Translations under genes and position numbers: made by a program
The notes under the pieces: model-generated
What the model saw: the letters and a program-made list of their open reading frames with translations, nothing else
Told to the model about the DNA's origin: nothing
Databases searched by the model: none
Part shown: one piece after another, positions 1-64,000 of the stretch
Numbering within the stretch: position 1 is the stretch's first letter
Layout of the letters: each line of letters starts with the position of its first letter
Assembly (NCBI GenBank): GCA_964423445.1
Contig: CAYREQ010000001.1
Coordinates: forward strand, 129,732-193,731
Source of the DNA: an uncultured Candidatus Saccharibacteria bacterium
GTDB taxonomy: Bacteria; Patescibacteriota; Minisyncoccia; Phycocordibacterales; UBA9973
Direction: 5' to 3'
Length of the DNA: 64,000 nt

Positions 1-962
1 ATCACAGCTCCACCTGGGGCTGAGTCTGGTTTTGGAATAGAGCGATTAAAACCGAGGTTGTAAAGCGTAGAAAGGACTCCAGGAGAGCTAGATATATCAT
101 AGCCAGCCTTACCCCACTGGGCTGTTACTTGCCTCATAAATAGACCTACATAGAGATAAGAATAGTAAGGATCTTTTATATCTGTAATTCTTTCAAACCT
201 AGTTTTTGCAATATCAGCATCAGTAGGATATGTGATAATATTTTCCATATTTCCACCTAAATAAAAAACTGATTCTTTGTTTTTTAAATTTTCATCTATT
301 CGTGCCACCGTCTCGGGCTTGAGTCCAGCTATACCAAAAGAAAACTTTGAAAGAGATGCCAAGATTTTGAGTGGTTCAAAGTATGATTTAAAAGATTCTC
401 TGCTATTACCAAAGAATCGGAGCTGTTCACCTATTACTCCACCGAGTAAAATTCTCGGAGAAATTCCAGCATCTTTAGCTGCTTTTTTTATGACATCTTG
501 GTCGCGAATAAATGCAGATTTTAATACTTCCCATTCAGCAGAATCAGCCCATTTATATGCTGTCTGAGCTACTGGAGATTCATTTTTTACAGTTTCAGTG
601 TCGCAATCATTAAATTTTGAAACCAAATTTGTTCCCTTAAAACGCAACAAAGCATTTTCAAACATTTTATCTATTAGTGTGAGGTTACCTGTTTTATCAT
701 AAGTAATCTCTATTTTTCTCGCAGTATCAGGTGCGACTTCTGCCAAGACATGAATTTTACATGATAGTAAAATTTCAATTTTTTCTGGGTCTGCATTTTT
801 AATTTTTGAGATGTCTTCTGTGAAATATTTATTTCTCTCTTTTATTGTCCCACGGACATTGGTGAGTCCAAGTTGCATAGCAAAATAAACAGCTAAAAAA
901 GCCAAGCCAATTACAGCAAGGGCAACAATAAAAATTTGTCCAATAAATTTAAATCTTTTCAC
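1..962 (-). CDS. hypothetical membrane-anchored protein (partial; extends past the window start)
   Basis: A continuous minus-strand reading frame runs from a GTG at 960-962 to position 1 with no stop. The N-terminus (VKRFKFIGQIFIVALAVIGLAFLAVYFA) is one hydrophobic helix followed by a soluble domain. It is missing from the ORF track because it has a non-ATG start and runs off the window. No recognisable family. Confidence 0.45.
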   Translation of the reverse strand, partial: MKRFKFIGQIFIVALAVIGLAFLAVYFAMQLGLTNVRGTIKERNKYFTEDISKIKNADPEKIEILLSCKIHVLAEVAPDTARKIEITYDKTGNLTLIDKMFENALLRFKGTNLVSKFNDCDTETVKNESPVAQTAYKWADSAEWEVLKSAFIRDQDVIKKAAKDAGISPRILLGGVIGEQLRFFGNSRESFKSYFEPLKILASLSKFSFGIAGLKPETVARIDENLKNKESVFYLGGNMENIITYPTDADIAKTRFERITDIKDPYYSYLYVGLFMRQVTAQWGKAGYDISSSPGVLSTLYNLGFNRSIPKPDSAPGGAV

Positions 963-964
963 AG

Positions 965-1035
965 CGGGCGATGAGAGAATCGAACTCCCGCCAACGGTTT
1001 TGGAGACCGTTGTTCTACCACTAAACTAATCGCCC
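965..1035 (-). tRNA. tRNA-Trp (anticodon CCA)
   Basis: The reverse complement reads GGGCGATTAGTTTAGTGGTAGAACAACGGTCTCCAAAACCGTTGGCGGGAGTTCGATTCTCTCATCGCCCG. It has a 7-bp acceptor stem, D-arm, anticodon loop CTCCAAA and a TTCGATTC T-loop. Confidence 0.85.
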
Positions 1036-1112
1036 AAATCTATATAAAGGAACTTTAATAACAAAAACGACCTTATTGGTCGTTTTAAGTATAGCAGAAA
1101 TGCACAGAAAAT

Positions 1113-1271
1113 CTATTTTTTGATTTCTTTGTGCTTCTGCGCTTTTTTACACCATCTGCAGTACTTTTTAAGCTCGATTTTTTTAGTAACGAGTTTCTTG
1201 TTTTTACTAGACCAGTAATTGATTCTTTTGCAGGTCTGGCAGGCAAGTTTTATAAGTCTATCTTGTGACAT
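1113..1271 (-). CDS. rpmG: 50S ribosomal protein L33
   Basis: A 52-aa product, MSQDRLIKLACQTCKRINYWSSKNKKLVTKKIELKKYCRWCKKAQKHKEIKK, with four Cys in the zinc-ribbon pattern typical of L33. It is missing from the ORF track (under 60 aa). Confidence 0.8.
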   Translation of the reverse strand: MSQDRLIKLACQTCKRINYWSSKNKKLVTKKIELKKYCRWCKKAQKHKEIKK

Positions 1272-1311
1272 AGTTATATATTAGTATAAATTGACAAAAA
1301 TTGCAATTGGC

Positions 1312-2280
1312 TTATTTAAATGAAGATTTTAGCTCTTTCTCCTTGCCTTGTCTCTCTATGGCTAGGTCTATCAGCCTATCCAAGAGCTTGGTTTGAGGCA
1401 GCCCACTTGCTTCCCAGAGTTTTGGATACATACTGATGTTTGTAAAACCTGGTATTGTGTTTATCTCATTTACTATTACCCCTCCATTCTTTTTTAGGAA
1501 GAAATCTACTCGCCCTAGTCCTTCACAAGAAAGTGTCTCAAATACTTTTATAGCTAATTCTTGAATTTTCTTTGTAGTCTTGGAATCTATTTTTGCTGGA
1601 ATTTGTATTTCATAACCATCGTCTATATATTTCGCATCATAAGAATAAAATTCTTGATTGGCTATAATTTCACCCAGAACAGAAGCCATAGGGTATTCAT
1701 TTCCTAAAACTGCACACTCTATTTCCCTACCATCTATGAATTCTTCAATGATAATTTTATGGTCATATTGAAATGCGAGAGCTATGGCTCGATGGAATTC
1801 TTTTTCATTATTGGCCTTATTTACCCCGACAGAAGAACCCATATTTGCAGGTTTTATAAATAATGGCAAACCTAATTCTTTTTTAATTTTACTAAAATTT
1901 ATCTCGTCAGTTTTTTTTAGTGTGATAAATTTACCGATAGGTAGACCAGCATTTTTCAAAAGTTTTTTCATTATATCTTTATCCATGCCGACAGCTGATC
2001 CAAGGACTCCGGCACCCACAAATGGAACACCAGATAATTTTAAAAGTCCTTGCATGCTTCCATCTTCACCAAAAGGACCATGCAAGACAGGGAAAACTAC
2101 ATCGACTTTTTTTATAAGAGAAAAATTAAAAATGCCAATCTTTGGAATCTTGATAGGAATTATTTGATACTTACTTTTATCAAGTGCAGCAATGACATTT
2201 TTTGCAGATGCCAGTGATACCTCATGCTCTGCTGATTTACCTCCAAAAAGTACGCCAATTTTTAATTTCTTTTTTGTCAT
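1312..2280 (-). CDS. ddl: D-alanine--D-alanine ligase
   Basis: 322 aa. The N-terminus IGVLFGGKSAEHEVSLASA and the ATP-grasp motifs (GEDGSMQGLLKL, EINTIPGFT) are typical of Ddl. Confidence 0.9.
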   Translation of the reverse strand: MTKKKLKIGVLFGGKSAEHEVSLASAKNVIAALDKSKYQIIPIKIPKIGIFNFSLIKKVDVVFPVLHGPFGEDGSMQGLLKLSGVPFVGAGVLGSAVGMDKDIMKKLLKNAGLPIGKFITLKKTDEINFSKIKKELGLPLFIKPANMGSSVGVNKANNEKEFHRAIALAFQYDHKIIIEEFIDGREIECAVLGNEYPMASVLGEIIANQEFYSYDAKYIDDGYEIQIPAKIDSKTTKKIQELAIKVFETLSCEGLGRVDFFLKKNGGVIVNEINTIPGFTNISMYPKLWEASGLPQTKLLDRLIDLAIERQGKEKELKSSFK

Positions 2281-2302
2281 TAGAACAGTATACTCTCAAG
2301 CA

Positions 2303-3031
2303 TTATTTTTTCAAAATCATACTTTTTAGATCACGAGGTAAACTCGTGATGTGTTTGTAGGCTTCTTTTGTGATGAGCACCATATCTTCTATGCGTACAC
2401 CACCGAATCCTTTGAGGTAGATACCCGGTTCTACTGTCATCACACAGCCTGCTGGTACTATGTCTGTGCTCTTTGGGCTGAAGAAAGGCCACTCATGGAT
2501 GACTGTGCCTACTCCGTGACCTAGGCCATGTTTAAAATTGTCAGGATATTTTTTTGCAATAAATTTACGAGCTACAGAATCTATCACCCCACATCTCTTT
2601 TCTCCAGATTTTATTTTTAATAGGGCTAGGTTCTGAGCTTTTAAAACATATTCATATATTTTCTTTTGTCGTGCATTTGGCTCGCCCCAGAAATAAGTCC
2701 TAGTCATGTCGGAGCAATAATGATTTATGGTAGTGCCGATATCAAACATCACTGTGTCCCCTTTCTTCAATTTTGTTTTATTTGGTATGTGATGAATATT
2801 GGCAATATTTTTACCAAAAGCCACGATTGGTGAAAAAGATAAAATAGGCGCACCATGTTTTATGAAAGATTTTTTTATAAAAGCCTCTACTTGTAGCTCT
2901 GTCACCCCATCTTTTAAAAAAGAAATTGCATCAAGTAAAACTCTCTCGGAAATTCTTTGAGCTTTAATCAAATTGGCTAATTCTTTTTTATTTTTTACTG
3001 CACGTACTTCGTGAACCAACTCATTTTTCAT
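2303..3031 (-). CDS. M24 family metallopeptidase (pita-bread fold; Xaa-Pro aminopeptidase or methionine-aminopeptidase-like catalytic domain only)
   Basis: The metal-ligand motifs are present: KKGDTVMFDIG, HGLGHGVGTVIHEWP, MTVEPGIY, GGVRIEDMVLIT. Confidence 0.75.
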   Translation of the reverse strand: MKNELVHEVRAVKNKKELANLIKAQRISERVLLDAISFLKDGVTELQVEAFIKKSFIKHGAPILSFSPIVAFGKNIANIHHIPNKTKLKKGDTVMFDIGTTINHYCSDMTRTYFWGEPNARQKKIYEYVLKAQNLALLKIKSGEKRCGVIDSVARKFIAKKYPDNFKHGLGHGVGTVIHEWPFFSPKSTDIVPAGCVMTVEPGIYLKGFGGVRIEDMVLITKEAYKHITSLPRDLKSMILKK

Positions 3032-3032
3032 A

Positions 3033-4139
3033 CTAGAATAGTTTTATTACATCATGATATGTAACTATAAGCATAAGTAATATCAAGACTATAAAACCTA
3101 CCATGTTTGCAGTATTAGACACTTTTGGATTTAGTGGTGAACCTTTTATTTTTTCAATGAGAAGAAAGAATAGTCTTCCACCATCTAGGGCTGGGAAAGG
3201 TATCAAGTTTATGATAGCTAGATTTATAGATATAAGAGCTGCAAAAGACAATAGATATACAAAGCCGAATTGGTATGCATCACCTACTATGCCTACCATA
3301 CCTACTGGCCCAGTAACTGAATTAAAGCTACCTTTGCCCATAATACCATCAGAAATAAGCGTATAAAGGCCTACAGCGGTGCTCTTTGAGAGATGTAGGG
3401 TAAGCTTCATTCCCTCATAAAGAGCTTGGTGTGGGGGCAATTGTACTGTACCAATTTGGTCCATGGATATACCAATTACAGGCTTTTCATCGCCATTTGT
3501 TACAGGTGTAATTTTTACATAACTTACATTTTCGCTAGTAAAATCTTTTCCATTTGAGACATAGCCGATTTCAATTTCCTTACCTTTACTTTCTGCCACT
3601 AAATCAACTACAGTCTCAGGGCTATTACTAGAAGGAGAGAAATCTTTATTGCTTATAGAAAATATTTTATCACCACTCTTTAGACCTGCATTAAAAGCAG
3701 GAGATTCTGGACTGACAGATATAATCACTGTGTGGGCATCTTTTATCTCATAGTCTTGATCTTCACCCACAGACGAAGGAAGTCCTGACATGAAACCAAT
3801 AGATAGTAATAACCATGCGAGTAAGAAGTTTGAGAAAATTCCAGCGAATAATACCAAGGCTTGTTGCCAGTGTGGCTTGCTCACAAAGCTCCTATTTGCA
3901 TCTGGACCATGTGTGTTTTCTTCATTTGGATCTTCACCGAAAATTTTTACGAAACCACCAATAGGTAGGAGATTGAAAGTATATTCTGTCTCCCCTTTTT
4001 TAATACCAAAAAGTTTGGGTGGAAAACCAAAGCCAAATTCATCTACTCGAATACCAAATCTTTTTGCAGTAAAAAAATGGCCAAATTCATGAGCTAGGAC
4101 TAATACTAATAAAATTACTATAAAAATAAATATACTCAT
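3033..4139 (-). CDS. rseP: RIP metalloprotease RseP (site-2 protease)
   Basis: HEFGHF zinc motif in the first transmembrane helix, a central PDZ-like region, a C-terminal LDGG motif, and multiple transmembrane helices. Confidence 0.85.
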   Translation of the reverse strand: MSIFIFIVILLVLVLAHEFGHFFTAKRFGIRVDEFGFGFPPKLFGIKKGETEYTFNLLPIGGFVKIFGEDPNEENTHGPDANRSFVSKPHWQQALVLFAGIFSNFLLAWLLLSIGFMSGLPSSVGEDQDYEIKDAHTVIISVSPESPAFNAGLKSGDKIFSISNKDFSPSSNSPETVVDLVAESKGKEIEIGYVSNGKDFTSENVSYVKITPVTNGDEKPVIGISMDQIGTVQLPPHQALYEGMKLTLHLSKSTAVGLYTLISDGIMGKGSFNSVTGPVGMVGIVGDAYQFGFVYLLSFAALISINLAIINLIPFPALDGGRLFFLLIEKIKGSPLNPKVSNTANMVGFIVLILLMLIVTYHDVIKLF

Positions 4140-4143
4140 AAAT

Positions 4144-4683
4144 TTACCCCATTACTTCTGTCTGCTTCTTTTCAAAAGTAGCTTCCAGACTCGCGTTTAT
4201 ATCATTGATAATTTTTTGTAATTCTTCTTTTGCGCTAAATTTTTCATCTTCAGTCATGTTTGCATTTTCCATATCTTTCAATACATTTTCTCTTTCTCTG
4301 CGTACAGTGATTCTTGATTCTTCCAATTTTTCTTTTAGAATTTTTACCAAGTTTTGTCTTGAGTCAGTGGTAAGCTGAGGGAAAATCACTCTCATACCAG
4401 CATCGTCTACGGCTACTGATAAGCCTAGATTTGCTCCAGCTATAGCTTTTTCAATGCCTTTAATTTGAGTTTTATCCCAAGCTGTAATACGCAATGTCTT
4501 TGGGTCTTCAATAGATACAGAAGCTACATTTTTCAAAGGTACAAAAGAGCCATAAGATTCCACAGAGACACTATCTAATACCATAGGCGAAGCACGGCCT
4601 ACGTTTAATTCACGGTATTCTTTACTTAAGAATTCTTCAATCTTCTTTAATTCTGTCTTAAAATTTGAAAAGTTGTATTGCAT
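4144..4683 (-). CDS. frr: ribosome recycling factor
   Basis: 179 aa. The RRF signature region NVGRASPMVLDSVSVESYGS and a charged helical C-terminus. Confidence 0.9.
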   Translation of the reverse strand: MQYNFSNFKTELKKIEEFLSKEYRELNVGRASPMVLDSVSVESYGSFVPLKNVASVSIEDPKTLRITAWDKTQIKGIEKAIAGANLGLSVAVDDAGMRVIFPQLTTDSRQNLVKILKEKLEESRITVRRERENVLKDMENANMTEDEKFSAKEELQKIINDINASLEATFEKKQTEVMG

Positions 4684-4706
4684 ATTTGTATTATATCATG
4701 AAAAGT

Positions 4707-5417
4707 TTAGTTTAAAACAGGTATTACCAAAGCTACTGATTCGATGAGAGTCTTTGGTGAGCTTCCTGGCATACGCAAGATTTCTCTTGTTTTGAAAATG
4801 TGTCTAAAAACTTCCCCATCAACTATATTTTTCTTTATGTTTTTATGCAGACTATATTCGAGAGAATTTAAAAATTTGAGTGTCTTTGCTCTATTAGAAT
4901 CTAAAACAACTACCTCCTCATCTTCCGTATCTTTTTCTGAGAGCATTTCTTTTATAAAATCCAATCTATTTTTCAAAGGCATTTTTATAAACTTTTCTGC
5001 ATCTTTTACCTCTGGCAGACTATCAAACTTTGCGGATATAAAATAAAATCTAGACAATAATGTCTTTAATATATTACTAGTGTCTGGTGTGATGACAAAA
5101 AAGTATGTATTCTCTATCGGCTCTTCAAATAATTTAAGCAAACTATTTTGTGCTTCTAAGAGAAAGTTGTTTGCAAAGATAATAAATATTTTTTTAGTAG
5201 ATGAATACCCTTTTTGATTTCCATAAATTTTTAAATTACGAGCGTCTTCTATTTTAAATGAATCAGTATAAATTTGAACCAAGTCTGGATTGTTTTCTAT
5301 TTTGATTTTTAAACTTTTTATAAAATCAAAAATTACTGGCAATGCTTCATCTTTACCACTTTCAATAAGATACGCATGATGTAAATTGTCCTTATCTAAA
5401 TGCTCTTTTATGCTCAT
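4707..5417 (-). CDS. holB: DNA polymerase III delta-prime-like clamp-loader subunit (degenerate AAA+)
   Basis: It has HAYLIESG in the Walker A position with no GKT, an NSLLKLFEEP sensor region and an LLSRF SRC-like motif. These are typical of the non-catalytic delta' subunit. Confidence 0.5.
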   Translation of the reverse strand: MSIKEHLDKDNLHHAYLIESGKDEALPVIFDFIKSLKIKIENNPDLVQIYTDSFKIEDARNLKIYGNQKGYSSTKKIFIIFANNFLLEAQNSLLKLFEEPIENTYFFVITPDTSNILKTLLSRFYFISAKFDSLPEVKDAEKFIKMPLKNRLDFIKEMLSEKDTEDEEVVVLDSNRAKTLKFLNSLEYSLHKNIKKNIVDGEVFRHIFKTREILRMPGSSPKTLIESVALVIPVLN

Positions 5418-6431
5418 TTATTTTTTACTTAGAACTGCTTTTTTATATACATCTAGGTGCTCCAAAGCTATGCCTGTACCTTTTACCACACAAAAAAGAG
5501 GGTCTTCGGCGAGTGATGCTTTTACTCCAGTCTTTAAATAGATAAGGTCTGTAAAATTTCTAAGGAGAGAAGAGCCACCAGTCATAATAATTCCATGATC
5601 AATGATATCTGACGCGAGCTCAGGTGGAGTCTCTTGCAATACGTCTTTTATAGCTTTTACTATTTGTTTCAATTCACCATCTATAGCTTTTACTATTTCA
5701 TTTGTTGAGACTTGGGCACTTCTAGGCAAGCCTTGGATATAATCTCTACCTTTTATGGTGACCTGGAGCTCTTCTTCGAGAGGCACAGCTGCTCCGATTT
5801 TTATTTTTACTTCTTCTGCGGTCTTATCTCCAATGGCGAGATTGAATGTCTTCTTTATATAATCAGCTATTGCGACATCTATTTTATTTCCAGCACATTT
5901 TACTGAAGTAGATGCCACAATTCCTCCGAGAGAAATCACAGCTACGTCTGTAGTACCACCACCGATATCTACTATCATGTAACCTCTAGATTCATAAATT
6001 GGAATTCCTGCACCAATTGCTGCAAGGATAGGTTCTTTTACTACGTAAGCATTTCTCGCTCCAGCTCTTATCGCAGCTTCTACCACGGCTCGTCTTTCAG
6101 TAGAAGTTACTCCAGCTGGTACTGATACCATGACGTCTGGTTTGAAAAAGCTCCATCGCCCCATAGCTTTATTTATAAAATAGTGGAGCATGGCCTCAGT
6201 GACTCTGTAATCGGCGATGACTCCATCCTTCATTGGTCTATAAGTGATTATAGATTCAGGAGTCTTACCTATCATATCTTTTGCACCAAAACCAATTGCG
6301 AGAATTTTATTGTCTTGCTCTGATACAGCTACGACAGAAGGTTCATTTAATACTATTCCTTTTCCAGGTAAAAATACCAATGTATTTGCAGTCCCTAAAT
6401 CTATTCCTAGTTTCTTTGAAAAAAAGTCCAT
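5418..6431 (-). CDS. mreB: rod shape-determining protein MreB
   Basis: LGIDLGTANTLVF phosphate-1 motif, VDIGGGTTDVAVIS, and actin-fold motifs throughout. Confidence 0.9.
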   Translation of the reverse strand: MDFFSKKLGIDLGTANTLVFLPGKGIVLNEPSVVAVSEQDNKILAIGFGAKDMIGKTPESIITYRPMKDGVIADYRVTEAMLHYFINKAMGRWSFFKPDVMVSVPAGVTSTERRAVVEAAIRAGARNAYVVKEPILAAIGAGIPIYESRGYMIVDIGGGTTDVAVISLGGIVASTSVKCAGNKIDVAIADYIKKTFNLAIGDKTAEEVKIKIGAAVPLEEELQVTIKGRDYIQGLPRSAQVSTNEIVKAIDGELKQIVKAIKDVLQETPPELASDIIDHGIIMTGGSSLLRNFTDLIYLKTGVKASLAEDPLFCVVKGTGIALEHLDVYKKAVLSKK

Positions 6432-6467
6432 AAAAGAAATATAGCATAAATATGCTAGAATAAAAAC

Positions 6468-8405
6468 ATGAAAATCGTGAACGTAATACCACTAAAAAAG
6501 ACCCCTCTAAAAACGGATCTTACGTATTTCACCACTAAAAATATTGAAAATGGGAGCACGGTAATGGTAAATCTTCGCAATAAAAAGACACTAGGATTAG
6601 TGGTCTCAGTAGAAGATGTCTCTGATACAAAAATCAATATCAAAGGTATGGATTTCAATCTAAAAAAAATCCTAGAGGTAAAAGACAAATCAGTATTCTT
6701 GAAAGAATACATAGAATCTGCAGTATTGACTAGTAAATATTTTGCTTCAAATAAAAGTACTGCAATTACATCTCTAATACCAGCTCTATTCATAGAACAA
6801 TATGATAAAATTTCTAAAATTGAAAAGAATAACTTTAAGACTATCTTAAATAAACTAAGTATAAAGACTGAAAAATTACTTTTACAAGAATCACTGGAGA
6901 ATCGTATTTCTATATATAAAACTCTAATCCGTGAAAATTTTGCTTCAAAAAAATCTATTTTTATAGTATTGCCGACCGAAAATGATATTGAAGATTTTAA
7001 AAATGATTTATGTAAAGGTATAGAACAATTCACTTACACTATACATGGAGGAGTATCTACAAAGAAAATTATTGAAAAATTTAATGATATTTTGAATACA
7101 GACCACCCGATATTGATACTGGGCACTGCACCCTTTTTATCTATACCACGCAGAGATATAGGCCTAATAATATTAGAGCACGAGAGCTCCCCTAGCTATA
7201 AAATGGTAGCTAGACCACATTTTGACTTACGTGTTTTTGTAGAAATTTTTGCATCAAAAATCAATGCCAGATTTATCTTGAGTGATAATCTTCTTCGTTT
7301 TGACACAATTGCTAGAAAAGAAATTGATAGACTGATACCTATGTATCCGCTTTCTTTTAGGTTGAACTTCAATAAAGATATCATTATAGAAAATCCAAGA
7401 CCAAAGAAAAATCAAAACGAAGAACAAAGTACAAAAAAAACTTTCAAAATTCTTTCTGAAAATTCAACTAGAGAGATCGTAAGTGCTTTAAATAATGATG
7501 AGAATGTATTTGTGTTTACCTTAAGAAAAGGACTGGCTACACAGACTATATGTGTAGATTGCGGAGAGATGGTGAGTTGTAATAAATGCTCTGCTCCCTT
7601 GGTCTTGTACAATTACAAGAAAGGTAAAGAAAGAGTATTTGTGTGTAATAAATGTGGCGACGAAAAAGAAGGCTTATCTGTCTGCACACATTGCAAGAGC
7701 TGGAATTTAAAACCCTTAGGCATAGGTACAGATACAGTATGTGATGAACTGAAAAAGATATTTCCAAAAAATAAAATTATAAAATTTGATAAAGATTCTA
7801 TAAAAAATAAAAAGGAGGCGAGCAAGGTAATCGAAGAATTTGAAAACTCTACTGGTTCTATATTGGTAGGTACTGAAATGGCTCTATTTTATCTAAAAAA
7901 CAAAGTATCTTTATCAGTCGTATCCTCGCTCGACTCTTTTTGGAGCATACCTAATTTCAGAATGAGTGAAAAAATTTGCCAATTGATAATATCTATAATA
8001 TCTAAAACAAAAGATAAGTTTATAATCCAAACTAAAAATGAAAAAGATGAAGCTTTGACTGCAATTTATTCTAGAAATTTAATCCATTTCATTAGAAAAG
8101 AGCTAGAAGATAGAAAAGAACTCTCTTATCCTCCTTATAAACGTTTCATAAAAATTAAATATATTGGAAATAAAGTTGATACATTAAAGATAAAAGAAGA
8201 AGTGGCAGAAATTCTCAAGGATTATAACCCACTTATTTTTAGTGGATTTTCATCACAAATAAAGAGTAAGTATGTGACAAATATACTTGTAAAAGTCGAT
8301 ATAAAAGACTGGTCGATAGAAAATGTAGACCAAAATTTACTTTCAAAACTTCTATCTCTTCCCCTTTCTTTTGATATATATGTAGACCCAGAAGATCTAT
8401 TATAA
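6468..8405 (+). CDS. primosomal protein N' (PriA)-like, helicase motifs degenerate
   Basis: It has a PriA-type N-terminal 3' DNA-binding-like region and the Cys4-Cys4 zinc-binding insertion (CVDCGEMVSCNKCSAPLV...VCNKCGDEKEGLSVCTHC). Positional homologues of PriA helicase motifs are present (IFIVLPTEND; ILILGTAPFL; IILEHESSPSYK), but there is no GxGKT Walker A and DEEH is replaced by LEHE. Confidence 0.6.
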   Translation: MKIVNVIPLKKTPLKTDLTYFTTKNIENGSTVMVNLRNKKTLGLVVSVEDVSDTKINIKGMDFNLKKILEVKDKSVFLKEYIESAVLTSKYFASNKSTAITSLIPALFIEQYDKISKIEKNNFKTILNKLSIKTEKLLLQESLENRISIYKTLIRENFASKKSIFIVLPTENDIEDFKNDLCKGIEQFTYTIHGGVSTKKIIEKFNDILNTDHPILILGTAPFLSIPRRDIGLIILEHESSPSYKMVARPHFDLRVFVEIFASKINARFILSDNLLRFDTIARKEIDRLIPMYPLSFRLNFNKDIIIENPRPKKNQNEEQSTKKTFKILSENSTREIVSALNNDENVFVFTLRKGLATQTICVDCGEMVSCNKCSAPLVLYNYKKGKERVFVCNKCGDEKEGLSVCTHCKSWNLKPLGIGTDTVCDELKKIFPKNKIIKFDKDSIKNKKEASKVIEEFENSTGSILVGTEMALFYLKNKVSLSVVSSLDSFWSIPNFRMSEKICQLIISIISKTKDKFIIQTKNEKDEALTAIYSRNLIHFIRKELEDRKELSYPPYKRFIKIKYIGNKVDTLKIKEEVAEILKDYNPLIFSGFSSQIKSKYVTNILVKVDIKDWSIENVDQNLLSKLLSLPLSFDIYVDPEDLL

Positions 8406-8409
8406 AGAT

Positions 8410-9084
8410 TTATGAGACGAGTACAGTAAATTCCCCTTTCTGTTTTACAGGATTTTTCTCTAAGTATTCCAAAATTTCTTCTGCTGTACCTGTCTTTATT
8501 TCTTCGTAAATCTTAGTAAGTTCACGAGCCACGCAGACTTTTTTTGTCGGTGCAAACTTATTTAAAGATTCTAAAGTTTTTAAAATCCTGTGAGGGGATT
8601 CATAAAAGGCAAAAGTCCTCTTAGCTTCCGCTATTTCTTTAAAAAGAGTTTCTCTCCCCTTTTTGTGTGGTAAAAATCCAAGGAAAGTGAATTCGTGTGT
8701 AGGTAGACCAGAGGCTGAAAGGGCTGTAATTACAGCTGAAGCTCCAGGTATTGGTATTACTTGCACAGTATCAGTGAGTTCTTCTTTTATTTTTGATACG
8801 AGCATAGCCCCAGGGTCAGAAATCCCTGGTGTCCCTGCGTCTGACACCAGAGCTAAGTCTTTACCCTCTTTTAATAAATCAAAAATCTTGTCAGTTTTTG
8901 AAAGTTTACTTTGAGCATGATAGCTCATTGTAGGTTTTTTTATATCGTATTTATTTAAAAGATTTTTTGTGACTCGTGTATCTTCGCACAAAATCATATC
9001 GACATTTCTCAATGTCTCAATAGCTCGGAGTGTGATATCTCCAAGATTTCCAATAGGCGTAGCGACTACATAAAATTTAGACAT
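8410..9084 (-). CDS. rsmI: 16S rRNA (cytidine1402-2'-O)-methyltransferase RsmI
   Basis: YVVATPIGNLGDITLRAIETL and LCEDTRVTKNLL are tetrapyrrole-methylase-fold RsmI motifs. Confidence 0.85.
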   Translation of the reverse strand: MSKFYVVATPIGNLGDITLRAIETLRNVDMILCEDTRVTKNLLNKYDIKKPTMSYHAQSKLSKTDKIFDLLKEGKDLALVSDAGTPGISDPGAMLVSKIKEELTDTVQVIPIPGASAVITALSASGLPTHEFTFLGFLPHKKGRETLFKEIAEAKRTFAFYESPHRILKTLESLNKFAPTKKVCVARELTKIYEEIKTGTAEEILEYLEKNPVKQKGEFTVLVS

Positions 9085-9086
9085 TT

Positions 9087-9533
9087 TTATATTCTATATT
9101 TTCTATTTCTCCATTTGTCAGCGATTTTTACCCGAGTTAGAGAACGTTCAAGTTCAGCTTCAAAGTGTTCAAAGTCCACGTGCTCTTTATTTTCCATTTC
9201 TTTTCGCATCTGCTCTGCTCTTTCTTTGGCTTGTGCTACTTTATCATCTGTTATTTCTGCAACATGTTCCGCGAAATCAGCCAAGACAGCTACTTCAGTA
9301 ATACCATCTTTGCTCTCTTTAATTTCCACAAAGCCACCGACGACAGCTATAGGTATGCATTCTGTATTTACACAACCGACGACATCGCCTGAAGCAAGTC
9401 CAGATATAAGTGGTATATGAGAAGGTAAGACAGTAATCTCTCCTTCTGTGGTAGGAATACTGACTTGGTCTACCATTTCTTCAAAGACCAACTTTTCAGG
9501 TGTTATTATTTTTAAGTTTAATTGTTTTGCCAT
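9087..9533 (-). CDS. atpC: F0F1 ATP synthase subunit epsilon
   Basis: 148 aa. N-terminal beta-sandwich motifs (ITPEKLVFE, EGEITVLPSHIPLI). It lies directly downstream of atpD. Confidence 0.85.
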   Translation of the reverse strand: MAKQLNLKIITPEKLVFEEMVDQVSIPTTEGEITVLPSHIPLISGLASGDVVGCVNTECIPIAVVGGFVEIKESKDGITEVAVLADFAEHVAEITDDKVAQAKERAEQMRKEMENKEHVDFEHFEAELERSLTRVKIADKWRNRKYRI

Positions 9534-9536
9534 ATT

Positions 9537-10922
<1,386 letters not shown>

Positions 10923-10934
10923 TTAATTTATAAT

Positions 10935-11825
10935 TTAACTGACACTGGCCATACCCGCACTAATCTCTGAAATTTCTCTAGTGATATTTGCTTGTCTGGC
11001 TTTGTTAAAGGCTAAGATCAGGTCGTCTATCATCTCACTTGAAGCATCAGAGGCATTTTTCATGGCTAGCATCCTAGATGATTGCTCTGAAGCACTCGAC
11101 TCAAGAAACATTTGATATATCTGCATTCTTGTAATCTTGTTTGCAAGTGATTCTAATAAAATATCAAAATCTCCCTCAAATAAATAATCAACACGTGGCC
11201 CATTGTTTATTTGAGGAGAACTTTCAATTAAATCTTTTACTTCTTTCTTTGAAATTGGTAAGAGTTGTTTTACTTCGGGATTTTGTACTAAAGCAGAAGT
11301 AAAATAAGTATAAGATATGAAAACTTTTTTATATGTTTTCTCTTTAAAACCTTCTCCTGCAAAATTTGAAATTGGGATGATGTCTGACAGATGTAAATTT
11401 ACATCTGGAATGTCCAAAAATACACCGGTGATATTTTGATTGATACGTCGCATAGCTACGTCACCTTTTTTCCCTACCGTGACTATATCTATCTTACTAT
11501 CATCTCCCAACTCTTTTATCTTTTGAATTGTTTTTTTGATAACTTGAGAATTGTATCCACCACATAAACCTCTATTTGATGTTATCAGTATGAGTAATAT
11601 GTCACCCTCTTCTTGTTCGTTAAAAAATGGGTGAGTAGATTCATCTAAATTTTCAGAGATAGACTTTAAGAGTTCATGAGAATAATCAGCATAAAGGCGA
11701 GAAGCCAAAGTAGCAGAGACTGCACGCTTCATCTTTGAAGCAGCCACTAGCTCCATGGCCTTGGTAATCTTTTTTGTGTTTTTCACACTGATTATTCTTC
11801 TTTTGATTTCTTTTGTCCCTGCCAT
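10935..11825 (-). CDS. atpG: F0F1 ATP synthase subunit gamma
   Basis: 296 aa. N-terminal KEIKRRIISVKNTKKITKAMELVAASK and a C-terminal helix. Operon context. Confidence 0.85.
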   Translation of the reverse strand: MAGTKEIKRRIISVKNTKKITKAMELVAASKMKRAVSATLASRLYADYSHELLKSISENLDESTHPFFNEQEEGDILLILITSNRGLCGGYNSQVIKKTIQKIKELGDDSKIDIVTVGKKGDVAMRRINQNITGVFLDIPDVNLHLSDIIPISNFAGEGFKEKTYKKVFISYTYFTSALVQNPEVKQLLPISKKEVKDLIESSPQINNGPRVDYLFEGDFDILLESLANKITRMQIYQMFLESSASEQSSRMLAMKNASDASSEMIDDLILAFNKARQANITREISEISAGMASVS

Positions 11826-11835
11826 AAATTAAATT

Positions 11836-13338
11836 CTAATTTACAAAACCAGCTTTGTAGTCTTCTATAGCTTTCTTTAATTCAGCTTCTCCCTTTTCTG
11901 TCCACATTTTTGTATCTTTTACTTCTTTAAAGAAAGTTTTTGCATTATTTTCTGCATAGTCAATTAGGCCAGCTTCAAAAGCTTTGATTTTTTCTAAAGC
12001 TATATCATCTAGATAACCTTTTGATAATGCATACATAATAATTATTTGATTCTCTACTTTCATTGGAGAATATTGGGATTGTTTCAATACTTCCACTGCT
12101 CTTTTTCCTCTCTCGAGCTGGTTCAATGTAGCTTCATCGAGGTCAGAACCGAATTGAGCGAAAGCTTCAAGCTCACGGAATTGCGCAAGGTCTAGCTTTA
12201 GAGTACCTGCGACTTTTTTCATAGCTTTTATTTGAGCAGCAGAACCAACGCGAGACACAGAAAATCCGACGTTGACTGCAGGGCGAATGCCTTTATAGAA
12301 TAAATCTGTTTCAAGGAAAATTTGTCCGTCAGTAATAGAGATAACGTTTGTAGGAATATATGCAGAGATATCTCCTGCCTGGGTTTCAATAATTGGGAAA
12401 GCAGTGATACTCCCACCACCGTACTTTTCGTTTCTTCGGCAAGCACGCTCAAGTAAGCGAGAGTGAAGGTAGAAAACATCTCCAGGGTAAGCTTCACGTC
12501 CTGGTGGTCGGCGAAGTAGGAGAGAAATCTCACGATATGCTACTGCGTGTTTTGAAAGATCATCATAAATTATCAAAACATCTTTACCTTGATCCATAAA
12601 GTATTCTGCAATTGATACACCTGTATATGGTGCAATATATGAAAGTGAAGCTGATTCTGAGGCACCAGCAGACACGATTACTGTATAATCCATAGCACCG
12701 CCTTCTTCTAGGCGAGCTTGAATTTTTCTAAGTTTAGAATCTTTTTGACCAATAGATACATAAACACATATCATGTTTTGACCTTTTTGATTTAAAATTG
12801 CATCGATAGCAATCGCAGTCTTACCTGTCTGACGGTCACCGATGATAAGTTCACGTTGTCCACGACCTACAGGAATAATAGAATCAATGACTTTTATTCC
12901 AGTAGCGACTGGCTCAGAGACAGAAAGACGAGTCACGACTCCAGGGGCGACTTTTTCTATAGGATAAGTTTTATCACTTTTAAATGCCCCTTTACCATCC
13001 ATAGGTACACCGATAGCATTTACTACTCTACCTAAAATACTATCTCCTACTGGAATTTCCAAAATTCTTCCTGTGGCTTTTACTTCATCTCCTTCTTTAA
13101 TTTTAGAAAAATCACCAAGGATAATGACACCGACTGCGTCTTCTTCAAGATTGAGCGCCACACCGACTTCTCCATTTGGAAAAGTAACCATTTCGGATGA
13201 TTTTACAAGTGAAAGTCCTGAGACTTTTGCAATGCCATCAAAAACTTCGATAACATGACCGACTTTTTCAACCTTTGCTTCAACCAAAAAATCTTCTATC
13301 TCTTTTCTTAAATTTTCTACGATGTGATTATTGCTCAT
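11836..13338 (-). CDS. atpA: F0F1 ATP synthase subunit alpha
   Basis: Walker [12 protein letters not shown] and high conservation. Confidence 0.95.
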
Positions 13339-13741
13339 ACCTTATTAAATGTTGTTGTAATTTTTTAATCTTATTTTTAATCGTCAAATCTATAACTTCA
13401 TCATCAACCTCTAACTTTACTCCTCCTATCAAACTCTCATCAATAATTTCGTTTAAAACAATATCTCTCGAGCTGTAGCGTTTAGTAAGCATTTTAATTA
13501 AATTTTGTTTTGTTTCATGACTCAATTTTTCTGCTGTTTTTACTAAAACCTCTTTTATACCTTCGTGCTGATTTTTTATTTTATTTAGTTTGAGTAAGAT
13601 ATCTTCCTTTTTGGACAATAACCTGCGTCTATCTAAAAATTTCACTACATTTTTTAGATAAAGTTTTGAATCATTATCTTTCTTATTTAGATAAGTTAGA
13701 TAAATGGCTTTTGCTATGTCATTGTTTGATATAGTTGCCAT
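13328..13741 (-). CDS. atpH: F0F1 ATP synthase subunit delta (short form)
   Basis: 137 aa between atpF and atpA. Helical, OSCP-like. Its stop overlaps the atpA start by 11 nt. Confidence 0.65.
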
Positions 13742-13747
13742 TGTATA

Positions 13748-14239
13748 TTATAGATTGTTCAATTCTTTGACGACCTTTTCATTGTACGCATTATCTACTT
13801 TACTACCTATGATTTTTTCTGTAGCAGAAATAACTAATTCTGCTACTTCACGTTTTGCTTCACTGACCATCTTAGCTTTTTCAGACTCAAGAGTTTTCTT
13901 TCCATTTTCTATCATTACATTGACTTCATTGCGTGCGTCTGAAATCATGCTTTCTTTTTTTGCCAAAGCTTCTTTTTTACCTTCCTCAAATATTTTTTGA
14001 GCTTCGGTGCGAGCTTGAGCCAATGTAGCCTCGTACTCTTTTTGTGTTTGACTTAAAACAATGGCATTTGATTTTGCATCATCTATACCTTTTGAAATTT
14101 TTTCTGACCTCTCAGCCATTAATTTTGACAAAGGTTTTAAGGCATAAAAATATAAAACTAAAAATACTATGCCAAAGTTTACAACTTGGGCAATGATTAT
14201 TTTCCAGTCTATATGAAATGTTGCAATTATTGATTCCAT
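13748..14239 (-). CDS. atpF: F0F1 ATP synthase subunit b
   Basis: One N-terminal transmembrane helix followed by a long charged coiled coil. Operon position. Confidence 0.8.
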   Translation of the reverse strand: MESIIATFHIDWKIIIAQVVNFGIVFLVLYFYALKPLSKLMAERSEKISKGIDDAKSNAIVLSQTQKEYEATLAQARTEAQKIFEEGKKEALAKKESMISDARNEVNVMIENGKKTLESEKAKMVSEAKREVAELVISATEKIIGSKVDNAYNEKVVKELNNL

Positions 14240-14257
14240 TGAGTTAAAAAATTAGTA

Positions 14258-14506
<249 letters not shown>

Positions 14507-14543
14507 TTATAATAATTAATAATGTCGACTAAAAACTTATAAT

Positions 14544-15389
14544 TTATGCATGAGCCACCCCTCCTTCTTTGTGCTCGGATTCATGTTCATCGTGATCTGT
14601 CGCAGAAATCGTGAAATAAACGACAAGTAAAATTGAAAAGATCAGAGCTTGAATTACTCCTACTAAAATCTCTAAGAAGAGAAATGGTATAGGAACTATA
14701 TATGCGACGAGAGCTGCCATCGATGCTAATAAAACTTCTCCAGCAAATACATTACCGAAAAGTCGGAAAGACAAGGAAGCTACTTTCGCAAATTCACTGA
14801 TAATTTCAATTATCCCAACAAAGAACGTGATAGGTGCTACTATTATTACTGTTGGTTCTTTACGGATTTTTGTAAAAATACCGCCCAACACCTTGATGTT
14901 AACATATTTGTTAAAAGTTTTCCATAAACCGATAGAAAAGATACCGAAGACATTTGCACTAATTACAGCCATCACAGCGAGTGCTATCGTGGTATTTATA
15001 TCGGCAGTACCTCCTCTAAAAATAGGCACGAAAGCCAAGCCATGCTCACCTCTTTCCAATAAACCAAAGCCACCCAAAGGAAGCAATCCGAGCCAGTTGT
15101 TTATGAGAATAAATAGAAATACTGAAGACGCTATCGGAAAGACTTTTTCTGACAGAGCTCTGTTGTTTGTGACTTGGTCGCACAAATCTAGTCCACCCTC
15201 CACAATGATTTCAAAGATAGTCTGCAATTTTCCTGGAACTTCGCGCAAAACATAGCGAAGGAGAAAAGAAAGTATGATGATAATAAAAACTACAACCCAA
15301 GACGTGAGTAGAGAATTTGTAATAGTAAAATTTTCAAAATGAAATATTGGCTCTGCAAATAATGTAATTTCGTGTGATATTTTTTCCAT
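14544..15389 (-). CDS. atpB: F0F1 ATP synthase subunit a
   Basis: Polytopic membrane protein with the conserved Arg in SLSFRLFGN. Confidence 0.9.
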   Translation of the reverse strand: MEKISHEITLFAEPIFHFENFTITNSLLTSWVVVFIIIILSFLLRYVLREVPGKLQTIFEIIVEGGLDLCDQVTNNRALSEKVFPIASSVFLFILINNWLGLLPLGGFGLLERGEHGLAFVPIFRGGTADINTTIALAVMAVISANVFGIFSIGLWKTFNKYVNIKVLGGIFTKIRKEPTVIIVAPITFFVGIIEIISEFAKVASLSFRLFGNVFAGEVLLASMAALVAYIVPIPFLFLEILVGVIQALIFSILLVVYFTISATDHDEHESEHKEGGVAHA

Positions 15390-15392
15390 AAA

Positions 15393-15659
15393 TTATTTTT
15401 TAGTCTTGTCTTCGATTTCTTTAATCTTTTTTATATATTTTTGCACAACACGCACCATACCAATACATGTAAACAAAAAAGCTATACCTGTAGATATTAA
15501 AAATAGTGTAGGCTTTGTATGATAATGACTGTCCAAGCTCTTGCCTACTATGAGAGCAATTATAATAGGAGCCACTATCCACATAGAAACTTCACTAAAG
15601 AGCCCCATTGCTGGCTTCCACCAAGGCTCACCATTTAAAGGTTTTTTGTCATTAATCAT
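15393..15659 (-). CDS. AtpZ/AtpI-family small membrane protein (ATP synthase protein I-like)
   Basis: 88 aa with two transmembrane helices and the EPWWKPAMGL motif typical of AtpZ. It sits immediately upstream of atpB in the operon. Confidence 0.6.
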   Translation of the reverse strand: MINDKKPLNGEPWWKPAMGLFSEVSMWIVAPIIIALIVGKSLDSHYHTKPTLFLISTGIAFLFTCIGMVRVVQKYIKKIKEIEDKTKK

Positions 15660-15729
15660 AAAAAGAAAAGGCGAAATGCCTTTCCCCTATAATAATATAA
15701 AGATGCGCTTGATGCAAATATAGGAAAAT

Positions 15730-16359
15730 CTATTTTTTAGTTAACACCAAGAGTCTATTGCCCTCAAAATCACCATAATCAGGAGCAACCTTATCTGACC
15801 TCTCTTTTAAAATTTTTTCAGCAATCGCTATATTACCGTTGATATTACCTAGGGGGTATAGGGGGTATATGTAAGCTTTCCCTCCAGGTTTTAAAGTCCT
15901 AATTATTTCATCTATCACTCTTTCAAACTCTTCATAAAAAAACTTTTCAGAATTTTCGCTGCTTTCTCCTATTTCTTCATATCTAGGAAGGTAATAAGGG
16001 ACAGAATATAACGCGAATTCAGAATCAAAAGAATTATCAGCAAAAGGCATTTCTTGTGCTCTTGCACCTACATCACCTTCAGCGTGGATTATCTTTTCAG
16101 CAGATTTTGCTTCTTTACCTCTCTTAAATTCTGGGTTTAGAGAAAAAACTTTTACACCAAGAGCTGAAACTCTATCATGAAAGTTTCCTCTCCCTGAACC
16201 TATGTCTAAGATTGTCTTTCCTTTCATTTCTGAAAATTTCACATCAAATAATGACTCGTATTCCTCCACAGAACGCTCTGTAATTACAGGCTTATCTTCA
16301 CGAAGTTTCCTTCTTAGTTTTTTTAAATCCTCGTTGTTTATATTTTCAAAATTTTCCAT
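15730..16359 (-). CDS. class I SAM-dependent methyltransferase
   Basis: ILDIGSGRGNF glycine-rich SAM-binding motif. The track start at 16398 would overlap tRNA-Ile by 24 nt, so the internal Met (MENFENIN, 16359) was chosen as the likely start. Confidence 0.65.
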   Translation of the reverse strand: MENFENINNEDLKKLRRKLREDKPVITERSVEEYESLFDVKFSEMKGKTILDIGSGRGNFHDRVSALGVKVFSLNPEFKRGKEAKSAEKIIHAEGDVGARAQEMPFADNSFDSEFALYSVPYYLPRYEEIGESSENSEKFFYEEFERVIDEIIRTLKPGGKAYIYPLYPLGNINGNIAIAEKILKERSDKVAPDYGDFEGNRLLVLTKK

Positions 16360-16374
16360 AAATAGTTTTACTAG

Positions 16375-16446
16375 TGAGCGTGGATGGAATCGGACCATCG
16401 ACCTCTGTCTTATCAGGACAGCGTTCTACCACTGAACTACACGCTC
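16375..16446 (-). tRNA. tRNA-Ile (anticodon GAT)
   Basis: The reverse complement reads GAGCGTGTAGTTCAGTGGTAGAACGCTGTCCTGATAAGACAGAGGTCGATGGTCCGATTCCATCCACGCTCA. It forms a cloverleaf with anticodon loop CTGATAA. Confidence 0.8.
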
Positions 16447-16481
16447 ATTAAACAAAACTATACCAAAAATTTAGTAGAAAC

Positions 16482-16512
16482 GCAAAAAGCACCCGAAGGT
16501 GCCTTTTGTTTC
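16482..16512. terminator. bidirectional Rho-independent terminator hairpin
   Basis: GCACCCGAAGGTGC stem-loop with T-runs on both sides. It lies 3' of the RRM gene on the minus strand. Confidence 0.6.
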
Positions 16513-16526
16513 AAAAACTAATTTTA

Positions 16527-16841
16527 TTAGTATTCTCTGCGTCCTCCGCCGTTACCGTATCCGCCATTGCCACCTGTTCGTGGTGGGCGAGCTTCCATAG
16601 GTCGAGCTTCGTTGACAGTAAGCTTGCGTCCTTCGAAATCTTTATCGTTAAACATCTCGATAGCTTTTGTAGCTTCATCTTGAGATGACATTTCAACGAA
16701 CCCGAAACCTTTTGAACGACCAGACATCTTGTCCATGATAATCACAGCAGAAACAACGTTTCCAGCTTGTGCGAAGTACTCTTTTAGAGCAGCTTCTTGT
16801 GTGCTGTAAGGTAATCCCCCTACATATAGCTTTGTAGCCAT
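16527..16841 (-). CDS. RNA-binding protein (RRM domain, glycine-rich C-terminal tail)
   Basis: RNP2 (KLYVGGLPY) and RNP1 (KGFGFVEM) motifs. The C-terminus is RPPRTGGNGGYGNGGGRREY. Confidence 0.85.
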   Translation of the reverse strand: MATKLYVGGLPYSTQEAALKEYFAQAGNVVSAVIIMDKMSGRSKGFGFVEMSSQDEATKAIEMFNDKDFEGRKLTVNEARPMEARPPRTGGNGGYGNGGGRREY

Positions 16842-16981
16842 TTGTTTACTTCGCCGGTTTTTAAAAACTCCGGCAAAAACTAATTATAATGTCTGCCTGC
16901 GAGGCCAGACGTAGAAATTCTTGTACTTAAACGAGAAAAAACTACCTTTAAATTCTACCATATGTCTAAATAAAAGCAATT

Positions 16982-17953
16982 TTAGTCCTCGTCTTCGTCA
17001 CCTGTTTCTCCAGAATCTATAGCATCTATTATGTCACCGATTTCCCCTTCTAAGATTTTTGGCAGATTGTGCCATGATTTTTTTATTCTATGGTCGGTGA
17101 CTCTATCTTGAGCATAGTTATATGTACGAATTTTTTCACTTCTATCCCCTGTACCAATTTGGTTTTTTCTCTCGGCTCCGTATTTTGCAGCGTCTTTTTC
17201 TTCTTCTAACTGCTGTAGTTTTGCAGTCAAAATCATCATAGCTTTTTCTCTATTTGCGAGCTGGCTTCTCTCATTTGTAGAACGCACATCGAGCCCTGTA
17301 GGTTTGTGTATTATTCTCACAGCAGTCTCTACTTTGTTTACGTTTTGTCCACCCTTACCACCGGAGCGAGAATATTCTAGCTCAAATTCAGCTGGATTTA
17401 CATGAAAAGTTATTTTCTTTTTTATAGGAAGTACTGCCACAGAAGCAGTAGACGTGTGTACTCGGCCATTTTTTTCTGTAGCTGGGACTCTCTGCACTCT
17501 ATGAACTCCTGTCTCAAAGCGCATTTTTTTATATACATCTTTACCTTTTATTTCAAAACTTGCTTCTTTATAGCCGTTCAAATCGCTCTTGGATTCATAG
17601 TTTACATACCATTGCCAGCCCTGTGACTCAGCAAACTTTTCATACATATGGGCTAGCTCCCACGCAAAAAGACTGGCTTCGTCTCCACCAGCTCCTGCTC
17701 GCACTTCTAATACTATTTCATTTGGAAATTCTTCTTTTTCTTTCTCTTTGTCTAAAATATCTTGGATTTGTTTTTCTATTCTTTCTTTCTCTTCTTGGAT
17801 AGTCTGCAGTTCTTTTCCTGCGAGCTCATGCAAGCTCTCGTCGCTGTCTAGCATCTCACGAACTTGTATCTCTTCACGCAGAATTTTCTCTAACTGAGTA
17901 GCTAGATAATTTGTGTTGTGATCTTTTTTTAGTTCTTCTATGTCTAGTGCCAT
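16982..17953 (-). CDS. prfA: peptide chain release factor 1
   Basis: GGQ motif ([18 protein letters not shown]) and PxT-type tripeptide region ([16 protein letters not shown]), which indicates RF1 rather than RF2. Confidence 0.85.
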
Positions 17954-17962
17954 AGAAAAGTT

Positions 17963-18187
17963 TTATTTTTTAGCTTTTACTTTAGAAGATGCCTCTGCAC
18001 GCTTTTTGAAACGTTCTACACGTCCAGCTGTGTCCATTATCTTTTCATTTCCAGTGTAAAAAGGGTGACATTGACTACAGATTTCTACTTTTATTTCAGG
18101 CATAGTTGAGCCAACTTCAAAAACCGCTCCGCAAGCGCAAGAAGCTTTTGTTTTTAAATCATATTTTGGGTGTATATCTTTTTTCAT
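17963..18187 (-). CDS. rpmE: 50S ribosomal protein L31
   Basis: MKKDIHPKY start and CxxC...CxxC zinc ribbon (CACG...[10 protein letters not shown]). Confidence 0.85.
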
Positions 18188-18234
18188 GTTGTAAAGAATA
18201 ATAGCATAAATTCACTTTCAAGGCAAATTCTCTA

Positions 18235-19599
18235 TTAGAGTAGGTCTATATTAGCTTGAATTTTCGCTTTTAAGTTCATGACACTCTTACCATATGAGCA
18301 TGTGGTACCACCTGAGCCATAATACTTACAAGCTGCTTTTATTTGCCCACTTGCACTGGTACCGATTGCTCCCAGGTCTGTCAGATACATACTAGAAGCC
18401 ATAAATGCGTCTTCTGGTGCCCAAGGATTTGGATAATGACCAAGTGCAGTTTGCAAACGACTGATAAACATTTTCCAAGTAGAAGGAATAAACTGCGCAG
18501 GGCCCATAGCTCCACCATAGCCAGCTACTCCAGCGATAGGACAAGACACAGCTGTCTGATATGGATCTACGCCAAGCTTTCCAGTAATTTCAAGAAATGG
18601 AGCGACGTCTCGTGTAGGCTTCATGACATTTGCAAATGGTGTGCCTGTATTTTTCCCTTTTCCAGCGCCTGTCTCTGTGTTTGTAAGATAACATTGACCG
18701 ACATTTGAACCCAAGTTACTTTCTTGGGTAAGAATAGCAAGTAGAAATGCTGGCTCTATACCTGTCTTACCCTCAGCTTCTCTTGCATATGCTAGTGCTG
18801 TACCGAAATCAATCTTTGTAGAAGTGTTTGCTAAAGGAAATAATGCTGCACGAATTTTATCAGCACGAGCTTTCTTTTCCGCTGCGAGCTTTTGATATTC
18901 AGATTCTTTTTGTTTAGAAATTGCCAAGAGTTGTTTTTTCTCTGCTTCAGACTGAGCTACCTTTTGCTGAGCACTTTCCAGCTCTGCTTTGGCATCTGTC
19001 TCTGCGTCTTGCTTTTGCTCCAACTCAATTTTTGCTAGTTCAGTTTGTTTTTTTGTGACTCTGACAATACCTAAAGAGTCTTCTATTCCTTCCTTGATTG
19101 CAGTATATGCTTCGATATCTCCGTAAAAATCAGAAATACTCTCATCTGATAAAATCAGATGCATGATATTTCCATTATCAAACTCATTTTCATTTCGGAG
19201 TAGTTTTGCCAATGAAGCGTGCTCACGGTTAATTTTTGTAGACAGAGAGTTTATGGTGTTTGTCTTCTCGGTAATATGTACTTTTATTTGAGCTATTACT
19301 AGAGCCCGAGCTTTAATCTTTGCTTTTAGTGCATTTATTTGGCTGGTTAGGTAATCCACATCACCTTTGATATTTCCTGTAGTTTTTTGCTGTTGTTTTT
19401 GTTTCTGTAAGAGCTCTGCTAGCTGTGCTTCTATCTGAGCAAGTTCGTTTTTACAATAATCTTTATTTGCCTGGCTAGAGTCAGAATCTAGTTTTAAACA
19501 ATCAAAAGCTGCATTCGTAGGTTTTGTAAAAAATCCTAACATCATAAATGCAGACACGATAAATATAAACAAAAAAGCTATGACTGTTTTCTTGGTCAT
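18235..19599 (-). CDS. secreted/membrane-anchored coiled-coil protein with C-terminal lytic transglycosylase (SLT/lysozyme-like) domain
   Basis: N-terminal transmembrane or signal segment, about 230 aa of heptad-rich coiled coil, then LAILTQESNLG (catalytic Glu motif) and GAMGPAQFIPSTW, typical of SLT domains. Confidence 0.6.
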   Translation of the reverse strand: MTKKTVIAFLFIFIVSAFMMLGFFTKPTNAAFDCLKLDSDSSQANKDYCKNELAQIEAQLAELLQKQKQQQKTTGNIKGDVDYLTSQINALKAKIKARALVIAQIKVHITEKTNTINSLSTKINREHASLAKLLRNENEFDNGNIMHLILSDESISDFYGDIEAYTAIKEGIEDSLGIVRVTKKQTELAKIELEQKQDAETDAKAELESAQQKVAQSEAEKKQLLAISKQKESEYQKLAAEKKARADKIRAALFPLANTSTKIDFGTALAYAREAEGKTGIEPAFLLAILTQESNLGSNVGQCYLTNTETGAGKGKNTGTPFANVMKPTRDVAPFLEITGKLGVDPYQTAVSCPIAGVAGYGGAMGPAQFIPSTWKMFISRLQTALGHYPNPWAPEDAFMASSMYLTDLGAIGTSASGQIKAACKYYGSGGTTCSYGKSVMNLKAKIQANIDLL

Positions 19600-19623
19600 A
19601 GCTCTATTGTATCATATTTTATA

Positions 19624-20271
19624 TTATTTTGAATCCCCAGATGCTTCGGCTTCAGGATCTTCTTTCTTACCTTTCTTTTCTACTTCAATTGAAGAAAGGT
19701 CTACAGGTGTAGATTCTTCTTTTTCTTCTACTTGAAGAACGATAGATGCTACTACTTCTTCTTTATCAGTCAAAATAGTGACGCCACTCGGTACAGATAT
19801 GTCAGATACAAAGATTTGGTCTTCTGTAGTAGCTAATTTTGATAGATCTACAGTGATTTTTTGAGGTAATTCTGAAGGCAGACCCTCTACTTCTACTTCG
19901 TGTAAGACTTTTACTAGATTACCAAGTCCACTTTTTACTGCTCCTGAGATACCTGAAAATTCTAGAGGAATATTTACTGTGACTTTCTTCTTCATATCAA
20001 TCGCTAGGAAATCAGCATGTATAGGCTCACTAGTGACTGGATCTACTTGGACTTCGTGGATTAGAACGTCTATATCTCCACTATCTAGTGATATTTTTAC
20101 AGGAGATGATTCTCCAGCTTCACGCCAAGCTTTCTTGAATAAAACGACAGGAATAGAAATAGAAGTAGTGTCTTTGCCCATGCCATAAAAAACAGCTGGG
20201 ATTTCCCCTCCACTCCTTAAATTATCTAATTTGACACTTGTGTCTCGCTTTTTAGCTTTAATTACAAACAT
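19624..20271 (-). CDS. rplY: 50S ribosomal protein L25 / general stress protein Ctc
   Basis: VKLDNLRSGGEIPAVFYG L25 N-domain and an acidic C-terminal tail. The track start (20307) adds an implausible hydrophobic extension, so the internal Met was chosen. Confidence 0.75.
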   Translation of the reverse strand: MFVIKAKKRDTSVKLDNLRSGGEIPAVFYGMGKDTTSISIPVVLFKKAWREAGESSPVKISLDSGDIDVLIHEVQVDPVTSEPIHADFLAIDMKKKVTVNIPLEFSGISGAVKSGLGNLVKVLHEVEVEGLPSELPQKITVDLSKLATTEDQIFVSDISVPSGVTILTDKEEVVASIVLQVEEKEESTPVDLSSIEVEKKGKKEDPEAEASGDSK

Positions 20272-20314
20272 AAGAAACAGTATACCCGAACACACTGGAA
20301 AAGTCAAAAAGCTG

Positions 20315-22012
20315 TTAGACCTTATGGCTAGATTGATGCTCTTTTACAATATGACCTCTTATATATTCTCTAGTGCCTGCTCCATTTGTGCTATTTTTTT
20401 CAGCAATTTTTTTACCTGGATTAAATATGTTTTGTGGGTCAAAAATATCTTTAATCTCCCTAAATATCTTAATTATTTTCTCCCCATACATTTTTTCTAA
20501 ATATGGTGTACGAATAAGACCATCATTGTGCTCTGCAGTGATTGATCCTTGGTATTTTAAAACCAAATCATATACTTTTTCTCCTAACTCAAGAATAATT
20601 TTTGCAGTATCAGGGCGCTTGAAATCCATAAGTGGAATAATGTGAAAATTTCCATCTCCAGCGTGTCCAGCTATGGTATATGTCAATTTATACTGACTTA
20701 AAATGACATTTAATTCTGGAATAAATTTTGGCAAAAATTCTGAACGGACTATGATGTCATCTATAAATGGTGCTGTGTGCATTTTTTTGACATGCTTTCT
20801 AAGCAATGCAAAGCTTTCTCTCCTGATATCCCAATACTTGTTTGCTTCAGCTTCATTTTCTGTAATATGAATTTTTAATTTAAAGTCTTTTATTTTTTCT
20901 TCTAGTTTTTTGCATTTATCATTTACTTCTTTTTCATCTTGTCCTGAAAATTCTACTAAAAGAATTAATTTTGGGAAACCACCAGATAGCATCATGAAAA
21001 ATTCTGGCATAAAGCTCCAGCCTAACTTCAACATTTCGATAAACCCTTTATTTTTAAGGAAATCTGGGAAGAATTTTACAGCTAATTTCATAGTCTTGTC
21101 ATCATAGGCCTCTAAGGTCTCTGGATTGAGCTCTAAAATTTCATCTACAAGACGACCGAGAGGTAAAAGGTCATTCATAAATACAGCGACGAGCTTGGAA
21201 TATTTTATGTTTGGAATAATTTTAAAAGTTATTTCCGTGACTATGCCGAGTGTACCTTGTGAACCCACGAGAAGTTTATTAAGATCGAAAACTTTTTCTC
21301 CTTTTACATTCCAAATATAATAACCAGCAGAATTTTTGTGGACTTTTGGCTTGGCATGTTTTATATCTTCTTCATTTCCTGTAATCAATTTATTTATTCT
21401 GCGATAGATTTCTCCTTCAGCTCCACCAAGTGTCATCTTTTGGTTTAGCTCACTTTGATTTAAGGGCTTAATGATGTATTCATTTCCATCATGGAATATT
21501 ATTTTTGCTGACAAAATATAATCTTCAGTTTTTCCATATTTGAGTGTTCGCTCTCCTGCAGAATTATTGCCATACATACCACCCATAGCATTCAAACTCT
21601 TTGATGCGGTATAACAAGGCAATATCAATCCTTTTGCTAAAGTAATTTTTTCAAAATCTCTATAAAACATCCCTGGCTCTACGGTGATTTCCCACTCGTC
21701 TTTATTTTGCATTGGTAGTGGGCCACCGATTAATTTATTCATATGTCGAGTAAAATCCATGATTATAGACTCTCCTATTGCTCCACCAGACATACAGGTG
21801 CCAGCACAGCGTGCTGTGATAGAAAGCTCAGGATGATTTGGCTTGTTTACCATCATCCACTTTACTAAATTCCTGACATCTTCAGCATCGAGCGGGTAAA
21901 CTATTAGCTTTGGCATAACCTCCAGCAAGCTCGCATCATGCGAGTACTTTAAAAGTGTATCTTCACTATCATCCACTTCCCCTTTAAAAAATTTTAATAT
22001 TTGTTCTTTCAA
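20315..22012 (-). CDS. FAD-binding oxidoreductase (GlcD / D-lactate dehydrogenase-like, FAD-linked oxidase)
   Basis: 565 aa. PCMH-type FAD-binding domain features near the N-terminus and a C-terminal FAD-oxidase domain (GSITAEHNDGLIRTPYL). Confidence 0.7.
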   Translation of the reverse strand: MKEQILKFFKGEVDDSEDTLLKYSHDASLLEVMPKLIVYPLDAEDVRNLVKWMMVNKPNHPELSITARCAGTCMSGGAIGESIIMDFTRHMNKLIGGPLPMQNKDEWEITVEPGMFYRDFEKITLAKGLILPCYTASKSLNAMGGMYGNNSAGERTLKYGKTEDYILSAKIIFHDGNEYIIKPLNQSELNQKMTLGGAEGEIYRRINKLITGNEEDIKHAKPKVHKNSAGYYIWNVKGEKVFDLNKLLVGSQGTLGIVTEITFKIIPNIKYSKLVAVFMNDLLPLGRLVDEILELNPETLEAYDDKTMKLAVKFFPDFLKNKGFIEMLKLGWSFMPEFFMMLSGGFPKLILLVEFSGQDEKEVNDKCKKLEEKIKDFKLKIHITENEAEANKYWDIRRESFALLRKHVKKMHTAPFIDDIIVRSEFLPKFIPELNVILSQYKLTYTIAGHAGDGNFHIIPLMDFKRPDTAKIILELGEKVYDLVLKYQGSITAEHNDGLIRTPYLEKMYGEKIIKIFREIKDIFDPQNIFNPGKKIAEKNSTNGAGTREYIRGHIVKEHQSSHKV

Positions 22013-22015
22013 GTT

Positions 22016-22870
22016 TTATTTAAGATTATTGAAAAGTTTTAATCGTGCTTCTACTATTTTTTCTATGGCATCCACTGCTGGTTGTAATATTTTTGAAGGA
22101 TTTATTTCATTTGGATGTTCATCTATGGCATTTTTTACTGCATCTCTATCTGCGAGTCTTATTTCTGAGTTTATATGTACAATTGAAATACCTGCCTTGA
22201 TAGCATTTGTAAAATCTTCGTCACGTAAACCTGAGCCTCCATGGAGTACTAGTGGCACACCGACAGCATCTTTGATTTCTTTTACCAACTCCGCATTTAT
22301 ATGTGGCTTGCCAGATTTTATAAGTCCATGAATACTACCGACAGAAGGAGCAAATAAATCTATACCTGTCTCCAATACAAATCTCTTTGCATCTTCTACT
22401 TTAGTCAAAACTCCTGCACCTTCAGGGATGCTTTCTTTTATATCTGAGCCAGAGCCGATATAGCCGAGCTCTGCTTCTACGAGCACATCTCTACCGACAC
22501 TACGTGCATAGTCCACGCACTGTTTTGTAAGTTTTACATTATCTTCAAAATTTAATTTTGTACCATCAATTATCACCATATCAAAACCAGCATCAATACA
22601 AGCTTTGACTGATTCAAAACTGCTGTGATGATCGGCATTTAAATATATAGGATAGTCATCTCGTTCTCGTAGAGTTTTTACAAGGGCTACACCTTCTTCT
22701 CTTCCTACAAATTTTTCTTCACCCTCAGAAAGGCCAATAATTACAGGCAAATTAAGCTTTTTGGCAGCTTGATATATCGCATGTAATGCTTCTAAATTAG
22801 AGATATTAAAATGTCCTATTGCTACTCCTTTTTCACTCGCCTCTTTTATAGATTCTCGAAGTGTCTTCAT
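22016..22870 (-). CDS. fba: class II fructose-bisphosphate aldolase
   Basis: GHFNISNLE N-terminus, metal-binding His motifs (LNADHHSS, VLHGGSG), 284 aa. Confidence 0.85.
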   Translation of the reverse strand: MKTLRESIKEASEKGVAIGHFNISNLEALHAIYQAAKKLNLPVIIGLSEGEEKFVGREEGVALVKTLRERDDYPIYLNADHHSSFESVKACIDAGFDMVIIDGTKLNFEDNVKLTKQCVDYARSVGRDVLVEAELGYIGSGSDIKESIPEGAGVLTKVEDAKRFVLETGIDLFAPSVGSIHGLIKSGKPHINAELVKEIKDAVGVPLVLHGGSGLRDEDFTNAIKAGISIVHINSEIRLADRDAVKNAIDEHPNEINPSKILQPAVDAIEKIVEARLKLFNNLK

Positions 22871-22874
22871 CCTT

Positions 22875-24314
22875 CTATTTTAGCATTTCTTTGAGAAGTT
22901 TGATAACTATTTGTGGATTTGCAGAGCCTTTCGACTCTTTAATGACTTTACCCACGAGCGACATGATAGCGTTTTCCTTTCCACTCTTAAATGAGGCGAC
23001 AGGTTCAGGATTTTCATTTATGATTTTTTGCACTATTTCTTTTAATGCACCTTCATCATTGCTCTGGATTAAGTTACCTTCTGTAGCAATTTTTAGTGGA
23101 GATTCATCGTTTACTACGATCTTTGCCAAAATATCTTTTGCTGAGCGAGAAGAAAGTTTATTTTCTGCGAGCAAGTTTACCAATTCAGCAAAATTGTTTG
23201 CACTTGGAATTTTTATTTCAGAATTTGCTTTTTTTAGTCCAATATAGTCAGAAGTGATGTAGTTTGATGCAATTTTTACTTTTTCTACATCATTTAGTAT
23301 TTTTGCCACTTCTTCAAACCAAGTACCGAGTTCTTTATCATTTATATATACTTCTATATCTTCATCTTTGATTCCAAAATCATTTTTATATCGTAAACGC
23401 TTTTGTGTAGGTAATTCTGGTAATTCATTTTTTATTTTTTCTATATCAAAAGCCTCGTGGAGTTTTGCTTTGGGTAGGTCAGGGTCAGGAAAATATCTAT
23501 AATCATCTGCATTTTCTTTAGTACGCTGAGAAAAAGTCTGCTGTTTGCTCTCATCAAAACCTCTAGTCTCTTTTACTATTTGATTTTCTTTTCCATCATT
23601 CCAGAGTTTGGTCATTCTATCTATCTCATATTTTATAGCTCGCTCTACACTACGGAAAGAGTTTAGATTTTTTACTTCTACATAAGTTGTAGATTTTTTA
23701 TCTTTGTCCGGAGATATGGAGACATTTGCCTCTACTCGCATTTCTCCTTTTTCCATATTTGCTTCGGATGCACCCAAGTACCATAAAATAAGCTGATATT
23801 CTTTTGCAAAATTACTCGCAGTCTTTGCTGCCTCTTCGGCTGACTCAAAGGTGTGAGCCTCGGTCACCAGCTCCATCAGTGGCACACCAGCACGATTGTA
23901 ATCGATTAGCGACACTTCACCTCGGTGTTTATTGTTTGCAGTATCTTCTTCTAGGTGTACACGAGTGATGTCCATATTTGCCAAACGTCCACCAGAGACT
24001 ATTGGATATTTGTATTGTGAAATCTGATAACCTTTTGGGATGTCTGGGTAAAAATAATTTTTTCTATCAAATTCTGTAAAGTCTGCAATGTTTGCACCGA
24101 GAGCGAGGCCCACTTTTATCACCTGCTCTACAGCTTTTTTATTTATTACAGGCAATGCTCCAGGGTGTGCCATGCACACAGGACAAATGTTTACATTTGG
24201 TTTTGTTTCATCTGGGTCGTTCTTACAGCCACAAAACATCTTTGTGTTTGTCTTTAATTCAGCATGTATTTCAAGACCTATAGTATAGTAATACTTTTTA
24301 TCTGTTTCACTCAT
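22875..24314 (-). CDS. gatB: Asp-tRNA(Asn)/Glu-tRNA(Gln) amidotransferase subunit B
   Basis: TIGLEIHAELKTNTKMFCGC N-terminus and a C-terminal YqeY-like domain. 479 aa. Confidence 0.9.
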   Translation of the reverse strand: MSETDKKYYYTIGLEIHAELKTNTKMFCGCKNDPDETKPNVNICPVCMAHPGALPVINKKAVEQVIKVGLALGANIADFTEFDRKNYFYPDIPKGYQISQYKYPIVSGGRLANMDITRVHLEEDTANNKHRGEVSLIDYNRAGVPLMELVTEAHTFESAEEAAKTASNFAKEYQLILWYLGASEANMEKGEMRVEANVSISPDKDKKSTTYVEVKNLNSFRSVERAIKYEIDRMTKLWNDGKENQIVKETRGFDESKQQTFSQRTKENADDYRYFPDPDLPKAKLHEAFDIEKIKNELPELPTQKRLRYKNDFGIKDEDIEVYINDKELGTWFEEVAKILNDVEKVKIASNYITSDYIGLKKANSEIKIPSANNFAELVNLLAENKLSSRSAKDILAKIVVNDESPLKIATEGNLIQSNDEGALKEIVQKIINENPEPVASFKSGKENAIMSLVGKVIKESKGSANPQIVIKLLKEMLK

Positions 24315-24356
24315 AAGTACTGAAAGTATATCAATTTAAGGCTAAAATGTCTAAAA

Positions 24357-25037
24357 TTATTTCTTTGGTTTAAATTCGCGGACGATCTTGCCGTCTTCTA
24401 GATATACTATTCTGTCACAAAATTTTGTGTACTCTTCTTCGTGAGTCACCATCACAATAGTCTGGCCTTCTTTGTGTAAGTCCTTAAAGAGCTCCATGAT
24501 AGAGTATCCTGATGCTGTATCTAGATTTGCTGTAGGTTCGTCAGCAAATAAAATTTTTGGATTGTGTGCTGTCGCGCGAGCTATAGATACTCTCTGTTGC
24601 TCTCCACCAGACAATTGACTCGGCTTATTATCTATTCGGCTCAGTAGCCCGATTCTCTCTAGCATATTTTTTGCTACTTCTCTCGCTTCAACTTTTGATA
24701 AACCTTTCATAAGAAGAGGTATCATCACATTTTCTGCTGCTGTCAATTCTGGAATAAGTGCGTAGTCTTGAAAGACGTAGCCGAGTTCGGATAGTCTCAT
24801 CTGAGTTCGCTCTTCGGTAGACATTTGCTCTGTATTTGTATCGTTTAAAACAATTTCTCCGCTAGTAGGGTGATCGAGTAGTCCGATTTGATACATAAGT
24901 GTAGACTTTCCTGCTCCAGATTTTCCCATGATAGCTAAAAATTCTCCTTCTTTTACATCTAAATCAATTCCTCTCAATACAGGGGTTTCGATATCTTTGG
25001 TCGTATATGTTTTTGTTAAATTTTTTATTTTTATCAT
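24357..25037 (-). CDS. ABC transporter ATP-binding protein (MacB/LolD/FtsE-like)
   Basis: Walker A GKSGAGKST, signature LSGGEQQRVSIARA, Walker B ILFADEPT. Confidence 0.9.
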   Translation of the reverse strand: MIKIKNLTKTYTTKDIETPVLRGIDLDVKEGEFLAIMGKSGAGKSTLMYQIGLLDHPTSGEIVLNDTNTEQMSTEERTQMRLSELGYVFQDYALIPELTAAENVMIPLLMKGLSKVEAREVAKNMLERIGLLSRIDNKPSQLSGGEQQRVSIARATAHNPKILFADEPTANLDTASGYSIMELFKDLHKEGQTIVMVTHEEEYTKFCDRIVYLEDGKIVREFKPKK

Positions 25038-25042
25038 AAATT

Positions 25043-26332
25043 TTATCTTCCTAAAATACTATCTAGAGTATTTTTCTTTACAATATTTCTAGCAGGAATA
25101 TACCCAGCCACCAATGTGACCAACATGAGTAAAAAGAATTTAAACATTGTTTCGCCGACAGGTGCCACCAATATTCCGTCTGAGAATGGGAAGTTTAGTG
25201 GGTAAGCATCAAAGAAAGGTACAAATACAAAGTAAACAAATATAAGACCGATAGTACCTCCAATTAATGCATAAAATATAGATTGAATAATATAAGATAT
25301 TTCAATAGCTTTTTCAGAAATTCCAATACCTTTCATAATACCAATATATTTTCTACGAGTGACAGCATTGATGAATATAACGATAAATATAGTAATAGAA
25401 GCAACGACTATTCCAATGAGTCCGATGATGTTTCCGAGTAGAGAAAAGGCTAATCTTATTTGATTTAAAAATTCTGGTTGTGCTTCTTCATCTGTTTGTA
25501 TTTTCCCATCAGGATTAAAACCAGCATTAATCAAATTCAATTTGATATCTTTAGCATTTAATTTTGATGATGGACTAATCTTTAAAGCTATTTCATTTGC
25601 ATTTAAATCAGCTTTATCTACTAAACGCAAGAAATCTTGCTTTGTCACAAAAGCACGCAGTGATGTCTCGTTTACTTTGGAACTAATTATCCCTTTTACA
25701 ATAAAAGTTTTAGTATTTTTACCGACAGTAACCTTTACTTCATCTCCAGGATAAGTACCTTCAATAGAAGCAAAAACATCACCAAAGGCTTCAGAGTATC
25801 TGTGAAGCAAATTTTTTCCTAAAACTATGTAACCACTTTCATTATCATTTATAAAAGTTCCTTCAGTCACATATTTCTTAATACTAGATAAATTGTCTTC
25901 ATCCTCTACTGAGATACCAGTGATTTGAGTCCCAGCTACATCTTTAGGCTCACTAAAGTCTCTACGAGTTTTATAATTTGCTTCAATTTGTCCTCCTTCT
26001 ATATATCTAGAACTAATACTAGCGATGCCGTTCATTTTACGTAGTGTGCTCTCAATTTCATTTGTATGACTTATATTATTATTCCCAGACAACGTAGTGA
26101 TAAGCACGTCTCCACTGTATTGATTTTTGTTAGCAATACTTCCACCTTCTATCAAACCCACGAGAATTCCTGAAACTACGACAAGGTTTAAAAAGGTCAG
26201 CATCATTATAAATATAATGAGTAAAGTAGTAGATTTGTTTGAACCTTTTATTTGTCTTATAGCCAAAAACCAGCCAACTCCAATAATCTGGGACCATTTT
26301 TGACTCATATTTTTTGGTTTTTCCTCTTTCAT
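25043..26332 (-). CDS. ABC transporter permease (FtsX/MacB-type)
   Basis: An N-terminal transmembrane helix, a large extracytoplasmic domain and a C-terminal FtsX-like 3-TM bundle. Adjacent to the ATPase. Confidence 0.8.
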   Translation of the reverse strand: MKEEKPKNMSQKWSQIIGVGWFLAIRQIKGSNKSTTLLIIFIMMLTFLNLVVVSGILVGLIEGGSIANKNQYSGDVLITTLSGNNNISHTNEIESTLRKMNGIASISSRYIEGGQIEANYKTRRDFSEPKDVAGTQITGISVEDEDNLSSIKKYVTEGTFINDNESGYIVLGKNLLHRYSEAFGDVFASIEGTYPGDEVKVTVGKNTKTFIVKGIISSKVNETSLRAFVTKQDFLRLVDKADLNANEIALKISPSSKLNAKDIKLNLINAGFNPDGKIQTDEEAQPEFLNQIRLAFSLLGNIIGLIGIVVASITIFIVIFINAVTRRKYIGIMKGIGISEKAIEISYIIQSIFYALIGGTIGLIFVYFVFVPFFDAYPLNFPFSDGILVAPVGETMFKFFLLMLVTLVAGYIPARNIVKKNTLDSILGR

Positions 26333-26333
26333 T

Positions 26334-27797
26334 CTATTTTTTTAGACCAACTATTTTTTCTCCTTCATTTAATCCAGAAACTATTTCCACCATACTATCT
26401 GTGCCGAGAATACCTAGTGTCACTTCTCTGTCTGTAGTCTTTCCTTTTGCGTCAATTACTTGGACGATATCTTTACCTGCGACTTTTTGTACAAAATAAT
26501 TTGGAATAGCTAAGACATTTTCTTTAGATTCTAGGTTTACAGTTCCGATAGCACTCATACCTGTCTTTATTCTCTCGTCTAATGGAATTTCAACAAAAGC
26601 TTCGTATACAGGAACACCGTCTATCTGAGTATCTCGTGAATTTATAGTTTGTAATGTTCCAGAAAATTCTTCACCTGGTAGAGCATCAAATTTTAGAGAG
26701 ACTGCAGCCCCCGGGGAAAGCCTTGATACATCTAGCTCAGAAACCTGTAAGACAATTTCTAATTTACTTTCTCCTAAAATTGAGATTACTCTTTCACCCA
26801 CAGAAGCATTTTCTCCAACTTCTTTTTCAATATTAGTGACCTTTCCATTGAAAGGAGCGTAGATTGTATTCTTTCTTATTTCTGCATTAATTTTTTGTAC
26901 TTCTGCTAATGCTACCGCAGAAGCCCCGTCACTACCTTCAGTGATTAGTTTTTTGTATTTAAATTCTGCACTTTGTACATTTAAATCACGATTCTTTTTA
27001 GCTTCGTTGTATGCATTGTAGTTTGCTAAGTAAGATGCGCCAGCTTTATTTGGAATATTCAAATACCACATAGTGTCTCTGTAGGGATCGGCATCATTAC
27101 CGGGGAATGTAATATACAGACCTCTCTCACCGAGACGAGTAGAAGTCTCTTTACTAATTACCCGATCACTTTTCTCTAGTCCAAATGTCAAAACTCTAGA
27201 ATCAGGCAAGGTAATATTTTGTTTTTCAATTGAAACTTTGTATTGACCTTCTACTCCATCGTAAATTCCACTAATTGTAGGAGCGTCTACGTTGTAGCTA
27301 TTATTGTCTGGAGTCAATTCTAAATCAGCAGAAAGCAATTTTCGGTATGCACTTTCTACTTTTGTATCTTCTTGTTTTTTAACTCTTTCCAATTCTTCTT
27401 TTGCAGCTTCGATGTCTACGTTTGCTGATTTTAAATTTGCTTGTTTTATTTTTAAATCTGCAAGAAGCTCCCCTATTTCTAGTTGAGCAAGTACCGCTCC
27501 TTTTTGAACAAGCTGATTGTTTTTGACAGAAACACTTGCCAATCTTCCAGAAGAAGCAAAGCCTAGGTCTGCATTGTCAGAAGTCTGTACTTTTCCAGAA
27601 AGAACCACAGATTGTGATACTTGTGTTCTTGCTACTACAAAAGTCTCTGTATTACTATTTTTCCCGCTGAAAACCATGTAGATAACAGCTAAAACTACTA
27701 TCACCCCTAAAACTATAGCTATTTTTTTGTATTTCTTAATGAAATTTATTATTTTTGTCATATTTATATATAATAGCACAAAAAACCCTTTTTCCAA
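26334..27797 (-). CDS. efflux transporter periplasmic adaptor (HlyD/MacA-like membrane fusion protein)
   Basis: N-terminal anchor, coiled-coil hairpin region and beta-barrel/lipoyl-like motifs. First gene of a three-gene MacAB-like operon. Confidence 0.75.
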   Translation of the reverse strand: MEKGFFVLLYINMTKIINFIKKYKKIAIVLGVIVVLAVIYMVFSGKNSNTETFVVARTQVSQSVVLSGKVQTSDNADLGFASSGRLASVSVKNNQLVQKGAVLAQLEIGELLADLKIKQANLKSANVDIEAAKEELERVKKQEDTKVESAYRKLLSADLELTPDNNSYNVDAPTISGIYDGVEGQYKVSIEKQNITLPDSRVLTFGLEKSDRVISKETSTRLGERGLYITFPGNDADPYRDTMWYLNIPNKAGASYLANYNAYNEAKKNRDLNVQSAEFKYKKLITEGSDGASAVALAEVQKINAEIRKNTIYAPFNGKVTNIEKEVGENASVGERVISILGESKLEIVLQVSELDVSRLSPGAAVSLKFDALPGEEFSGTLQTINSRDTQIDGVPVYEAFVEIPLDERIKTGMSAIGTVNLESKENVLAIPNYFVQKVAGKDIVQVIDAKGKTTDREVTLGILGTDSMVEIVSGLNEGEKIVGLKK

Positions 27798-27822
27798 AGG
27801 AAAATTTAGGTAAATTGAGATA

Positions 27823-28836
27823 TTAAGCTAGTTTCTTTAGTATCTTTATAAGGTCATCACTAAAATCTTTGACCATTTTATCATCAAAAAGAGATAATAC
27901 GAAAACCTTTTTACTAACTTTTTGAAATTCTTTTACTTGTTTAGCAATCATTTTTGGGTCTTCTACCACATCACTCTTTGTAAGAATTATTATTTCATCT
28001 TTTTCCGAAAGGCCATCTTCTCCGAGACCTAAATCTTTATCGTATTTTTTCAATTCTTTTCTTATCTCTTTATACACTTTCATCATACCGGTCGTACCAT
28101 TTGATAAATTTTCAAAAGACACCAAATGGGCTAACATTTTTGTACGCTTTATGTGACGCAAAAATTTTACCCCGAGACCTTTACCTTCGGACGCTCCTTC
28201 TATGATTCCAGGAATATCAGCAATGATAAATTTATAAAAATCTCCCAAGTTTGGATCTAGTGTAGTAAAAGCATAATCACCTACTCGAGCCTGAGCATTT
28301 GTAAGGGAATTTAATAGAGAAGATTTACCAGCATTTGGTAAACCAATAAGACCGATATCAGCAAAGAGCTCTAGCTCTATTTTAAAATTTCCCTTTTCTC
28401 CATCTTCACCGTGCTTGGATTCTTGGGGTGTGGTATTTGTAGAGCTTTTAAAATGTTCATTTCCAAAGCCACCATAGCCACCTTTTAGTATTTTTATTTT
28501 CTCTCCTTCTTTTGTGAGTTGCCAAGTTTCATCTGTATCTAAATTTGTGATGATAGAGCCTATTGGTAATTCTAAAAAATAATCTTCACCGTTTGCTCCG
28601 TGTAGACTTTTATTTTTTCCATCTTCACCACGTCCAGCGATAAAACTTTTCTTTGATTTATATTTTGAAAGTATGTGAATGTCTCGGACACCCATTACGA
28701 AAAAATCTCCGCCACGTCCCGCGTCTCCTCCAGCAGGTCCGCCTTTTGGAATAAACTTTTCCTGACGCCAGCGCACTACGCCGTCTCCGCCACGTCCTGC
28801 TTCTGCGTATATAGTTAATTCATCAATAAATGCCAT
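27823..28836 (-). CDS. obg: GTPase Obg
   Basis: Obg-fold glycine-rich N-domain (GGDGVVRWRQEKF..GGPAGGDAGRGGD) plus G1 motif GLPNAGKSS. Confidence 0.9.
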   Translation of the reverse strand: MAFIDELTIYAEAGRGGDGVVRWRQEKFIPKGGPAGGDAGRGGDFFVMGVRDIHILSKYKSKKSFIAGRGEDGKNKSLHGANGEDYFLELPIGSIITNLDTDETWQLTKEGEKIKILKGGYGGFGNEHFKSSTNTTPQESKHGEDGEKGNFKIELELFADIGLIGLPNAGKSSLLNSLTNAQARVGDYAFTTLDPNLGDFYKFIIADIPGIIEGASEGKGLGVKFLRHIKRTKMLAHLVSFENLSNGTTGMMKVYKEIRKELKKYDKDLGLGEDGLSEKDEIIILTKSDVVEDPKMIAKQVKEFQKVSKKVFVLSLFDDKMVKDFSDDLIKILKKLA

Positions 28837-28839
28837 ATA

Positions 28840-29781
28840 TTAAGACTGTAGCGCAATTTGCGCTAATTTGATAGCCCCAGCTTGAGATTTGGCGACTGCT
28901 AGGAATAATGCTCGATGGCAAAAGACAGCATCATCTACGCCAGTAATTTTCTTTAATTCTTCTTCGTCACGCAAACCTCCCCATGCTTTTGGCAAATCTT
29001 TTCTATTTTCAAAGCTTTTTGGATTTTTGCGAACTGTTCTAATACCCCAAGTATTATTTGGTCTTGGGTAAATAATAAACATCGGTTCAGGAATTTTGTA
29101 TAAAATATAATCAAATGGATAATGAGAATCTAAAATTAAAATTCTCTTGTCTTCAGTGTTTTTATAAATCTCCATCACTTTTTCTTCTGCATCAAAAAGA
29201 CCATTGGCAATGACTACTTCTCTTAGAAGAATTGTCTTTGCAAACTTTACACAATCTAGAAAAACTTCGTCTATCTTTGAGTCGTCTTCGTTCCACGCTG
29301 GTTGCACAGAGAAAAAATAACTTTGTATTGTAAAAGGAGATATACCTTCAAAATTTGTAGAATATATATCTTGACCATTGTCAGGGCCATCAATAGGTGC
29401 GACTAATTTATTTCTTACTGAATTAGCTATTTTTTCATTTCCACAAATATCTGTTCCGAATTTTTTCCACACTAAACCAAAAGAAGAATATTCTATACCG
29501 TTTTCATCCTTCCCTGCGCCTCCTATCTGGTGGTGGTCAAATCTATTTGTAGCCTCATCATATATACCTCCTACATCATATACATAATCAGCACTTTTTA
29601 TAATTTCAGGGTCACGGGTACGAATCACTTCAAATTTTTGACCTTCTTTTTCCAAGACTATAGACAATGTGGCTGTGGCAAAAATATCATCAGAGTGAAA
29701 TGATCCATTGTGGGTGACTAATTTTTTTATTGTGTCGTTATTGTTTGTGTTCATGGTTGTGAAAAATATTTTGAAATACAT
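28840..29781 (-). CDS. MYG1-family (UPF0160) metal-dependent hydrolase
   Basis: THNGSFHSDD N-terminal motif characteristic of the MYG1 family. Confidence 0.7.
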   Translation of the reverse strand: MYFKIFFTTMNTNNNDTIKKLVTHNGSFHSDDIFATATLSIVLEKEGQKFEVIRTRDPEIIKSADYVYDVGGIYDEATNRFDHHQIGGAGKDENGIEYSSFGLVWKKFGTDICGNEKIANSVRNKLVAPIDGPDNGQDIYSTNFEGISPFTIQSYFFSVQPAWNEDDSKIDEVFLDCVKFAKTILLREVVIANGLFDAEEKVMEIYKNTEDKRILILDSHYPFDYILYKIPEPMFIIYPRPNNTWGIRTVRKNPKSFENRKDLPKAWGGLRDEEELKKITGVDDAVFCHRALFLAVAKSQAGAIKLAQIALQS

Positions 29782-30349
29782 CGAATAATAATGAGACCAC
29801 CTTCTCTATCAAGAAGAAACCGATGATAAAGAGCAATATTATTAGGAAGAATTCAGTCACACCTTTGTTTATCTGAAGTGCAGTATAACTGAAAAAATAT
29901 CCGAGTGAGACCAATGATAGTGCCCAAAGTGGAGTAGACATCATCTCGGCTTTCAAATATTTCTTGAAATTAATTTTTTTATATCCTGCAAAAATTATAA
30001 CTACATGGTTTACCATCAAAAACTTTGAGAAAAATATAGACCAAAATGGCTTTTCTTCAAAATGTGGCATGACAGTGAGAACCTTTTTTTCTATATATTG
30101 AAAAAATTTGTTGTGATTCAATTTTTGATTTAAAAACTTTCCAATAAAATAGCCGAGAAAAGTCTTTATCGTAGAGCCGAGTATAATAGCTAGGAGTGCA
30201 ATCCAAAAATTGAGCGCGCCGAGCAGAATCAAAATACCAGCAGAAATAGCTACGATTTCCCCTTCAAATATTGTAATTGAAAAAATTAATAAATAAGCCA
30301 AGTACTGACTATTTTCTACTACATGGCTAAGAGCTTGTACTGTATCCAT
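29738..30349 (-). CDS. DedA/TVP38-family membrane protein
   Basis: FEGEIVAISAGILILLGAL motif and polytopic topology. The 3' end overlaps the MYG1 gene start by 44 nt. Confidence 0.55.
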   Translation of the reverse strand: MDTVQALSHVVENSQYLAYLLIFSITIFEGEIVAISAGILILLGALNFWIALLAIILGSTIKTFLGYFIGKFLNQKLNHNKFFQYIEKKVLTVMPHFEEKPFWSIFFSKFLMVNHVVIIFAGYKKINFKKYLKAEMMSTPLWALSLVSLGYFFSYTALQINKGVTEFFLIILLFIIGFFLIEKVVSLLFDVFQNIFHNHEHKQ

Positions 30350-30355
30350 AAATTT

Positions 30356-30805
30356 TTAAAAAAGAGAGTCTACGACTTCTTTTACCAAGGTGCCGTCAGC
30401 TTTACCTTTTAAGTCTTTCATGAGAGCAGACATGAGCATGCCTTTTTTTGTAGCATCAGTAATAGATAGCTCAGCTTGTTTAGCTTGAGCTATTTTCAAC
30501 ACTTCGTCTCTTTCCATAAGTTTTGGAAGGTAAGTATCCAATATAGCGAGTTGGGATTCCTCTACTTTTACCAAGTCTTCCCTGTTTCCTTTTTTAAATT
30601 GCTCTATTGAGTCTTTGCGTTGCTTGGCTAAGCGAGTAATGACAGCTAGTGCCTCCTCGTCATTTAAAAATTCATTTGGTTTTCTATTTTTTGAAACCAA
30701 ATCATTTGTAAAAGCAGACACCATAGCTCGCAATGTCTCTAGACGAACAGAATCTTTCGCCATCATTGCTTCTTTTATTCCATTTTTTATTTGTTCATGT
30801 AACAT
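30356..30805 (-). CDS. GatB/YqeY domain-containing protein
   Basis: 149 aa with the YqeY-like helical domain pattern. Confidence 0.75.
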   Translation of the reverse strand: MLHEQIKNGIKEAMMAKDSVRLETLRAMVSAFTNDLVSKNRKPNEFLNDEEALAVITRLAKQRKDSIEQFKKGNREDLVKVEESQLAILDTYLPKLMERDEVLKIAQAKQAELSITDATKKGMLMSALMKDLKGKADGTLVKEVVDSLF

Positions 30806-30883
30806 AAGAAATGTAAATATAGATTATTTTATAAAAATACATATTTACATTTCTATTCTACCAAAATATGGTAAAATAAGCTA

Positions 30884-31600
30884 ATGAAAAAACTTATATT
30901 TTTTGATACAGAGACCACAGGTAATACTGAAAATGATTTTTTAGTACAGCTCGCTTATAAAATTGAAGATAAAAAATTCAACGAGCTCTATAAGCCAGAA
31001 ATCAAAATCCCACCTGAGGCTTCAGCTGTGCACCACATCACAAATAAAATGGTGGCAGATAAAGAATCTTTTAAAGATAGTGGTGATTATGCTCAGGTAA
31101 AAGAACTTTTTGAAGATGAAAATTCTGTCGTCGTCGCTCACAATGCACCTTTTGATTTAAATGTGATGAAAAAAGAAGGCATAGAGCCAAAAAAGTTTAT
31201 CTGTACACTACGCCTCGCTCGACACCTGGACAAAGAAGAGAAAATAGATAGGTACAATTTACAATACTTACGATACTATCTAGACCTAGATGTAGAAGCT
31301 ACAGCTCATGACGCCCTCGGTGATGTATTGGTGCTCGAAAAACTTTTTGAAAGACTAAAGGCAAAGATAATAAAAGACGAAAATATAAATGAAGAAGAAG
31401 CCATAGAAAAAATGATAGAGATTTCTTCACACCCATCTCTGTTTAATAGACTAAACTTTGGAAAATATAAAGGTAAGACGATAGAAGAAGCACTGCAGAT
31501 AGACAGAGGCTGGCTCGAGTGGCTACTACGTGAAAAAGAAAAAGGTGACGTCTTGGACGAAGATTGGATATATACACTCAGGCATTATCTACAAAAATAA
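30884..31600 (+). CDS. DEDDh 3'-5' exonuclease (DnaQ-like) with small C-terminal domain
   Basis: Exo I FFDTETTG, Exo II HNAPFDLNVM, Exo III HDALGDVLV. The C-terminus carries an FGKYKGKTIEEA...WLEWLL motif. Confidence 0.8.
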   Translation: MKKLIFFDTETTGNTENDFLVQLAYKIEDKKFNELYKPEIKIPPEASAVHHITNKMVADKESFKDSGDYAQVKELFEDENSVVVAHNAPFDLNVMKKEGIEPKKFICTLRLARHLDKEEKIDRYNLQYLRYYLDLDVEATAHDALGDVLVLEKLFERLKAKIIKDENINEEEAIEKMIEISSHPSLFNRLNFGKYKGKTIEEALQIDRGWLEWLLREKEKGDVLDEDWIYTLRHYLQK

Positions 31601-31601
31601 A

Positions 31602-32441
31602 TTAGTCTATTTTTCTCTTGCCTTTTAGGTCTTTTAGGTATGCTATCAATAGAAAACTAATGATTACCAGTAGTGACCAAGAGCTAACTTTGTGAAAAGA
31701 TACAGCCGACCAAGCTGTGATTTGATTTGGGTATTGCCATGCTTTGGTAAATGTACCTATATTTTCGGCAATCCATATAAAAAATGCTATCAATACAAAA
31801 CCCAATACTAGGGGAATTTTTCTCGCTATATTTGTGACTGTAAAAATTATCTTTGTTCGCCAATATAAAATTAATATTATTAAAAACAGAAACCATCTAA
31901 AATCATAGATAAAATGATTTGTGAAAAAATTTACATAAATTAATATTGCTACAAAAATAGAATGTGTGTACGATGGCATACTTTCCAATTTTAGTTTTAA
32001 AATTCTCCAAGCTTGAGCTATGTAGCTACCGATAGATGCATACATAAAGCCACTATAAAGAGGCACATTTGCAATATGGAAAAATCCGACTTCAGGATAA
32101 GTCCAAGAGCCTATGCTGGGGTGTGTCTTGTAAAGCTCAAGCACAAGACCAATAATATGAAACAATACTATCGTCTTTGCTTCGTCTACTGTCTCTACCT
32201 TTGTCGCAATTAATATAATTTGTATCAATACAGCTAAAACAAAAAGCAGGTCTGCCCTACCGATAAATGAAAAATGAATATAGTTTGTAACTATCAGTAG
32301 AAACAAAAAAGACCCAGCAAAGATAGAGGCTCGGGCTTCTTTTAAGGTAAAGAAAAATAATTCTTTTATATAAAACTTAAACTTATCCATATTCGCTATT
32401 ACTATATCACATGGTGAAGTAAGTATACTTATCTCACACAA
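31602..32441 (-). CDS. hypothetical polytopic membrane protein
   Basis: 279 aa with about 8 hydrophobic helices. No motif recognised. Confidence 0.5.
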   Translation of the reverse strand: MCEISILTSPCDIVIANMDKFKFYIKELFFFTLKEARASIFAGSFLFLLIVTNYIHFSFIGRADLLFVLAVLIQIILIATKVETVDEAKTIVLFHIIGLVLELYKTHPSIGSWTYPEVGFFHIANVPLYSGFMYASIGSYIAQAWRILKLKLESMPSYTHSIFVAILIYVNFFTNHFIYDFRWFLFLIILILYWRTKIIFTVTNIARKIPLVLGFVLIAFFIWIAENIGTFTKAWQYPNQITAWSAVSFHKVSSWSLLVIISFLLIAYLKDLKGKRKID

Positions 32442-32522
32442 AATTTTTTATTATAGAATTTTGTGTTATTGTAAAAAAGAACTTAGTTCTAAAATTCTCT
32501 AATAAGGAGCAGATAGCAACAT

Positions 32523-32795
32523 ATGTTAATGTTGAAAGAAAAAGGTGGTGGTGTATGTAATATATACGACCAGGAAAGTGGCATTATGCTTTTATGCGAG
32601 ACAGTCGAAGAAGACTTTGACTTAAACAGCCGGATCTTAAAGGTCCAGCAAGTCTTGCAAAATAGGATAGCCCCATACAAAACCGCGGACATGCGAAAAC
32701 CTGAGGCAGTCATCATATCTGACACTTCAGTATTCTCGATCACTCACGTAGACGACAACTTTTGGGAAATTTTACCCGACACAGTCTTAACATAG
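32523..32795 (+). CDS. hypothetical small protein
   Basis: AAGGAG Shine-Dalgarno at 32504-32509 and an intrinsic terminator immediately after the stop. Preferred over the overlapping antisense ORF 32489..32743. Confidence 0.4.
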   Translation: MLMLKEKGGGVCNIYDQESGIMLLCETVEEDFDLNSRILKVQQVLQNRIAPYKTADMRKPEAVIISDTSVFSITHVDDNFWEILPDTVLT

Positions 32796-32805
32796 GTATC
32801 ATCTA

Positions 32806-32850
32806 TGCCACCAGAAGAGCCACGCTCTCTGGTGGCTTCTTCGTTTAGAT
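32806..32850 (+). terminator. Rho-independent terminator
   Basis: GCCACCAGA...TCTGGTGGC stem followed by TTCTTCGTTT. Confidence 0.55.
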
Positions 32851-32871
32851 ATAAAATGTTAAAATAATTAC

Positions 32872-33915
32872 ATGAATAATATTGTATGGATAATTTTAGG
32901 AATAATAGCTGGAGTAGCTGTGGCTTACTTTATTTTTGGACGCAAGAAAGAAGATAAAAATACAGACGTGGGACTAAATCTAATACTGACACAGATAAAT
33001 GAATTATCTCGAACTGTAGACAACAAAATAGGTGAAAGCCACAAGCAAGTACGCGAGAGTTTGCAATTTCATTCTAGTGAATCAAATAAAATTATTCGTG
33101 ATGTCACTGAGAGACTCACCCGCTTGGATGAGACAAATAAACAAGTCATATCTTTTGCTGACCAGCTACAAAGCTTGGAAAATGTTTTAAAAAATCCAAA
33201 GCAACGTGGAATCCTCGGTGAGTATTATCTGGAGACAGTTTTAAAAAATGTTCTCCCTCCTGGAAGCTATCAAATGCAGTACCCTTTTCCTGATGGCAGT
33301 ATCGTGGACGCTGTAGTTTTTGTAAAAGATAAAATCATACCAATAGATTCAAAATTCTCACTTGAAAATTATAACAAGATGGCAGAGGAGCGAGACCCTA
33401 CAGAAAAGAAACGCCTAGAGACTACTTTTGTAAATGATTTAAAAAATAGAATTACTGAGACTGCAAAATATATACAGCCATCCAAAGGCACTACAGATTT
33501 TGCCTTTATGTTTATACCGCACGAAGCTATCTATTATGATTTGCTGACAAATAAAGTAGGTGCTGGCGATGAAAATGAGAGCTTGATTCAGCGGGCTGCA
33601 GGAAAATACAAAGTCATCATCACGAGCCCTACTTCATTTTTGGCTTATTTACAGACTGTGTTACAAGGATTAAAAGCCCTACAAATAGAAGAATCTGCAA
33701 AAGAAATAATTAAAAAAGTGGAAGACCTAGGCAAACATTTAAAATCTTATGATGAATACCACAACAAGCTCGGCAATTCCTTGAGTACTGTGGTGAACCA
33801 TTACAATGCTTCAAATAAAGAATTGAAAAAAATTGATAAAGATGTGCTTCGCATATCTGGCTCTTCACCAGAGCTAGCCCTACTCGAAGTTGATAAACCA
33901 AAACAAGAAGAATAG
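32872..33915 (+). CDS. rmuC: DNA recombination protein RmuC
   Basis: N-terminal transmembrane helix, long coiled coil and a C-terminal RmuC nuclease-like domain (FAFMFIPHEAIYYDLL). Confidence 0.8.
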   Translation: MNNIVWIILGIIAGVAVAYFIFGRKKEDKNTDVGLNLILTQINELSRTVDNKIGESHKQVRESLQFHSSESNKIIRDVTERLTRLDETNKQVISFADQLQSLENVLKNPKQRGILGEYYLETVLKNVLPPGSYQMQYPFPDGSIVDAVVFVKDKIIPIDSKFSLENYNKMAEERDPTEKKRLETTFVNDLKNRITETAKYIQPSKGTTDFAFMFIPHEAIYYDLLTNKVGAGDENESLIQRAAGKYKVIITSPTSFLAYLQTVLQGLKALQIEESAKEIIKKVEDLGKHLKSYDEYHNKLGNSLSTVVNHYNASNKELKKIDKDVLRISGSSPELALLEVDKPKQEE

Positions 33916-33923
33916 GAATTAGA

Positions 33924-33961
33924 AAAGGCCGTCGACAATGTTTGTCTCCGGCCTTTTTTTG
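33924..33961 (+). terminator. Rho-independent terminator after rmuC
   Basis: AAGGCCG...CGGCCTT stem followed by a T8 run. Confidence 0.6.
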
Positions 33962-33984
33962 ATCCTCGGTTCCGCCGAGTCGGT

Positions 33985-34167
33985 TTAGTATGTTGAAGGA
34001 TCGTTCCACCTTGATGGATCGACCCGTAATGAAGCCACTGATTTGCTGGCTTCACCATCTTCTTTTTTTTCTTCGACTTCCTCTTCGGCAGTCGAAGGTT
34101 TAGGTTCGTGCTCGGGCACTTGTGCGACCGAGAGAAGAATTGAGTTTGATGTTTCTTTGATAGCCAT
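33985..34167 (-). CDS. hypothetical small acidic protein
   Basis: 60 aa with a strong AAGGAG Shine-Dalgarno 8 nt upstream. GC-rich codon usage like the gene upstream of it. Probably co-transcribed with 34183..34665. Confidence 0.4.
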   Translation of the reverse strand: MAIKETSNSILLSVAQVPEHEPKPSTAEEEVEEKKEDGEASKSVASLRVDPSRWNDPSTY

Positions 34168-34182
34168 TTCCGTATCTCCTTA

Positions 34183-34665
34183 TTAGTGAAAATTACTGTC
34201 GTGGTCAAAAATTACGGTGCCTTCTTTTTTACCGAAAGAAGCAAACCTTTTTTCTTTGTACTCCCGAACCTTCATTCGAGAACTTTTGCTTTTCTTTCGG
34301 TTTTTGATGATGTAAATCACCGAAACTAAAAGTAGCCCAAAGAAAATTGCGATTGAGGCTAGGACTCCAGAAGTCCCACTCAAAAGATAGCTTTTGTAAC
34401 CTCCTTCTTTTACTTGATAACCGGTCGCTAAGGCTGGCGACGGTGTCCTGATCGGCGTCGTTGCTGGCGCCGAAGTGTTTGGTATTTTTACATCCGCCGA
34501 CCTAGTCATCGTCGACGAAGGGGGTCTGTTGTCCAGAGCTAACCCTGGATACAGTTTTGTTTTTGGCGGCAAGACTGTATTTGAATTAGCGGACTTTTTA
34601 GTCTGTGAAAAAACTGGCGAGATTGCCAAAACTACAAAAACTAAAATAAGAAATATTTTCTTCAT
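34183..34665 (-). CDS. hypothetical type-I membrane protein (signal peptide, Pro/Ser/Thr-rich stalk, C-terminal TM anchor)
   Basis: MKKIFLILVFVVLAISPVFSQ signal peptide, low-complexity PST linker, transmembrane helix ...ASIAIFFGLLLVSVIYII and a basic tail. GGAG Shine-Dalgarno 8 nt upstream. Confidence 0.6.
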   Translation of the reverse strand: MKKIFLILVFVVLAISPVFSQTKKSANSNTVLPPKTKLYPGLALDNRPPSSTMTRSADVKIPNTSAPATTPIRTPSPALATGYQVKEGGYKSYLLSGTSGVLASIAIFFGLLLVSVIYIIKNRKKSKSSRMKVREYKEKRFASFGKKEGTVIFDHDSNFH

Positions 34666-34738
34666 TTCAATACTCCTAAACCTATGAAAAAATCAACGAA
34701 CTAGGCAGACATCACAAAAATGTGACACCATAGTTCTT

Positions 34739-34798
34739 TCTACCTAAAAGTATAGCATATTCTTACCTATTTGTCAAGGTAAATAAGCTTATTTTATA
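34739..34798 (-). promoter_or_regulatory. consensus sigma70 promoter, copy A of a 60-nt repeat
   Basis: On the minus strand it reads TTGACA, a 17-nt spacer, then TATACT. The -35 is at 34772-34777 and the -10 at 34749-34754 (plus-strand coordinates). It is flanked by an AT-rich UP-like segment and is 56/60 identical to 36153-36212. Confidence 0.65.
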
Positions 34799-34825
34799 AG
34801 GTTTTTTTGTATAAAAATAGAAAAT

Positions 34826-34852
34826 GGCCGGAACTCATAGAGCCCGGCCAGA
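34826..34852 (-). terminator. Rho-independent terminator of the 388-aa gene
   Basis: GGCCGG...CCGGCC stem, then a T-rich tract on the minus strand. A second GCTCGAG...CTCGAGC hairpin lies at 34880-34900. Confidence 0.55.
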
Positions 34853-34909
34853 TTGATAATTTATTGAGTTTATCTCTCATGCTCGAGTAACGCTCGAGCG
34901 TCGTTTGTT

Positions 34910-36076
34910 TTAGAATCCTTCAGATAATCTTCGGGAATCTTTTTGATACCTAGCAGCCCGATGTCCGCCAGATTGTGCGTAGTGGTCGTAATCTTCGTGA
35001 TCAGAAACCGTTTCGGTTGGTTTCGTGACCACAGAACTTACTACCTCTACTGTCGGCGGCGCGATGCTGACTGGAATCGTATCTTTAGAAGAAAATTTAT
35101 CCTCCGTTAGATTGAGGATGTGTTTTCCTCGGCATTCCTCGTCGGAAACGACCGGTTTGTCTTCGATGAAAACAAACCCTTTGTATGTGTCCCCCGAGTG
35201 AACCGGATTCATGCAGGCCTGAAGGGTCTGCAAGACTTCTTCTGTCCCATCCGGAAATCGATATCGGGCTTGATAAGCTCGAATACCGGGCTCCGGAATA
35301 CGACGAGGCTTCATGGTGGTACCCAAGTAGCCGACCAACCCTTCACCAGAGATAGTCCCGACTTGGATCGGTCCGATACGCCGGATGTCAAAGGTGAACC
35401 CTTCGAGATTAGGATTTCTTTCTCTGTAGAGAGAGCTCGCCCTCTGGTCGAAAAATTTTTCCAGTCTTCTGGTCTCGACCGGTTCGATGCCGCCAGCAAC
35501 ATAAGGCTTGCCTGATGTTATCGGATCAAGTCTGAGCTCGCGATCTTCCCAGCTCTCTTCTTCGTCTTCGTCACTAAAGTCGGGATGCCAATTTCTCGGA
35601 TGCGAGAAAGAAAGCAAAGCTCTCCAGATAAGAAAAACGAGGAATAGTGCGATGACGATGTACGGCGCCAACCAGCCGTAGTCCTTCCACAACATTGCTG
35701 TCGTGTAATTTTCCGGACCGGCTGGAAGTGTCGTAACCAATGGTGGTTTACCCTTCAACGCCGGCTCCGTGGATTCGGTGGAAGCTGTGGGTTCTGTCGT
35801 GGGTGTATTGTATGCCTTCGCATACTCACGCCCCCAGATACCGCGAGTGTCCCCGACTTCGAGTCGGTCGATCGTACCGTCCGGAAGACGGTAACTATCG
35901 CCGGCTTTCATTCGCTTGAAATCGACGTTCGGGTTTAACTTCACGACCTTCGCCATGAAGTTTCCAAAGTCTCTGTGCGACATGATTCCGAAATACAAAT
36001 TTGCCGATACCGGTGTGGTAGCTGTTAACGTTAACAGCATCACCAGTACAAAAATACTAACGAATGTTTTTTTCAT
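34910..36076 (-). CDS. hypothetical single-pass membrane protein (signal peptide, Pro/Thr-rich extracellular stalk, TM, ~230-aa cytoplasmic domain)
   Basis: 388 aa. MKKTFVSIFVLVMLLTLTATTPVSA signal peptide, TPTTEPTASTESTEP linker and a central transmembrane helix WLAPYIVIALFLVFLIW. The coding sequence is visibly GC-rich relative to the rest of the window. Confidence 0.65.
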   Translation of the reverse strand: MKKTFVSIFVLVMLLTLTATTPVSANLYFGIMSHRDFGNFMAKVVKLNPNVDFKRMKAGDSYRLPDGTIDRLEVGDTRGIWGREYAKAYNTPTTEPTASTESTEPALKGKPPLVTTLPAGPENYTTAMLWKDYGWLAPYIVIALFLVFLIWRALLSFSHPRNWHPDFSDEDEEESWEDRELRLDPITSGKPYVAGGIEPVETRRLEKFFDQRASSLYRERNPNLEGFTFDIRRIGPIQVGTISGEGLVGYLGTTMKPRRIPEPGIRAYQARYRFPDGTEEVLQTLQACMNPVHSGDTYKGFVFIEDKPVVSDEECRGKHILNLTEDKFSSKDTIPVSIAPPTVEVVSSVVTKPTETVSDHEDYDHYAQSGGHRAARYQKDSRRLSEGF

Positions 36077-36152
36077 TTCTTTCCTTTCCTATTCTTTTTT
36101 CGAAAAACTTCAGAAATTTAAATGAGCGAAAAAACACGCCTTCATTAAATCA

Positions 36153-36212
36153 TCTACCTAATAGTATAGCATATTATTACCCATTTGTCAAGGTAAATAA
36201 CCTTATTTTATA
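36153..36212 (-). promoter_or_regulatory. consensus sigma70 promoter, copy B of a 60-nt repeat
   Basis: TTGACA, 17 nt, TATACT on the minus strand. The -35 is at 36186-36191 and the -10 at 36163-36168. It drives the 388-aa gene. Confidence 0.65.
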
Positions 36213-36267
36213 TAGCTATATTCGTTTTATTGGAATTTTTTATTAAAAATGTTATATTGCCTCGATA

Positions 36268-36334
36268 GGCCCTATCGTCCCTCGGCCATAGCCAGTAGGC
36301 TCTGTCCTACGGGCGAGGCTAACGGTTAGGACAT
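36268..36334 (+). repeat. 27-nt copy of the tRNA-Glu 5' end, split by a 40-nt insert with CCTCG/CGAGG inverted termini
   Basis: Positions 36268-36279 plus 36320-36334 reproduce tRNA-Glu nt 1-27 exactly. The insert 36280-36319 is cctcggccatagccagtaggctctgtcctacgggcgaggc. Confidence 0.7.
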
Positions 36335-36337
36335 TTT

Positions 36338-36592
36338 ATGCATACAGTTTATGTATTAAAAAGTTTAGTAGATAATAATTTATACATAGGGTGTACTTCT
36401 GATTTAAAAAGTAGGCTGAAGTATCACAACGAAGGTAAAGTAAAATCTACAAAGCATCGTAGGCCTTTAGAATTATTATATAAAGAAAATTATGATAACA
36501 TCTATGAGGCTTTCAAAGTAGAAAGATATTATAAAAGTGCAAAAGGAAAACGTGATTTAAAAAATAAAATGGCCCTATCGTCTAACGGTTAG
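36338..36592 (+). CDS. GIY-YIG nuclease family protein (stand-alone, YhbQ-like)
   Basis: YVLKS...NLYIGCTSDLKSRLKYHNEG GIY-YIG motif, followed by conserved R/E/N positions. 84 aa. The last 22 nt overlap the 5' end of tRNA-Glu. Confidence 0.75.
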   Translation: MHTVYVLKSLVDNNLYIGCTSDLKSRLKYHNEGKVKSTKHRRPLELLYKENYDNIYEAFKVERYYKSAKGKRDLKNKMALSSNG

Positions 36593-36642
36593 GACATCGC
36601 CTTCTCAAGGCGGTAATCAGGGTTCGATTCCCTGTAGGGTCA
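36571..36642 (+). tRNA. tRNA-Glu (anticodon CTC)
   Basis: GGCCCTATCGTCTAACGGTTAGGACATCGCCTTCTCAAGGCGGTAATCAGGGTTCGATTCCCTGTAGGGTCA. Glu-type D-loop, anticodon loop TTCTCAA, TTCGATTCC T-loop. Confidence 0.8.
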
Positions 36643-36656
36643 CAAAGCACTAATAA

Positions 36657-36687
36657 AAAAAGAGCCCACTACTGGGCTCTTTTTTGT
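36657..36687. terminator. bidirectional Rho-independent terminator (nested palindrome)
   Basis: AAAAAGAGCCCACTACTGGGCTCTTTTTT, enclosed by CACAAAGCAC...GTGCTTTGTG. It serves tRNA-Glu on the plus strand and the minus-strand small-protein operon. Confidence 0.7.
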
Positions 36688-36812
36688 GCTTTGTGAAGAC
36701 GGAAGCATAATTTCACAGTAGTGAAATAGCTGAGTCCGGGTCTGGAAAATTTTCTTTTGACGAAAAGAAAATTATTGTGGACCACGTAAATTTTTGTACG
36801 CAAAGCGTTCAA

Positions 36813-37001
36813 TTATTTCTCCAGTTCCTCTTGAGTTTCTTTCTTAGCTTCCATCTTATAAGTTTCAAGAAGCGTAATAAGTCCACAGATTATTAGAAAA
36901 ACAACCAGATAAGTAATCCAAGAACTTATACCTTTAAATGTACGTCCAGCCAACACTCCAACCCCGAGACTGAACATAATGTAACCTAAATATTTTTGCA
37001 T
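36813..37001 (-). CDS. hypothetical small membrane protein (2 TM)
   Basis: 62 aa, two hydrophobic helices. Last gene of the six-gene minus-strand operon. Confidence 0.45.
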   Translation of the reverse strand: MQKYLGYIMFSLGVGVLAGRTFKGISSWITYLVVFLIICGLITLLETYKMEAKKETQEELEK

Positions 37002-37002
37002 A

Positions 37003-37704
37003 TTATTTTTCTTTATTTAAATCAGAGTATTCTTCTATTATGTTATTAGCATCTGTTAACTTTTCAAAAAAGTTAGTGCATTGCATGGGAACATTTTGGA
37101 TGGAAGTAATTTTTGCTTTCCTATCTAAGGTTTCTTGAGAACAATCTATGCTTTCGTAATCATAATCATATAAACATGACGCTCTTGGACTCACTGGAGT
37201 ATATGTCAAACAATTATCATAATCCGCTTTTACTTTTCCTTTTAATAAATTACAGCTTCTAAGTTCATCTTTGTAGTTTTTATCAATCGTTGGTTGGATA
37301 CACGTTTTAAATTTGGCTTTTAAATCATCTAGGCTTGAAATAGCTTGGTCGTATTTTTGTTTTAATTGTTCCTTTTGTAAATTTTCTTGTTTCGTTTGTA
37401 TTAAATAATAAATACCAGTTACTAAAGCAATAACTATAGCTAGAGTTAATAATGCTTTAATAACTTTTTTTCTAGGAGGTATGATATTTGAAATTTTGTG
37501 CTTATTTATACTATCTTCAAATTTTATATTGTTATTATGCCGCCATCCTATTGTGTAAAATATTAGTACCGCGGGAATTAAAATAGAGAGAAATGTAGCA
37601 AAACTTGAGTAATCTGACTGGTCCAAAGAAGCAAAAAATCCAATTATTCCAAAAATCCATATAGATATCAATTGACCTCTTGTAATTTTATAAATGTTTT
37701 TCAT
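37003..37704 (-). CDS. hypothetical membrane protein with Cys-rich C-terminal domain
   Basis: 233 aa. Three N-terminal transmembrane helices, a coiled-coil segment, then 8 Cys in about 90 aa (CIQPT...CNLL...CLTY...CLYDYDYESIDC...CTNF). Confidence 0.5.
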   Translation of the reverse strand: MKNIYKITRGQLISIWIFGIIGFFASLDQSDYSSFATFLSILIPAVLIFYTIGWRHNNNIKFEDSINKHKISNIIPPRKKVIKALLTLAIVIALVTGIYYLIQTKQENLQKEQLKQKYDQAISSLDDLKAKFKTCIQPTIDKNYKDELRSCNLLKGKVKADYDNCLTYTPVSPRASCLYDYDYESIDCSQETLDRKAKITSIQNVPMQCTNFFEKLTDANNIIEEYSDLNKEK

Positions 37705-37707
37705 AAA

Positions 37708-38121
37708 TTATTGATTATTTTTAATTCTAAATTCTAACCAACTATCAGAACACTCTTTCAAGGATTTAAGTACTGTTTCTTTGAGTTCTTGATTTTCTAA
37801 CTTCATATCTAAGCTTTTTTTCATTCTCTGTAAAGCCTCTTCATCTGAAATTTTATCACACGATTCAACCTTGCCATTTGATATTTTTGTAAAATAACCT
37901 ATTAAATATGCCCCCATGGTTTCCCTTATATTTTCAGCCATTATTTTATCGCCAGAATCAAAGAAGTATTTTGTAATTATATTTAATGCTTCTTCTAGCT
38001 TATTAACTGGATGTGGTAAAAAAGATTCTGGAACTATTACAAAGACACGACTCATTTTATCTGCAATTTCTTGATAATTCTGCCAATCTTTAAAAATTTT
38101 CTCAGCTTCTTTAAATTCCAT
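37708..38121 (-). CDS. hypothetical cytoplasmic protein
   Basis: 137 aa, no transmembrane helix. The reading frame is tightly packed within the operon. Confidence 0.45.
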   Translation of the reverse strand: MEFKEAEKIFKDWQNYQEIADKMSRVFVIVPESFLPHPVNKLEEALNIITKYFFDSGDKIMAENIRETMGAYLIGYFTKISNGKVESCDKISDEEALQRMKKSLDMKLENQELKETVLKSLKECSDSWLEFRIKNNQ

Positions 38122-38126
38122 ATATT

Positions 38127-38339
38127 TTATTTATTTAAACCTTTTGCCCTAATGCATAGATTATAAAATACTTCTATACCGTCACGCTCTAAATTAGGAT
38201 TTTCCTTTATAATATTACTAATTTTCCGACTACATGACGAATAAATTTTAGATACCCTAATTTCATACCAATAAAAAACAAAACCTAAAATCACCAAGGC
38301 AATTAAAATTATATATTTATATTCTTTAAGTTTTTGCAT
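38127..38339 (-). CDS. hypothetical small membrane protein (1 TM)
   Basis: 70 aa with an N-terminal transmembrane helix. The 6-nt gap to the upstream gene suggests translational coupling. Confidence 0.4.
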   Translation of the reverse strand: MQKLKEYKYIILIALVILGFVFYWYEIRVSKIYSSCSRKISNIIKENPNLERDGIEVFYNLCIRAKGLNK

Positions 38340-38345
38340 AAAAAA

Positions 38346-38765
38346 TTAACGTGTATTGTAATGTGCATCTGTTACTGAAACAAGGTAGAAAATCCTTTTA
38401 AGTGTATAAAAGAAAATTCTTCCCTTATCTGTATCGATGAATAATTCCCTGACTTCTACGTCATCATGCAATCCTTTATACAGCTTTAAGTAATCACCCT
38501 TAGGAATAATTGAAGAAGATTTAAAATTTCCCAAATCTGTATCCTCAAAAATTCCACAGCCAACTTTTTTAATTAATCTTAATGCTTTTAATGCTCTTTT
38601 TTTCTCTAGGTTGTCTATTCCACATTCTTTTTCATTGTATTTTGCAAATGAAATTAAAAAAGGTGATGACTCAGGGTCATCCTCTTGTTGAGAAAGTTGA
38701 GCAATTTGTTCAGGAATTACTGAATCATTTAATGGCAACTCACTTGCTCCTTCTGGAATAGACAT
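38346..38765 (-). CDS. hypothetical protein, candidate toxin partner of the Panacea-domain protein
   Basis: 139 aa. The C-terminal beta-rich segment GRIFFYTLKRIFYLVSVTDAHY is loosely RelE/ParE-like. It lies 10 nt downstream of the Panacea gene. Confidence 0.4.
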   Translation of the reverse strand: MSIPEGASELPLNDSVIPEQIAQLSQQEDDPESSPFLISFAKYNEKECGIDNLEKKRALKALRLIKKVGCGIFEDTDLGNFKSSSIIPKGDYLKLYKGLHDDVEVRELFIDTDKGRIFFYTLKRIFYLVSVTDAHYNTR

Positions 38766-38775
38766 AGATTCAGAC

Positions 38776-39267
38776 CTAGGCTTTTAATTCCTTAAGCTTA
38801 GAGGAATAAAATTCTTTCATGGATTCCAAAGTTATCTCATTTTCAGAAATTTCATCAACTGAAAGTCCTTCTCTTGCGTCTTGCCAAGGAGATTCTGAAT
38901 GGGTAAGTGCTTCAAGATAAGAAGAATCGTATTTACCATAAACATCCCACACTTGGTCTAAAATTTTTCTGTCTTCCTCAGTTATTAAATTAATAAGGGC
39001 TGAGTCAGGCTCTTTTTTTATTGCATTGAAACTAAATTCTTTATATCTATCGTATAAGCTTTTTATTGCAGGTCCATGAACCCATGCTTCAATTTTTTCA
39101 TCAAAAATCGGACGTTTATTTATGACCAAAGACCATGCTTGAGCATAGTAAACAAGTTTTTGAATTTTCTTATTTGTAATAACCTTTCTGGGAGATGATA
39201 GGTTAGACTTTTGAATGAAGAACTCTGCTATTGAGCTAGCAGGGGTCTTTACTGCTAATTTATTCAT
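38776..39267 (-). CDS. Panacea-domain (DUF4065, SocA-like) protein, putative antitoxin
   Basis: KIQKLVYYAQAWSLVINKRPIFDEKIEAWVHGPAIKSLYDRY matches the Panacea consensus (KLxYYAQ..W....G.P.F.E.IEAW..GPV...LY). Confidence 0.6.
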   Translation of the reverse strand: MNKLAVKTPASSIAEFFIQKSNLSSPRKVITNKKIQKLVYYAQAWSLVINKRPIFDEKIEAWVHGPAIKSLYDRYKEFSFNAIKKEPDSALINLITEEDRKILDQVWDVYGKYDSSYLEALTHSESPWQDAREGLSVDEISENEITLESMKEFYSSKLKELKA

Positions 39268-39391
39268 ATGATAACTATATCATGTTTTCTATAAAGTTGT
39301 CTACAAACTTCCAATTCCAATGGGTAGTGTGATTTAGGACATATATTTAGGCTTTTTAAGCATATTCTTTTGATGCTATAATACGCTCACA

Positions 39392-40081
39392 ATGAAATTA
39401 ATTATTTTATCTGCTGGAAAAGGTCTACGTTTTTTACCAATCACAAACACCATACCAAAAGGCATGGTATCTATTTTAAATGAGCCATTATTAAAGCATG
39501 TAGTAGAGCCATATCTAAAAAATGTGACTGATATTATTTTTGTAGTAAACGATGGACTCGGGATAAAAATAAAAGATTATTTTGGAGAAAAATACAAAGG
39601 GCATAAAGTGTTTTATAAAATACAAAAAGAACAAAAAGGTACGATGGATGCCCTACTCACTTGCAGAGATTTGATAAAAGAAGACGAATTATTTTGTGTA
39701 TCAAATGCGGACGACTTATTAAAAGAAATTGATATAAAAAATGCTATCTTGCAAAATTCTATCGGCGCAGGTATTTCTAAAAAAATAATGCCGAAAAATT
39801 ATCTAGGGGTAGAGGTGGAAAATGATTTGGTAAAAAGTTTTATAAGACACGAAGATAATATAGAAAAGATTAAAGACAATTATTGTAATGGATTTTTTAT
39901 ACTTGATAAGAGGGTTTTTGATTTTGAGCCTGTAGCTACCCTAGATGGAGAGCTCGGCCTGCCACACACACTCTTTGCAAATTTAAGTATATATCCCCTA
40001 AAAATGTTTACTTTTGATTCTTGGGAGACAGTAAATAGACCAGAAGACATAGCAAATGCCGAGAATTTTCTCAAAAATTGA
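39392..40081 (+). CDS. sugar-phosphate nucleotidyltransferase (NTP_transferase family)
   Basis: LSAGKGLRFLPITNTIPKGMVSILNEPLL N-terminal pyrophosphorylase motif. Confidence 0.7.
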   Translation: MKLIILSAGKGLRFLPITNTIPKGMVSILNEPLLKHVVEPYLKNVTDIIFVVNDGLGIKIKDYFGEKYKGHKVFYKIQKEQKGTMDALLTCRDLIKEDELFCVSNADDLLKEIDIKNAILQNSIGAGISKKIMPKNYLGVEVENDLVKSFIRHEDNIEKIKDNYCNGFFILDKRVFDFEPVATLDGELGLPHTLFANLSIYPLKMFTFDSWETVNRPEDIANAENFLKN

Positions 40082-40112
40082 AAAAGCACAGACTAAATGT
40101 TAATCTTGATAG

Positions 40113-40862
40113 ATGGACGATGTTCAAATCATTATTTTAGCTGCTGGAAAAAGTAAACGCATGGGTGGAGATAACCCAAAAGCATTGGCCATGTTTCATG
40201 GTCGTCCATTTTTGCGTCATATACTAGACACTATCAGTAGTCTAAATTTAAATATAAAACCTGTAATTGTAGTCGGTCATAAAAAGGAACAGATAATAGA
40301 AGCTCTCGGTAACGAATATAAATATGCAGAACAAAATGAACAATTGGGCACAGGGCATGCAGTAAAATGTGCTAAAGATTTTATGGATAAAGAACATAAA
40401 ATTATTTTAGTTATCTCTACTGACCAGCCTACCCTATCAAAAGAAACCATCCAAAATCTCATTTCTAAACATAAAGAAAAATCTGCCACCATTTCCCTCG
40501 CCACTGTCACCGTACCTGATTTTGAAGAATGGAGATCTGGCATGAGGCACTTTGGTAGAATAATAAGAAATGAGAATGAAAAGATTACAGACATCATAGA
40601 ATTTAAAGACGCGAATGAAAAAGAAAAATTGGTAAAAGAATTAAACCCAGCTATATATGCTTTTAATGCGGATTGGCTCTGGGAAAATATAGACAAACTA
40701 AGAAATGAAAATGCTCAAAATGAGTACTATTTGACTGACCTTATAAAGATAGCTTTTGAAGAAAACGAAGACATAGAATCTGTACCTGTATTTAATCTAA
40801 TAGAGGGCTTACAGCCAAACACAAAAGATGAAGTTTCTATGTTAGAAAAAATTGCAGTATAA
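40113..40862 (+). CDS. nucleotidyltransferase (GlmU N-terminal uridylyltransferase-like domain, no acetyltransferase domain)
   Basis: ILAAGKSKRMGGDNPKALAMFHGRPFLRHIL motif. 249 aa. Confidence 0.65.
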   Translation: MDDVQIIILAAGKSKRMGGDNPKALAMFHGRPFLRHILDTISSLNLNIKPVIVVGHKKEQIIEALGNEYKYAEQNEQLGTGHAVKCAKDFMDKEHKIILVISTDQPTLSKETIQNLISKHKEKSATISLATVTVPDFEEWRSGMRHFGRIIRNENEKITDIIEFKDANEKEKLVKELNPAIYAFNADWLWENIDKLRNENAQNEYYLTDLIKIAFEENEDIESVPVFNLIEGLQPNTKDEVSMLEKIAV

Positions 40863-40869
40863 TTGATTT

Positions 40870-42087
40870 ATGCAAAACCCATATCAAAATGCAATGTCTC
40901 AACTAGACAAAGTGACTAAAGTGAAAAACTTTAGTGCTGAATTTATTTCTAAACTAAGACAACCAAATAGAGATATTAGAATTTCTATTCCTGTAAAGAT
41001 GGACGATGGAACACAGAAAATATTTGAAGGATATCGGGTGGAATACAACAATGCTCTCGGCCCATATAAAGGAGGAATACGATATCATCCTGATACTGAA
41101 ATAAATGAAGTGAAAGCCCTCGCCTTTTGGATGGCTATAAAGTGTGCCGTCGCAAATATACCTATGGGTGGAGGAAAGGGTGGCATCACCGTAGACCCCA
41201 AAAAATTATCCAAGGGTGAGCTCGAAAGACTTTCACGCGGATGGGTAGGTAAACTCTCTGATATATTAGGACCACACAAAGACGTGCCTGCCCCAGACGT
41301 AAACACTACGCCAGAAATCATGGCTTGGATGAGTGATGAATTTGAAAAAATAACTGGAGATAAAACCAAAGCGACATTTACTGGTAAACCGATAGAAGCT
41401 GGTGGCTCAGAAGGACGTGGCCCAGCTACGGGCCTCGGTGGATTTTATGTCTTTGACGCTTTGCGTAGTGAATTGGGTTTACCAGAAAAGTGCAATGTGG
41501 TAGTGCAAGGTTTTGGAAATGTCGGCAGTAATGCGGCAGAAATTTTTACCGAACACGGGCACACAGTCGTAGCTATTTCAGACTCCAAGGGTGGAATTTA
41601 TAAAAAAGATGGCATTGATATAAAAAAACTAGGAGAATACAAAAAAAATACAGGTGCTATTTCTGGTTTTGAAGGTAGCACCACTATCACAAATGACGAA
41701 CTACTAGAATTAGAATGTGACGTATTAATACCTGCAGCATTTGAAAACGTAATAACAGATGCTAATGCAGATAAAGTACGCGCTAGGGCTATTTTAGAGC
41801 TTGCCAATGGCCCTATAACTCCCGAAGCAGATGAAATTTTGTTTAAAAAAGGTATTCCTGTAATACCAGATGTTTTAGCAAATTCTGGAGGAGTGACAGT
41901 GTCATATTTTGAATGGGATCAAAATCTCAAAGGAGAACATTGGAGTGAAAAAGAAGTTTTTGATAAATTGCGCCCAATGATGGAAGACGCTGCTAGAAAA
42001 ATTTTAGGAAAAGCAAAAGAAAATAATACCCATCTTCGCATCGGGGCTTTTATCTTGGCTCTTGAAAGAATTCAAGAAAAACTATAA
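40870..42087 (+). CDS. gdhA: Glu/Leu/Phe/Val-family glutamate dehydrogenase
   Basis: KGGIRYHP catalytic Lys motif, GGGKGG and GFGNVG Rossmann motif. Confidence 0.85.
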   Translation: MQNPYQNAMSQLDKVTKVKNFSAEFISKLRQPNRDIRISIPVKMDDGTQKIFEGYRVEYNNALGPYKGGIRYHPDTEINEVKALAFWMAIKCAVANIPMGGGKGGITVDPKKLSKGELERLSRGWVGKLSDILGPHKDVPAPDVNTTPEIMAWMSDEFEKITGDKTKATFTGKPIEAGGSEGRGPATGLGGFYVFDALRSELGLPEKCNVVVQGFGNVGSNAAEIFTEHGHTVVAISDSKGGIYKKDGIDIKKLGEYKKNTGAISGFEGSTTITNDELLELECDVLIPAAFENVITDANADKVRARAILELANGPITPEADEILFKKGIPVIPDVLANSGGVTVSYFEWDQNLKGEHWSEKEVFDKLRPMMEDAARKILGKAKENNTHLRIGAFILALERIQEKL

Positions 42088-42106
42088 GATTACTGAATCG
42101 CGCATT

Positions 42107-42143
42107 TAGCTCAGTGTAGCGACGCCTGTAATACGCTTTTTAA
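42107..42143 (+). other. tRNA-like 5' fragment (pseudo-tRNA remnant) preceding tRNA-Val
   Basis: GCGCATTTAGCTCAGTGTAGCGACGCC resembles the acceptor 5' strand plus D-arm of the adjacent tRNA-Val (GCGCGATTAGCTCAGTGGTAGAGCGACCCC). It lacks the anticodon and T arms. Confidence 0.35.
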
Positions 42144-42156
42144 AAAATAAATATAT

Positions 42157-42229
42157 GCGCGATTAGCTCAGTGGTAGAGCGACCCCTTGACGTGGGGTAG
42201 GCCGGGGGTTCAATCCCCTCATCGCGCAC
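42157..42229 (+). tRNA. tRNA-Val (anticodon GAC)
   Basis: GCGCGATTAGCTCAGTGGTAGAGCGACCCCTTGACGTGGGGTAGGCCGGGGGTTCAATCCCCTCATCGCGCA. Anticodon loop TTGACGT. Confidence 0.8.
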
Positions 42230-42236
42230 AGAATTT

Positions 42237-44537
42237 TTAATCTACACTAGCTTCATATTTTCTCATGGCCTCTTCGGCATGCATATGAAAGAGTAAAGTA
42301 ATCAGGTAAGCACGAGCATCATTGTAATCTTGCCCCATTTTTTCCTCACCATTTATCCAGTGTTTTAAAATTTCTTCATCGAGTTTTATCTCTTTAAATT
42401 TTCCGTCTTTTTCTGGTACACGTATTTTACTGACTTTAAATTTATCAATAAGGATTGTGGCAATTTCAGTATTGGTCAAAAAGTTTACCATAGCAGCAGA
42501 GCCTCCTCCCTTGGAACAAAAAGCTTCATACATCTCAATTCCCGCTCCGCCTACATTTCCTTTCTCTGCCCATTTTTTTCTTATGCCATCTATCACCTTT
42601 GCCCACATTTCTCTATGTGAAGAAAACATGCTCCTGACATTTTTTATCTCCTCTATACCTTTTCTAGCATCTGTAAATAATTCTACCCAATGAGAAGGCA
42701 GTGGCAATTTACTATTTTTTTTATTTTCATGAAATTCTTCTACAGTTTTCTTTTCCACCAAGTCTATCAATTCTTCCAATTGTTTTATTTTATTTAAATC
42801 CAATTCTCCCCTCGTTGCTTTCATTAGATTTTCGTGTACACCCTGACTATCGTGTGTCTTGTAGACCTGAGAAACTGTAGTGTCCTTTAATATGTTATTT
42901 TTTTCAAGCCATTTTATAAAATCAAATTTTTCTGTCTCTTTTTTTTCTGTAGCACCTATCATAGCTGCACGAGTGATGACTGCGCGCAATGCTACAGCGT
43001 ACGTATTCCCACCAAACACTTCAGGGGTTAGGTCTGGTCCTGTAAATTCTAATCTAGCACCCGTGGTAAGCTTTGGAGATTCTCCTTCTTTTGATTTTTC
43101 TAAAAATTTTAAAAATTTTGCAAAGGACACACTGTCTCTAGATCGTACTTCTGAATGCATAGGTGCATATGTACGAGTAATACCAGAAGGTGTTTCTATT
43201 TCTATTTTTCCTGTTGTTCTGTCAAAACTGTTTGCTAAACCTTTCAATAATAATTCTTCTTTTAAGAGCTTGAAATCAGTCTCTGGTGGAATCAACCCTG
43301 GAGCACGACTAGTAGGAATTATATTTCTAAGCACAGAACGTCCAGATAAAATATCTACTACCTCACCTTTACTATTTGGTAAGTGCGTCTTTGCTCCGTG
43401 AATCATGTTTCCTGAGTAATTCAATACATTTACAATCTCAGACCAATATATACCTCCATTTACTGCTCCTTTCATTGCAGATTGGGGTATCATTCCGTCT
43501 TTATGCTGAGGAACACCGACAGATATATGCAAAGCTCTAGCCATCCAAGCATCAAAAAGATATGTTCTAACAAAAATTTCTCCTGGTGAACGAGCTGGGT
43601 ATTTAGGGTCACTAGTGATTCCATGCGTATGAGCAATCTGATTCAAAACTTTTAAAACATCTTGATCTTTACTCAAAATAAAAGATAAGTTTTGCAACAT
43701 CTTTGCTGTATAAGCATTTGTAGCTGCATCGAGATAGCCCAAGCTCTGCTGAGCCTTTGGAGGTAATAATTCGAAGTGTTCAGCTTTTAATGCTGTATAT
43801 GGCTCTTCTTTTAAAGGAACTTTCTGTGCCATCGTATTTGTAAATTCCAATATATAGGCTTCATCTTTGGCTTCTTTAAAAATTTCTTTTTGAATTCTTA
43901 CTAATGAATTTTTGAAATCTTTAAAATTTTCTGCTGGGAGCTCTTCGCTGAGTTCGCGCATATTTAAAAATGCTTCTACGAGTCCTTCTTTGCATAAAGA
44001 AAAAGCTCTTCGTGCAGCTCTTTCTTTTCCTTCTTTTGTATCTATATCATATTCTTGTATACCAAATTCTATTTCTTGGCCCATGAGCATGCCGTGCTCG
44101 GCTGTGTCTTTTAGCCAGTCTTTTATAAAAGCTTGGTCGCGAGGAGAATTATCAAGCAATACGACTTGTATCTCATTTGTCATTGCAGAAGAATCATCTG
44201 GAGAAAGTGGCACCATAGGATACATAGGACTTCCATCAATCTTTACACCGATTGGATCTTTTGTAGTATCTTCTCTTCTTCTAAAAGCGCCTTCGGGAAC
44301 TATGAGAGTATACTCAACATCACCAATACCTAAAGATGGGTAAGGTTTGAATGTCATTGCCCAAGAATTACTGCCATAAGGAGAGACCGTAGCACTTGCC
44401 TCTACTTCACCATACTCTCTTAGCATGTGCTCTAATTCTTCTGGGTTTATGCGTTCACCCTCACCTTTTAAATCCAATTTTGGTTTATGAATTTCTTTTT
44501 CAGTATTTTGAAAGTTTTCCATATTTCCTGGATTCAT
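42237..44537 (-). CDS. large hypothetical protein (766 aa), unassigned
   Basis: A long uninterrupted ORF with host-like composition. No P-loop, HExxH or other catalytic motif recognisable by eye. Confidence 0.55.
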   Translation of the reverse strand: MNPGNMENFQNTEKEIHKPKLDLKGEGERINPEELEHMLREYGEVEASATVSPYGSNSWAMTFKPYPSLGIGDVEYTLIVPEGAFRRREDTTKDPIGVKIDGSPMYPMVPLSPDDSSAMTNEIQVVLLDNSPRDQAFIKDWLKDTAEHGMLMGQEIEFGIQEYDIDTKEGKERAARRAFSLCKEGLVEAFLNMRELSEELPAENFKDFKNSLVRIQKEIFKEAKDEAYILEFTNTMAQKVPLKEEPYTALKAEHFELLPPKAQQSLGYLDAATNAYTAKMLQNLSFILSKDQDVLKVLNQIAHTHGITSDPKYPARSPGEIFVRTYLFDAWMARALHISVGVPQHKDGMIPQSAMKGAVNGGIYWSEIVNVLNYSGNMIHGAKTHLPNSKGEVVDILSGRSVLRNIIPTSRAPGLIPPETDFKLLKEELLLKGLANSFDRTTGKIEIETPSGITRTYAPMHSEVRSRDSVSFAKFLKFLEKSKEGESPKLTTGARLEFTGPDLTPEVFGGNTYAVALRAVITRAAMIGATEKKETEKFDFIKWLEKNNILKDTTVSQVYKTHDSQGVHENLMKATRGELDLNKIKQLEELIDLVEKKTVEEFHENKKNSKLPLPSHWVELFTDARKGIEEIKNVRSMFSSHREMWAKVIDGIRKKWAEKGNVGGAGIEMYEAFCSKGGGSAAMVNFLTNTEIATILIDKFKVSKIRVPEKDGKFKEIKLDEEILKHWINGEEKMGQDYNDARAYLITLLFHMHAEEAMRKYEASVD

Positions 44538-44549
44538 AAAAAAAAATAT

Positions 44550-45035
44550 TTATTGTGTATCTGCTGTAGGTCCGTAAATAGAAGGAACTTTTGCTCCCAT
44601 TGCTCGCAAGTATGTAGATAGCTGGCCTCGGTGATGAATAGCATCAAAGAGAAAGCCCCAAGCCATTCCATATTTTTTATCTTCCCATTTTCCATTTGGA
44701 CCCATGTCTAATACTCCCATGCCATTTTCCCAATCTTCAAGAGAAATATTTTCTACGTTTTTCAAAAGCTCTGTGTATCCTGTATCAAAATTCGAAAGCA
44801 TTTCTGCTCTACTTTTTGCCTCCATAGAATGAGCATTGAAAGCTGGGACTCCGGTCAAAAGTATACCTGATATTGCCTCCCATTGAGCTGAGAGCTGAGC
44901 TGCCAAGTTTCCTGCTTCTCGAGCCTTGTCGTGGACTTTGTGAGAAAATTGATCTTCTGGTAAAGCTTCGATCGCGTCCCGAAATTTCTTTTGCTCTTCT
45001 TTTAATGTTTTAGTGAAAAATTCTTTTGTATTCAT
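44550..45035 (-). CDS. DinB/YfiT-like superfamily protein
   Basis: 161 aa four-helix-bundle pattern with the HHRGQLSTYLR motif. Confidence 0.6.
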   Translation of the reverse strand: MNTKEFFTKTLKEEQKKFRDAIEALPEDQFSHKVHDKAREAGNLAAQLSAQWEAISGILLTGVPAFNAHSMEAKSRAEMLSNFDTGYTELLKNVENISLEDWENGMGVLDMGPNGKWEDKKYGMAWGFLFDAIHHRGQLSTYLRAMGAKVPSIYGPTADTQ

Positions 45036-45132
45036 AAATTTTTATTTTTATTAATTAATATGTTCACATTATAGCCTACTCGAAAAATTGTCACAAATAG
45101 TATATAATCCACAAAACAAATAAGAAAATAAG

Positions 45133-46227
45133 ATGAAAATATTAAGCATAGAATCATCCTGTGACGATACAGGAATTACAATAATGGAAATGACAGGTGG
45201 CTACGGCAAAGCTTCTTTTAAAATACTTGCCGATGCTTCAAATTCACAAATACCAAAACATATACCTTTTGGTGGTGTCTACCCTGCTTTAGCAAAAAAA
45301 GAACACGCAAAAAACTTACCAATTTTATTTAAAGAAGTAATGCTCGAATCAAAACTAGCTAAAAAAGAAAAGCCAGTAGATGCCGTGGCTGTGACTTATG
45401 GACCGGGCTTGGAAATGTGTCTCTGGGAAGGAATTACTTTTGCAAAAGATTTGGCAAAGAAATGGAATGTACCTCTAATACCTACAAATCATATGGAGGG
45501 TCACATATTTTCTGTTTTTGGTAAAAAAAATATCAAAACTAATAAAGGTAAATTTAGTGTAGAAAAAGTAAAGACACCAATGCTATCAATCCTGGTATCT
45601 GGTGGGCACACTCAGCTCATAGTCAGTCGCAAGTGGATGGAGTATGAAATCATCGGTGAGACACTAGATGATGCTGTAGGTGAAGCATATGACAAAGTAG
45701 CCCGAATGCTCGGATTAAATTACCCTGGAGGTCCACAAATTTCTAGACTAGCCGAAGAAATGCGAGCAAAAGAAATAAAACCAAATCTTCCAAAAGAACT
45801 TCCTCGCCCAATGATGCATAGCAAAGATTTTAAATTTTCTTATTCAGGACTCAAGACTGCAGTGCTATATCTGATTCGGGACCTTGGAGGTTTAGAAAAA
45901 TTAAATAAAAAAATGATAAGCCAGATAGCTTTAGAATTTGAAAATGCTGCTATCGAGCCGATAATTTATAAGACAGCGAAAGCTATAGAAAAATACAATA
46001 TCAAAACTATCGCTGTGGGTGGTGGAGTCGCCTGTAATATTCATCTACAAAGAGAATTGAAAAAATTAGCAAAAATATACAAAGTAAAATTGCTCCTTCC
46101 TCAAAAAGAACTGACTGGAGACAATTCGCTCATGATTGGTATTGCTGGCTATCTACAATATATAAAAAATAAAAAGAAAGTACCAAAAATAGATACAGTC
46201 AGGGCGACTGGCACGCTAAAACTTTAA
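45133..46227 (+). CDS. tsaD: tRNA N6-adenosine threonylcarbamoyltransferase TsaD
   Basis: ILSIESSCDDTGI N-terminus, HMEGHIF metal-binding motif and Kae1/TsaD-family motifs throughout. Confidence 0.85.
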   Translation: MKILSIESSCDDTGITIMEMTGGYGKASFKILADASNSQIPKHIPFGGVYPALAKKEHAKNLPILFKEVMLESKLAKKEKPVDAVAVTYGPGLEMCLWEGITFAKDLAKKWNVPLIPTNHMEGHIFSVFGKKNIKTNKGKFSVEKVKTPMLSILVSGGHTQLIVSRKWMEYEIIGETLDDAVGEAYDKVARMLGLNYPGGPQISRLAEEMRAKEIKPNLPKELPRPMMHSKDFKFSYSGLKTAVLYLIRDLGGLEKLNKKMISQIALEFENAAIEPIIYKTAKAIEKYNIKTIAVGGGVACNIHLQRELKKLAKIYKVKLLLPQKELTGDNSLMIGIAGYLQYIKNKKKVPKIDTVRATGTLKL

Positions 46228-46266
46228 ATCTCGCCATTTCACTACAAAATGTGATATTATAAGGGT

Positions 46267-48402
46267 ATGGAAGAAAAGTTGCCAGAAAAACTGCTGAAGC
46301 CTTACAGCCCGAAAAATACCGAAGATAGAATTTATAAGCTCTGGGAAGAGAGTGGTTTTTTTAATCCAGATGTTTGTGTAGAAAAAGGCGTCGCTAATAC
46401 AGATGCACCTTATTTTTCTATTGTCCTTCCCCCACCAAATGCTACAGGAGTGCTACACCTCGGCCACACCCTCGAAGACTCTATGCAAGACACGATGATA
46501 CGATACAACAGAATGCAAGGTAAAAAAACTCTTTGGCTACCAGGCACAGATCACGCAGCTATCGCTACTGATGCCAAGGTTGCAAAACTTTTAGAAAAAG
46601 AAGGTATTAAAAAGCGTGACATTGGTAGAGAAAAATTTCTAGAACACGTAGATGTCTTTGTGGCAGATAGTAGAAAGACAATAGTGTCTCAGCTTCGCAA
46701 GATGGGTGCTTCTCTCGACTGGTCTCGTGAAGCATTTACATATGACGAAGCTAGAAATCTGGCTGTAAGAACAGCATTTAAACAAATGTATGATGATGGC
46801 CTTATTTATCGTGGTTCAAAAATCGTAAATTGGGATCCAAAAGGTCAGACTGTGATATCTGATGATGAAATTGTTTACGAAGAGAGAAAAGCGAAACTTT
46901 ACACTTTTAAATATTCAAAAGATTTCCCTATTTCTATATCTACCACTCGCCCAGAAACAAAGGTGGGCGATGTCGCAGTAGCTGTGCACCCTGAAGATGA
47001 TAGATACAAAGAATACGTGGGTAAAGAATATACAGTAGAAAATTTCTGTGGAGTAAAACTAAACATAAAAATAATAGCAGATGAAGCCGTAGAAAAAGAT
47101 TTTGGCACAGGAGCACTAGGGGTGACTCCAGCACACTCTATAATCGACTGGGAAATGGCTGAACGACACAAACTTCCCCATCCACAAGTAATAAACGAAT
47201 ATGCAAAGATGATTGTAGGTGGAGAAAACATACTAGGCAAAAAAACCACTGAGGCTCGTGAAGTAATCGTAGAATGGCTAAAGAGTGAAGGACTTTTAGA
47301 AAAAGAAGAAGAGGTAAATCAAAATATCTCTACAGCAGAACGCACAGGTGGAATCATAGAGCCATTACCAAAATTACAATGGTTTGTAGATGTAAACAAA
47401 AAAATTCCTACTCGTGGTGATAAATCTCTAAAAGAATTGATGCTGGAACCAGTGCGAAATGGAAAAATAAAAATAATGCCAGACCATTTTGAAAAAGTTT
47501 ATTTCAATTGGATAGAAAATCTTCGTGATTGGTGTATAAGTCGCCAAATCTGGTACGGCCACAGAATACCTGTGTGGTATAAAGACAGTGAAATTTTTTG
47601 TGATATAGAAGCACCGAGCGAAAATGGCTGGATTCAAGACGAAGATACACTAGACACATGGTTTTCTTCTGGTCTTTGGACGTTTTCTACACTAGGCTGG
47701 CCTGATATAAATGCAAAAGATCTAAAAAGCTTTCATCCTACAAGTGTGATAAACCCAGGATATGAAATACTTTTCTTTTGGGTAGCTAGAATGATACTAA
47801 TGTCTCAATATTTAATTGGTGAAGTGCCATTTAAAACAGTCTATCTACACGGCATGCTTCGCGACGCAAAAGGTCAAAAATTTAGTAAGTCCCAAGGAAA
47901 TGGTATAGACCCAATAGAAATAATAAATGAATATGGTGCCGATGCACTACGTATGTCTATGATTGTAGGCATAGGTCCAGGAGCTGATGGAAAATTTGAT
48001 TTACAAAAAGTAAAAGCTTATGGAAAATTTAGTAATAAAATATGGAATATCACTCGCTATGTACTCGGCACAGAAAACAAAGGAGGGTTAAAAAAAGAAC
48101 TGATAGATGAGTTTGAAACTCTAGGAAAAGACATCACGGCTGATATGGATAACTTTAGATTTTATTTAGCAGCAGAAAAACTGTATGCTTATATATGGCA
48201 CCGTTTTGCTGATGAAATAATAGAAGAATCAAAAGGTAAAATAGAATACGGGGCTACTCTGTATTATATCTTAGAAAATTCTATGAAATTACTACACCCG
48301 TTTATGCCTTTTGTGACTGAAGAAATTTGGAGCACACTTCCAGGCAAGGAAAATAAATTATTAATGATAGAGCCTTGGCCAATAAATACAGAAAATAAAT
48401 AA
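46267..48402 (+). CDS. valS: valine--tRNA ligase (short form without C-terminal coiled coil)
   Basis: PPPNATGVLHLGH (HIGH), LPGTDHAAIAT, intact CP1 editing motif TTRPETKVGD, KFSKSQGN (KMSKS). Confidence 0.85.
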   Translation: MEEKLPEKLLKPYSPKNTEDRIYKLWEESGFFNPDVCVEKGVANTDAPYFSIVLPPPNATGVLHLGHTLEDSMQDTMIRYNRMQGKKTLWLPGTDHAAIATDAKVAKLLEKEGIKKRDIGREKFLEHVDVFVADSRKTIVSQLRKMGASLDWSREAFTYDEARNLAVRTAFKQMYDDGLIYRGSKIVNWDPKGQTVISDDEIVYEERKAKLYTFKYSKDFPISISTTRPETKVGDVAVAVHPEDDRYKEYVGKEYTVENFCGVKLNIKIIADEAVEKDFGTGALGVTPAHSIIDWEMAERHKLPHPQVINEYAKMIVGGENILGKKTTEAREVIVEWLKSEGLLEKEEEVNQNISTAERTGGIIEPLPKLQWFVDVNKKIPTRGDKSLKELMLEPVRNGKIKIMPDHFEKVYFNWIENLRDWCISRQIWYGHRIPVWYKDSEIFCDIEAPSENGWIQDEDTLDTWFSSGLWTFSTLGWPDINAKDLKSFHPTSVINPGYEILFFWVARMILMSQYLIGEVPFKTVYLHGMLRDAKGQKFSKSQGNGIDPIEIINEYGADALRMSMIVGIGPGADGKFDLQKVKAYGKFSNKIWNITRYVLGTENKGGLKKELIDEFETLGKDITADMDNFRFYLAAEKLYAYIWHRFADEIIEESKGKIEYGATLYYILENSMKLLHPFMPFVTEEIWSTLPGKENKLLMIEPWPINTENK

Positions 48403-48404
48403 AA

Positions 48405-49088
48405 ATGTTTAGCGACCCAAAAATTTTAGGTTTAGCATTTATCGGAGGTATCGTCCCTTCACTTTTATGGCTTTGGTTTTGGGTGAAAGAAGAAGAAAAT
48501 GAACCAGAGCCGAAATTGTTACTGACAATTGTATTTATCATGGGTATGCTCGCAGTCATATGTGTATTACCTTTACAAAAATTAATACAGACATATGTAA
48601 GTACCCACGAATTTAAAATAATTGGCTGGGCCAGCATAGAAGAAATAATGAAATTTCTAGCTGTGATGCTAATACTATACAAAACAAATGAAGTGGATGA
48701 GCCAATAGATTGGCCTATATATATGATTACTGGAGCTTTGGGCTTTGCTGCACTTGAAAACACATTATTTTTATTAAAACCTTTATCTTTGGGTGAGACT
48801 ACTGTCAGTCTACTGACAGGACAGCTCCGATTTTTAGGATCTACACTGCTTCACACTGTTTCAAGTGGAGTTTTGGGTATTGCTCTCGGAGTTTCTTTTC
48901 ATTTAAGCAGTTTTAAAAAATATTGGCACGTTTTAATCGGACTAATTTTCGCAATTTCCTTGCATAGTGTCTTTAATTTTTTTATAATAAGAAATAGTGG
49001 TAGTGATTTTTTGAAAGTGTTTGGATTTTTATGGGTAGTCACTATCGTCGTGTTACTACTTTTTGAAAAAGTAAGAAGAATGACATAA
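48405..49088 (+). CDS. PrsW-family intramembrane metalloprotease-like membrane protein
   Basis: Polytopic. EExxK-like motif (WVKEEENEPEP), AALENTLF and HSVFNFF motifs. Confidence 0.5.
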   Translation: MFSDPKILGLAFIGGIVPSLLWLWFWVKEEENEPEPKLLLTIVFIMGMLAVICVLPLQKLIQTYVSTHEFKIIGWASIEEIMKFLAVMLILYKTNEVDEPIDWPIYMITGALGFAALENTLFLLKPLSLGETTVSLLTGQLRFLGSTLLHTVSSGVLGIALGVSFHLSSFKKYWHVLIGLIFAISLHSVFNFFIIRNSGSDFLKVFGFLWVVTIVVLLLFEKVRRMT

Positions 49089-49115
49089 AATTATTAATTA
49101 AATTATTTAAAATTT

Positions 49116-49592
49116 ATGGAAAATAAAAAAAGAAGTTTTTTTGAGAGATTAACAGGAAGCATAAGCATGAAAGAAGAGCAGGATGAAAGAGAAGAATACT
49201 CAAAAGAGACAACTAAAAATGATAAAAAATCTGTCAGCAACTGGGTAGAAGAAGAACCAGAAGAAGCAGAGTTGGCTGTAGACTTATACCAAACAAATGC
49301 AGACATCGTAGTGCAGACCATGGTGGCTGGAGTAAGACCAGAAGACTTAGAATTGGTAATCGGTAGAGATGTGGTCACTATACGTGGTAAGCGTGAAGAA
49401 AATAAATCCATAGATGAAGATAATTATTTCACAAAAGAATTATACTGGGGCAAGTTTTCTCGTACTATCACACTCCCTGCTGAAGTAGAACCAGAAGAAG
49501 CAGAAGCTACAGAAAAACACGGTCTACTAACTATAAAAATACAGAAAGTAGATAAGGAAAAAAAGAACAGCGTAAAAGTAAAATCTATATAA
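49116..49592 (+). CDS. Hsp20/alpha-crystallin family small heat-shock protein
   Basis: Alpha-crystallin domain: VDLYQTNADIVVQTMVAGVRPEDLELVI...GKFSRTITLP...HGLLTIKI. Confidence 0.8.
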   Translation: MENKKRSFFERLTGSISMKEEQDEREEYSKETTKNDKKSVSNWVEEEPEEAELAVDLYQTNADIVVQTMVAGVRPEDLELVIGRDVVTIRGKREENKSIDEDNYFTKELYWGKFSRTITLPAEVEPEEAEATEKHGLLTIKIQKVDKEKKNSVKVKSI

Positions 49593-49594
49593 TG

Positions 49595-50809
49595 TTAGGA
49601 ACTGACAAACTCTTGTCTTTTCCATTTATGTAAAATAAGAAAACCAATTATGGTAAATACTACCATAGCTCCTATTGCTATACGATAAGACAAAGCTCCT
49701 GTACCCATAGTCCAAATTATAACTCCCCATGTCAGTGGTCCAAACAAAGTAGCAAAACGCTCTGTGATTGTGTAAAAAGAAAATCCATAACCCATATTTT
49801 CTTTTGTCAGAATAGTCGTCAAATACGCACGAGAAGTTGTCCAAGCAGATCCAATTAGTAAGCCCATAAATGGGCTAAGTATAGCTGCTGTATAAAAATT
49901 CGGTGCTAATGCCAATAAAGGAATTGCAATAATCCAGCCAAATAAAATGAATTTTAAAGTTTTCAAAGCACCTATTTTATCACCTAACCATCCAGCAATA
50001 ATACTACCTATCGCTGACATCCCTAAAATAGCCATGAGTAGGATAGATTTTGTAGTATCTGGAGCATGAAAAACTCTTTCTAAATAAATAGAATAATTAT
50101 TACTTATAGTTAACAATGCGTCGTTATAAAAAAAGAAAGCCACTAACATCGGTGTAGCTGCAGAAGCTACAAAAAATGCAGTCATCTTTTGAATGAATGC
50201 TTTTATATCGTCTTTAGTGTGAGGAATACTTACTGAGTCTATTTGTTTCTCTGGTTCTTTAAAGAATACCATCATCGGAAGTGCCAAAATAAAGAAGACT
50301 GGTACAGATATAAATAAAGGAGTAATACGAGAACTTGCAAATGGTAGTGTAATTAAAATACCAACTACAAAACCTATAGAGTTCGCAAAATTTCCAAAAC
50401 CTGAAACCCTAGACTTATGGGCTTCGTCTGCTATGTCGTTCAACATTGGATTATAAAAAACAAAAGAAAGTTGGTAAAAATATTGACCAACTAAAAAGAA
50501 TAGAGCAACCAATAAAATATTACTATGAGTTACTGCTAAAATAGCTACTAACCCGTAAGAAACAAAAGTACCTATAGTAGAAATATTTAGCCAGTATTTT
50601 CTACCACCATACAAATCAGTACGAGCTGCAAGTATTGGAGCTGTAAATAAAAGAAAAATTGTAGTTATTGCGAAAATTGCATTGTACCAAAAATCTGACA
50701 GTCCTGCGTCAACAACAATCCATACCGCAAAGTATAAAACAAAATTTATATAAATTATAGAATTAGCAAAATCATACAAAGTCCAAAGAAAAATATTTCT
50801 TTTATTCAT
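49595..50809 (-). CDS. MFS transporter
   Basis: 12 predicted transmembrane helices and a DLYGGRKYW MFS loop motif. The ATG overlaps the CCA end of tRNA-Phe by 1 nt. Confidence 0.75.
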   Translation of the reverse strand: MNKRNIFLWTLYDFANSIIYINFVLYFAVWIVVDAGLSDFWYNAIFAITTIFLLFTAPILAARTDLYGGRKYWLNISTIGTFVSYGLVAILAVTHSNILLVALFFLVGQYFYQLSFVFYNPMLNDIADEAHKSRVSGFGNFANSIGFVVGILITLPFASSRITPLFISVPVFFILALPMMVFFKEPEKQIDSVSIPHTKDDIKAFIQKMTAFFVASAATPMLVAFFFYNDALLTISNNYSIYLERVFHAPDTTKSILLMAILGMSAIGSIIAGWLGDKIGALKTLKFILFGWIIAIPLLALAPNFYTAAILSPFMGLLIGSAWTTSRAYLTTILTKENMGYGFSFYTITERFATLFGPLTWGVIIWTMGTGALSYRIAIGAMVVFTIIGFLILHKWKRQEFVSS

Positions 50810-50884
50810 GGTGCTTGGAGGCAGATTTGCACTGCCGACCCTTCCCTCTTCAGGGGAATGCTCTACTAACTGAGCTATCCAAGC
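50809..50884 (-). tRNA. tRNA-Phe (anticodon GAA), CCA encoded
   Basis: The reverse complement reads GCTTGGATAGCTCAGTTAGTAGAGCATTCCCCTGAAGAGGGAAGGGTCGGCAGTGCAAATCTGCCTCCAAGCACCA. Confidence 0.8.
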
Positions 50885-50961
50885 ATGTATTTTATTATAA
50901 AAAAATAAACTAAAATTTAACTTACTAACACTGTATTTCTACTAAAACAGCTAACCAAACA

Positions 50962-51195
50962 TTACTTAAAATTATCTAATATACTTCCTGCTCCGCTGTA
51001 CACATCCATTAATTGAGTCAAATATGGCTGTATAACGTAGTAAGCTCCCACAGCAGAACCTATTATGAAAACCCAATACAAGATGCTCATAATGCGTTGT
51101 ATACGCATAGAACGTAGCATGGAGCGTAGCATCTTATTGTTATCTTCTTCTAGTTCAAGAGTTTGATCTAAAAGCTTTTTTGATTCTGGGTCCAT
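50962..51195 (-). CDS. hypothetical small membrane protein
   Basis: 77 aa with one transmembrane helix (IMSILYWVFIIGSAVGAYYVI). Confidence 0.4.
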   Translation of the reverse strand: MDPESKKLLDQTLELEEDNNKMLRSMLRSMRIQRIMSILYWVFIIGSAVGAYYVIQPYLTQLMDVYSGAGSILDNFK

Positions 51196-51248
51196 AGATA
51201 GATATTAACAAAAACAACTAGAAAAATCAAAGTCTTTCAAGTAAACCT

Positions 51249-51974
51249 TTATGATGTTTTTGATAGTTCTTTATTTTGATACATTTTAAAATCTGCACCT
51301 TTTATGATATCTTCAACACTTTTTTCTTCTCCTTGCATCAATGTCTCATAACCCATAGCCACAGAAAAAGGGACATCTCTACCGTCCACATCTACAGACA
51401 AATTTTCATTTACCTGCTTTTTTATTCTTTCAAATACACTTTCTAAAGTTCTCGGATTGTTATCATCTATAGACATTAATACCATAAACTCATCGCCTGC
51501 TCTAAAACGAAATATCAAATCATTCTTTTTGGTGGCTTCTTTTAGCCGATTAGACACATTGATTATAGCTTGAGTACCGACAGAGTGACTATTATTTAAA
51601 TCATTCAAGCTTTTCATGCCATTTATATCTAGAAATATCACCATGACAGATGACATCTTGTTTTTATTTTCTGGACTTGGATTATTTAATTTTTCTATCA
51701 AACCATCAATTTTAGATTTAAAAAAAGAATGATCTAGCACACCAGTAAGTGGGTCAATACCATCTCTCTTTTCCAGTTCTTCAGCGAGAAATGCTGAGAG
51801 TTTTGCAAATTGCTCCAGGTCTATTTTCTCATTTTTATAAAGTAAACGCAGATCTTCTACTCTACATCCACCAGCTTTTATTAAATCTTGGTAATCTTTA
51901 TATACAGCCCTACTCTCAGGTGAAGCCAGTCTAATTTCTGGTCCAGACTTAGGTCTAAAATCATTTTGTTCCAT
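51249..51974 (-). CDS. GGDEF-domain protein (AGDEF variant of the active-site motif)
   Basis: VIFLDINGMKSLND ... RFRAGDEFMVL is the typical GGDEF domain arrangement with the first Gly replaced by Ala. Confidence 0.6.
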   Translation of the reverse strand: MEQNDFRPKSGPEIRLASPESRAVYKDYQDLIKAGGCRVEDLRLLYKNEKIDLEQFAKLSAFLAEELEKRDGIDPLTGVLDHSFFKSKIDGLIEKLNNPSPENKNKMSSVMVIFLDINGMKSLNDLNNSHSVGTQAIINVSNRLKEATKKNDLIFRFRAGDEFMVLMSIDDNNPRTLESVFERIKKQVNENLSVDVDGRDVPFSVAMGYETLMQGEEKSVEDIIKGADFKMYQNKELSKTS

Positions 51975-52013
51975 ATCAAAATATTAACATGGATAATCCA
52001 AAAAACAATGTAG

Positions 52014-52085
52014 TGCCCCCGGCACGAATCGAACGTACATCTATCCCTTAGGACGGGACTGTTCTATCCATTGAACTACGAGGGC
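52014..52085 (-). tRNA. tRNA-Arg (anticodon CCT)
   Basis: The reverse complement reads GCCCTCGTAGTTCAATGGATAGAACAGTCCCGTCCTAAGGGATAGATGTACGTTCGATTCGTGCCGGGGGCA. Confidence 0.75.
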
Positions 52086-52094
52086 ATGGTCTAT

Positions 52095-52328
52095 CTAAAG
52101 ACCAAGCAATTGGGCTATTTTAGGTTGATTAAAGCCAACAGTGAGCTCATCTCCAATGACGATAACAGGGACGCCCATCTGTCCACTCTTTTCTATCATT
52201 TCTTTCCTTTTTTCCAAATCACTTGCAACATTGTGTTCTGTATATGCTATATTCTTTTCTTTAAAAAACTCTTTGGCCATATGACAAAAATGGCATGTAG
52301 GTGTCGAATAAATTGTTACTTGTTGCAT
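52095..52328 (-). CDS. glutaredoxin-like protein (NrdH/Grx family)
   Basis: 77 aa with a CHFC active site in YSTPTCHFCHMAKEFF and a thioredoxin fold. Confidence 0.75.
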   Translation of the reverse strand: MQQVTIYSTPTCHFCHMAKEFFKEKNIAYTEHNVASDLEKRKEMIEKSGQMGVPVIVIGDELTVGFNQPKIAQLLGL

Positions 52329-52390
52329 ATTTTTATATTTTTTATCTTTTAATATCTTAATTATATCACACTTGTGAACTTCTCAAAATG

Positions 52391-52461
52391 TGCGGGATAC
52401 GAGAATCGAACTCATGTCTAATCCTTGGGAAGGACTCATTTTACCACTAAACTAATCCCGC
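52391..52461 (-). tRNA. tRNA-Gly (anticodon CCC)
   Basis: The reverse complement reads GCGGGATTAGTTTAGTGGTAAAATGAGTCCTTCCCAAGGATTAGACATGAGTTCGATTCTCGTATCCCGC. Confidence 0.75.
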
Positions 52462-52826
52462 CAAAAAAATAAAAAAGAGAAAAACCCTTTTTCTTCTTCT
52501 TTGGTTTCAGTATTTTTATCTTTATCGTCTACTACTATGATTAGACCTTCCCCTTCTTTTACAACTGGAAATTTTTCTCTAATACTTTCTTCTATGCCAT
52601 TTGGGCTAGCCAATTTTTTGACATCATATTCGAATATTTCTTTTTTCTTTTGTAATTCGTTTAACCTATTCTCGGCTATTTTTCTATTCTCTCTAGTTGT
52701 CTGCATCCTGACCAAGACTCCGATTACACCCCAAGCAAAAAATAACAATATTATACCGAGCAGTATAAGCACTGGCCAAGATTCAAGTACATTTCTCCAT
52801 CTTTTTTTTTGTTGAAAATCTCTCAT
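52452..52826 (-). CDS. septum formation initiator (FtsB/DivIC)-like protein
   Basis: N-terminal transmembrane helix followed by a coiled coil (NRLNELQKKKEIFEYDVKKL). The 3' end overlaps tRNA-Gly by about 10 nt. Confidence 0.5.
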   Translation of the reverse strand: MRDFQQKKRWRNVLESWPVLILLGIILLFFAWGVIGVLVRMQTTRENRKIAENRLNELQKKKEIFEYDVKKLASPNGIEESIREKFPVVKEGEGLIIVVDDKDKNTETKEEEKGFFSFLFFWRD

Positions 52827-52963
52827 AAAATGCTATAATATGATTATATGCTTTTCAATAAAAAACATCAAAAGAAAATACAATACGCATGGGCAGTAGT
52901 CAGTATACTTATCATTTTTAGTATGATACTGCTCTACTCTCCATTTTTTAGATAATTTAAAAA

Positions 52964-54766
52964 TTATTTATCTCCACTACGCATCATCTTCAAGAACACA
53001 TCTTGGGATATGTTTACTTTTCCTTTTTCTTTCATCTTCTTCTTACCTTTCTTCTGCTTCTCACGAAGTTTCATCTTTCGAGTAATATCTCCACCATACA
53101 TATGCTGAGTCACATCTTTTTTCATACCAGATTTTGAGCGAGATGAAATAATGCGCCCCAGAGCTTTTCCTTGAATTTTCATAGAGAACATTTGTCTAGG
53201 TAAAAGCTTGTCCAATTTTTCTACTGTATTTTCTGCCTCTTCTTCTACTCTTCTCTTTGATATGACTCTAGAAAAAGCTGGCACTATCTCATCTGCTACC
53301 AAAATATCTAATCTGGTCACATTTGCCTCTCGCATTTCACCTATCTCATAAGATATAGAGCCGTAGCCAGAAGATGTGCTTTTTAATTCATCAAAAAAGT
53401 TACGCATCAATTCTCGGAGTGGTATCTTTACAGCAATAGAAGATCTAGTATCTCCAAAATTTTCTGTCTCACCTATCTCTGCTTCGTGATCAAAGAGCAA
53501 CTGCATTATATTCCCGATATATTCCACTGGGGTAATAATTTTTAAATTTACCCAAGGCTCAAAAACTTTATCGATAACACTGTCGTCTGGGAAAAAATGC
53601 GGAGAATATATTTTTTCTTTTTTACCATTTTTTAATAAAACCTCATATGTAATAGATGGAGTAGTGATAACTAAATCCAGATTAAATTCACGTTTTAATC
53701 TTTCAGTAATAATTTCCAAGTGTAGCATACCTAGAAAACCACAGCGGAAACCTTTACCAAGAGACCCTGAAGCTTCTTCTTCATAAGAAAAAGCTGAATC
53801 AGAAAGTTTTAATTTACCCAAAGCCAATTTTAATTCAGCAAAATCATCAGCATCCTCGGGAAAGACAGACGCCCAGACTACTGGCATTGGTTGCATATAT
53901 CCTGGGAATGCTGGCAATGGATTTTTATGCATAGTAATAGTATCTCCCACAGAAGCTATGCCTGGCTTTTTGATACCTGTGACTATGTATCCTGTGTCTC
54001 CTGCAGAAAGAAAATCGCGCGGAGTTTCTTCTGGAGAGAAAGTCCCTACTTCAAGTGAAGTAAATTTTTCTTTTGATACTCCAAAAAGTAAGCTCTCATT
54101 TTTTGAAACTTTTCCATCCAAGACACGAACAAAGACTATCACCCCTCTGTGGTTGGAATATTTAAAATCAAAGACTAGGGCACGTAAAATATTTTCTCCC
54201 TTGTGTTCTTCTTTTGGTTCTGGAATTTGTTTGATAACCTCTCGGAGAAGACTCTCCACCCCTTCTCCTGTCTTACCAGAAACCAATAATATTTCGTCTC
54301 TATCGCATTCTAAGAGTTCTGAAACTTCATCTTTTACTTCATCTACTCTGGCAAGCGGGGAATCAATTTTTGATAAAACAGGTATTATTTTAAGACCACT
54401 ATTTCGAGCTAGGGTAAGAGTGGTCAATGTCTGAGCTTGTACGCCTTGAGTCGAATCTACGAGCAATATAGAGCCTTCTACGGCCTTTAGAGCTCGAGAA
54501 ACTTCATATGAGAAGTCTATGTGCCCTGGTGTATCTATAAGGTTTAAAACATATTTTTGGCCATCCAAAGTGTGTTCCATGCGCACTGGTTGCATCTTTA
54601 TAGTGATACCTCTTTCACGCTCTAATTCCATAGTATCTAGCATTTGGTCACGCATTTTTCGCTCTGGTATGGTATGTGTAATTTCAAGCATTCTATCAGC
54701 CAAGGTACTCTTACCGTGGTCGATGTGGGCTATTATTGAAAAATTTCTTATGTGTTTTAAATCCAT
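52964..54766 (-). CDS. lepA: translation elongation factor 4 (LepA)
   Basis: NFSIIAHIDHGKSTLADR G1 motif, DTPGH, and the LepA-specific C-terminal domain. 600 aa. Confidence 0.95.
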   Translation of the reverse strand: MDLKHIRNFSIIAHIDHGKSTLADRMLEITHTIPERKMRDQMLDTMELERERGITIKMQPVRMEHTLDGQKYVLNLIDTPGHIDFSYEVSRALKAVEGSILLVDSTQGVQAQTLTTLTLARNSGLKIIPVLSKIDSPLARVDEVKDEVSELLECDRDEILLVSGKTGEGVESLLREVIKQIPEPKEEHKGENILRALVFDFKYSNHRGVIVFVRVLDGKVSKNESLLFGVSKEKFTSLEVGTFSPEETPRDFLSAGDTGYIVTGIKKPGIASVGDTITMHKNPLPAFPGYMQPMPVVWASVFPEDADDFAELKLALGKLKLSDSAFSYEEEASGSLGKGFRCGFLGMLHLEIITERLKREFNLDLVITTPSITYEVLLKNGKKEKIYSPHFFPDDSVIDKVFEPWVNLKIITPVEYIGNIMQLLFDHEAEIGETENFGDTRSSIAVKIPLRELMRNFFDELKSTSSGYGSISYEIGEMREANVTRLDILVADEIVPAFSRVISKRRVEEEAENTVEKLDKLLPRQMFSMKIQGKALGRIISSRSKSGMKKDVTQHMYGGDITRKMKLREKQKKGKKKMKEKGKVNISQDVFLKMMRSGDK

Positions 54767-54814
54767 TTATTCTATATTAGCAGAAAATCTATAAAATTTC
54801 AGCATAAATTAGTT

Positions 54815-54841
54815 ATGCCCGCCGAAACTGTGTTTCGGCGG
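54815..54841 (-). terminator. GC-rich perfect 12-bp palindrome, probable terminator of the GlsB-family gene
   Basis: GCCCGCCGAAAC tgt GTTTCGGCGGGC, located immediately 3' of the minus-strand 69-aa gene. Confidence 0.5.
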
Positions 54842-54857
54842 GCACTCTCCGTAAATA

Positions 54858-55067
54858 TCACGAAGTCTTATTTTTGGGTTTATTATCGACGTGTCGAAGT
54901 AGCCCAATGAGCGCACCCGCGATGGTAATTATAACGACACCGACTGCATCCACCCATAATGAGGGCTTTATTACCTCAGGTTGATTATCTCTCAACCAGT
55001 CGACAAAAAATATCCCCGCAATCAAACCGACAATTCCTCCAATTACGACATTTAAAATCACAGTCAC
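54858..55067 (-). CDS. GlsB/YeaQ/YmgE-family small membrane protein
   Basis: 69 aa with two glycine-rich transmembrane helices (VIGGIVGLIAGIFF...VVIITIAGALIGLL). Confidence 0.65.
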   Translation of the reverse strand: MTVILNVVIGGIVGLIAGIFFVDWLRDNQPEVIKPSLWVDAVGVVIITIAGALIGLLRHVDNKPKNKTS

Positions 55068-55244
55068 CTCCTTTCTTAATTGTGATTAATATAATTCTCT
55101 GTATCAGTCATTGTAATGACCAAATAAAGAATGTAAACAGACCAAAATGGATTTAGCATCAAATCTTTTAAAGATTTCAACATGGAAAAGCCTCCAAAGA
55201 GCAAAATTCTACAAATACACAGTACAACTTTTTTTAAACTTTGT

Positions 55245-57002
55245 CTATTCCAAGAATCCACCAGTCTGGTGATTCCAAAGTTCGGCATACATACCACCTT
55301 TTTTTAATAATTCTTTATGATTACCCTCTTCTACTATATTTCCTTTATCCAAGACAATAATTCTATCCATTTTTTGAATTGTTGAGAGTCTGTGTGCTAT
55401 GACTATTGTAGTCTTACCTTTCATAAGCTCACTAAAAGCATCTTGTATATATTGTTCACTAATACTATCTAGTGAGCTAGTAGCTTCATCTAAAATTAAA
55501 ATTGGTGAATCTACAAGCATCACTCTAGCTATGGCTATACGCTGACGCTCACCACCTGAGAGTTTTACTCCTCTTTCTCCTACCATTGTGTCATAACCAT
55601 ACTTTAGATTTGATATAAATTCATGCGCATGAGCTCTTTTTGCGGCAGAAATAATTTCTGCCTCTGTGGCATCAGGTTTACCATAAGCTATATTTTCTCT
55701 AATAGTTCGATGAAAAAGCATCGGCTCTTGAGGTACGTACGATATTACATTTCGTAAATCATCTTGGGCCACATGGCGAATATCTTGATCATCAATTTTT
55801 ATACTACCAGAATTTACATCCAAAAATCTCAAGAGTAATTTAGTGATGGTGGACTTACCAGCACCAGAATGTCCTACTATACCTATCTTTTCTCCAGAAT
55901 TGATTTTTAAATTAAAATTATCAAAAACCTTTTTCTCAGCATCATAAAAGAAATCTACATTTTCAAAATTTATATTGCCAAGCTTCATTTTTGAAATTTC
56001 AGGTTCTTTTGGATCTAATATATCCGCCTTGGTTTCAAAAATATCTATAACCTCGTTCATGTCAGCAAAAGATTCCATAAATTTTGTAGTGGCTTTACCC
56101 AAATCCCAAAGACGGTCAAAAATTACAACCATATAAGTCTGTACTAATACCACAGTACCTGTGCTCAAAGTACCAGCAATCCATAATTTTATAACAAAAT
56201 AGAGAACTACTGCCTGTACTGTCACCATCATCCCACCCTGAAGAGCATCTTGTTTATTTTGAAAATACCATGATCTGTCTCTATATTTTTGTTCACTTGA
56301 AGTAACTTCTTTAAATAATTTTATTTCTCTTTTACCGGCTGAAAAAACTTTTAAGGCAAAAACGTTTGCAAAAACATCTGCGAGCCTACCTCCGACGCGT
56401 GAATCAGCTTCGGCTTTTGCAATGTCATAAGCCATTCTTTTTCTAATTACAAAAGAAACTATAACTAAATAAAATATTACCCAACCAAAAAATAACATAG
56501 CTATAGTAGGAACTTCTCTAAATAAGACGAAGAATACACCGATTAAAATAATCAAAGTGCTCCAAAAATTAAAGACGAGGGTGTCGTGCATGACCTCAAA
56601 AGCTCTTACAAATCTTCTAGACTTTGTAACCAGGCTTCCCACAAAACGATTTGAGAAAAATGAATAAGAATTATTTGTAATATTTACAAATGAATAATTT
56701 GCTAATTCTCGTATTAAATTTGTTTGAAAATATACAATAGAATAAGCCCCTGCCCTAGAAAGTAAATAATTTCCAAAAATTATGAGTATATTTATAAACA
56801 CAAGACCCATTAGTTCGCTTGTCATGGCTGACCTAGAAATATATGGATTTGAAATAAGGTCAATTATCTTTTTGAAGTAAACTGCGAGAAGTACAGAACT
56901 TAGAAAAAACCTAAGACCGTAAAAGAAAAAGGCCATAAAAAAAGACCATTTGTATTTCAATATTTGTGGCCAAATATGGCGAAGAATCTTTCTTACAAAC
57001 AT
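55245..57002 (-). CDS. ABC transporter ATP-binding/permease fusion (MsbA-like exporter)
   Basis: N-terminal 6-TM domain plus NBD with GHSGAGKST, LSGGERQRIAIARV and ILILDEATS. Confidence 0.85.
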   Translation of the reverse strand: MFVRKILRHIWPQILKYKWSFFMAFFFYGLRFFLSSVLLAVYFKKIIDLISNPYISRSAMTSELMGLVFINILIIFGNYLLSRAGAYSIVYFQTNLIRELANYSFVNITNNSYSFFSNRFVGSLVTKSRRFVRAFEVMHDTLVFNFWSTLIILIGVFFVLFREVPTIAMLFFGWVIFYLVIVSFVIRKRMAYDIAKAEADSRVGGRLADVFANVFALKVFSAGKREIKLFKEVTSSEQKYRDRSWYFQNKQDALQGGMMVTVQAVVLYFVIKLWIAGTLSTGTVVLVQTYMVVIFDRLWDLGKATTKFMESFADMNEVIDIFETKADILDPKEPEISKMKLGNINFENVDFFYDAEKKVFDNFNLKINSGEKIGIVGHSGAGKSTITKLLLRFLDVNSGSIKIDDQDIRHVAQDDLRNVISYVPQEPMLFHRTIRENIAYGKPDATEAEIISAAKRAHAHEFISNLKYGYDTMVGERGVKLSGGERQRIAIARVMLVDSPILILDEATSSLDSISEQYIQDAFSELMKGKTTIVIAHRLSTIQKMDRIIVLDKGNIVEEGNHKELLKKGGMYAELWNHQTGGFLE

Positions 57003-57042
57003 TTTTCTATTCTAGCAGAAAAAAGGTGAAAAAACCAAAGAT

Positions 57043-58731
57043 TTAAAGCTCTTCCTGAGAAGGAGCTAAAACTTTTGCCTTCCAGAACTTGGTATGTAAA
57101 GTATTTAAAACGTCTTTCAACTCTTCATTTTTTAACAAGTGTAGTACTAAAACAGCAGAAAATATTCCTAGAATTCCCGAGATAAAGCCTTGTAAAAATA
57201 CGCCCAAAAAAGTATTTGTGCCAAAAATTGGAGAAAGAATATTTAAACTCGTATACGCCACTAAGCCAAGGAAAAATGACGCGCCAAGGCTCTGGAAAAA
57301 TGTATTTGTTATAAAAGATTCCCCTTTCATAAAATCTCTGCGAACAAAAAACCAATACAATATTGCATTTAAAATAGTGCCAGTAGAGTATGCGAGAGGA
57401 AGCATCAATACTGTAGTGCCTTCTATGTCATTTACTTTCAAAAGTGACTCTATAAAATCACGGAAGAAAATCCAGTTCTCAAAAAGATGTATAAAAACAA
57501 AAGATAAAACTATAATCATACTTGAGCAAATAAAATTTATCACGAGTGGCCTGGTAGTATTCCCATTTGCATAATAAGCCCTAGAAAGTAGTGCTATCAT
57601 GCCTTGTGCTAATACTGATACAGAAAATATTGCGAGACACGCGGCGACCAATCTAGTATTTTCCCAAGAAAAAGAACCTGAGCCGAGTATCACACGGACT
57701 ATTTGCGCACGTACGACAATAAAAAGAAAAATAACTGGCAGTGACCAAAATACTATAGCTCGTGCTGCGGACTTTAAATGTTTTCTAAATTCTTCAATTT
57801 TCCCAGCAGAAATTGACTTGGTCAGAGTAGGAAAAGCTGCTACAGCATATGATACACCGATTATATTCAAAGGAACTGATTGCAGGTTTAATGAAAGATT
57901 AAAAATAGAAATAGATCCACCCTTCAAAAAAGAAGCGAGCGATATAATCGCTATTAAAGCTATGTTGTTAAAAGAAAGTCCCAATGTGCGAGGAAGAGAT
58001 GTCATGGCCACTCGTTTAATTTCTTTAAAGTTTATAGCAAAAATAGAAGAAGAAAACCTTGGAGCAAAACCACAACTATAAGAAGCTATAGCTTGTACAC
58101 TAAAATGCATAAGAGCTCCTAAGACCACCCCTAGAGCTAAGCCGTAAATACCAAAAATTGGATAGAAAAATATTACACCTGTGATTATACCAGTGTTGTA
58201 AAGAATTGGGCTAAGTGAATAAATAAAGAATTTACGAAAAAGCTGTGTGACTGTACCGAAAAGATTTGAAAGCCCCATCAGTATAGGAGAAAGTAGCATT
58301 ATTCTTGAAAGTATTATCAATTTATCTTGCATCTCTCCTGTAAAACCAGGAGCTATGATAGACACGAGTATGGGCATAAGGAAAAATATTATAGTAGAAA
58401 TCACTATAATTGAAAGAAAAAAAACTGTAAAAATATCATTTAGAAATTTTTGAGCTTTCAGAGTCACCTTGCCATCATCCATTTTTTCAACAATAAAAGG
58501 TATAAGTACTGTGATTGATGCTAGAGATGCGACAGAAATAAAAATTAAATCAGGTATACGAAAAGCCGCATAATAAGCATCCAGATTTGAAGAAGGACCT
58601 ATAAAATAAGCTATTGACCTATCACGAAATAGTGCCAATACCTGAGAAAGAAAGGCAAAGAAACCAAGTAAAAGTGCAGCCTGATTTACACTCCCATATT
58701 CTTTACTTAGAATTCTGAGAATCTTATTCAT
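57043..58731 (-). CDS. murJ: lipid II flippase MurJ
   Basis: MviN/MurJ N-terminus (LLLGFFAFLSQVLALFRDRSIAYFIG...LDAYYAAFRIPDLIF), 14 transmembrane helices. Confidence 0.8.
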   Translation of the reverse strand: MNKILRILSKEYGSVNQAALLLGFFAFLSQVLALFRDRSIAYFIGPSSNLDAYYAAFRIPDLIFISVASLASITVLIPFIVEKMDDGKVTLKAQKFLNDIFTVFFLSIIVISTIIFFLMPILVSIIAPGFTGEMQDKLIILSRIMLLSPILMGLSNLFGTVTQLFRKFFIYSLSPILYNTGIITGVIFFYPIFGIYGLALGVVLGALMHFSVQAIASYSCGFAPRFSSSIFAINFKEIKRVAMTSLPRTLGLSFNNIALIAIISLASFLKGGSISIFNLSLNLQSVPLNIIGVSYAVAAFPTLTKSISAGKIEEFRKHLKSAARAIVFWSLPVIFLFIVVRAQIVRVILGSGSFSWENTRLVAACLAIFSVSVLAQGMIALLSRAYYANGNTTRPLVINFICSSMIIVLSFVFIHLFENWIFFRDFIESLLKVNDIEGTTVLMLPLAYSTGTILNAILYWFFVRRDFMKGESFITNTFFQSLGASFFLGLVAYTSLNILSPIFGTNTFLGVFLQGFISGILGIFSAVLVLHLLKNEELKDVLNTLHTKFWKAKVLAPSQEEL

Positions 58732-58736
58732 TTTTA

Positions 58737-60821
58737 CTAGTTGTTTTGAGGAGTAGTATTTATCTCTGGAGTTTCTGCTGTAGAATTTCCATTTTTAAGC
58801 TTCTCAACATAATTTATCAAATCTTTATTTCCAGGAGATAGGGCTAGGGCTTTTTGAGCGTAAGATACAGCTTCAGCAGTATTGCCCTCTGTTTTTAAGA
58901 TTTGAGACATAGCTACAAGTGCTTCTATGTAATCTGGCTTTAATGTAAGAGCTGTGTTTGCATACTCTTTTGCATCTTTCTTTTTCTCAAGAGCAATAGA
59001 TACATTCATAAGGATTAACTTTATTCTTGGGTTTGCTGGATTTAGCTCTGAAGCTTTTTGGAAAGTTTCTAGAGCTTTAGGATAACCATCTTTGACACCT
59101 ATTACTCCTGCTGTCTGGAACACGGAACCTAGAGCTTGGTAATTTAGATAATTTTTTGGATTATAATTTATAGCTACTTGTGCACCATTTATCGCTTGAT
59201 CTAAGCTATTTTGTAATTCAGCTTTATCTGCTTCTGATAAATCAGAAGAATTTTTAGAAATTATAGAATTTAATTTCAATAAATATACTTGAGAATATGC
59301 TCGGAAATACAAATCATTTGGATTCAATGCTAGGGCTTTCTTTATATTTAGCTCTGCATCTTCAATCTTTGAGGCAGACAATGTCTTTGTAAAGTAAGGT
59401 ATAGACAAGAAACGTTGGATATATTTGAATCCTAAAGCAGCAGTGACAATCATTACTATAATAAGAGCAAGCATGAAGATAAATGTCTTTCTATGGTCAT
59501 TCAAGAAAGAAATTGAAATTTCTCCATCCTTGCGACTAGAAGACACTAATCCTATAAATACTCCTGCGAAAATCATTGAAAGTAGGAATATAACTGAACC
59601 TGTGAAGTAAAAGAAAGATGAAACAAATAAATAAAGAGATAGGAAAAAGAAAGACATTGTCTCTAGATTTATATTATTTTTAATACTAAAGAATAGCCAT
59701 TTTACACCAGAGAATATAAATATTGCGAAAAAGGCAAGCCAAGCTAATAGACCTATTATTCCAGTAGTAGCAACAAATGTAGGTATTAATCCAAAACCAG
59801 AATTAAATGAGAAATCCCAAAACTGACTACCGTTTATTTGTGTAGGTTTGTAGAGCGCCCAAGCATCACCAAATCTGTTTGGACCAATACCAAAAATTGG
59901 ATTGTGTGCAATTACAGATTTTGTGACTGACATAGTAGATACTAGAGAAGGGCTGACTTCGTTGTTTAGTATCTTTAATTTTGTTGGCAAAATACCACCT
60001 ACAATGTCAGAAGACATAAAGAAGAATAAACATACTAAGACTATGCCAAATGAAAACATGGGGAAATGTATTTTTGCGCCCTCTTCTTTTTGCTTGCTAG
60101 AGTTTATAGAAATCTTATAGATAAATATGAGCATAGCGAAAACACCCAATATTTCCCATATAAATACAAAGTTTACTGCGGCAATCATCACTAGAGCTAG
60201 TACATTCAAAGCTCCAAGTATCAATTTCAATTGTTTAGGAGTTTTGAAAAATTCAATTACAAAAAGAGAAGCTACTACCATGAAACCTGCGAAAATTCCT
60301 AGAGCATTCCAAGAGCCCAAAACATTATCTATGTTGTTATTTAAAATTCCAAAAGATAAGACCTTTGGGAAAAATAGGTGTGCAAATTGAAATACTAATA
60401 AGACAGCAGAAGAAAGTATTGTTCCAAATAAAACAAGTCTAGCATTCTTTGGATCACGGAAAGAAATAGCGGCCATTAACATCAAAACAAAACCAGCTAG
60501 AATAAACCAAAAAGTGCCAACGTCTAGCAAAGTACCAAATAAAGACACACTTGATGCGCCTCCAAAAATAGATGACAAAAAAACTGCTACTACCACTACA
60601 CCCCCAGCTAATAGAGAAGCTGATTTAGGAATATTTATTTCTCCGTCAAAAAATCTTGCTACAATCCAGAAAATTACAGAAATGATGGCTCCAAGAACTA
60701 GAAATAAACCCTTACTTGCTTCCACTGGAATATTTGTGAAAGGTAAGAAAAAAATTGGCAATAGAACTACTACTAATAACGATGATAAAAGTGACAATTT
60801 ACCTACTATTTTTGAATTCAT
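58737..60821 (-). CDS. O-antigen ligase (Wzy_C)-like polytopic membrane protein with C-terminal TPR repeats
   Basis: Multiple transmembrane helices with a Wzy_C-like central loop, followed by a TPR-like C-terminus (ALALNPNDLYFRAYSQVYL...). Confidence 0.6.
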   Translation of the reverse strand: MNSKIVGKLSLLSSLLVVVLLPIFFLPFTNIPVEASKGLFLVLGAIISVIFWIVARFFDGEINIPKSASLLAGGVVVVAVFLSSIFGGASSVSLFGTLLDVGTFWFILAGFVLMLMAAISFRDPKNARLVLFGTILSSAVLLVFQFAHLFFPKVLSFGILNNNIDNVLGSWNALGIFAGFMVVASLFVIEFFKTPKQLKLILGALNVLALVMIAAVNFVFIWEILGVFAMLIFIYKISINSSKQKEEGAKIHFPMFSFGIVLVCLFFFMSSDIVGGILPTKLKILNNEVSPSLVSTMSVTKSVIAHNPIFGIGPNRFGDAWALYKPTQINGSQFWDFSFNSGFGLIPTFVATTGIIGLLAWLAFFAIFIFSGVKWLFFSIKNNINLETMSFFFLSLYLFVSSFFYFTGSVIFLLSMIFAGVFIGLVSSSRKDGEISISFLNDHRKTFIFMLALIIVMIVTAALGFKYIQRFLSIPYFTKTLSASKIEDAELNIKKALALNPNDLYFRAYSQVYLLKLNSIISKNSSDLSEADKAELQNSLDQAINGAQVAINYNPKNYLNYQALGSVFQTAGVIGVKDGYPKALETFQKASELNPANPRIKLILMNVSIALEKKKDAKEYANTALTLKPDYIEALVAMSQILKTEGNTAEAVSYAQKALALSPGNKDLINYVEKLKNGNSTAETPEINTTPQNN

Positions 60822-60841
60822 ACCTCATATTATACTACAAA

Positions 60842-63652
60842 CTAGACTACGATGTTAAGAATTTTCCTGGGGATAAAAATGTATCTCTTATTTTTGCCTT
60901 CTATCCACTTCTTTACCTCGGGTATTTCTTCTGCTATTTTTACAGCGTCGCTCTCTTTTATGTCTGCATTTGCTTTAAATTGTCCTCGCACCTTACCATT
61001 TACCTGTACTACTATATTTACTTCTTCTTGTTTTATTTTTGACTCGTTAAAAACTGGCCAAGGTTCATGGTGAATAGTTTTCTTGTGTCCAAGCATGTTC
61101 CATATTTCTTCTGTCATGTGTGGAGCAAAAGGAGAAAGTAATTTTAAGAATATTTCATATTCTTCTTTTGATATTTTTTCTAATTTTTCATTCTCATTTA
61201 TAAAAATCATAAGCGAAGAAATAGCCGTATTAAATTTCATTGCTTCAATATCTTCAGAAACTTTTTTTATTAATTTTTGAATTCCATTTTCATTATAATT
61301 TTTATTTTTTTCTACTTTAGATTGTAAATTCCACACTCTCTCTAAAAATCTTCTTGGGCCAATTATTGCATCATCACTCCAAGCTACTGCTTGGTCAAAT
61401 GGACCCATAAACATCTCATATACGCGCAATGTATCAGCACCATAGATTTTCACTATTTCGTTTGGATTTATTACATTACCTAGGGATTTAGACATCTTTA
61501 CTCCCCCTTCGCCAAGTATCATGCCGTGGCTTGTACGCTTCATATATGGCTCAGGTGTAGGCACGAGCTTTAAATCGTATAGGAATTTATGCCAAAAACG
61601 AGAGTATAAAAGGTGGAGCGTAGTGTGTTCATTGCCTCCATTATACCAATCTACTGGTGTCCAATATTTTAAGTTTTTCTTGTCTGCAAAAGCTTTTTTA
61701 TTTTTAGGATCTGTATATCGTAAATAATACCAAGAACTTCCAGCCCAATTTGGCATAGTGTCTGTCTCTCTTTTCGCAGGAGCTTTACACTTTGGACATT
61801 TTACATTTACCCATTTTGAAATATTTGCGAGCGGGGATTCACCACTATCTGTAGGTTGATAATTTTTTACTTTAGGTAATTCCACAGGTAAATCTTTTTC
61901 TGGTACAGGTACCATGCCACACTTGCCACAATGAATTACAGGAATAGGCTCACCCCAGTATCGTTGACGAGAAAAAACCCAGTCACGAAGCTTAAAGGTG
62001 GTCTTTCTTTTTGCAAAACCTTTTTTAACAAGCCAATCAGCTATATCATTTCTAACTTCACTCACCTCTCTGCCTTTAAACTCTGCAGGTTCATTTAGTA
62101 TTCCATTTTTTATAGGTTTACCATTCCCTCGTAAGTTCCTCCAATCATTGAGCATTGCATCTATCTTCATGGTTTTTTCTATTTCTTCAGGTGATAACCA
62201 TCTTATTTCATGATTTTCTTTTTCTTCTTCACTTAGTTCTTTATGTTCTCCATTTTCTAGTTCAAAATAAAAATTTGAAAAATGAACTGAGCGATTTTCT
62301 TTTTTAGGAACATGGTAAAAAATACTGTGAGAGCGAGAAAATTCTTTTTTAAATTTTAAATTAATATAACCAGTTTCTTCTTGAATTTCTCTAACTGCTG
62401 CTTCTTTTGGATCTTCTCCTTTTTCTACTCCCCCAGTTATAAATGTGACCCAATCAGCTTTTTTCCAAAATAAAACTAAATATTTATCTTCGCTCCAATG
62501 TTTGACTATGGCATGTATGGCATTTCTCTCTACTATTGGACCAGGTTGTAACTCACTATGGAATACTGGCTCTATTACTTCTTTTAATTTTATATTGAAT
62601 TTTTTAGCAAAAATAAAATCACGCTCATCGTGTGCAGAGCATTTTACAATTCCTGTTCCATAATCTTTTAATGCAAAACTTGCTACCCAGATAGGTAAAT
62701 CTCCATTACCAAGTGGATCTATCGCATATCTACCTGTAAAAATTCCATCTACATCTTTGTATTCTTCTCCTTGTTTTAATCTTTTTTGAATAATTTCACT
62801 AGCCTTCTTTAATACTGAATCTTTTTCTTTTACACCTTCGAGAAGTTTTGGTAAAAGTGGGTGATCTGGAGCAATAGCAAAAAAAGTGTCAGCATAACAT
62901 GCTTCAAAATGCGCAGAAAAAGTTTCTACAGTCATATCTAAATCCTTTACCTTAGCAGAAAATATTAATCCTTCGGATTTACCTATCCAATTTCTTTGTC
63001 CCAATTTTATCTGTGGTAAATAATTTACATCATCTAAATCTTTATGTAATCTCTCGGCATATTTTGTGATTGCTAGCATCCACTGCTCTTTGTCTCTCTT
63101 TTCTACTATCGTCCCGCATCTCTCACAACACCCATTTATCACCTCTTCATTGGCGAGACCTATCTTATCTTTTGGACACCAATTGATAGTCATCTTAGCT
63201 TTATAAGCTAAACCTTTTTTTAAGAATTGTAAGAAAATCCACTGTGTCCATTTATAATATTTTGGATCAGTAGTATTTATCTCTCTTGACCAATCAAAAG
63301 AAACACCAAGAGATTGTATTTGCTGTCTAAAGGTATCAGTATTTTTCTTTGTGACGACTCGTGGATCTTTTCCTGTTTTAATTGCAAAGTTTTCTGTAGG
63401 TAGACCAAAGGCATCCCAGCCTATAGGATAAAGGACATTGTAGCCTTCCATTCTTCTTTTTCGGGAAATTACATCCATGCCTATGTATGGTCTAGGATGT
63501 CCTACGTGTAGTCCTTCACCTGATGGGTAAGGGAATTCTATGAGAGTAAAATATTTTGGTTTTTTAGAAATTTTCTCTGCGTGGTAAGTCCCCTTTTTCT
63601 CCCAAGTGTTTTGCCATTTCTTTTCAAGTTTTTTATGGTCGTATTTCTTCAT
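60842..63652 (-). CDS. leuS: leucine--tRNA ligase with an inserted Nudix hydrolase domain
   Basis: EFPYPSGEGLHVGHP (HIGH), CCERCG Zn motif, CP1 remnant, KLRDWVFSRQRYWGEPIP, KMSKSLGN. Residues ~365-520 carry a perfect Nudix box, GGVEKGEDPKEAAVREIQEETGY. Confidence 0.9.
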   Translation of the reverse strand: MKKYDHKKLEKKWQNTWEKKGTYHAEKISKKPKYFTLIEFPYPSGEGLHVGHPRPYIGMDVISRKRRMEGYNVLYPIGWDAFGLPTENFAIKTGKDPRVVTKKNTDTFRQQIQSLGVSFDWSREINTTDPKYYKWTQWIFLQFLKKGLAYKAKMTINWCPKDKIGLANEEVINGCCERCGTIVEKRDKEQWMLAITKYAERLHKDLDDVNYLPQIKLGQRNWIGKSEGLIFSAKVKDLDMTVETFSAHFEACYADTFFAIAPDHPLLPKLLEGVKEKDSVLKKASEIIQKRLKQGEEYKDVDGIFTGRYAIDPLGNGDLPIWVASFALKDYGTGIVKCSAHDERDFIFAKKFNIKLKEVIEPVFHSELQPGPIVERNAIHAIVKHWSEDKYLVLFWKKADWVTFITGGVEKGEDPKEAAVREIQEETGYINLKFKKEFSRSHSIFYHVPKKENRSVHFSNFYFELENGEHKELSEEEKENHEIRWLSPEEIEKTMKIDAMLNDWRNLRGNGKPIKNGILNEPAEFKGREVSEVRNDIADWLVKKGFAKRKTTFKLRDWVFSRQRYWGEPIPVIHCGKCGMVPVPEKDLPVELPKVKNYQPTDSGESPLANISKWVNVKCPKCKAPAKRETDTMPNWAGSSWYYLRYTDPKNKKAFADKKNLKYWTPVDWYNGGNEHTTLHLLYSRFWHKFLYDLKLVPTPEPYMKRTSHGMILGEGGVKMSKSLGNVINPNEIVKIYGADTLRVYEMFMGPFDQAVAWSDDAIIGPRRFLERVWNLQSKVEKNKNYNENGIQKLIKKVSEDIEAMKFNTAISSLMIFINENEKLEKISKEEYEIFLKLLSPFAPHMTEEIWNMLGHKKTIHHEPWPVFNESKIKQEEVNIVVQVNGKVRGQFKANADIKESDAVKIAEEIPEVKKWIEGKNKRYIFIPRKILNIVV

Positions 63653-63701
63653 ATATTCTCATAATACTCAAAAAGTGACCTATTTGCAAAAGATAATTTT
63701 A

Positions 63702-64000
63702 TTATCTTATTGGTACAGGCTTTGAATATAGATCAGGATTTATTACATTTTTAAAACAGTAGTGTCCAGCAGGATGAGTCCATGTTTGATATCCTGGGTA
63801 CGGAATTGTATAAGTTTCAGGATTAGCTACTGGTAATTCTTTATTAAATTCTGCACAAAGATTATAATTTCTTTCATCTATTTTCTCATACTCATAAGGA
63901 AGATTACTTTGTGGGTCAGACAAAACAATGCCATATCCTTCAGCAGCAGCCTCTGTAATTGTCACAGGTAAAACTCCTTTTTGGCTGTAATAATTTTCAA
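63702..64000 (-). CDS. hypothetical protein (partial; frame continues beyond the window end)
   Basis: The track ORF starts at 63965, but the minus-strand frame stays open through 64000, so the true start is probably outside the window. Confidence 0.35.
   Translation of the reverse strand, partial: ENYYSQKGVLPVTITEAAAEGYGIVLSDPQSNLPYEYEKIDERNYNLCAEFNKELPVANPETYTIPYPGYQTWTHPAGHYCFKNVINPDLYSKPVPIR

What the first reader, a model, noticed from the sequence alone, without database searches (positions are those of the whole stretch)
6468..8405. PriA-like protein retaining the DNA-binding and zinc-ribbon regions but lacking the ATPase motifs
The protein has the PriA N-terminal 3' DNA-binding-like region and the characteristic double CxxC zinc-binding insert. 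Segments positionally homologous to helicase motifs are present (IFIVLPTEND ~ LVMVPEIGLTPQ; ILILGTAPFL ~ AIVIGTRSALF; IILEHESSPSYK ~ VIDEEHDSSYK). The Walker A (GxGKT) position instead reads ESLENRISIYK, and DEEH is LEHE. Such a protein cannot hydrolyse ATP, so it may be a structure-specific fork-binding or loader scaffold rather than a helicase. This bears on how these reduced genomes restart replication.
Basis: partly seen in the sequence, partly recalled or inferred. Interest (0 to 1): 0.55.

Follow-up and report, generated by a model that had tools for sequence, protein, structure and literature searches.

The report
ATPase-dead PriA of Parcubacteria
This gene encodes the replication-restart protein PriA of a tiny-genome Parcubacteria (Patescibacteria) bacterium, which keeps the PriA fold and DNA-binding parts but has lost every ATP-using motif, making this large lineage a second, more extreme natural case of a "pseudohelicase" PriA after Deinococcus.

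Summary
ORF 6468..8405 (+), 645 aa, is a true PriA homologue. The evidence is a 3'BD Pfam hit, NCBIfam priA models, a family-profile match to K. pneumoniae PriA at E 8e-68, and an AF2 model (pLDDT 93) whose best PDB matches are all PriA. It has no P-loop. R146 sits at E. coli K230 and is preceded by acidic residues. DEEH has become EHES, with the catalytic Glu replaced by His. Motif III is lost and motif VI is deleted. The winged-helix domain is also absent. Retained are the 3'BD, all eight zinc cysteines, the aromatic-rich loop, the DNA-contacting motifs Ia/Ib/IV/V, and the residues that in E. coli line the lagging-strand ssDNA pore and stabilise the CRR-UP state. This is not an error or a pseudogene. 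None of 400 full-length relatives (32-89% identity, Nomurabacteria/Paceibacteria/Parcubacteria) has a Walker A. Synteny is fixed in 80 species and dN/dS is 0.065. The most likely role is an ATP-independent fork-recognition and replisome-reloading scaffold, like E. coli PriA K230R and D. radiodurans PriA. I could not exclude a second, canonical priA elsewhere in the genome. I rate it a new variant of a known kind, of moderate interest.

The parts
6468..8405 (+). Complete priA-like gene (645 aa plus TAA stop). It is the PriA orthologue of a Nomurabacteria/Paceibacteria-type Parcubacterium.
   Evidence: ORF list. PriA family hits. AF2 pLDDT 93.1 / pTM 0.92. Foldseek top nine hits are all PriA, best 8fak_H at E 4e-42 and TM 0.81.
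6468..6797 (+). N-terminal 3' DNA-binding domain (3'BD), aa 1-110.
   Evidence: Pfam PF17764 aa 13-105, 30.6 bits > 22.7. Y20 aligns with E. coli Y18 and is conserved in 146/147 representatives. K66 aligns with K61, with K/R in 143/147. pLDDT is about 90-96.
6798..6869 (+). Short linker (aa 111-134) in place of the winged-helix domain, which is absent.
   Evidence: MAFFT alignment has a gap opposite E. coli ~113-215. pLDDT dips to 66 at aa 121-130. The second-best structural match is the engineered E. coli PriA WH-deletion protein 6dcr.
6885..6920 (+). Pseudo-Walker A (aa 140-151, QESLENRISIYK). There are no glycines and no GK[ST]. R146 is at the K230 position, preceded by acidic residues.
   Evidence: Register fixed by MAFFT and by the HMMER profile alignment. 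R is present in 146/147 representatives. The signature Q-x5-R-x3-[YF] occurs in 380/400 relatives, mostly with [ED][ED] before R. The AF2 helix already starts at aa 143.
7164..7190 (+). Pseudo-Walker B (aa 233-241, LIILEHESS). E237~D320, H238~E321 (the catalytic Glu, lost), E239~E322, S240~H323.
   Evidence: Family states: position 237 is E 117 / D 30; position 238 is R 43 / K 37 / H 24 / N 15; position 239 is E in 143/147.
7191..7238 (+). Aromatic/basic loop (aa 242-257, PSYKMVARPHFDLRVF). It is the counterpart of the PriA aromatic-rich loop that wedges into the fork junction.
   Evidence: Aligned to E. coli SSYKQQEGWRYHARDLA. P250, D253 and R255 are at least 90% conserved. The loop's role is taken from PMC5778457 and PMC10175261.
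7275..7292 (+). Motif III remnant (aa 270-275, ILSDNL versus E. coli ILGSAT).
   Evidence: D273 is at least 90% conserved.
7509..7538 (+). Motif IV retained (aa 348-357, FVFTLRKGLA). R353 and K354 align with E. coli R427 and R428, which contact lagging-strand ssDNA in the pore.
   Evidence: R353 is R in 141/147, K354 is K/R in 131/147, G355 is G in 145/147. The role of R427/R428 is from PMC13594977.
7545..7706 (+). Cysteine-rich region (aa 360-413). It has four CxxC pairs (two predicted Zn sites), a beta-hairpin 4 aa longer than in E. coli with a Lys-rich tip, and a conserved W412 at the position of the E. coli PriB-docking residue T482.
   Evidence: All eight Cys are at least 142/147 conserved. 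D364~D438 is D in 138/147, and W412 is W in 143/147. The PriB-dock residues are from PMC10175261.
7857..7883 (+). Motif V, partly retained (aa 464-472, SILVGTEMA). The G-T-E/Q-M core is kept, and the following KGHHFP segment is lost.
   Evidence: G468 is G in 135/147 and T469 is T in 145/147. Alignment.
7980..8015 (+). Motif VI remnant (aa 505-516, QLIISIISKTKD). It has a 5-aa deletion and both E. coli motif VI arginines (QVAGRAGRAG) are gone.
   Evidence: The gap is present in 147/147 representatives.
8124..8402 (+). C-terminal domain (aa 553-645), beginning with the conserved YPP motif.
   Evidence: Y554-P555-P556 is invariant or nearly so and aligns to E. coli LPPW. pLDDT is about 96. Some relatives carry precomputed Pfam PF18074.

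Best explanation
The gene encodes the vertically inherited PriA orthologue of a Parcubacteria (Nomurabacteria/Paceibacteria) bacterium, and it has evolved into an obligate pseudohelicase.

Shown:
- It keeps the whole PriA architecture except the winged-helix domain: 3'BD, two RecA-like lobes, a two-zinc cysteine-rich region inserted in lobe 2, and the C-terminal domain.
- It keeps the residues of the DNA-contacting motifs (Ia, Ib, IV, V and the aromatic/basic loop).
- It keeps the residues that in E. coli line the lagging-strand ssDNA pore and stabilise the rotated 'CRR-UP' state.
- It has lost all residues that bind or hydrolyse ATP: the P-loop glycines and lysine, the catalytic Glu of DExH, motif III, and the motif VI arginines.

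Inferred mechanism:
- The aromatic/basic loop sits at the junction.
- Lobe 2, the CRR and the CTD enclose single-stranded lagging-strand template.
- The exposed CRR surface, with its invariant Trp412, or another surface then recruits the replicative helicase DnaB or its loader.
- No ATP-driven unwinding of a duplex lagging arm takes place. This matches E. coli PriA K230R in the PriA-PriB pathway and D. radiodurans PriA.
For: PriA identity:
- Sequence and profile matches.
- AF2 model with pLDDT 93.1 and pTM 0.92.
- The Foldseek top nine hits are all PriA chains. The next hit, Mfd, has an E-value about 17 orders of magnitude worse.

Loss of ATPase motifs, in the query and family-wide:
- Shown: - 0 of 400 full-length relatives carry a Walker A at the correct site.
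- R146 at the K230 position is conserved in 146/147 representatives.
- The catalytic Glu position holds R/K/H/N.
- Motif VI is deleted in 147/147.

Selective retention of DNA-binding and pore residues (roles from PMC13594977 and PMC10175261):
- R353/K354 correspond to R427/R428.
- Y/H381 corresponds to H455.
- D/E422 corresponds to E492.
- D/E443 corresponds to D513.
- All eight Cys are retained.

The gene is functional and orthologous:
- dN/dS is 0.065 overall and 0.047 in lobe 1 against an 88%-identical orthologue.
- The order rseP<frr<holB<mreB<priA>rsmI<atpC<atpD holds, complete or nearly so, in all 80 GTDB species loci wherever the contig reaches (per-gene recovery: mreB 79/80, holB 75/80, rsmI 69/80, atpC 54/80).
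- An independent assembly encodes the identical protein.

Precedents that ATPase-dead PriA works:
- E. coli priA300 (K230R) lacks ATPase yet behaves almost like wild type and supports restart in vitro (PMC5778457).
- K230A PriA loads DnaB in vitro (PMC10175261).
- D. radiodurans PriA has no ATPase or helicase activity but binds forks and DnaB (PMC4504706).

Conformation:
- The model is closer to fork-bound CRR-UP PriA (8fak_H, TMq 0.81) than to any apo, ADP, SSB or dsDNA-bound CRR-DOWN structure (TMq 0.60-0.70).
Against: - No biochemical data exist for this family. Loss of ATPase, fork binding and DnaB recruitment are all inferred.
- The rest of the genome could not be examined, so a second, canonical PriA is not excluded.
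- No partner is identified. DnaB, a loader and SSB are not among the window proteins that were scanned against family libraries. About 30 of the ~49 ORFs of at least 150 aa left after excluding obvious overlapping shadow ORFs (55 listed) were scanned.
- The acidic residue at the Walker B Asp position and the invariant Arg at the Lys position are conserved. This could mean that the former active site still binds some ligand.
- The resemblance to the CRR-UP state rests on one AF2 model and on global TM-scores, without inspection of coordinates.
Confidence: 0.7

Rival explanations
1. It is a paralogous pseudo-helicase. The genome also encodes a canonical, ATP-hydrolysing PriA elsewhere, and this copy has an accessory or different role.
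For: Only 64 kb of the genome is visible. The TIGR00595 score is below the equivalog cut-off.
Against: - The window holds no second PriA homologue.
- None of the 80 loci from 80 different species assemblies holds a second copy within about 6 kb on either side, and no assembly contributed two loci.
- Sources label this family as the primosomal protein N' of those genomes.
- Among the top 150 representatives (383-923 bits, 32-66% identity) and 400 full-length relatives, none is canonical.
- The synteny is strictly conserved and orthologue-like.
- From general knowledge: Patescibacteria genomes of about 1 Mb rarely keep such paralogues.
Confidence: 0.1
2. It is still an NTPase or helicase that uses a non-canonical active site, for example R146 plus E237/E239, or the proposed second nucleotide site of PriA.
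For: R146, E237 and E239 are very strongly conserved. [quoted passage not shown]
Against: - All P-loop glycines are replaced. In most members acidic residues precede R146, which would repel phosphates.
- AF2 predicts that the helix starts three residues early, leaving only a 2-residue turn where the P-loop should be.
- The catalytic Glu is replaced by R/K/H/N, motif III is lost and both motif VI arginines are deleted.
- The single K230R change already kills E. coli PriA ATPase.
- D. radiodurans PriA, with far milder changes, is inactive.
Confidence: 0.05
3. It has been repurposed away from replication restart. For example, it could be a structural DNA-branch-binding protein in recombination or repair, or in chromosome or cell-cycle control next to mreB, that no longer loads the replisome.
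For: Function is not tested. The WH domain that contacts parental duplex in E. coli is missing. No primosome partner is seen nearby.
Against: - The modules specific to fork recognition and to lagging-strand enclosure are exactly the ones kept.
- Neighbouring genes are unrelated housekeeping genes on the other strand, so the synteny gives no functional link.
- The PriA N-terminal region is the most length-variable part of the family (PMC4504706 Fig. 1 legend), so the missing WH domain is not evidence of a new function.
Confidence: 0.12
4. It is a pseudogene, or the motif region was corrupted by a sequencing or assembly error.
For: None beyond the unusual motifs.
Against: - The 645-codon frame is uninterrupted.
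- An independent assembly encodes the identical protein.
- The same substitutions are conserved in hundreds of relatives.
- dN/dS is 0.065.
- The predicted fold has very high confidence.
Confidence: 0.01

Closest known systems
Deinococcus radiodurans PriA pseudohelicase (Lopper, Boone & Morrow 2015, PMC4504706)
   Same: It is a natural PriA orthologue with degenerate Walker A and B motifs. The Walker lysine is replaced by arginine, which matches R146 here. By analogy it would bind ssDNA and forks and contact DnaB without ATPase or helicase activity.
   Different: The lineage is different (Deinococcus-Thermus versus Parcubacteria), so the loss is presumably independent. As described in the paper, the Deinococcus-Thermus proteins have poor matches to motifs I and II with a K-to-R change in the GKT. 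Here the glycine-rich loop is gone entirely, the catalytic Glu is replaced, motif III is lost, motif VI is deleted and the WH domain is absent. I did not align a D. radiodurans sequence directly. No biochemistry exists for the present family.
E. coli PriA K230R / K230A (priA300), an engineered ATPase-dead PriA
   Same: Arg sits at the Walker lysine position. The protein still assembles primosomes and supports the PriA-PriB restart pathway and DnaB loading in vitro. This is the working model for an ATP-independent loader.
   Different: It is a single engineered substitution in an otherwise canonical helicase that works with PriB, DnaT and DnaC. [quoted passage not shown] The helicase-dead E. 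coli protein fails in the PriA-PriC pathway.
Canonical PriA (E. coli / K. pneumoniae; PDB 4NL4, 6DGD, 8FAK; TIGR00595, PRK05580)
   Same: 3'BD, two RecA-like lobes, an eight-Cys CRR inserted in lobe 2, the aromatic-rich loop, motif IV Arg-Arg/Lys, the motif V GT(E/Q)M core, the YPP/LPPW motif and the CTD. Foldseek gives E 4e-42 and TM 0.81.
   Different: Motifs I, II (catalytic Glu), III and VI are missing, and so is the WH domain. Sequence identity is 15-17%. The score is below the TIGR00595 trusted cut-off.
E. coli PriA winged-helix deletion protein (PDB 6DCR)
   Same: The domain composition is the same as in the natural protein here (3'BD directly linked to the helicase core). It is the second-best structural match.
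   Different: It is an engineered construct that retains all ATPase motifs.
Actinobacterial 'probable replication restart protein PriA' (PRK14873-type)
   Same: From my own recollection, not tested here: UniProt annotates these proteins as lacking detectable helicase domains and probably lacking helicase activity. The query hits PRK14873 models weakly (E 2e-21 to 2e-6).
   Different: The query matches PRK05580-type models far better (213 bits versus 76 bits or less).

Membership tests
PriA / primosomal protein N' (TIGR00595, PRK05580) | N-terminal 3' DNA-binding domain (PF17764) | tested here: met
   30.6 bits against a 22.7 cut-off, aa 13-105. The Y18 and K61 equivalents are conserved.
PriA / primosomal protein N' (TIGR00595, PRK05580) | Overall PriA fold: two RecA-like lobes plus CTD in the PriA arrangement | tested here: met
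   AF2 pLDDT 93.1. Foldseek top nine hits are PriA, best at E 4e-42 and TM 0.81. Family profile against 4NL4 gives E 8e-68.
PriA / primosomal protein N' (TIGR00595, PRK05580) | Cysteine-rich region with eight Cys (two Zn sites) inserted in lobe 2 | tested here: met
   C362/365/371/374/393/396/406/409 align one-to-one with E. coli C436...C479 and are at least 142/147 conserved. Zinc binding itself was not tested.
PriA / primosomal protein N' (TIGR00595, PRK05580) | SF2 ATPase motifs I (GxGKT), II (DExH) and VI (QxxGRxGR) | tested here: not met
   QESLENR replaces AGVTGSGK, EHES replaces DEEH, and motif VI has a 5-aa deletion. 0 of 400 relatives have a Walker A at the site.
PriA / primosomal protein N' (TIGR00595, PRK05580) | Score above the curated equivalog cut-off | tested here: not met
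   TIGR00595 scores 196.7 against a 230.35 cut-off. NF004066 scores 213 against 813. Homology is secure but the curated equivalog thresholds are missed, which probably explains the many 'hypothetical protein' names.
PriA / primosomal protein N' (TIGR00595, PRK05580) | Winged-helix domain between the 3'BD and the helicase core (present in E. coli and K. pneumoniae; not universal) | tested here: not met
   The alignment has a gap opposite E. coli ~113-215. Only a 24-aa linker is present, with low pLDDT at aa 121-130.
PriA / primosomal protein N' (TIGR00595, PRK05580) | Fork/D-loop recognition and reloading of DnaB (replication restart) | not testable with these tools
   This requires biochemistry or genetics.
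PriA pseudohelicase (D. radiodurans type) | PriA orthologue with the Walker A lysine replaced (K to R) and a degenerate Walker B | tested here: met
   R146 aligns with K230 in 146/147 representatives, and H238 aligns with E321. The description of the Deinococcus-Thermus motifs comes from PMC4504706.
PriA pseudohelicase (D. radiodurans type) | No ATPase or helicase activity, with retained ssDNA, fork and DnaB binding | not testable with these tools
   Only inferred from motif loss and from the retained DNA-binding residues.
PriA pseudohelicase (D. radiodurans type) | It is the only PriA of the genome (an orthologue, not an extra paralogue) | tested here: inconclusive
   No second copy is found in the 64-kb window or in 80 loci of about 14 kb. 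Synteny is orthologue-like.

The most novel reading that the evidence does not exclude
Across the Parcubacteria radiation, the only PriA is a 'self-liganded', permanently loader-state protein. The acidic-Arg pseudo-P-loop ([ED][ED]-R146) and the [ED]-[RKH]-E pseudo-Walker B would form an internal charge network that occupies the former nucleotide site. That network would hold the lobes and the CRR in the CRR-UP, ssDNA-encircling conformation that E. coli PriA reaches only after fork binding or unwinding. The invariant Trp412 patch on the CRR, at the E. coli PriB-docking position, would directly recruit DnaB or its loader. Replication restart in this major bacterial lineage would then run on a minimal, ATP-independent, PriB/DnaT-free primosome.
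Probability: 0.25. Interest if true: 0.65.

Novelty: new variant of a known kind. Interest (0 to 1): 0.42.

Why it matters
[quoted passage not shown] Here a second and far larger lineage, the Parcubacteria/Paceibacteria, has independently discarded the ATPase. At least the 150 best 50%-identity cluster representatives lack it, and 1,462 representatives score below E 1e-30. The loss is more complete than in Deinococcus, yet the rest of the protein stays under strong purifying selection.

That is a natural separation-of-function experiment. It indicates which parts of PriA form the indispensable core: the 3'BD, the junction loop, the ssDNA-pore residues, the CRR and the CTD. It also indicates which parts are accessory: ATP-driven unwinding and the WH domain.

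The family offers a small, WH-less, catalytically silent PriA for structural and reconstitution work. That work could address an open question: how PriA hands a fork to DnaB in the many bacteria that lack PriB, DnaT and PriC.

There is also a practical point. Curated PriA models miss their cut-offs on this family, so many MAG annotations call it 'hypothetical protein'. Metabolic or replication inventories of Patescibacteria may therefore wrongly score priA as absent.

Tried and rejected
- **Hidden P-loop or DExH found by profile methods:** rejected. The TIGR00595 alignment and the family-profile-to-PDB alignment both start right after the P-loop.
- **'GEFARGKS' in P0161 as a surviving Walker A:** rejected. 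It lies in the helix/strand after the P-loop position, opposite E. coli ENVLAQGKQ. 'AWNPGGKT' in P0374 is at residue 591, in the CTD.
- **Walking outwards from P0206, the only lineage that keeps DEEH, to find canonical relatives:** its 120 best relatives (37-42% identity) are all Parcubacteria-type and all lack a P-loop.
- **Genome-collection scan with the 147-sequence alignment:** failed because no stretch was conserved enough. It was repeated with a 32-sequence alignment.
- **Pfam scan of the whole alignment A1:** I used the precomputed Pfam columns instead, which show only PF17764, PF18074 and PF18319, never DEAD/ResIII/Helicase_C.
- **AFDB50 fold search:** the library was unavailable.
- **Retrieving the full source contig (195,791 bp) to look for a second priA, DnaB, DciA, DnaC or SSB:** the look-up returned only a 4-kb Logan contig.
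- **Literature searches for PriA in Patescibacteria, CPR or Parcubacteria:** none found a report of this loss. A search for mycobacterial PriA motif loss gave nothing usable.
- **Shadow ORF 6455..7033 (-) of 192 aa opposite the gene:** low-complexity and has no support. It is treated as non-coding.
Full report
**1. What is there**

The window carries an uninterrupted 645-codon ORF at 6468..8405 on the + strand. It ends in TAA, 4 nt from the convergent rsmI gene, and starts 36 nt from the divergent mreB gene. The window has about 35% G+C.

The neighbouring genes are housekeeping genes: ddl, an Xaa-Pro peptidase, rseP, frr, a short holB, mreB | priA-like | rsmI, atpC, atpD, atpG, atpA.

Close relatives are named Candidatus Nomurabacteria, Paceibacterota, Minisyncoccia, Parcubacteria or Patescibacteria by their sources. 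The nearest species-level genome in GTDB has an orthologue with 88% identity (L003).

**2. It is a PriA homologue**

- Pfam recognises only the PriA 3' DNA-binding domain (aa 13-105, 30.6 bits, cut-off 22.7). No helicase domain model passes.
- NCBIfam PriA models hit strongly: NF004066 at E 6e-63, TIGR00595 at E 6e-58, and a 612-position short PriA model over aa 16-614. All are below the curated equivalog cut-offs.
- phmmer against PDB sequences finds only PriA with significant E-values (E. coli and K. pneumoniae, E ~1e-20).
- A profile of 147 family representatives matches K. pneumoniae PriA at E 8e-68.
- An AlphaFold2 model built on that alignment is very confident (mean pLDDT 93.1, pTM 0.92, no segment below 50).
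- Its nine best Foldseek matches in the PDB are all PriA chains, with 8fak_H best at E 4e-42 and TM 0.81/0.81. The next family, Mfd, appears at E ~1e-9.

**3. The ATPase motifs are gone**

I verified E. coli numbering on the K-12 gene: K230 and D320-E321-E322-H323.

| E. coli motif | State in this protein |
|---|---|
| I (Walker A), A223-GVTGSGKT | L139-QESLENRI. All three glycines are replaced. R146 takes the place of K230, usually preceded by two acidic residues. |
| II (DEEH) | E237-H238-E239-S240. The Mg-binding Asp is conservatively kept as Glu. The catalytic Glu is His here and R/K/H/N across the family. |
| III (GSAT) | SDNL |
| VI (QVAGRAGRAG) | Cut by a 5-residue deletion that removes the second arginine. 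The first is Lys here. |

- The register at motif I is fixed independently by the HMMER profile alignment, which starts at I147 = T231.
- In the AF2 model, strand 136-140 is followed by a two-residue turn and the helix already starts at aa 143. There is no glycine-rich anion hole.
Otherwise the description is accurate.

**4. What else is missing and what is kept**

- About 100 residues corresponding to E. coli 113-215 are absent. They include the winged-helix domain and the segment before strand 1 of lobe 1.
- The second-best structural match is the engineered E. coli WH-deletion protein 6DCR.
- Kept, and conserved in at least 90% of 147 representatives that share only 32-66% identity with the query:
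  - Y20 (E. coli Y18) and K/R66 (K61) in the 3'BD.
  - The 'LPT' of motif Ia and T220 of the 'GT' motif.
  - P250, D253 and R255 of the aromatic/basic loop.
  - R353 and G355 of motif IV.
  - All eight CRR cysteines and D364.
  - G468 and T469 of motif V.
  - Q521 and T522.
  - The Y554-P555-P556 motif and W615 in the CTD.
- The SF2 motifs that touch nucleic acid survive, while those that touch ATP or couple hydrolysis do not.

**5. Residues tied to the restart-competent conformation are retained**

- In E. coli, fork binding rotates the CRR by about 85 degrees and lobe 2 by about 15 degrees. This makes a pore around lagging-strand ssDNA and exposes the PriB docking surface (PMC10175261).
- This CRR-UP state is stabilised by E492, H455 and D513. 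R427 and R428 contact the ssDNA in the pore. Variants that destabilise CRR-UP impair restart in vivo (PMC13594977).
- The equivalents here are all conserved:

| E. coli residue | Residue here | State in 147 representatives |
|---|---|---|
| E492 | D422 | E 100 / D 32 |
| H455 | Y381 | H 84 / Y 55 |
| D513 | D443 | D 87 / E 35 |
| R427 | R353 | R 141 |
| R428 | K354 | K 71 / R 60 |

- At the position of the PriB-docking residue T482 the family has a nearly invariant Trp (W412, 143/147).
- The CRR hairpin is 4 residues longer than in E. coli and has a Lys-rich tip.
- The AF2 model is globally closer to the fork-bound CRR-UP structure 8FAK (TMq 0.81) than to any CRR-DOWN structure (4NL4, 4NL8, 6DGD, 6DCR; TMq 0.60-0.70).
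- From my own knowledge, 8FAK (2023) post-dates the AF2 training set, so this is unlikely to be memorisation. It remains one model compared by global scores, and I treat it as suggestive only.

**6. It is a conserved, selected, orthologous gene**

- The 120 nearest relatives (55-89% identity) share the same replaced motifs. Their consensus reads 'FQAPLEDRISFYKTL', 'IILEHES', 'LSDTL' and 'SIISKT'.
- An exhaustive HMMER search of 1.84 billion cluster representatives gives 1,462 proteins below E 1e-30. The best 150 (32-66% identity, mostly 620-660 aa) all lack the motifs.
- With a further 120 relatives of the outlier P0206, 400 full-length members were checked:
  - None has a Walker A at the site.
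  - 380 carry the signature Q-x5-R-x3-[YF].
  - Only the small P0206 lineage keeps DEEH at the aligned position (residue 233). Two further members (P0290 at 205, P0314 at 212) contain a DEEH string whose register I did not check. None of these has a P-loop.
- In 80 GTDB species genomes the gene sits in the same context, rseP<frr<holB<mreB<priA>rsmI<atpC<atpD.
- dN/dS against the 88%-identical orthologue is 0.065 overall. By region it is 0.03 in the 3'BD, 0.05 in each helicase lobe and 0.07 in the CTD.
- An independent read-set assembly (Logan, SRR12487045) encodes the identical protein.
- Pseudogene and sequencing-error explanations are therefore excluded.

**7. How it most likely works**

- Established knowledge:
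  - E. coli PriA K230R lacks ATPase, helicase and translocase activity. Even so, cells behave nearly like wild type and the protein supports restart in vitro.
  - K230A PriA is routinely used to load DnaB in vitro.
  - D. radiodurans PriA, whose GKT lysine is Arg, has no ATPase or helicase activity but binds ssDNA and forks with near-normal affinity and binds DnaB (PMC4504706).
- Inference for this protein:
  - It is an ATP-independent fork-recognition platform.
  - The 3'BD would capture the leading-strand 3' end and the aromatic/basic loop would sit at the junction.
  - Lobe 2, the CRR and the CTD would enclose lagging-strand ssDNA.
  - A conserved surface, possibly the W412 patch, would recruit DnaB or its loader.
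  - It could not clear a duplex lagging arm itself. It would have to act on forks or D-loops that already expose ssDNA, or rely on another helicase.

**8. What could not be settled**

- Whether the genome has a second, canonical priA.
- Whether other Patescibacteria classes keep the ATPase.
- Who the partner proteins are. No DnaB, loader or SSB was found among the window proteins that I scanned. About 30 of the ~49 ORFs of at least 150 aa left after excluding obvious overlapping shadow ORFs (55 listed) were scanned.

**9. Comparison and novelty**

- In kind this is a PriA pseudohelicase, a category defined experimentally for D. radiodurans in 2015. The 2018 review still lists Deinococcus as the only exception to helicase conservation.
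- From memory, UniProt also flags actinobacterial PriA as lacking detectable helicase domains.
- Full-text searches found no report of this state in Patescibacteria, CPR or Parcubacteria.
- Compared with the Deinococcus-Thermus case as described in the paper, the present family differs in lineage and in scale, being a very large radiation. It also differs in degree: the whole P-loop, the catalytic Glu, motif III and motif VI are gone, and so is the WH domain.
- I therefore class it as a new variant of a known kind.
- Interest is moderate. A specialist would not be astonished, but the family gives a clean natural definition of PriA's ATP-independent core and a compact system for studying PriB/DnaT-free restart.

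Noticed in passing
window 60842..63652 (-): A 936-aa leucyl-tRNA synthetase carries a NUDIX hydrolase domain (Pfam PF00293, E 1.9e-16, aa 393-494). The domain is inserted just after the CP1 editing domain (aa 220-364) and before the anticodon-binding domain. This is an unusual domain fusion or insertion that deserves a look.
   Followed up: no
window 4707..5417 (-): The DNA polymerase III delta' (holB) homologue is only 236 aa. It matches only the central part of the holB models, for example profile positions 70-232 of 328, and scores far below their cut-offs. It is conserved two genes upstream of the priA-like gene in 75 of 80 related genomes. It may be another miniaturised or degenerate replication ATPase-fold protein.
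   Followed up: partly
window 42237..44537 (-) and 18235..19599 (-): Two long ORFs, 766 aa and 454 aa, have no Pfam match at E 1e-6 or better. Their function is unknown.
   Followed up: no
window 6432..6467: Only 36 bp separate the divergent start codons of mreB and the priA-like gene. At least one promoter must therefore overlap a coding region or the genes' 5' ends. This is typical of a very compact genome but was not examined.
   Followed up: no
related proteins P0206/P0283-P0286; also P0290 and P0314: The small P0206 lineage of the family still has an intact DEEH box (at residue 233, aligned to E. coli D320-H323) and the 'GS' of motif III, although it lacks the P-loop. P0290 (residue 205) and P0314 (residue 212) also contain a DEEH string, but I did not check that it lies at the Walker B position. 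These look like relics of stepwise decay from an active ancestor and would help date the loss.
   Followed up: partly
window 34001..36000: There is a local G+C peak of 0.46 against about 0.35 elsewhere. It covers ORFs 34183..34665 (-) and 34910..36076 (-). No rRNA was found there by Rfam. I did not investigate further. A highly expressed conserved gene is a plausible cause.
   Followed up: no
loci L003, L006, L007 and others: Many GTDB records that carry this Parcubacteria-type gene in the same Nomurabacteria-like synteny are titled 'uncultured Candidatus Saccharibacteria bacterium'. One (L039) is titled 'Burkholderiales bacterium'. These are probably mislabelled or contaminated MAG records.
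   Followed up: no

Follow-up and report, generated by a model that had tools for sequence, protein, structure and literature searches.

Introduction

Compositional outliers in bacterial genomes are routinely taken as recent horizontal transfers, and islands associated with tRNA genes usually integrate at the tRNA 3' end. Here, we describe a small gene islet in a 64,000-nt stretch of DNA (hereafter, the window) from the AT-rich genome of an ultra-small member of the CPR/Patescibacteria (Paceibacterota/Nomurabacteria-like). The islet shares with tRNA-adjacent islands and integrative elements the proximity to a tRNA gene, the unusual composition, the presence/absence pattern and the surface-protein cargo. 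Unlike these elements, it spans only 2.3 kb, is devoid of an integrase, att repeats and mobility genes, and is located upstream of the tRNA, between the tRNA promoter and a neighbouring terminator. Furthermore, its unusual composition goes with a gene family and does not merely result from transfer.

The main protein of the islet, denoted FAM, invites comparison with LysM envelope proteins (TsaP-type LysM, PDB 6ve2 chain O and 3jc8; YneA-like), in that most members of the FAM family likewise consist of a signal peptide followed by LysM; the shared logic is an outward glycan-binding module on a membrane-tethered protein. However, this likeness is limited to the N-terminal ~100 residues, whereas the FAM family is defined by a conserved cytoplasmic domain of ~140 aa. 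At the level of the transcript, the closest counterparts are the long-lived mRNAs of the envelope proteins OmpA of E. coli and AprE of B. subtilis, which carry stabilising 5' stem-loop leaders. FAM is alike in its strong promoter, a leader stem-loop near the 5' end, a strong terminator and an envelope product, although this is a resemblance of design only, and, to our knowledge, an enrichment of GC throughout the coding body has not been described for mRNAs of the ompA/aprE type. Finally, a recombination-linked rise of GC3 has been reported for bacterial core genes (PMC4450053). As in that case, the GC3 of FAM is above the mutational equilibrium and uniformly so over codons, but the effect is far larger (+0.15 to +0.40 GC3), concerns a single gene, ends sharply at its borders, and is phylum-wide.

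Organization of the gene islet

The islet extends from about 33916 to about 36229, between the terminator of rmuC and the promoter of tRNA-Glu(CTC), and its only ORFs are FAM, p160 and p60. They are organized in two independent transcription units, both on the minus strand, the first consisting of FAM and the second of p160 and p60. Each unit comprises a sigma-70 promoter of consensus type with an extended -10 element, nearly identical between the two units, a palindrome 5' of the -35 element, a stem-loop leader of ~80 nt, and a hairpin terminator. The features are as follows:

33920-33983, no strand assigned: left boundary, bidirectional terminator hairpin and a second hairpin
33985-34167, minus: p60, acidic ORF of 60 aa, in frame with p160
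34183-34665, minus: p160, putative small type-I-like membrane protein of 160 aa (hydropathy, pI)
34666-34744, minus: 5' leader of p160, stem-loop GUCACA/UGUGAU (folding)
34749-34798, minus: promoter 2, TTGACA-17-TATACT with extended -10 TG; 14-bp palindrome AAATAAGCTTATTT (34781-34794) just upstream of the -35 element
34813-34901, minus: terminator region of FAM (two hairpins, terminator scan)
34910-36076, minus: FAM, putative type-I membrane protein of 388 aa (homologue alignments, AF2 model, hydropathy)
36077-36158, minus: 5' leader of FAM, AU-rich stem-loop (folding)
36163-36212, minus: promoter 1, TTGACA-17-TATACT with extended -10 TG; near-palindrome AAATAACCTTATTT (36195-36208) upstream of the -35 element
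36230-36643, plus: right boundary, consisting of the next four features
36230-36258, plus: native tRNA-Glu promoter
36262-36335, plus: 5' fragment of tRNA-Glu, broken by a 40-nt hairpin
36338-36592, plus: GIY-YIG ORF of 84 aa
36571-36643, plus: intact tRNA-Glu(CTC)

Both promoters (36191-36163 and 34777-34749, minus strand) match 11 of the 12 consensus positions and carry the TG of the extended -10 element, in line with the AT-rich consensus promoters noted before from the letters of this stretch, as was the adjacent tRNA gene. They lie within the two copies of a 60-nt direct repeat (D1), which are 93% identical and share a genome-specific indel. Consensus promoters with the TG are present across lineages. 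The leader of p160 is ~95% conserved in the sister species (L002) despite a dS of 0.8, and its stem reads GUCGCG/UGCGAU there, compensatory change included. The FAM leader also shows a compensatory pair between the two species (AAUGA/UCAUU in the window, AAUCA/UGAUU in L002); in the window, shuffling of the sequence does not lower the stability of its hairpin (z +0.67). No Rfam family was detected in the leaders. Directly past the FAM stop codon, a CTCGAG...CTCGAG hairpin (34879-34901) is followed by a GGCCGG...CCGGCC hairpin (34826-34849) with a U-run. This terminator region is nearly identical in the sister species and was also found in a third species (L034).

At the left boundary, the stop codon of rmuC (33913-33915) precedes a terminator hairpin, GGCCG...CGGCC (33927-33953), with T-runs on either strand, which serves both rmuC and the p160-p60 transcript converging on it. 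Another hairpin is located at 33964-33983, with a terminator-like site scored at 33966-33983. The terminator element of this boundary is kept in L002 and L034. At the right boundary, the GIY-YIG ORF beside the islet is a separate insertion, to which the duplicated 5' part of tRNA-Glu also belongs. It is missing in L002, where an uninterrupted tRNA-Glu directly adjoins the FAM promoter region. Searches of FAM, p160 and p60 against Pfam, NCBIfam, PHROGs and PADLOC revealed no integrase or recombinase in the islet or at its edge; likewise, a repeat scan found no att-type direct repeats flanking the islet, and there were no mobility genes.

The predicted membrane proteins of the islet

FAM is predicted to consist of a signal peptide (residues 1-25, VSA/N), a LysM-like ectodomain, a linker rich in Pro, Thr and Ser, a TM helix, a cytoplasmic domain and a disordered tail. 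Its hydrophobic segments, by hydropathy only, comprise residues 1-27 and 132-160, and inspection of the sequence together with hydropathy revealed an N-terminus of MKK, a hydrophobic core and VSA/N, as well as basic residues after the TM helix. The diverged LysM-like ectodomain covers residues ~30-90, the TM helix residues 132-160, and the conserved helix-plus-beta cytoplasmic domain residues ~170-310, throughout which the AF2 model has a pLDDT of 91-98. For p160, a signal peptide (residues 1-23, VFS/Q), an ectodomain rich in Pro, Ser and Thr, a TM helix (~93-123) and a basic tail are predicted. Its hydrophobic segments, again by hydropathy only, are 1-23 and 93-123, followed by the basic tail (pI 10.3); the N-terminus has the same layout (MKK, hydrophobic core, VFS/Q), and basic residues follow the TM helix. 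Two type-I-like membrane proteins, each with a signal peptide and a single TM helix, had been proposed in the earlier note, and the hydropathy profiles are compatible with this proposal. A paralogy of the two proteins was rejected, as their BLASTP match (E 0.23) is confined to the signal peptides.

By its profile match (P0001, E 2.9e-108), FAM is a member of an unnamed family of Patescibacteria, for which 131 cluster representatives were retrieved at E<=1e-30, most of them full-length; most of the 150 best matches likewise extend over the whole protein. The architecture of the family, that is, ~330-470 aa with a hydrophobic signal at the N-terminus and one internal TM helix ahead of the conserved domain, is also that of FAM, and all cytoplasmic motifs (DPxTSG..V.GGI, GEGxVGY, PRRI, AYxARYRFxDxTE and LQxCMNPV..G..Y.GF.F) are present in it. 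The Pfam LysM model matches 22 of the 91 family members (E<=0.01). FAM itself has no Pfam match at E<=0.1, so that the threshold for LysM (PF01476) is not reached, and in the alignment its ectodomain is without the first LysM strand (YxVxxGDT), the version of the window clade being diverged or truncated. The best PDB sequence match of the family profile is the TsaP-type LysM 6ve2_O (E 6e-8), over the N-terminal ~100 residues only.

For the cytoplasmic domain (~140 aa), there is no Pfam, NCBIfam or PHROG model, and Foldseek searches with two AF2 models against PDB and BFVD returned nothing at E<=0.001, with TM-scores of at most 0.32. FAM, p160, p60 and a neighbouring 90-aa ORF gave only weak TM or coiled-coil noise against Pfam, NCBIfam, PHROGs and PADLOC, so for p160 there was no family match in these collections. 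Homologues of FAM were absent from IMG/VR viral contigs, GenBank phages and PLSDB plasmids, and cluster look-ups yielded no informative names. The broad alignment of 91 FAM sequences was too diverse for a metagenome scan.

The 60-aa acidic protein that the earlier note had counted as a third component turned out to be part of p160. The p60 ORF (pI 4.6, without a hydrophobic segment) is in the frame of p160, with TAA TAA in between; the sister species shares this layout, a TAG occupying the corresponding position, and in L034 the two are a single uninterrupted ORF of 195 aa. From this comparison, p60 corresponds to the C-terminal cytoplasmic tail of p160, which has become detached; one ancestral membrane protein appears to have been split by one or more in-frame stop codons. 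An AGGAG ribosome-binding site overlaps the p160 stop codon, the C-terminus of p60 (RWNDPSTY) is conserved, and synonymous changes are visible inside its codons. In contrast, p160 evolves very fast (33% identity to the L002 orthologue, dN 0.73).

The proteins of the islet probably have a role in the cell envelope. Outside the cell, the LysM-type ectodomain of FAM would serve to anchor the protein to peptidoglycan or glycan, or to sense either of them; the conserved cytoplasmic domain might couple this contact to a partner inside, and p160/p60 could be a fast-evolving, surface-exposed companion. Families enriched in CPR are mainly unannotated membrane proteins (PMC6744442). The FAM family is a widespread, unannotated candidate for a core envelope component of Patescibacteria, whose cell-surface biology is poorly understood.

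Base composition of the islet and of the FAM family

The region from 33985 to 36076 (2,092 nt) has a GC content of 0.456, compared with 0.353 for the whole window and 0.350±0.021 (maximum 0.399) for 1,155 non-overlapping segments of the same size, which places it at z 5.1. It is thus outside the range of these segments and, as the earlier note had stated, visibly richer in GC than its flanks; the example string given there maps to 35761. The values of the individual ORFs are 0.497 for FAM (GC3 0.524), 0.416 for p160 (GC3 0.416) and 0.454 for p60 (GC3 0.377), the background GC3 of the window being 0.276±0.064 (68 ORFs of at least 60 aa) or 0.265±0.039 (55 other ORFs of at least 100 aa). If the FAM protein were encoded with the synonymous usage of the background, a GC3 of 0.257 would be expected, whereas 0.526 was observed, and GC3 was higher at all 18 degenerate amino acids, by more than 0.1 in 14 of them. 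Therefore, the amino acid composition of FAM does not explain its GC excess, to which G3 and C3 contribute in similar measure. Codon counts revealed that the Arg codons remain AGA, CGA and CGT, and the intergenic DNA within the islet is AT-rich (GC 0.344 for 34666-34909 and 0.254 for 36077-36261).

The excess is a trait of the family. In all 19 loci scored, which represent about ten distinct contexts with a background GC of 0.35-0.57, FAM is the GC-richest gene; its GC content is about 0.49-0.68, always above that of the neighbours regardless of the GC of the host genome, and its GC3 is 0.49-0.52 in the window clade versus 0.68-0.83 in most other lineages. The excess is limited to the coding sequence plus the terminator: the 100-200 nt upstream of FAM are at or below background GC, and adjacent genes are unaffected. 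In a syntenic trio of Zambryskibacteria type (L004, L014, L017) and in the pair L011/L018, FAM and its flanks have reached 87-100% of simulated synonymous saturation, and FAM nevertheless has a GC3 of 0.68-0.77, compared with 0.26-0.68 for the compared flanking genes. The GC3 of FAM does not depend on conservation, being 0.676 at conserved and 0.666 at variable alignment columns. Hence, FAM seems to be at a persistent high-GC equilibrium that is specific to the gene and does not extend beyond its coding sequence, and the GC-richness of the islet is mainly a family trait and not a fading donor signature. High GC as a mark of foreign origin, as which it had been read at first, is thus unreliable here. 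Since FAM is an outlier in every host, even past synonymous saturation, composition-based island callers would flag it repeatedly, for the wrong reason. In the window lineage alone, the GC3 of 0.5 may be a decaying remnant of ~0.75, at ~0.4 substitutions per synonymous site per branch according to a rough two-state estimate; the nearest outgroups are synonymously saturated relative to the window.

Possible causes of the high GC content

In our view, the best explanation of the whole is an inserted islet with a family-wide GC trait of FAM, selection on the transcript, and envelope proteins as products, to which we assign a probability of roughly 0.6. The selective component is, on its own, a tentative proposal: the FAM transcript might be selected to be compact, nuclease-resistant and long-lived. 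A stable mRNA would suit an envelope protein made in large amounts, and the strong promoter, the 5' stem-loop, the structured, GC-rich body and the strong terminator would agree with it. In favour of this idea are the consensus promoters with the TG in several lineages and the compensatory changes in the leader hairpins. Local folding, compared with block-wise synonymous shuffles, gave a mean z of -3.7 for FAM and -1.9 for the neighbouring genes, a modest excess over controls, as some ordinary genes reach z -4. Whole-gene synonymous shuffling produced large folding z-scores that in part reflect regional composition, and the block-wise shuffles and neighbour controls leave a suggestive difference. 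Equally speculative is the further-reaching claim that selection acting on the nucleic acid keeps the GC of FAM high as a phylum-wide trait independent of genome GC, and that, in addition, the cytoplasmic domain is a new fold.

A plain transfer from a donor of higher GC, the excess being a decaying donor signature, is an unlikely source of the anomaly. In its favour, the gene is polymorphic in presence at the rmuC/tRNA-Glu site, its GC3 is far from the background in all codon classes, the lower GC3 in the window clade is what partial amelioration predicts, and a different GC-rich ORF of 68 aa occupies the same site in L029 and L030. However, a donor signature should be gone from the saturated syntenic lineages, which are among the roughly ten contexts with FAM as the GC-richest gene; the islet is AT-rich in its promoters, leaders and intergenic DNA; and the Arg codons are not CGC and CGG, which a high-GC donor would be expected to bring.

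GC-biased gene conversion, in which FAM and other envelope genes would be recombination hot spots and biased heteroduplex repair would raise the GC, would account for a GC3 rise that is uniform among amino acids and does not distinguish conserved from variable columns, and for the similar gains of G3 and C3. The fast evolution of the islet proteins and the indel common to both promoter copies, which hints at conversion, are also in its favour, and recombining bacterial genes have a raised GC3 (PMC4450053). Yet the excess ends at the borders of the coding sequence, which conversion tracts should not respect. We regard this cause as rather improbable, and selection for a stable, structured mRNA is favoured over it. 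Should either transcript selection or a local repair bias be the cause, FAM would be a clean natural case in which to study how single bacterial genes reach base-composition equilibria of their own.

Four further candidates were dropped: selection for translational accuracy, as GC3 does not differ between conserved and variable columns; expression-linked codon bias, as the window has just one further ORF with a GC3 above 0.36 besides the islet genes and the 90-aa neighbour (an uncharacterised ORF of 88 aa at 52086-52352, 0.46); a rare-codon strategy, as GC-ending codons gain further in a genome that mostly uses them anyway (L006); and a constraint on third positions from an overlapping or antisense gene, as the dS of FAM is not below that of the flanks.

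Insertion of the islet

The presence of the islet among relatives was analyzed in loci of 9-17 kb and with a word-seeded homologue search for FAM. The sister species (L002) has the same islet in synteny, its contig ending inside the tRNA-Glu gene. In L034, a gene of the p160/p60 type is located beside rmuC, preceded by a terminator hairpin of the FAM type and the same promoter, at which point the contig ends. In contrast, none of FAM, p160 and p60 was found at the rmuC/tRNA-Glu site of three outgroup lineages (L028, L031/L033 and L029). In L028, L031 and L033 the site is empty, and tRNA-Glu(CTC) follows rmuC after 84 nt; in L029, it follows after 440 nt, the site being occupied differently. 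The flanking proteins of the window are 87-96% identical to those of L002 and 52-91% to those of the outgroups, and between the window and L002 the dS is 0.80 for FAM and 0.60-1.26 for the flanking genes.

Because rmuC is next to tRNA-Glu in the outgroups and the islet is present in L002, the gene orders show the islet to be a derived insertion, dated on this comparison to after the split from the lineages in which rmuC and tRNA-Glu are adjacent and before the split of the window and L002 (dS ~0.8). The synteny in L002 and a dS equal to that of the flanks imply that it is not recent. Thus, of the horizontally acquired cargo postulated in the earlier note, the lineage-specific insertion was confirmed, the empty outgroup sites included. 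Most of the transfers detected into Patescibacteria came from other Patescibacteria (PMC12455944), and the islet probably arrived by lateral transfer from another Patescibacterium. A recent transfer of rmuC was rejected: the gene is ~90% identical to that of distant relatives, yet its synonymous sites are saturated, and hence it is simply strongly conserved.

Alternatively, the islet could be ancestral to the clade and have been precisely deleted in the other lineages. The FAM family is widespread across Patescibacteria, and the flanking promoter direct repeat could mediate deletions. However, three outgroup lineages share the tight order of rmuC, terminator, promoter and tRNA-Glu, FAM is found at unrelated loci in other lineages, and the searches retrieved only two other proteins at least 52% identical to FAM, compared with more than 100 rmuC clusters at 86% or more, which makes differential loss very improbable. 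An assembly artefact or a contaminating fragment can practically be dismissed: MAG contigs can in general be chimeric, and nothing specific pointed to it here, but the same junctions are present in an independent Logan assembly (L001) and, from different samples, in two further species (L002/L003 and L034), and the flanking terminator and the tRNA promoter run continuously into the islet.

In L029 and L030, the GC-rich ORF at the rmuC/tRNA-Glu site has a GC3 of 0.77, and small GC-rich genes seem to have inserted repeatedly at this junction.

Composition, origin and age of the islet

The window is AT-rich overall (GC 0.353), and a GC-rich stretch between rmuC and tRNA-Glu, termed here the islet, encodes a predicted membrane protein (FAM, a name also used for its Patescibacteria family) and two smaller open reading frames.

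Genes of the islet (window positions)
33985-34167, minus strand: p60, 60 aa, GC 0.454, GC3 0.377
34183-34665, minus strand: p160, 160 aa, GC 0.416, GC3 0.416
34910-36076, minus strand: FAM, 388 aa, GC 0.497, GC3 0.524

The GC-rich island described in the earlier note is confirmed: region 33985-36076 has a GC of 0.456 (z = 5.1), outside all 1,155 equally long non-overlapping windows (mean 0.350±0.021, none above 0.399). The shift in FAM is synonymous. Background GC3 is 0.276±0.064 for 68 window ORFs of at least 60 aa and 0.265±0.039 for the other 55 ORFs of at least 100 aa; with the same amino acids and background codon usage, a GC3 of 0.257 would be expected for FAM, versus 0.526 observed. GC3 moved up for all 18 degenerate amino acids, and 16 of the 28 proline codons are CCG, versus 5% in the background.

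The same locus was recovered from an independent assembly (L001). In the sister species (L002, L003 and L009), the gene order is that of the window, namely tRNA-Glu, FAM, the orthologues of p160 (170 aa) and p60 (62 aa), rmuC, a 90-aa gene and RNase T, and the flanking proteins are 87-96% identical. Close relatives of rmuC are very numerous and carry the source names Nomurabacteria, Paceibacterota or Patescibacteria. Among them, three outgroup lineages (L028; L031/L032/L033; L029/L030) lack all three islet genes at the loci examined, so that synteny in all relatives, which would have spoken against acquisition, is not observed. In L028, L031 and L033, only 84 nt, a terminator hairpin and the tRNA promoter, separate rmuC from tRNA-Glu(CTC); in L029, the spacing is 440 nt. 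With proteins other than RmuC only 52-82% identical to the window and synonymous sites saturated, these outgroups are far more distant than rmuC implies. In a third relative, L034 (rmuC 95% identical), the p160/p60 gene adjoins rmuC and has, upstream, a terminator hairpin of the FAM type together with the same promoter; the contig stops there, before any FAM position. Because the outgroups have rmuC and tRNA-Glu without the islet genes, and L002 and L034 carry islet parts, the islet (about 33916-36229) is a derived insertion, placed between the terminator of rmuC and the promoter of tRNA-Glu. The insertion predates the split of the window and L002, since dS for FAM (0.80) matches that of the flanks (0.60-1.26).

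The islet is like a tRNA-adjacent genomic island in where it lies, in its composition and in being present or absent among relatives, and the neighboring tRNA gene noted earlier is indeed tRNA-Glu(CTC), at 36571-36643. However, integrative islands are defined by an integrase and att repeats; neither of these, nor a phage or plasmid homologue, was found for the islet. For genes transferred into Patescibacteria, the donors are mostly other members of the group (PMC12455944). The horizontally acquired cargo proposed in the earlier note is partly supported: the islet is a lineage-specific insertion of envelope genes, but an old one, and its GC content is chiefly a property of the FAM family.

The GC excess is chiefly a conserved property of FAM

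Across the 19 loci scored, in about ten distinct genomic contexts (window, L002, L004, L006, L011, L012, L014, L015, L017, L018 and L019-L026; background GC 0.35-0.57), FAM is invariably the GC-richest gene. Its margin over the neighbors is 0.10-0.23 for GC and 0.06-0.41 for GC3, the GC3 margin being smallest in L025 and L026 (two neighboring genes each). The gene holds the same syntenic slot within two genome groups. In the trio L004/L014/L017, the slot extends from gyrA to FAM, with lactamase_B_3 next to FAM in L014 and L017, and the S1 gene comes after FAM in L004 and L014, whereas the L017 contig stops soon past it; the pair L011/L018 has FAM amid the VTT, msrB and msrA genes. In both groups, FAM and its flanks are at 87-100% of simulated synonymous saturation, and FAM GC3 is 0.68-0.77, versus 0.26-0.68 in the flanking genes compared. 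Because a donor signature cannot outlast saturated synonymous turnover, a persistent gene-specific force on FAM composition is needed, and the high GC is mainly a property conserved in the family rather than evidence of recent transfer.

This force is felt in all codon families. Compared with block-wise synonymous shuffles, FAM coding sequences fold more stably, with z from −2.0 to −6.1 (mean −3.7), versus a mean of −1.9 for six neighboring genes, a difference that is suggestive, not decisive. We tentatively favor, at roughly one chance in three, selection that would keep the FAM transcript stable and structured, its product presumably being an abundant envelope protein. As the persistent force, the main alternative is GC-biased gene conversion. 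In bacteria, recombination is associated with raised GC3 (PMC4450053), but the FAM excess halts at the coding-sequence borders, the upstream 100-200 nt being at or below background, which argues against conversion tracts. In the window clade specifically, FAM may be a transferred GC-rich copy that is partly ameliorated, given a dS of only 0.8 since the split and no close outgroup to this clade. Translational-accuracy selection is disfavored by the equal GC3 of conserved (0.676) and variable (0.666) columns, and a FAM dS that is not lowered speaks against both an overlapping gene and strong constraint at particular sites.

In relatives, other small genes in the vicinity of FAM that encode membrane or secreted proteins likewise stand out in GC or GC3, for example a 122-aa membrane protein with a GC3 of 0.72 (genome median 0.31). 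Envelope genes of FAM-bearing relatives may be GC-enriched more generally.

Outlier genes near FAM
L012: 5767-6135
L018: 101-583
L014: 1787-2368 and 9433-9855

The islet proteins

Hydropathy and charge of the islet proteins are consistent with the membrane architectures proposed previously. By sequence similarity, FAM belongs to an unannotated family, for which a word-seeded search returned 20-26 members and an exhaustive HMMER search 131 cluster representatives with a cutoff of E<=1e-30, rising to 324 with E<=1e-10, mostly of 330-420 aa, aligned over their full length and named 'hypothetical' or 'LysM domain-containing'. The predicted consensus architecture starts with a signal peptide and a LysM domain, continues through a linker and TM helix into a highly conserved cytoplasmic domain (motifs DPITSG..V.GGI, GEGLVGYLG, PRRI, AYQARYRFPDGTEE, LQACMNPV and GDTYRGFTF), and ends in a Pro-rich linker plus variable tail. 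LysM was detected in 22 of 91 members, and the best PDB sequence match of the profile, a TsaP-type LysM, is limited to the N-terminus. The ectodomain of the window FAM fails against the Pfam LysM model and is a diverged variant. FAM is like LysM envelope proteins in its ectodomain only. For residues 170-310, AF2 (91-sequence alignment) predicts two helices and a beta-sheet of long hairpins (pLDDT 91-98), and Foldseek found no significant match of the model in PDB or BFVD; the cytoplasmic domain belongs to no described family. CPR-enriched families are chiefly unannotated membrane proteins (PMC6744442).

The p160 protein is small, basic, type-I-like by hydropathy and charge, and fast-evolving (33% identity to the L002 orthologue). 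In both the window and L002, p60 is in the same reading frame, and the intervening stops are at the same position (SNFH, two stops, GDTEM in the window; FVTH, one stop, EVCM in L002), overlapped by an AGGAG site. In L034, both parts form one 195-aa ORF with the same C-terminal RWND(P/I)STY motif. Rather than the separate acidic product listed originally, p60 is the split-off tail of p160, not an independent gene family.

Promoters and leaders

The promoters had been described as host-like, AT-rich consensus elements, and the AT-rich consensus holds: FAM and p160 each have an extended −10 promoter that fits the consensus at 11 of 12 positions, and the intergenic DNA within the islet has a GC of 0.34 and 0.25. 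Both promoters sit within a 60-nt direct repeat (copies 93% identical), and the 64 kb contain no further copy of the promoter sequence.

Promoter copies and FAM leaders
Window 34749-34811 and 36163-36225: promoter copies
L002 ~97-173 and ~1470-1546: promoter copies
L011 9620-9685, L012 9330-9394, L018 3690-3744: FAM leaders with a common stem-loop, in unrelated genomic contexts

A genome-specific indel is common to both copies (ACC-TTGACA in the window pair, ACCATTGACA in the L002 pair), which hints at gene conversion between promoters 1.4 kb apart. Upstream of both −35 hexamers is a 14-bp palindrome (AAATAAGCTTATTT or a GG variant), not found elsewhere in the window and possibly a shared operator.

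Across lineages, the FAM promoter is of the consensus type with a TG extension, and the FAM leader contains a stem-loop (core AGCUCGYCCY...RGGRYUAG in L011, L012 and L018). The L011 and L012 leaders have the same hairpin fold, with two compensatory double changes in the inner stem and outer stems that are wholly different yet paired; the differences between the window and L002 leaders also include compensatory pairs. An Rfam search of the window's leaders found no family.

The flanks of the islet

Features around the islet
31602-32441, minus strand: DUF817 gene, in the RNase T/rmuC interval
32523-32795, plus strand: 90-aa acidic ORF, GC3 0.495, in the RNase T/rmuC interval
36338-36592: GIY-YIG ORF, 84 aa, inserted in tRNA-Glu(CTC) after about nucleotide 27
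36571-36643: tRNA-Glu(CTC), intact
36813-39267, minus strand: AT-rich block (GC 0.298), six small ORFs just beyond tRNA-Glu
L029 9045-9484 and L030 1501-1707: 68-aa ORF (MVRIVVTGLGNGK...) in the rmuC/tRNA-Glu spacer

Around the GIY-YIG ORF (site 36262-36643), the 5' part of tRNA-Glu is duplicated, with a perfect 16-nt repeat (CTAACGGTTAGGACAT; copies at 36319 and 36582) and a 40-nt GC-rich hairpin in the D-loop region of the upstream copy. The intact tRNA, now 3' of the ORF, is presumably co-transcribed from the native promoter (36230-36258). In L002, it is uninterrupted at this site.

The 68-aa ORF of L029/L030 has its own TTGACA/TATAAT promoter, a GC of 0.594 (genome 0.40), a GC3 of 0.768 and no family match in NCBIfam or PHROG. 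Small GC-rich genes seem to have inserted repeatedly at the rmuC/tRNA-Glu junction.

The 90-aa ORF is conserved (79% identical in L002, dN/dS 0.16) and had no family match. The DUF817 gene also lies beside rmuC in L034 and is absent at the L002 locus; in the outgroups, the RNase T gene directly adjoins rmuC, without either gene. Within the AT-rich block, a SocA/Panacea antitoxin domain is present in ORF 38776-39267, while the other five ORFs matched no family. In the outgroups, this block is replaced by the dcw cluster (murE, PBP, rsmH, mraZ), and tRNA-Glu therefore marks a synteny break.

RmuC itself (32872-33915) is about 90% identical to orthologues where Obg, YqeY, RNase T and MYG1 reach only 52-82%, and its relatives form more than 100 distinct 90%-identity clusters at >=86% identity. 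With its synonymous sites saturated, the similarity of rmuC reflects unusually strong purifying selection and not a recent transfer.

Follow-up and report, generated by a model that had tools for sequence, protein, structure and literature searches.

We analysed a 64-kb stretch of DNA (the window) from an uncultured CPR (Patescibacteria) bacterium, in which two neighbouring genes, encoding products of 388 and 160 aa, are each preceded on the minus strand by one copy of a promoter block. The copies are referred to here as cassette B (upstream of the 388-aa gene) and cassette A (upstream of the 160-aa gene). Judged from the sequence, each copy is predicted to head its own minus-strand transcription unit, with a leader of ~77-80 nt and an intrinsic terminator of its own. 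Listed in the direction of the predicted transcription, the features are:

36153..36212, minus strand: promoter cassette B, spanning about -58 to +4
within 36153..36212, minus strand: AT-rich UP-like tract of cassette B, with the imperfect palindrome AAATAAGGTTATTT
36191-36186, minus strand: -35 hexamer TTGACA of cassette B, followed by a 17-nt spacer ending in TGC
36168-36163, minus strand: -10 hexamer TATACT of cassette B, with a predicted start near 36156 (GGTAGA)
36077..36156, minus strand: predicted 5' leader of the 388-aa gene, ~80 nt, placed from promoter geometry
about 36121-36146, minus strand: hairpin with a U-rich loop in this leader, which also holds the SD-like sequence GGAAAGGAAAG
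34910..36076, minus strand: 388-aa gene, GC 0.50, GC3 0.53
about 34881-34899, minus strand: second palindromic hairpin with two XhoI sites, just past the 388-aa stop, z -2.6
34812..34850, minus strand: intrinsic terminator of the 388-aa unit, -17.4 kcal/mol, z -3.8, conserved in the sister-species contig L002
34739..34798, minus strand: promoter cassette A, with the same architecture as cassette B
34781-34794, minus strand: perfect 14-bp palindrome AAATAAGCTTATTT of cassette A
34777-34772, minus strand: -35 hexamer TTGACA of cassette A, with a 17-nt spacer ending in TGC
34754-34749, minus strand: -10 hexamer TATACT of cassette A, with a predicted start near 34742
34666..34742, minus strand: predicted 5' leader of the 160-aa gene, ~77 nt, SD AGGAG
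34708-34729, minus strand: hairpin with a UUUU loop in this leader, z -1.4 (L002, z -2.2)
34183..34665, minus strand: 160-aa gene (ORF), GC3 0.42
33985..34167, minus strand: 60-aa acidic ORF, starting 16 nt past the 160-aa stop
33917..33957, both strands: bidirectional intrinsic terminator, -28 kcal/mol, z -4.3, 93% identical in L002

The 388-aa product comprises a signal peptide, a LysM-like N-terminal domain, one TM helix (about residues 132-160) and a highly conserved domain of ~120 aa of unknown function. Searches against Pfam and NCBIfam, LysM profile included, returned no match for the window protein. In an alignment, the LysM-like motif YxVxxGDT...N is present in distant family members and degenerate in the window protein; one distant member that carries the NCBI name LysM (P0019) matched the LysM model weakly (E=7e-4, below the cut-off). 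The 160-aa product is bitopic, with a signal peptide, a Pro/Ser/Thr-rich ectodomain, one TM helix (about residues 93-123) and a basic tail, and is only 35% identical to its orthologue. The 60-aa ORF behind it is probably co-transcribed with it, and its C-terminal RWNDPSTY is kept in the sister genome. Paralogy of the two genes was rejected, since BLASTP between the products gave E=0.23 and aligned only the signal peptide. A GC-rich 160-aa gene on contig L004 was also considered as a homologue of the window's 160-aa gene and rejected. In composition the pair stands apart, as the initial annotation had said in calling them GC-rich island genes: their GC3 values (0.53 and 0.42) are the only two outliers among 56 ORFs with a median of 0.26 (sd 0.05), and their CpG observed/expected ratio is 1.2-1.3 versus 0.63. 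Expression-linked codon bias is an unlikely source of the high GC3, because NCG codons and CpG are part of the shift and because the ATP synthase alpha and beta genes lie at the genome median. A tRNA-Glu gene is located about 200-500 nt from the locus.

A repeat search and alignment across the 64-kb window recovered the repeat that had been reported at 34739-34798 and 36153-36212, with 56/60 positions identical (93%), and this pair was the sole high-identity repeat of such length. When the window was scanned with a 47-nt degenerate core allowing at most 3 mismatches, blocks A and B were the only matches, with 0 expected from 100 shuffles. The minus-strand reading of TTGACA, 17 nt and TATACT was also correct for both copies. 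The -35 hexamer is a 6/6 match in the two window copies and in both L002 copies, the -10 hexamer of both window copies matches TATAAT at 5/6 positions, and TGC lies directly 5' of the -10 in 4/4 copies, forming an extended -10. The cassettes are the two best promoter-like sites in the 30-40 kb part of the window, and across the whole 64 kb they are the only 11/12 hexamer matches in which the -35 is perfect, the spacer is 17 nt long and TG is present. In the tRNA promoters of the same genome the -10 is extended too, but the -35 is weak, which makes the cassette exceptional in its genome. Full-consensus sigma70/sigmaA promoters with an extended -10 and an UP element are of the rrn P1 type or synthetic consensus designs, and the E. 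coli UP consensus is an A/T-rich tract at -40 to -60 matching NNAAAWWTWTTTTNNNAAANNN. The cassettes resemble such promoters in TTGACA, the 17-nt spacer, TGn, a 5/6 -10 and A/T-rich DNA at -40 to -60. They differ in having TATACT rather than TATAAT and in their upstream tract, TATAAAATAAGSTTATTTA, which is A/T-rich with 20/26 columns invariant but by eye fits the E. coli UP consensus poorly in register. Matching the full consensus does not in itself make a promoter the most productive.

The block has sharp boundaries. Inside about -58 to +4, cassettes A and B are 54/61 to 56/62 identical (89-90%), whereas the flanks outside it fall to 36-47% between A and B, which is background, while orthologue identity there is 83-87%. 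The initial transcribed sequence had been described as conserved as well; this applies to about the first 4-5 nt (GGTAGA) but not beyond, where the two leaders are 45% identical, again background. Each copy does lie upstream of one of the two genes, as first noted, with the ATG 74-136 nt downstream (one block at 74-133 nt and the other at 77-136 nt).

Between these blocks and the coding sequences, both leaders contain a candidate hairpin within their first ~45 nt. The fold of the 388-aa leader was no better than that of shuffled sequences (z 0 to -0.4), and comparison of its hairpin with L002 revealed one compensatory change, G-C to C-G; the hairpin of the 160-aa leader has a compensatory change from A-U to G-C. 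Stem-loops in ompA-type 5' leaders stabilise the mRNAs of abundant envelope proteins. The leaders described here are similar in the position of the hairpins and in their compensatory changes, but differ in weak thermodynamic support, a comparison of four sequences only and the lack of an Rfam family. In an Rfam covariance search only tRNA-Glu passed, and neither leader produced a match at E<=1; a known riboswitch or leader RNA was accordingly rejected. A leader peptide was considered too, since UTR A encodes MVSHFCDVCLVR, which is kept in L002 A, and was set aside: the corresponding ATG is gone from L002 B, and the change that removes it is the compensatory partner in the hairpin, which makes a uORF less likely than a hairpin. 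At the other end of the units, the 388-aa terminator consists of a GC-rich hairpin (34825-34850) followed by AUUUUCUAUUUUU, and the terminator at 33917..33957 is common to the 160/60-aa unit on the minus strand and rmuC on the plus strand.

Both cassettes occupy orthologous positions in the syntenic sister contigs L002, L003 and L010, and both genes are present in every recovered contig (L001-L003 and L010). A GIY-YIG ORF is a separate insertion, missing from L002. Between the window and L002, cassettes A and B are 0.95 and 0.92 identical, respectively, compared with 0.74 for the 388-aa coding sequence, 0.46 for the 160-aa coding sequence, 0.82-0.90 for housekeeping genes and 0.657 for four-fold sites (n=324). 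The four-fold identity of the 388-aa gene itself, 0.59, is close to the background of 0.66. Because the cassettes lie at the same positions in a sister at 66% neutral identity, the pair is old and vertically inherited. Orthologous blocks differ at 13/132 positions (P=7e-11 versus neutral), and 54/66 block columns are invariant in all four copies. Within the spacer, 12/14 non-TGC positions are invariant in the four copies and orthologues differ at 3/28 (P=0.005 versus neutral). The whole intergenic DNA at the locus is constrained, with 14-15% orthologue differences versus 34% at neutral sites, so that selection specific to the block is not statistically separable from general constraint by orthologue comparison alone.

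The explanation that we consider likely is that A and B are paralogues, two copies of a very strong promoter of the housekeeping-sigma (sigma70/sigmaA) type, each heading an independent unit with one of two unrelated envelope genes, and that the pair originated before the species split and was then held by purifying selection. The promoter would consist of the AT-rich UP-like tract, TTGACA, the 17-nt spacer, the extended -10 TGcTATACT and the start region GGTAGA. From copy B, transcription would pass through a leader of ~80 nt and the gene for the LysM-like/TM protein to an intrinsic terminator, and from copy A through a leader of ~77 nt, the gene for the bitopic protein and the 60-aa ORF to the bidirectional terminator. 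By presenting the same RNAP-contact surface, both units could be transcribed at equally high and presumably co-varying levels. We infer promoter activity and strength from the match to consensus, and the start sites and co-regulation are likewise predictions. The pair would have arisen once, prior to the split of the window genome and the sister species, either when the promoter block was copied alone or when promoter and leader were duplicated together at an earlier time; since then, purifying selection would have allowed the block hardly any change, with fast evolution of the coding sequences downstream. The spacer and the -58 to -37 tract are conserved beyond generic sigma70 needs, and an additional factor, such as a regulator or gene conversion, may be involved.

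The initial annotation had suggested a portable promoter-plus-gene cassette. This idea, or that of a mobile element carrying a promoter (MITE, Correia- or REPIN-like) and spreading within or between genomes, could draw on the foreign composition of the genes, on the adjoining tRNA gene and on the occurrence of the core TTGACA-N4-GGTAAnAATATGCTATACT elsewhere, namely in Magasanikbacteria, one Oscillospiraceae MAG and two metagenome contigs. We searched for copies with a 29-nt degenerate core in genome, metagenome and viral contigs. All searches for further copies taken together covered 596 Gb of genomes as well as JGI metagenomes, IMG/VR, phages and plasmids. Beyond the sister pair, no further homologous copy was found in GTDB genomes, JGI metagenomes, viral contigs or plasmids, and blastn of the cassette against plasmids gave zero matches. 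There are two copies in the 64-kb window and two in the GTDB assembly of the sister genome; for the source genome the count covers the 64 kb, and the genome-wide number is taken from the sister MAG and an exact-match pattern, which misses diverged copies. In L011-L015 the 29-nt core alone is common and the flanks are unrelated, and Rfam identified tRNAs and nothing more on these contigs; since the extra core matches have no likeness outside the 29 nt, they point to convergent strong promoters. The blocks have no terminal inverted repeats (one end reads TATAAAATAAG... and the other ...TTAGGTAGA, and these do not match in inverted orientation), no target-site or flank duplication surrounds them, and the locus carries no integrase, transposase or other mobility gene. 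Two signs of a recent island, atypical composition and tRNA adjacency, are present, but the genes stand at the same place in L002, show background-level synonymous divergence and have no integrase nearby. With non-paralogous genes, likeness confined to the promoter block and both copies syntenic in the sister species, the mobile or portable reading is largely refuted and we regard it as highly improbable. Nor is the block a ubiquitous promoter consensus, the mundane alternative raised at the outset; without other homologous copies, terminal repeats or mobility genes it is neither portable nor ubiquitous.

Three further readings were considered. The block may also hold the operator of a dedicated transcription factor, in line with the shared regulator site suggested in the initial annotation, with the two units forming a small regulon, which is compatible with a reused strong promoter and which we view as a genuine possibility short of a probable one. 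Candidate operators are the 14-bp palindrome centred near -46, a TACC..GGTA inverted repeat around the -35 and the repeated GGTA (spacer and +1). The invariance of block and spacer columns fits this idea, as spacers normally vary freely; in addition, both L002 copies have an extra A before the -35, so that the spacing from tract to -35 would stay equal, and both A copies carry the palindrome without a mismatch. In the B copies, however, it is degraded (13/14 and 12/14), the inverted repeats are only 4-5 bp, no regulator gene is adjacent, the window has no further site, and intergenic DNA that flanks the block without being repeated is about equally constrained between orthologues. Alternatively, repeated gene conversion between nearby direct repeats (concerted evolution), rather than position-by-position selection, could maintain the likeness. 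The copies lie only 1414 bp apart and share a species-specific indel (ACCATTGACA in the L002 copies, ACC-TTGACA in the window copies), one site has a 'cross' pattern, and there are only 2 fixed A/B differences versus 7 lineage-specific singletons. Two sites nevertheless track orthology (A-specific C/T versus B-specific G/A), so copies A and B have not been homogenised; at 60 nt, the tract is close to the shortest that RecA-dependent exchange can use, and conversion cannot account for 92-95% identity between species at 66% neutral identity. We therefore think this mode of maintenance unlikely. Finally, the direct repeats could matter as a recombination substrate. The interval between them (~60 nt each, 93% identity) holds exactly one gene plus its terminator, and a crossover joining A to B would remove or multiply the 388-aa gene and keep the 160-aa promoter intact, so that a surface protein would be switched on or off or vary in dosage. 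The fast evolution of the envelope proteins encoded here would suit such a role, but all recovered contigs retain both genes and no deletion variant was seen among them, and recombination of this kind would be a by-product that leaves the conservation unexplained. It seems to us very unlikely that the repeats matter in this way.

The preferred reading, a strong promoter used twice, places the pair closest to putative mobile promoters (PMPs), which are defined as stretches of 50 nt or more with an identity of 80% or higher, located from -150 to -50 of the start codons of non-paralogous genes (Matus-Garcia, Nijveen & van Passel, NAR 2012; PMC3575422). The blocks described here agree with this definition in their 56/60 identity, their positions 74-133 and 77-136 nt upstream of the ATGs and the non-paralogy of their genes. 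Most PMP families are, like cassettes A and B, pairs, with about 92% identity and unknown mobility (PMC3575422). In contrast to these, the A/B pair is in a CPR genome, its two genes are adjacent, and its origin can be placed before a species split; it is under purifying selection, hence reused and not currently mobile. Correia, ERIC and REPIN elements (cited in PMC3575422) similarly are short repeated non-coding units that supply a strong promoter to unrelated genes, but the cassettes, unlike these and MITEs, lack TIRs and TSD, have two copies and sit at a fixed syntenic position.

The 388-aa product belongs to an uncharacterised protein family with 116 representative clusters at E<1e-30. In each of five lineages, homologues of the gene ranked first or close to first in GC3 among the genes around them, and near-consensus promoters were usual. 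The TTGACA-17 near-consensus promoters of distant homologues are not homologous to the cassette, and fit a family that needs high expression. In the more distant homologues L008 and L016, a hairpin sits directly at the predicted 5' terminus of the leader. No phage or mobile carriage of the gene family was found, and a literature search on CPR transcriptomes or LysM expression turned up nothing relevant. As a speculative and rather doubtful suggestion, the promoter pair could be one local solution to a family-wide need, in which an expression-maximised CPR envelope gene has, in every lineage, a near-consensus promoter and a coding sequence strongly enriched in GC and CpG compared with its host genome, and in the window lineage the promoter was transplanted to a GC-shifted neighbour gene. 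The lasting GC excess could reflect selection (for example for mRNA stability), biased gene conversion where a surface-protein locus is prone to recombination, or recurrent lateral replacement. This family-wide pattern, only sketched here, could lead somewhere new and, if true, would tie promoter strength to gene composition across lineages in an unusual way.

The locus offers a clean, datable case of promoter reuse, in which one block of ~62 nt, the size of an RNAP footprint, serves two unrelated neighbouring genes and hardly varies, with downstream coding sequences that diverge at about the neutral rate or above it. To our knowledge, CPR/Patescibacteria have no characterised promoters, and genetic tools are scarce there; for these bacteria, the block offers a useful candidate for a promoter of natural origin that is both compact and strong. 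It also flags two fast-evolving, probably abundant surface proteins of epibiotic bacteria.

A repeat search with alignment confirmed that the two 60-mers reported in the initial annotation (copy A, 34739-34798; copy B, 36153-36212) share 56/60 positions, and they form the sole long high-identity repeat in the whole AT-rich window (GC 35.3%). Both carry, on the minus strand, the proposed sigma70-type architecture of TTGACA, 17 nt and TATACT, the spacer ending in TGC, and each faces one minus-strand membrane-protein ORF (388 aa or 160 aa). When the window was searched with a 47-nt degenerate core allowing <=3 mismatches, only copies A and B were matched, where shuffles expect 0. The two copies also ranked highest in a promoter scan of 30-40 kb, and a whole-window scan found a perfect -35, 17-nt spacer and extended -10 together in these copies only. 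Since the tRNA promoters of this genome, expected to be strong, have an extended -10 but a weak -35, the cassette is exceptional locally. The locus is arranged as follows.

Features of the promoter-pair locus
36153-36212, minus strand: copy B, 77-136 nt upstream of the 388-aa ORF
34910-36076, minus strand: 388-aa ORF
34812-34850: GC-rich hairpin with U-tract between the 388-aa stop and copy A (-17.4 kcal/mol, z -3.8)
34739-34798, minus strand: copy A, 74-133 nt upstream of the 160-aa ORF
34183-34665, minus strand: 160-aa ORF
33985-34167, minus strand: 60-aa ORF, 16 nt past the 160-aa ORF
after the 60-aa ORF: bidirectional terminator, common to rmuC (-28 kcal/mol, z -4.3)

Because a terminator follows each unit, we read the locus as comprising two independent transcription units, with one copy at the head of each. 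Direct comparison ruled out paralogy of the two products. In the 388-aa product, a signal peptide and a LysM-like N-domain precede a single TM helix, which is followed (residues ~175-310) by a very conserved ~120-aa domain with the consensus …DPITSG.PYV.GGI…RVGPIE.GTI.GEGLVGYLG…RPRRI…AYQARYRFPDGTEE…LQACMNPV…GD.Y.GF.F. This region has an AF2 pLDDT of 80-92; searches of Pfam, NCBIfam and PDB gave no matching model or fold. The 160-aa product consists of a signal peptide, a Pro-Ser-Thr-rich stretch, a TM segment and a basic tail.

An identical 388-aa protein was found on a Logan contig with unchanged neighbours. The homologue most similar to it, P0002 (70% identity), is encoded on a MAG contig labelled uncultured Ca. 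Saccharibacteria, where the genes run in the same order as in the window: tRNA-Glu, 373-aa gene, 170-aa gene, 62-aa ORF, rmuC, etc. In this syntenic sister genome both promoter copies occupy orthologous positions.

Nucleotide identity between window and sister genome
cassette A: 0.95
cassette B: 0.92
whole intergenic regions: 0.85-0.89
housekeeping CDS: 0.82-0.90
388-aa CDS: 0.74
160-aa CDS: 0.46 (amino-acid identity 35% over 94 residues)

As a yardstick we used four-fold degenerate sites, which are only 65.7% identical in five syntenic housekeeping genes (n=324); the corresponding 59% in the 388-aa gene points to vertical inheritance since the split. Against this yardstick and with one sister genome, orthologues differed at 13/132 positions of the block (P=7e-11) and at 3/28 of the spacer minus TGC (P=0.005). 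The non-repeated flanks are constrained too (14-15% differences). The acidic 60/62-aa ORF (window 33985-34167, minus strand; L003:2113-2301 in the sister genome) is nearly unalignable across the two species, save for an identical C-terminal RWNDPSTY, a pattern suggestive of a genuine small protein whose C-terminal motif is conserved.

When all four copies were aligned, A and B agreed at 54/61 to 56/62 positions within columns 61-122 (about -58 to +4) and at 36-47% in the leader and upstream flank, regions with 83-87% identity between orthologues; in the sister genome the A/B similarity starts ~8 nt earlier on the upstream side (AAACCCTT). Site patterns within the block are mixed (two by orthology, one 'concerted', namely an extra A preceding the -35 in both sister copies, one crossed and seven singletons), so the copies are not fully homogenised. 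As judged from the alignment, they arose from a common source before the two species separated, and the segment they share has the size of a promoter. This fits either copying of the block alone or an earlier promoter-plus-leader duplication in which only the block stayed identical, the latter gaining modest support from co-located U-rich-loop hairpins in both leaders. The predicted leaders (~80 nt for the 388-aa gene, ~77 nt for the 160-aa gene) have SD-like sequences and no Rfam matches. Their hairpins occupy identical alignment columns: over four sequences, 80.6% of cells pair versus 33-62% on sliding, and two pairs are changed on both sides, a result that 6-20/500 shuffles equalled. Each hairpin has one compensatory change between orthologues; leader folding energies are unimpressive (z 0 to -2.2). 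A 12-codon uORF, MVSHFCDVCLVR (34708-34734, minus strand), overlaps the hairpin of the 160-aa gene leader, and the sister genome keeps MVSRFCDVCLVH; the analogous ATG of leader B is missing there. Directly past the 388-aa stop, upstream of the canonical terminator, lies a perfect palindromic hairpin with two XhoI sites (34881-34899, GCTCGAG…CTCGAGC), kept in the sister genome.

We scanned GTDB representative genomes, JGI metagenomes and IMG/VR for exact matches to the core TTGACA-N4-GGTAAnAATATGCTATACT. GTDB representatives yielded the sister contig (two matches), a pair of orthologous loci in Magasanikbacteria and a single locus in Oscillospiraceae; JGI metagenomes yielded two contigs, and IMG/VR none. 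The non-sister loci, with the 29-nt core TTGACA-N4-GGTAAAAATATGCTATACT, are L011:5705-5733, L012:5104-5132, L013:6569-6597, L014:1133-1161 and L015:6970-6998 (two Magasanikbacteria, the Oscillospiraceae MAG and two metagenome contigs). They have the core alone in common, with unrelated flanks and downstream sequence, and we read them as probable convergent near-optimal promoters; by our estimate, functional constraint on the -35 and extended -10 would produce a handful of chance matches. In the Oscillospiraceae MAG the core lies upstream of a cysS-like ORF, and in L011 and L012 a conserved ~90-nt hairpin-plus-terminator-like sequence lacking an Rfam match follows it. Across these collections and the 64 kb of the source genome searched, the 60-mer is no ubiquitous consensus. 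The proposed portable promoter-plus-gene cassette is likewise disfavoured by these core-only matches, by plasmid and phage searches that returned nothing, and by the lack of terminal repeats in the block and of a mobility gene at the locus. No viral relatives of the 388-aa family were found. A MITE-like element, a riboswitch and a recent island were also rejected. The pair does fall within the operational definition of 'putative mobile promoters', namely >=80% identity over >=50 nt within -150..-50 and non-paralogous genes downstream, for which typical pairs are ~92% identical (PMC3575422).

We propose that a single strong housekeeping-sigma promoter, present twice, would give equal, high transcription of two unrelated envelope-protein units, with leader hairpins and good SDs possibly raising mRNA stability and translation. 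The block may also contain a shared regulator site, as suggested by the conserved spacer, an indel common to both sister copies and a 14-bp palindrome, AAATAAGCTTATTT, which is perfect in the A copies and degraded in the B copies; however, no site was positively identified.

At 36230-36643 (plus strand), tRNA-Glu carries an inserted 84-aa GIY-YIG ORF (36338-36592, Pfam E=7e-15). The tRNA's 5'-most 28 nt (GGCCCTATCGTCTAACGGTTAGGACAT) are present twice, in a dead 5' fragment (36263-36330) broken by a ~39-nt GC-rich hairpin and in the intact tRNA-Glu (36571-36643), which the last ORF codons overlap. In the sister genome tRNA-Glu is uninterrupted, directly behind the same TTGGAA-17-TATATT promoter. 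Given this duplication and the uninterrupted sister tRNA, the element looks like a tRNA-targeting insertion that restores its target and uses the tRNA promoter.

The GC richness noted for both genes was upheld (GC3 0.53 for the 388-aa and 0.42 for the 160-aa gene; median 0.26, sd 0.05, 56 ORFs). Codons ending in G/C and NCG codons are generally enriched in them, and CpG o/e rises from 0.63 to 1.2-1.3 in both. At E<1e-30 the 388-aa family comprises 116 representative clusters, and at E<1e-10 it comprises 284; in every locus fetched the homologue ranked first or close to first in GC3 among its neighbours (excess +0.1 to +0.4). The six distant loci, with the window and sister genome, represent about five independent lineages.

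GC3 of distant 388-aa homologues and their neighbours
L004: 0.69; neighbours ~0.28
L005: 0.83; neighbours ~0.72
L008: 0.74; neighbours ~0.60
L016: 0.68; neighbours 0.38-0.54
L017: 0.71; neighbours 0.28-0.49, one 108-aa ORF at 0.716
L018: 0.73; neighbours 0.51-0.67

A TTGACA-17 promoter-like site lies upstream of the homologue in all loci, the only one in L005 being 686 nt upstream. Across 11 kb of L004 just two sites score 12/12, one 5' of the homologue and one 5' of another GC-rich small gene. TTGACA-17-TATACT sites at L018:5740 and L018:7300 flank the homologue: one precedes it by ~260 nt, and the other precedes RNase J, the next gene, by ~250 nt. Since ATP synthase alpha/beta have the window median GC3, ordinary expression-linked codon bias does not explain the excess; candidate causes are selection, biased gene conversion and recurrent transfer. 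In an uncultured CPR lineage, the pair represents a candidate strong promoter that is clearly delimited and maintained by selection, and the association of GC excess with strong promoters in the 388-aa family is the more intriguing lead.
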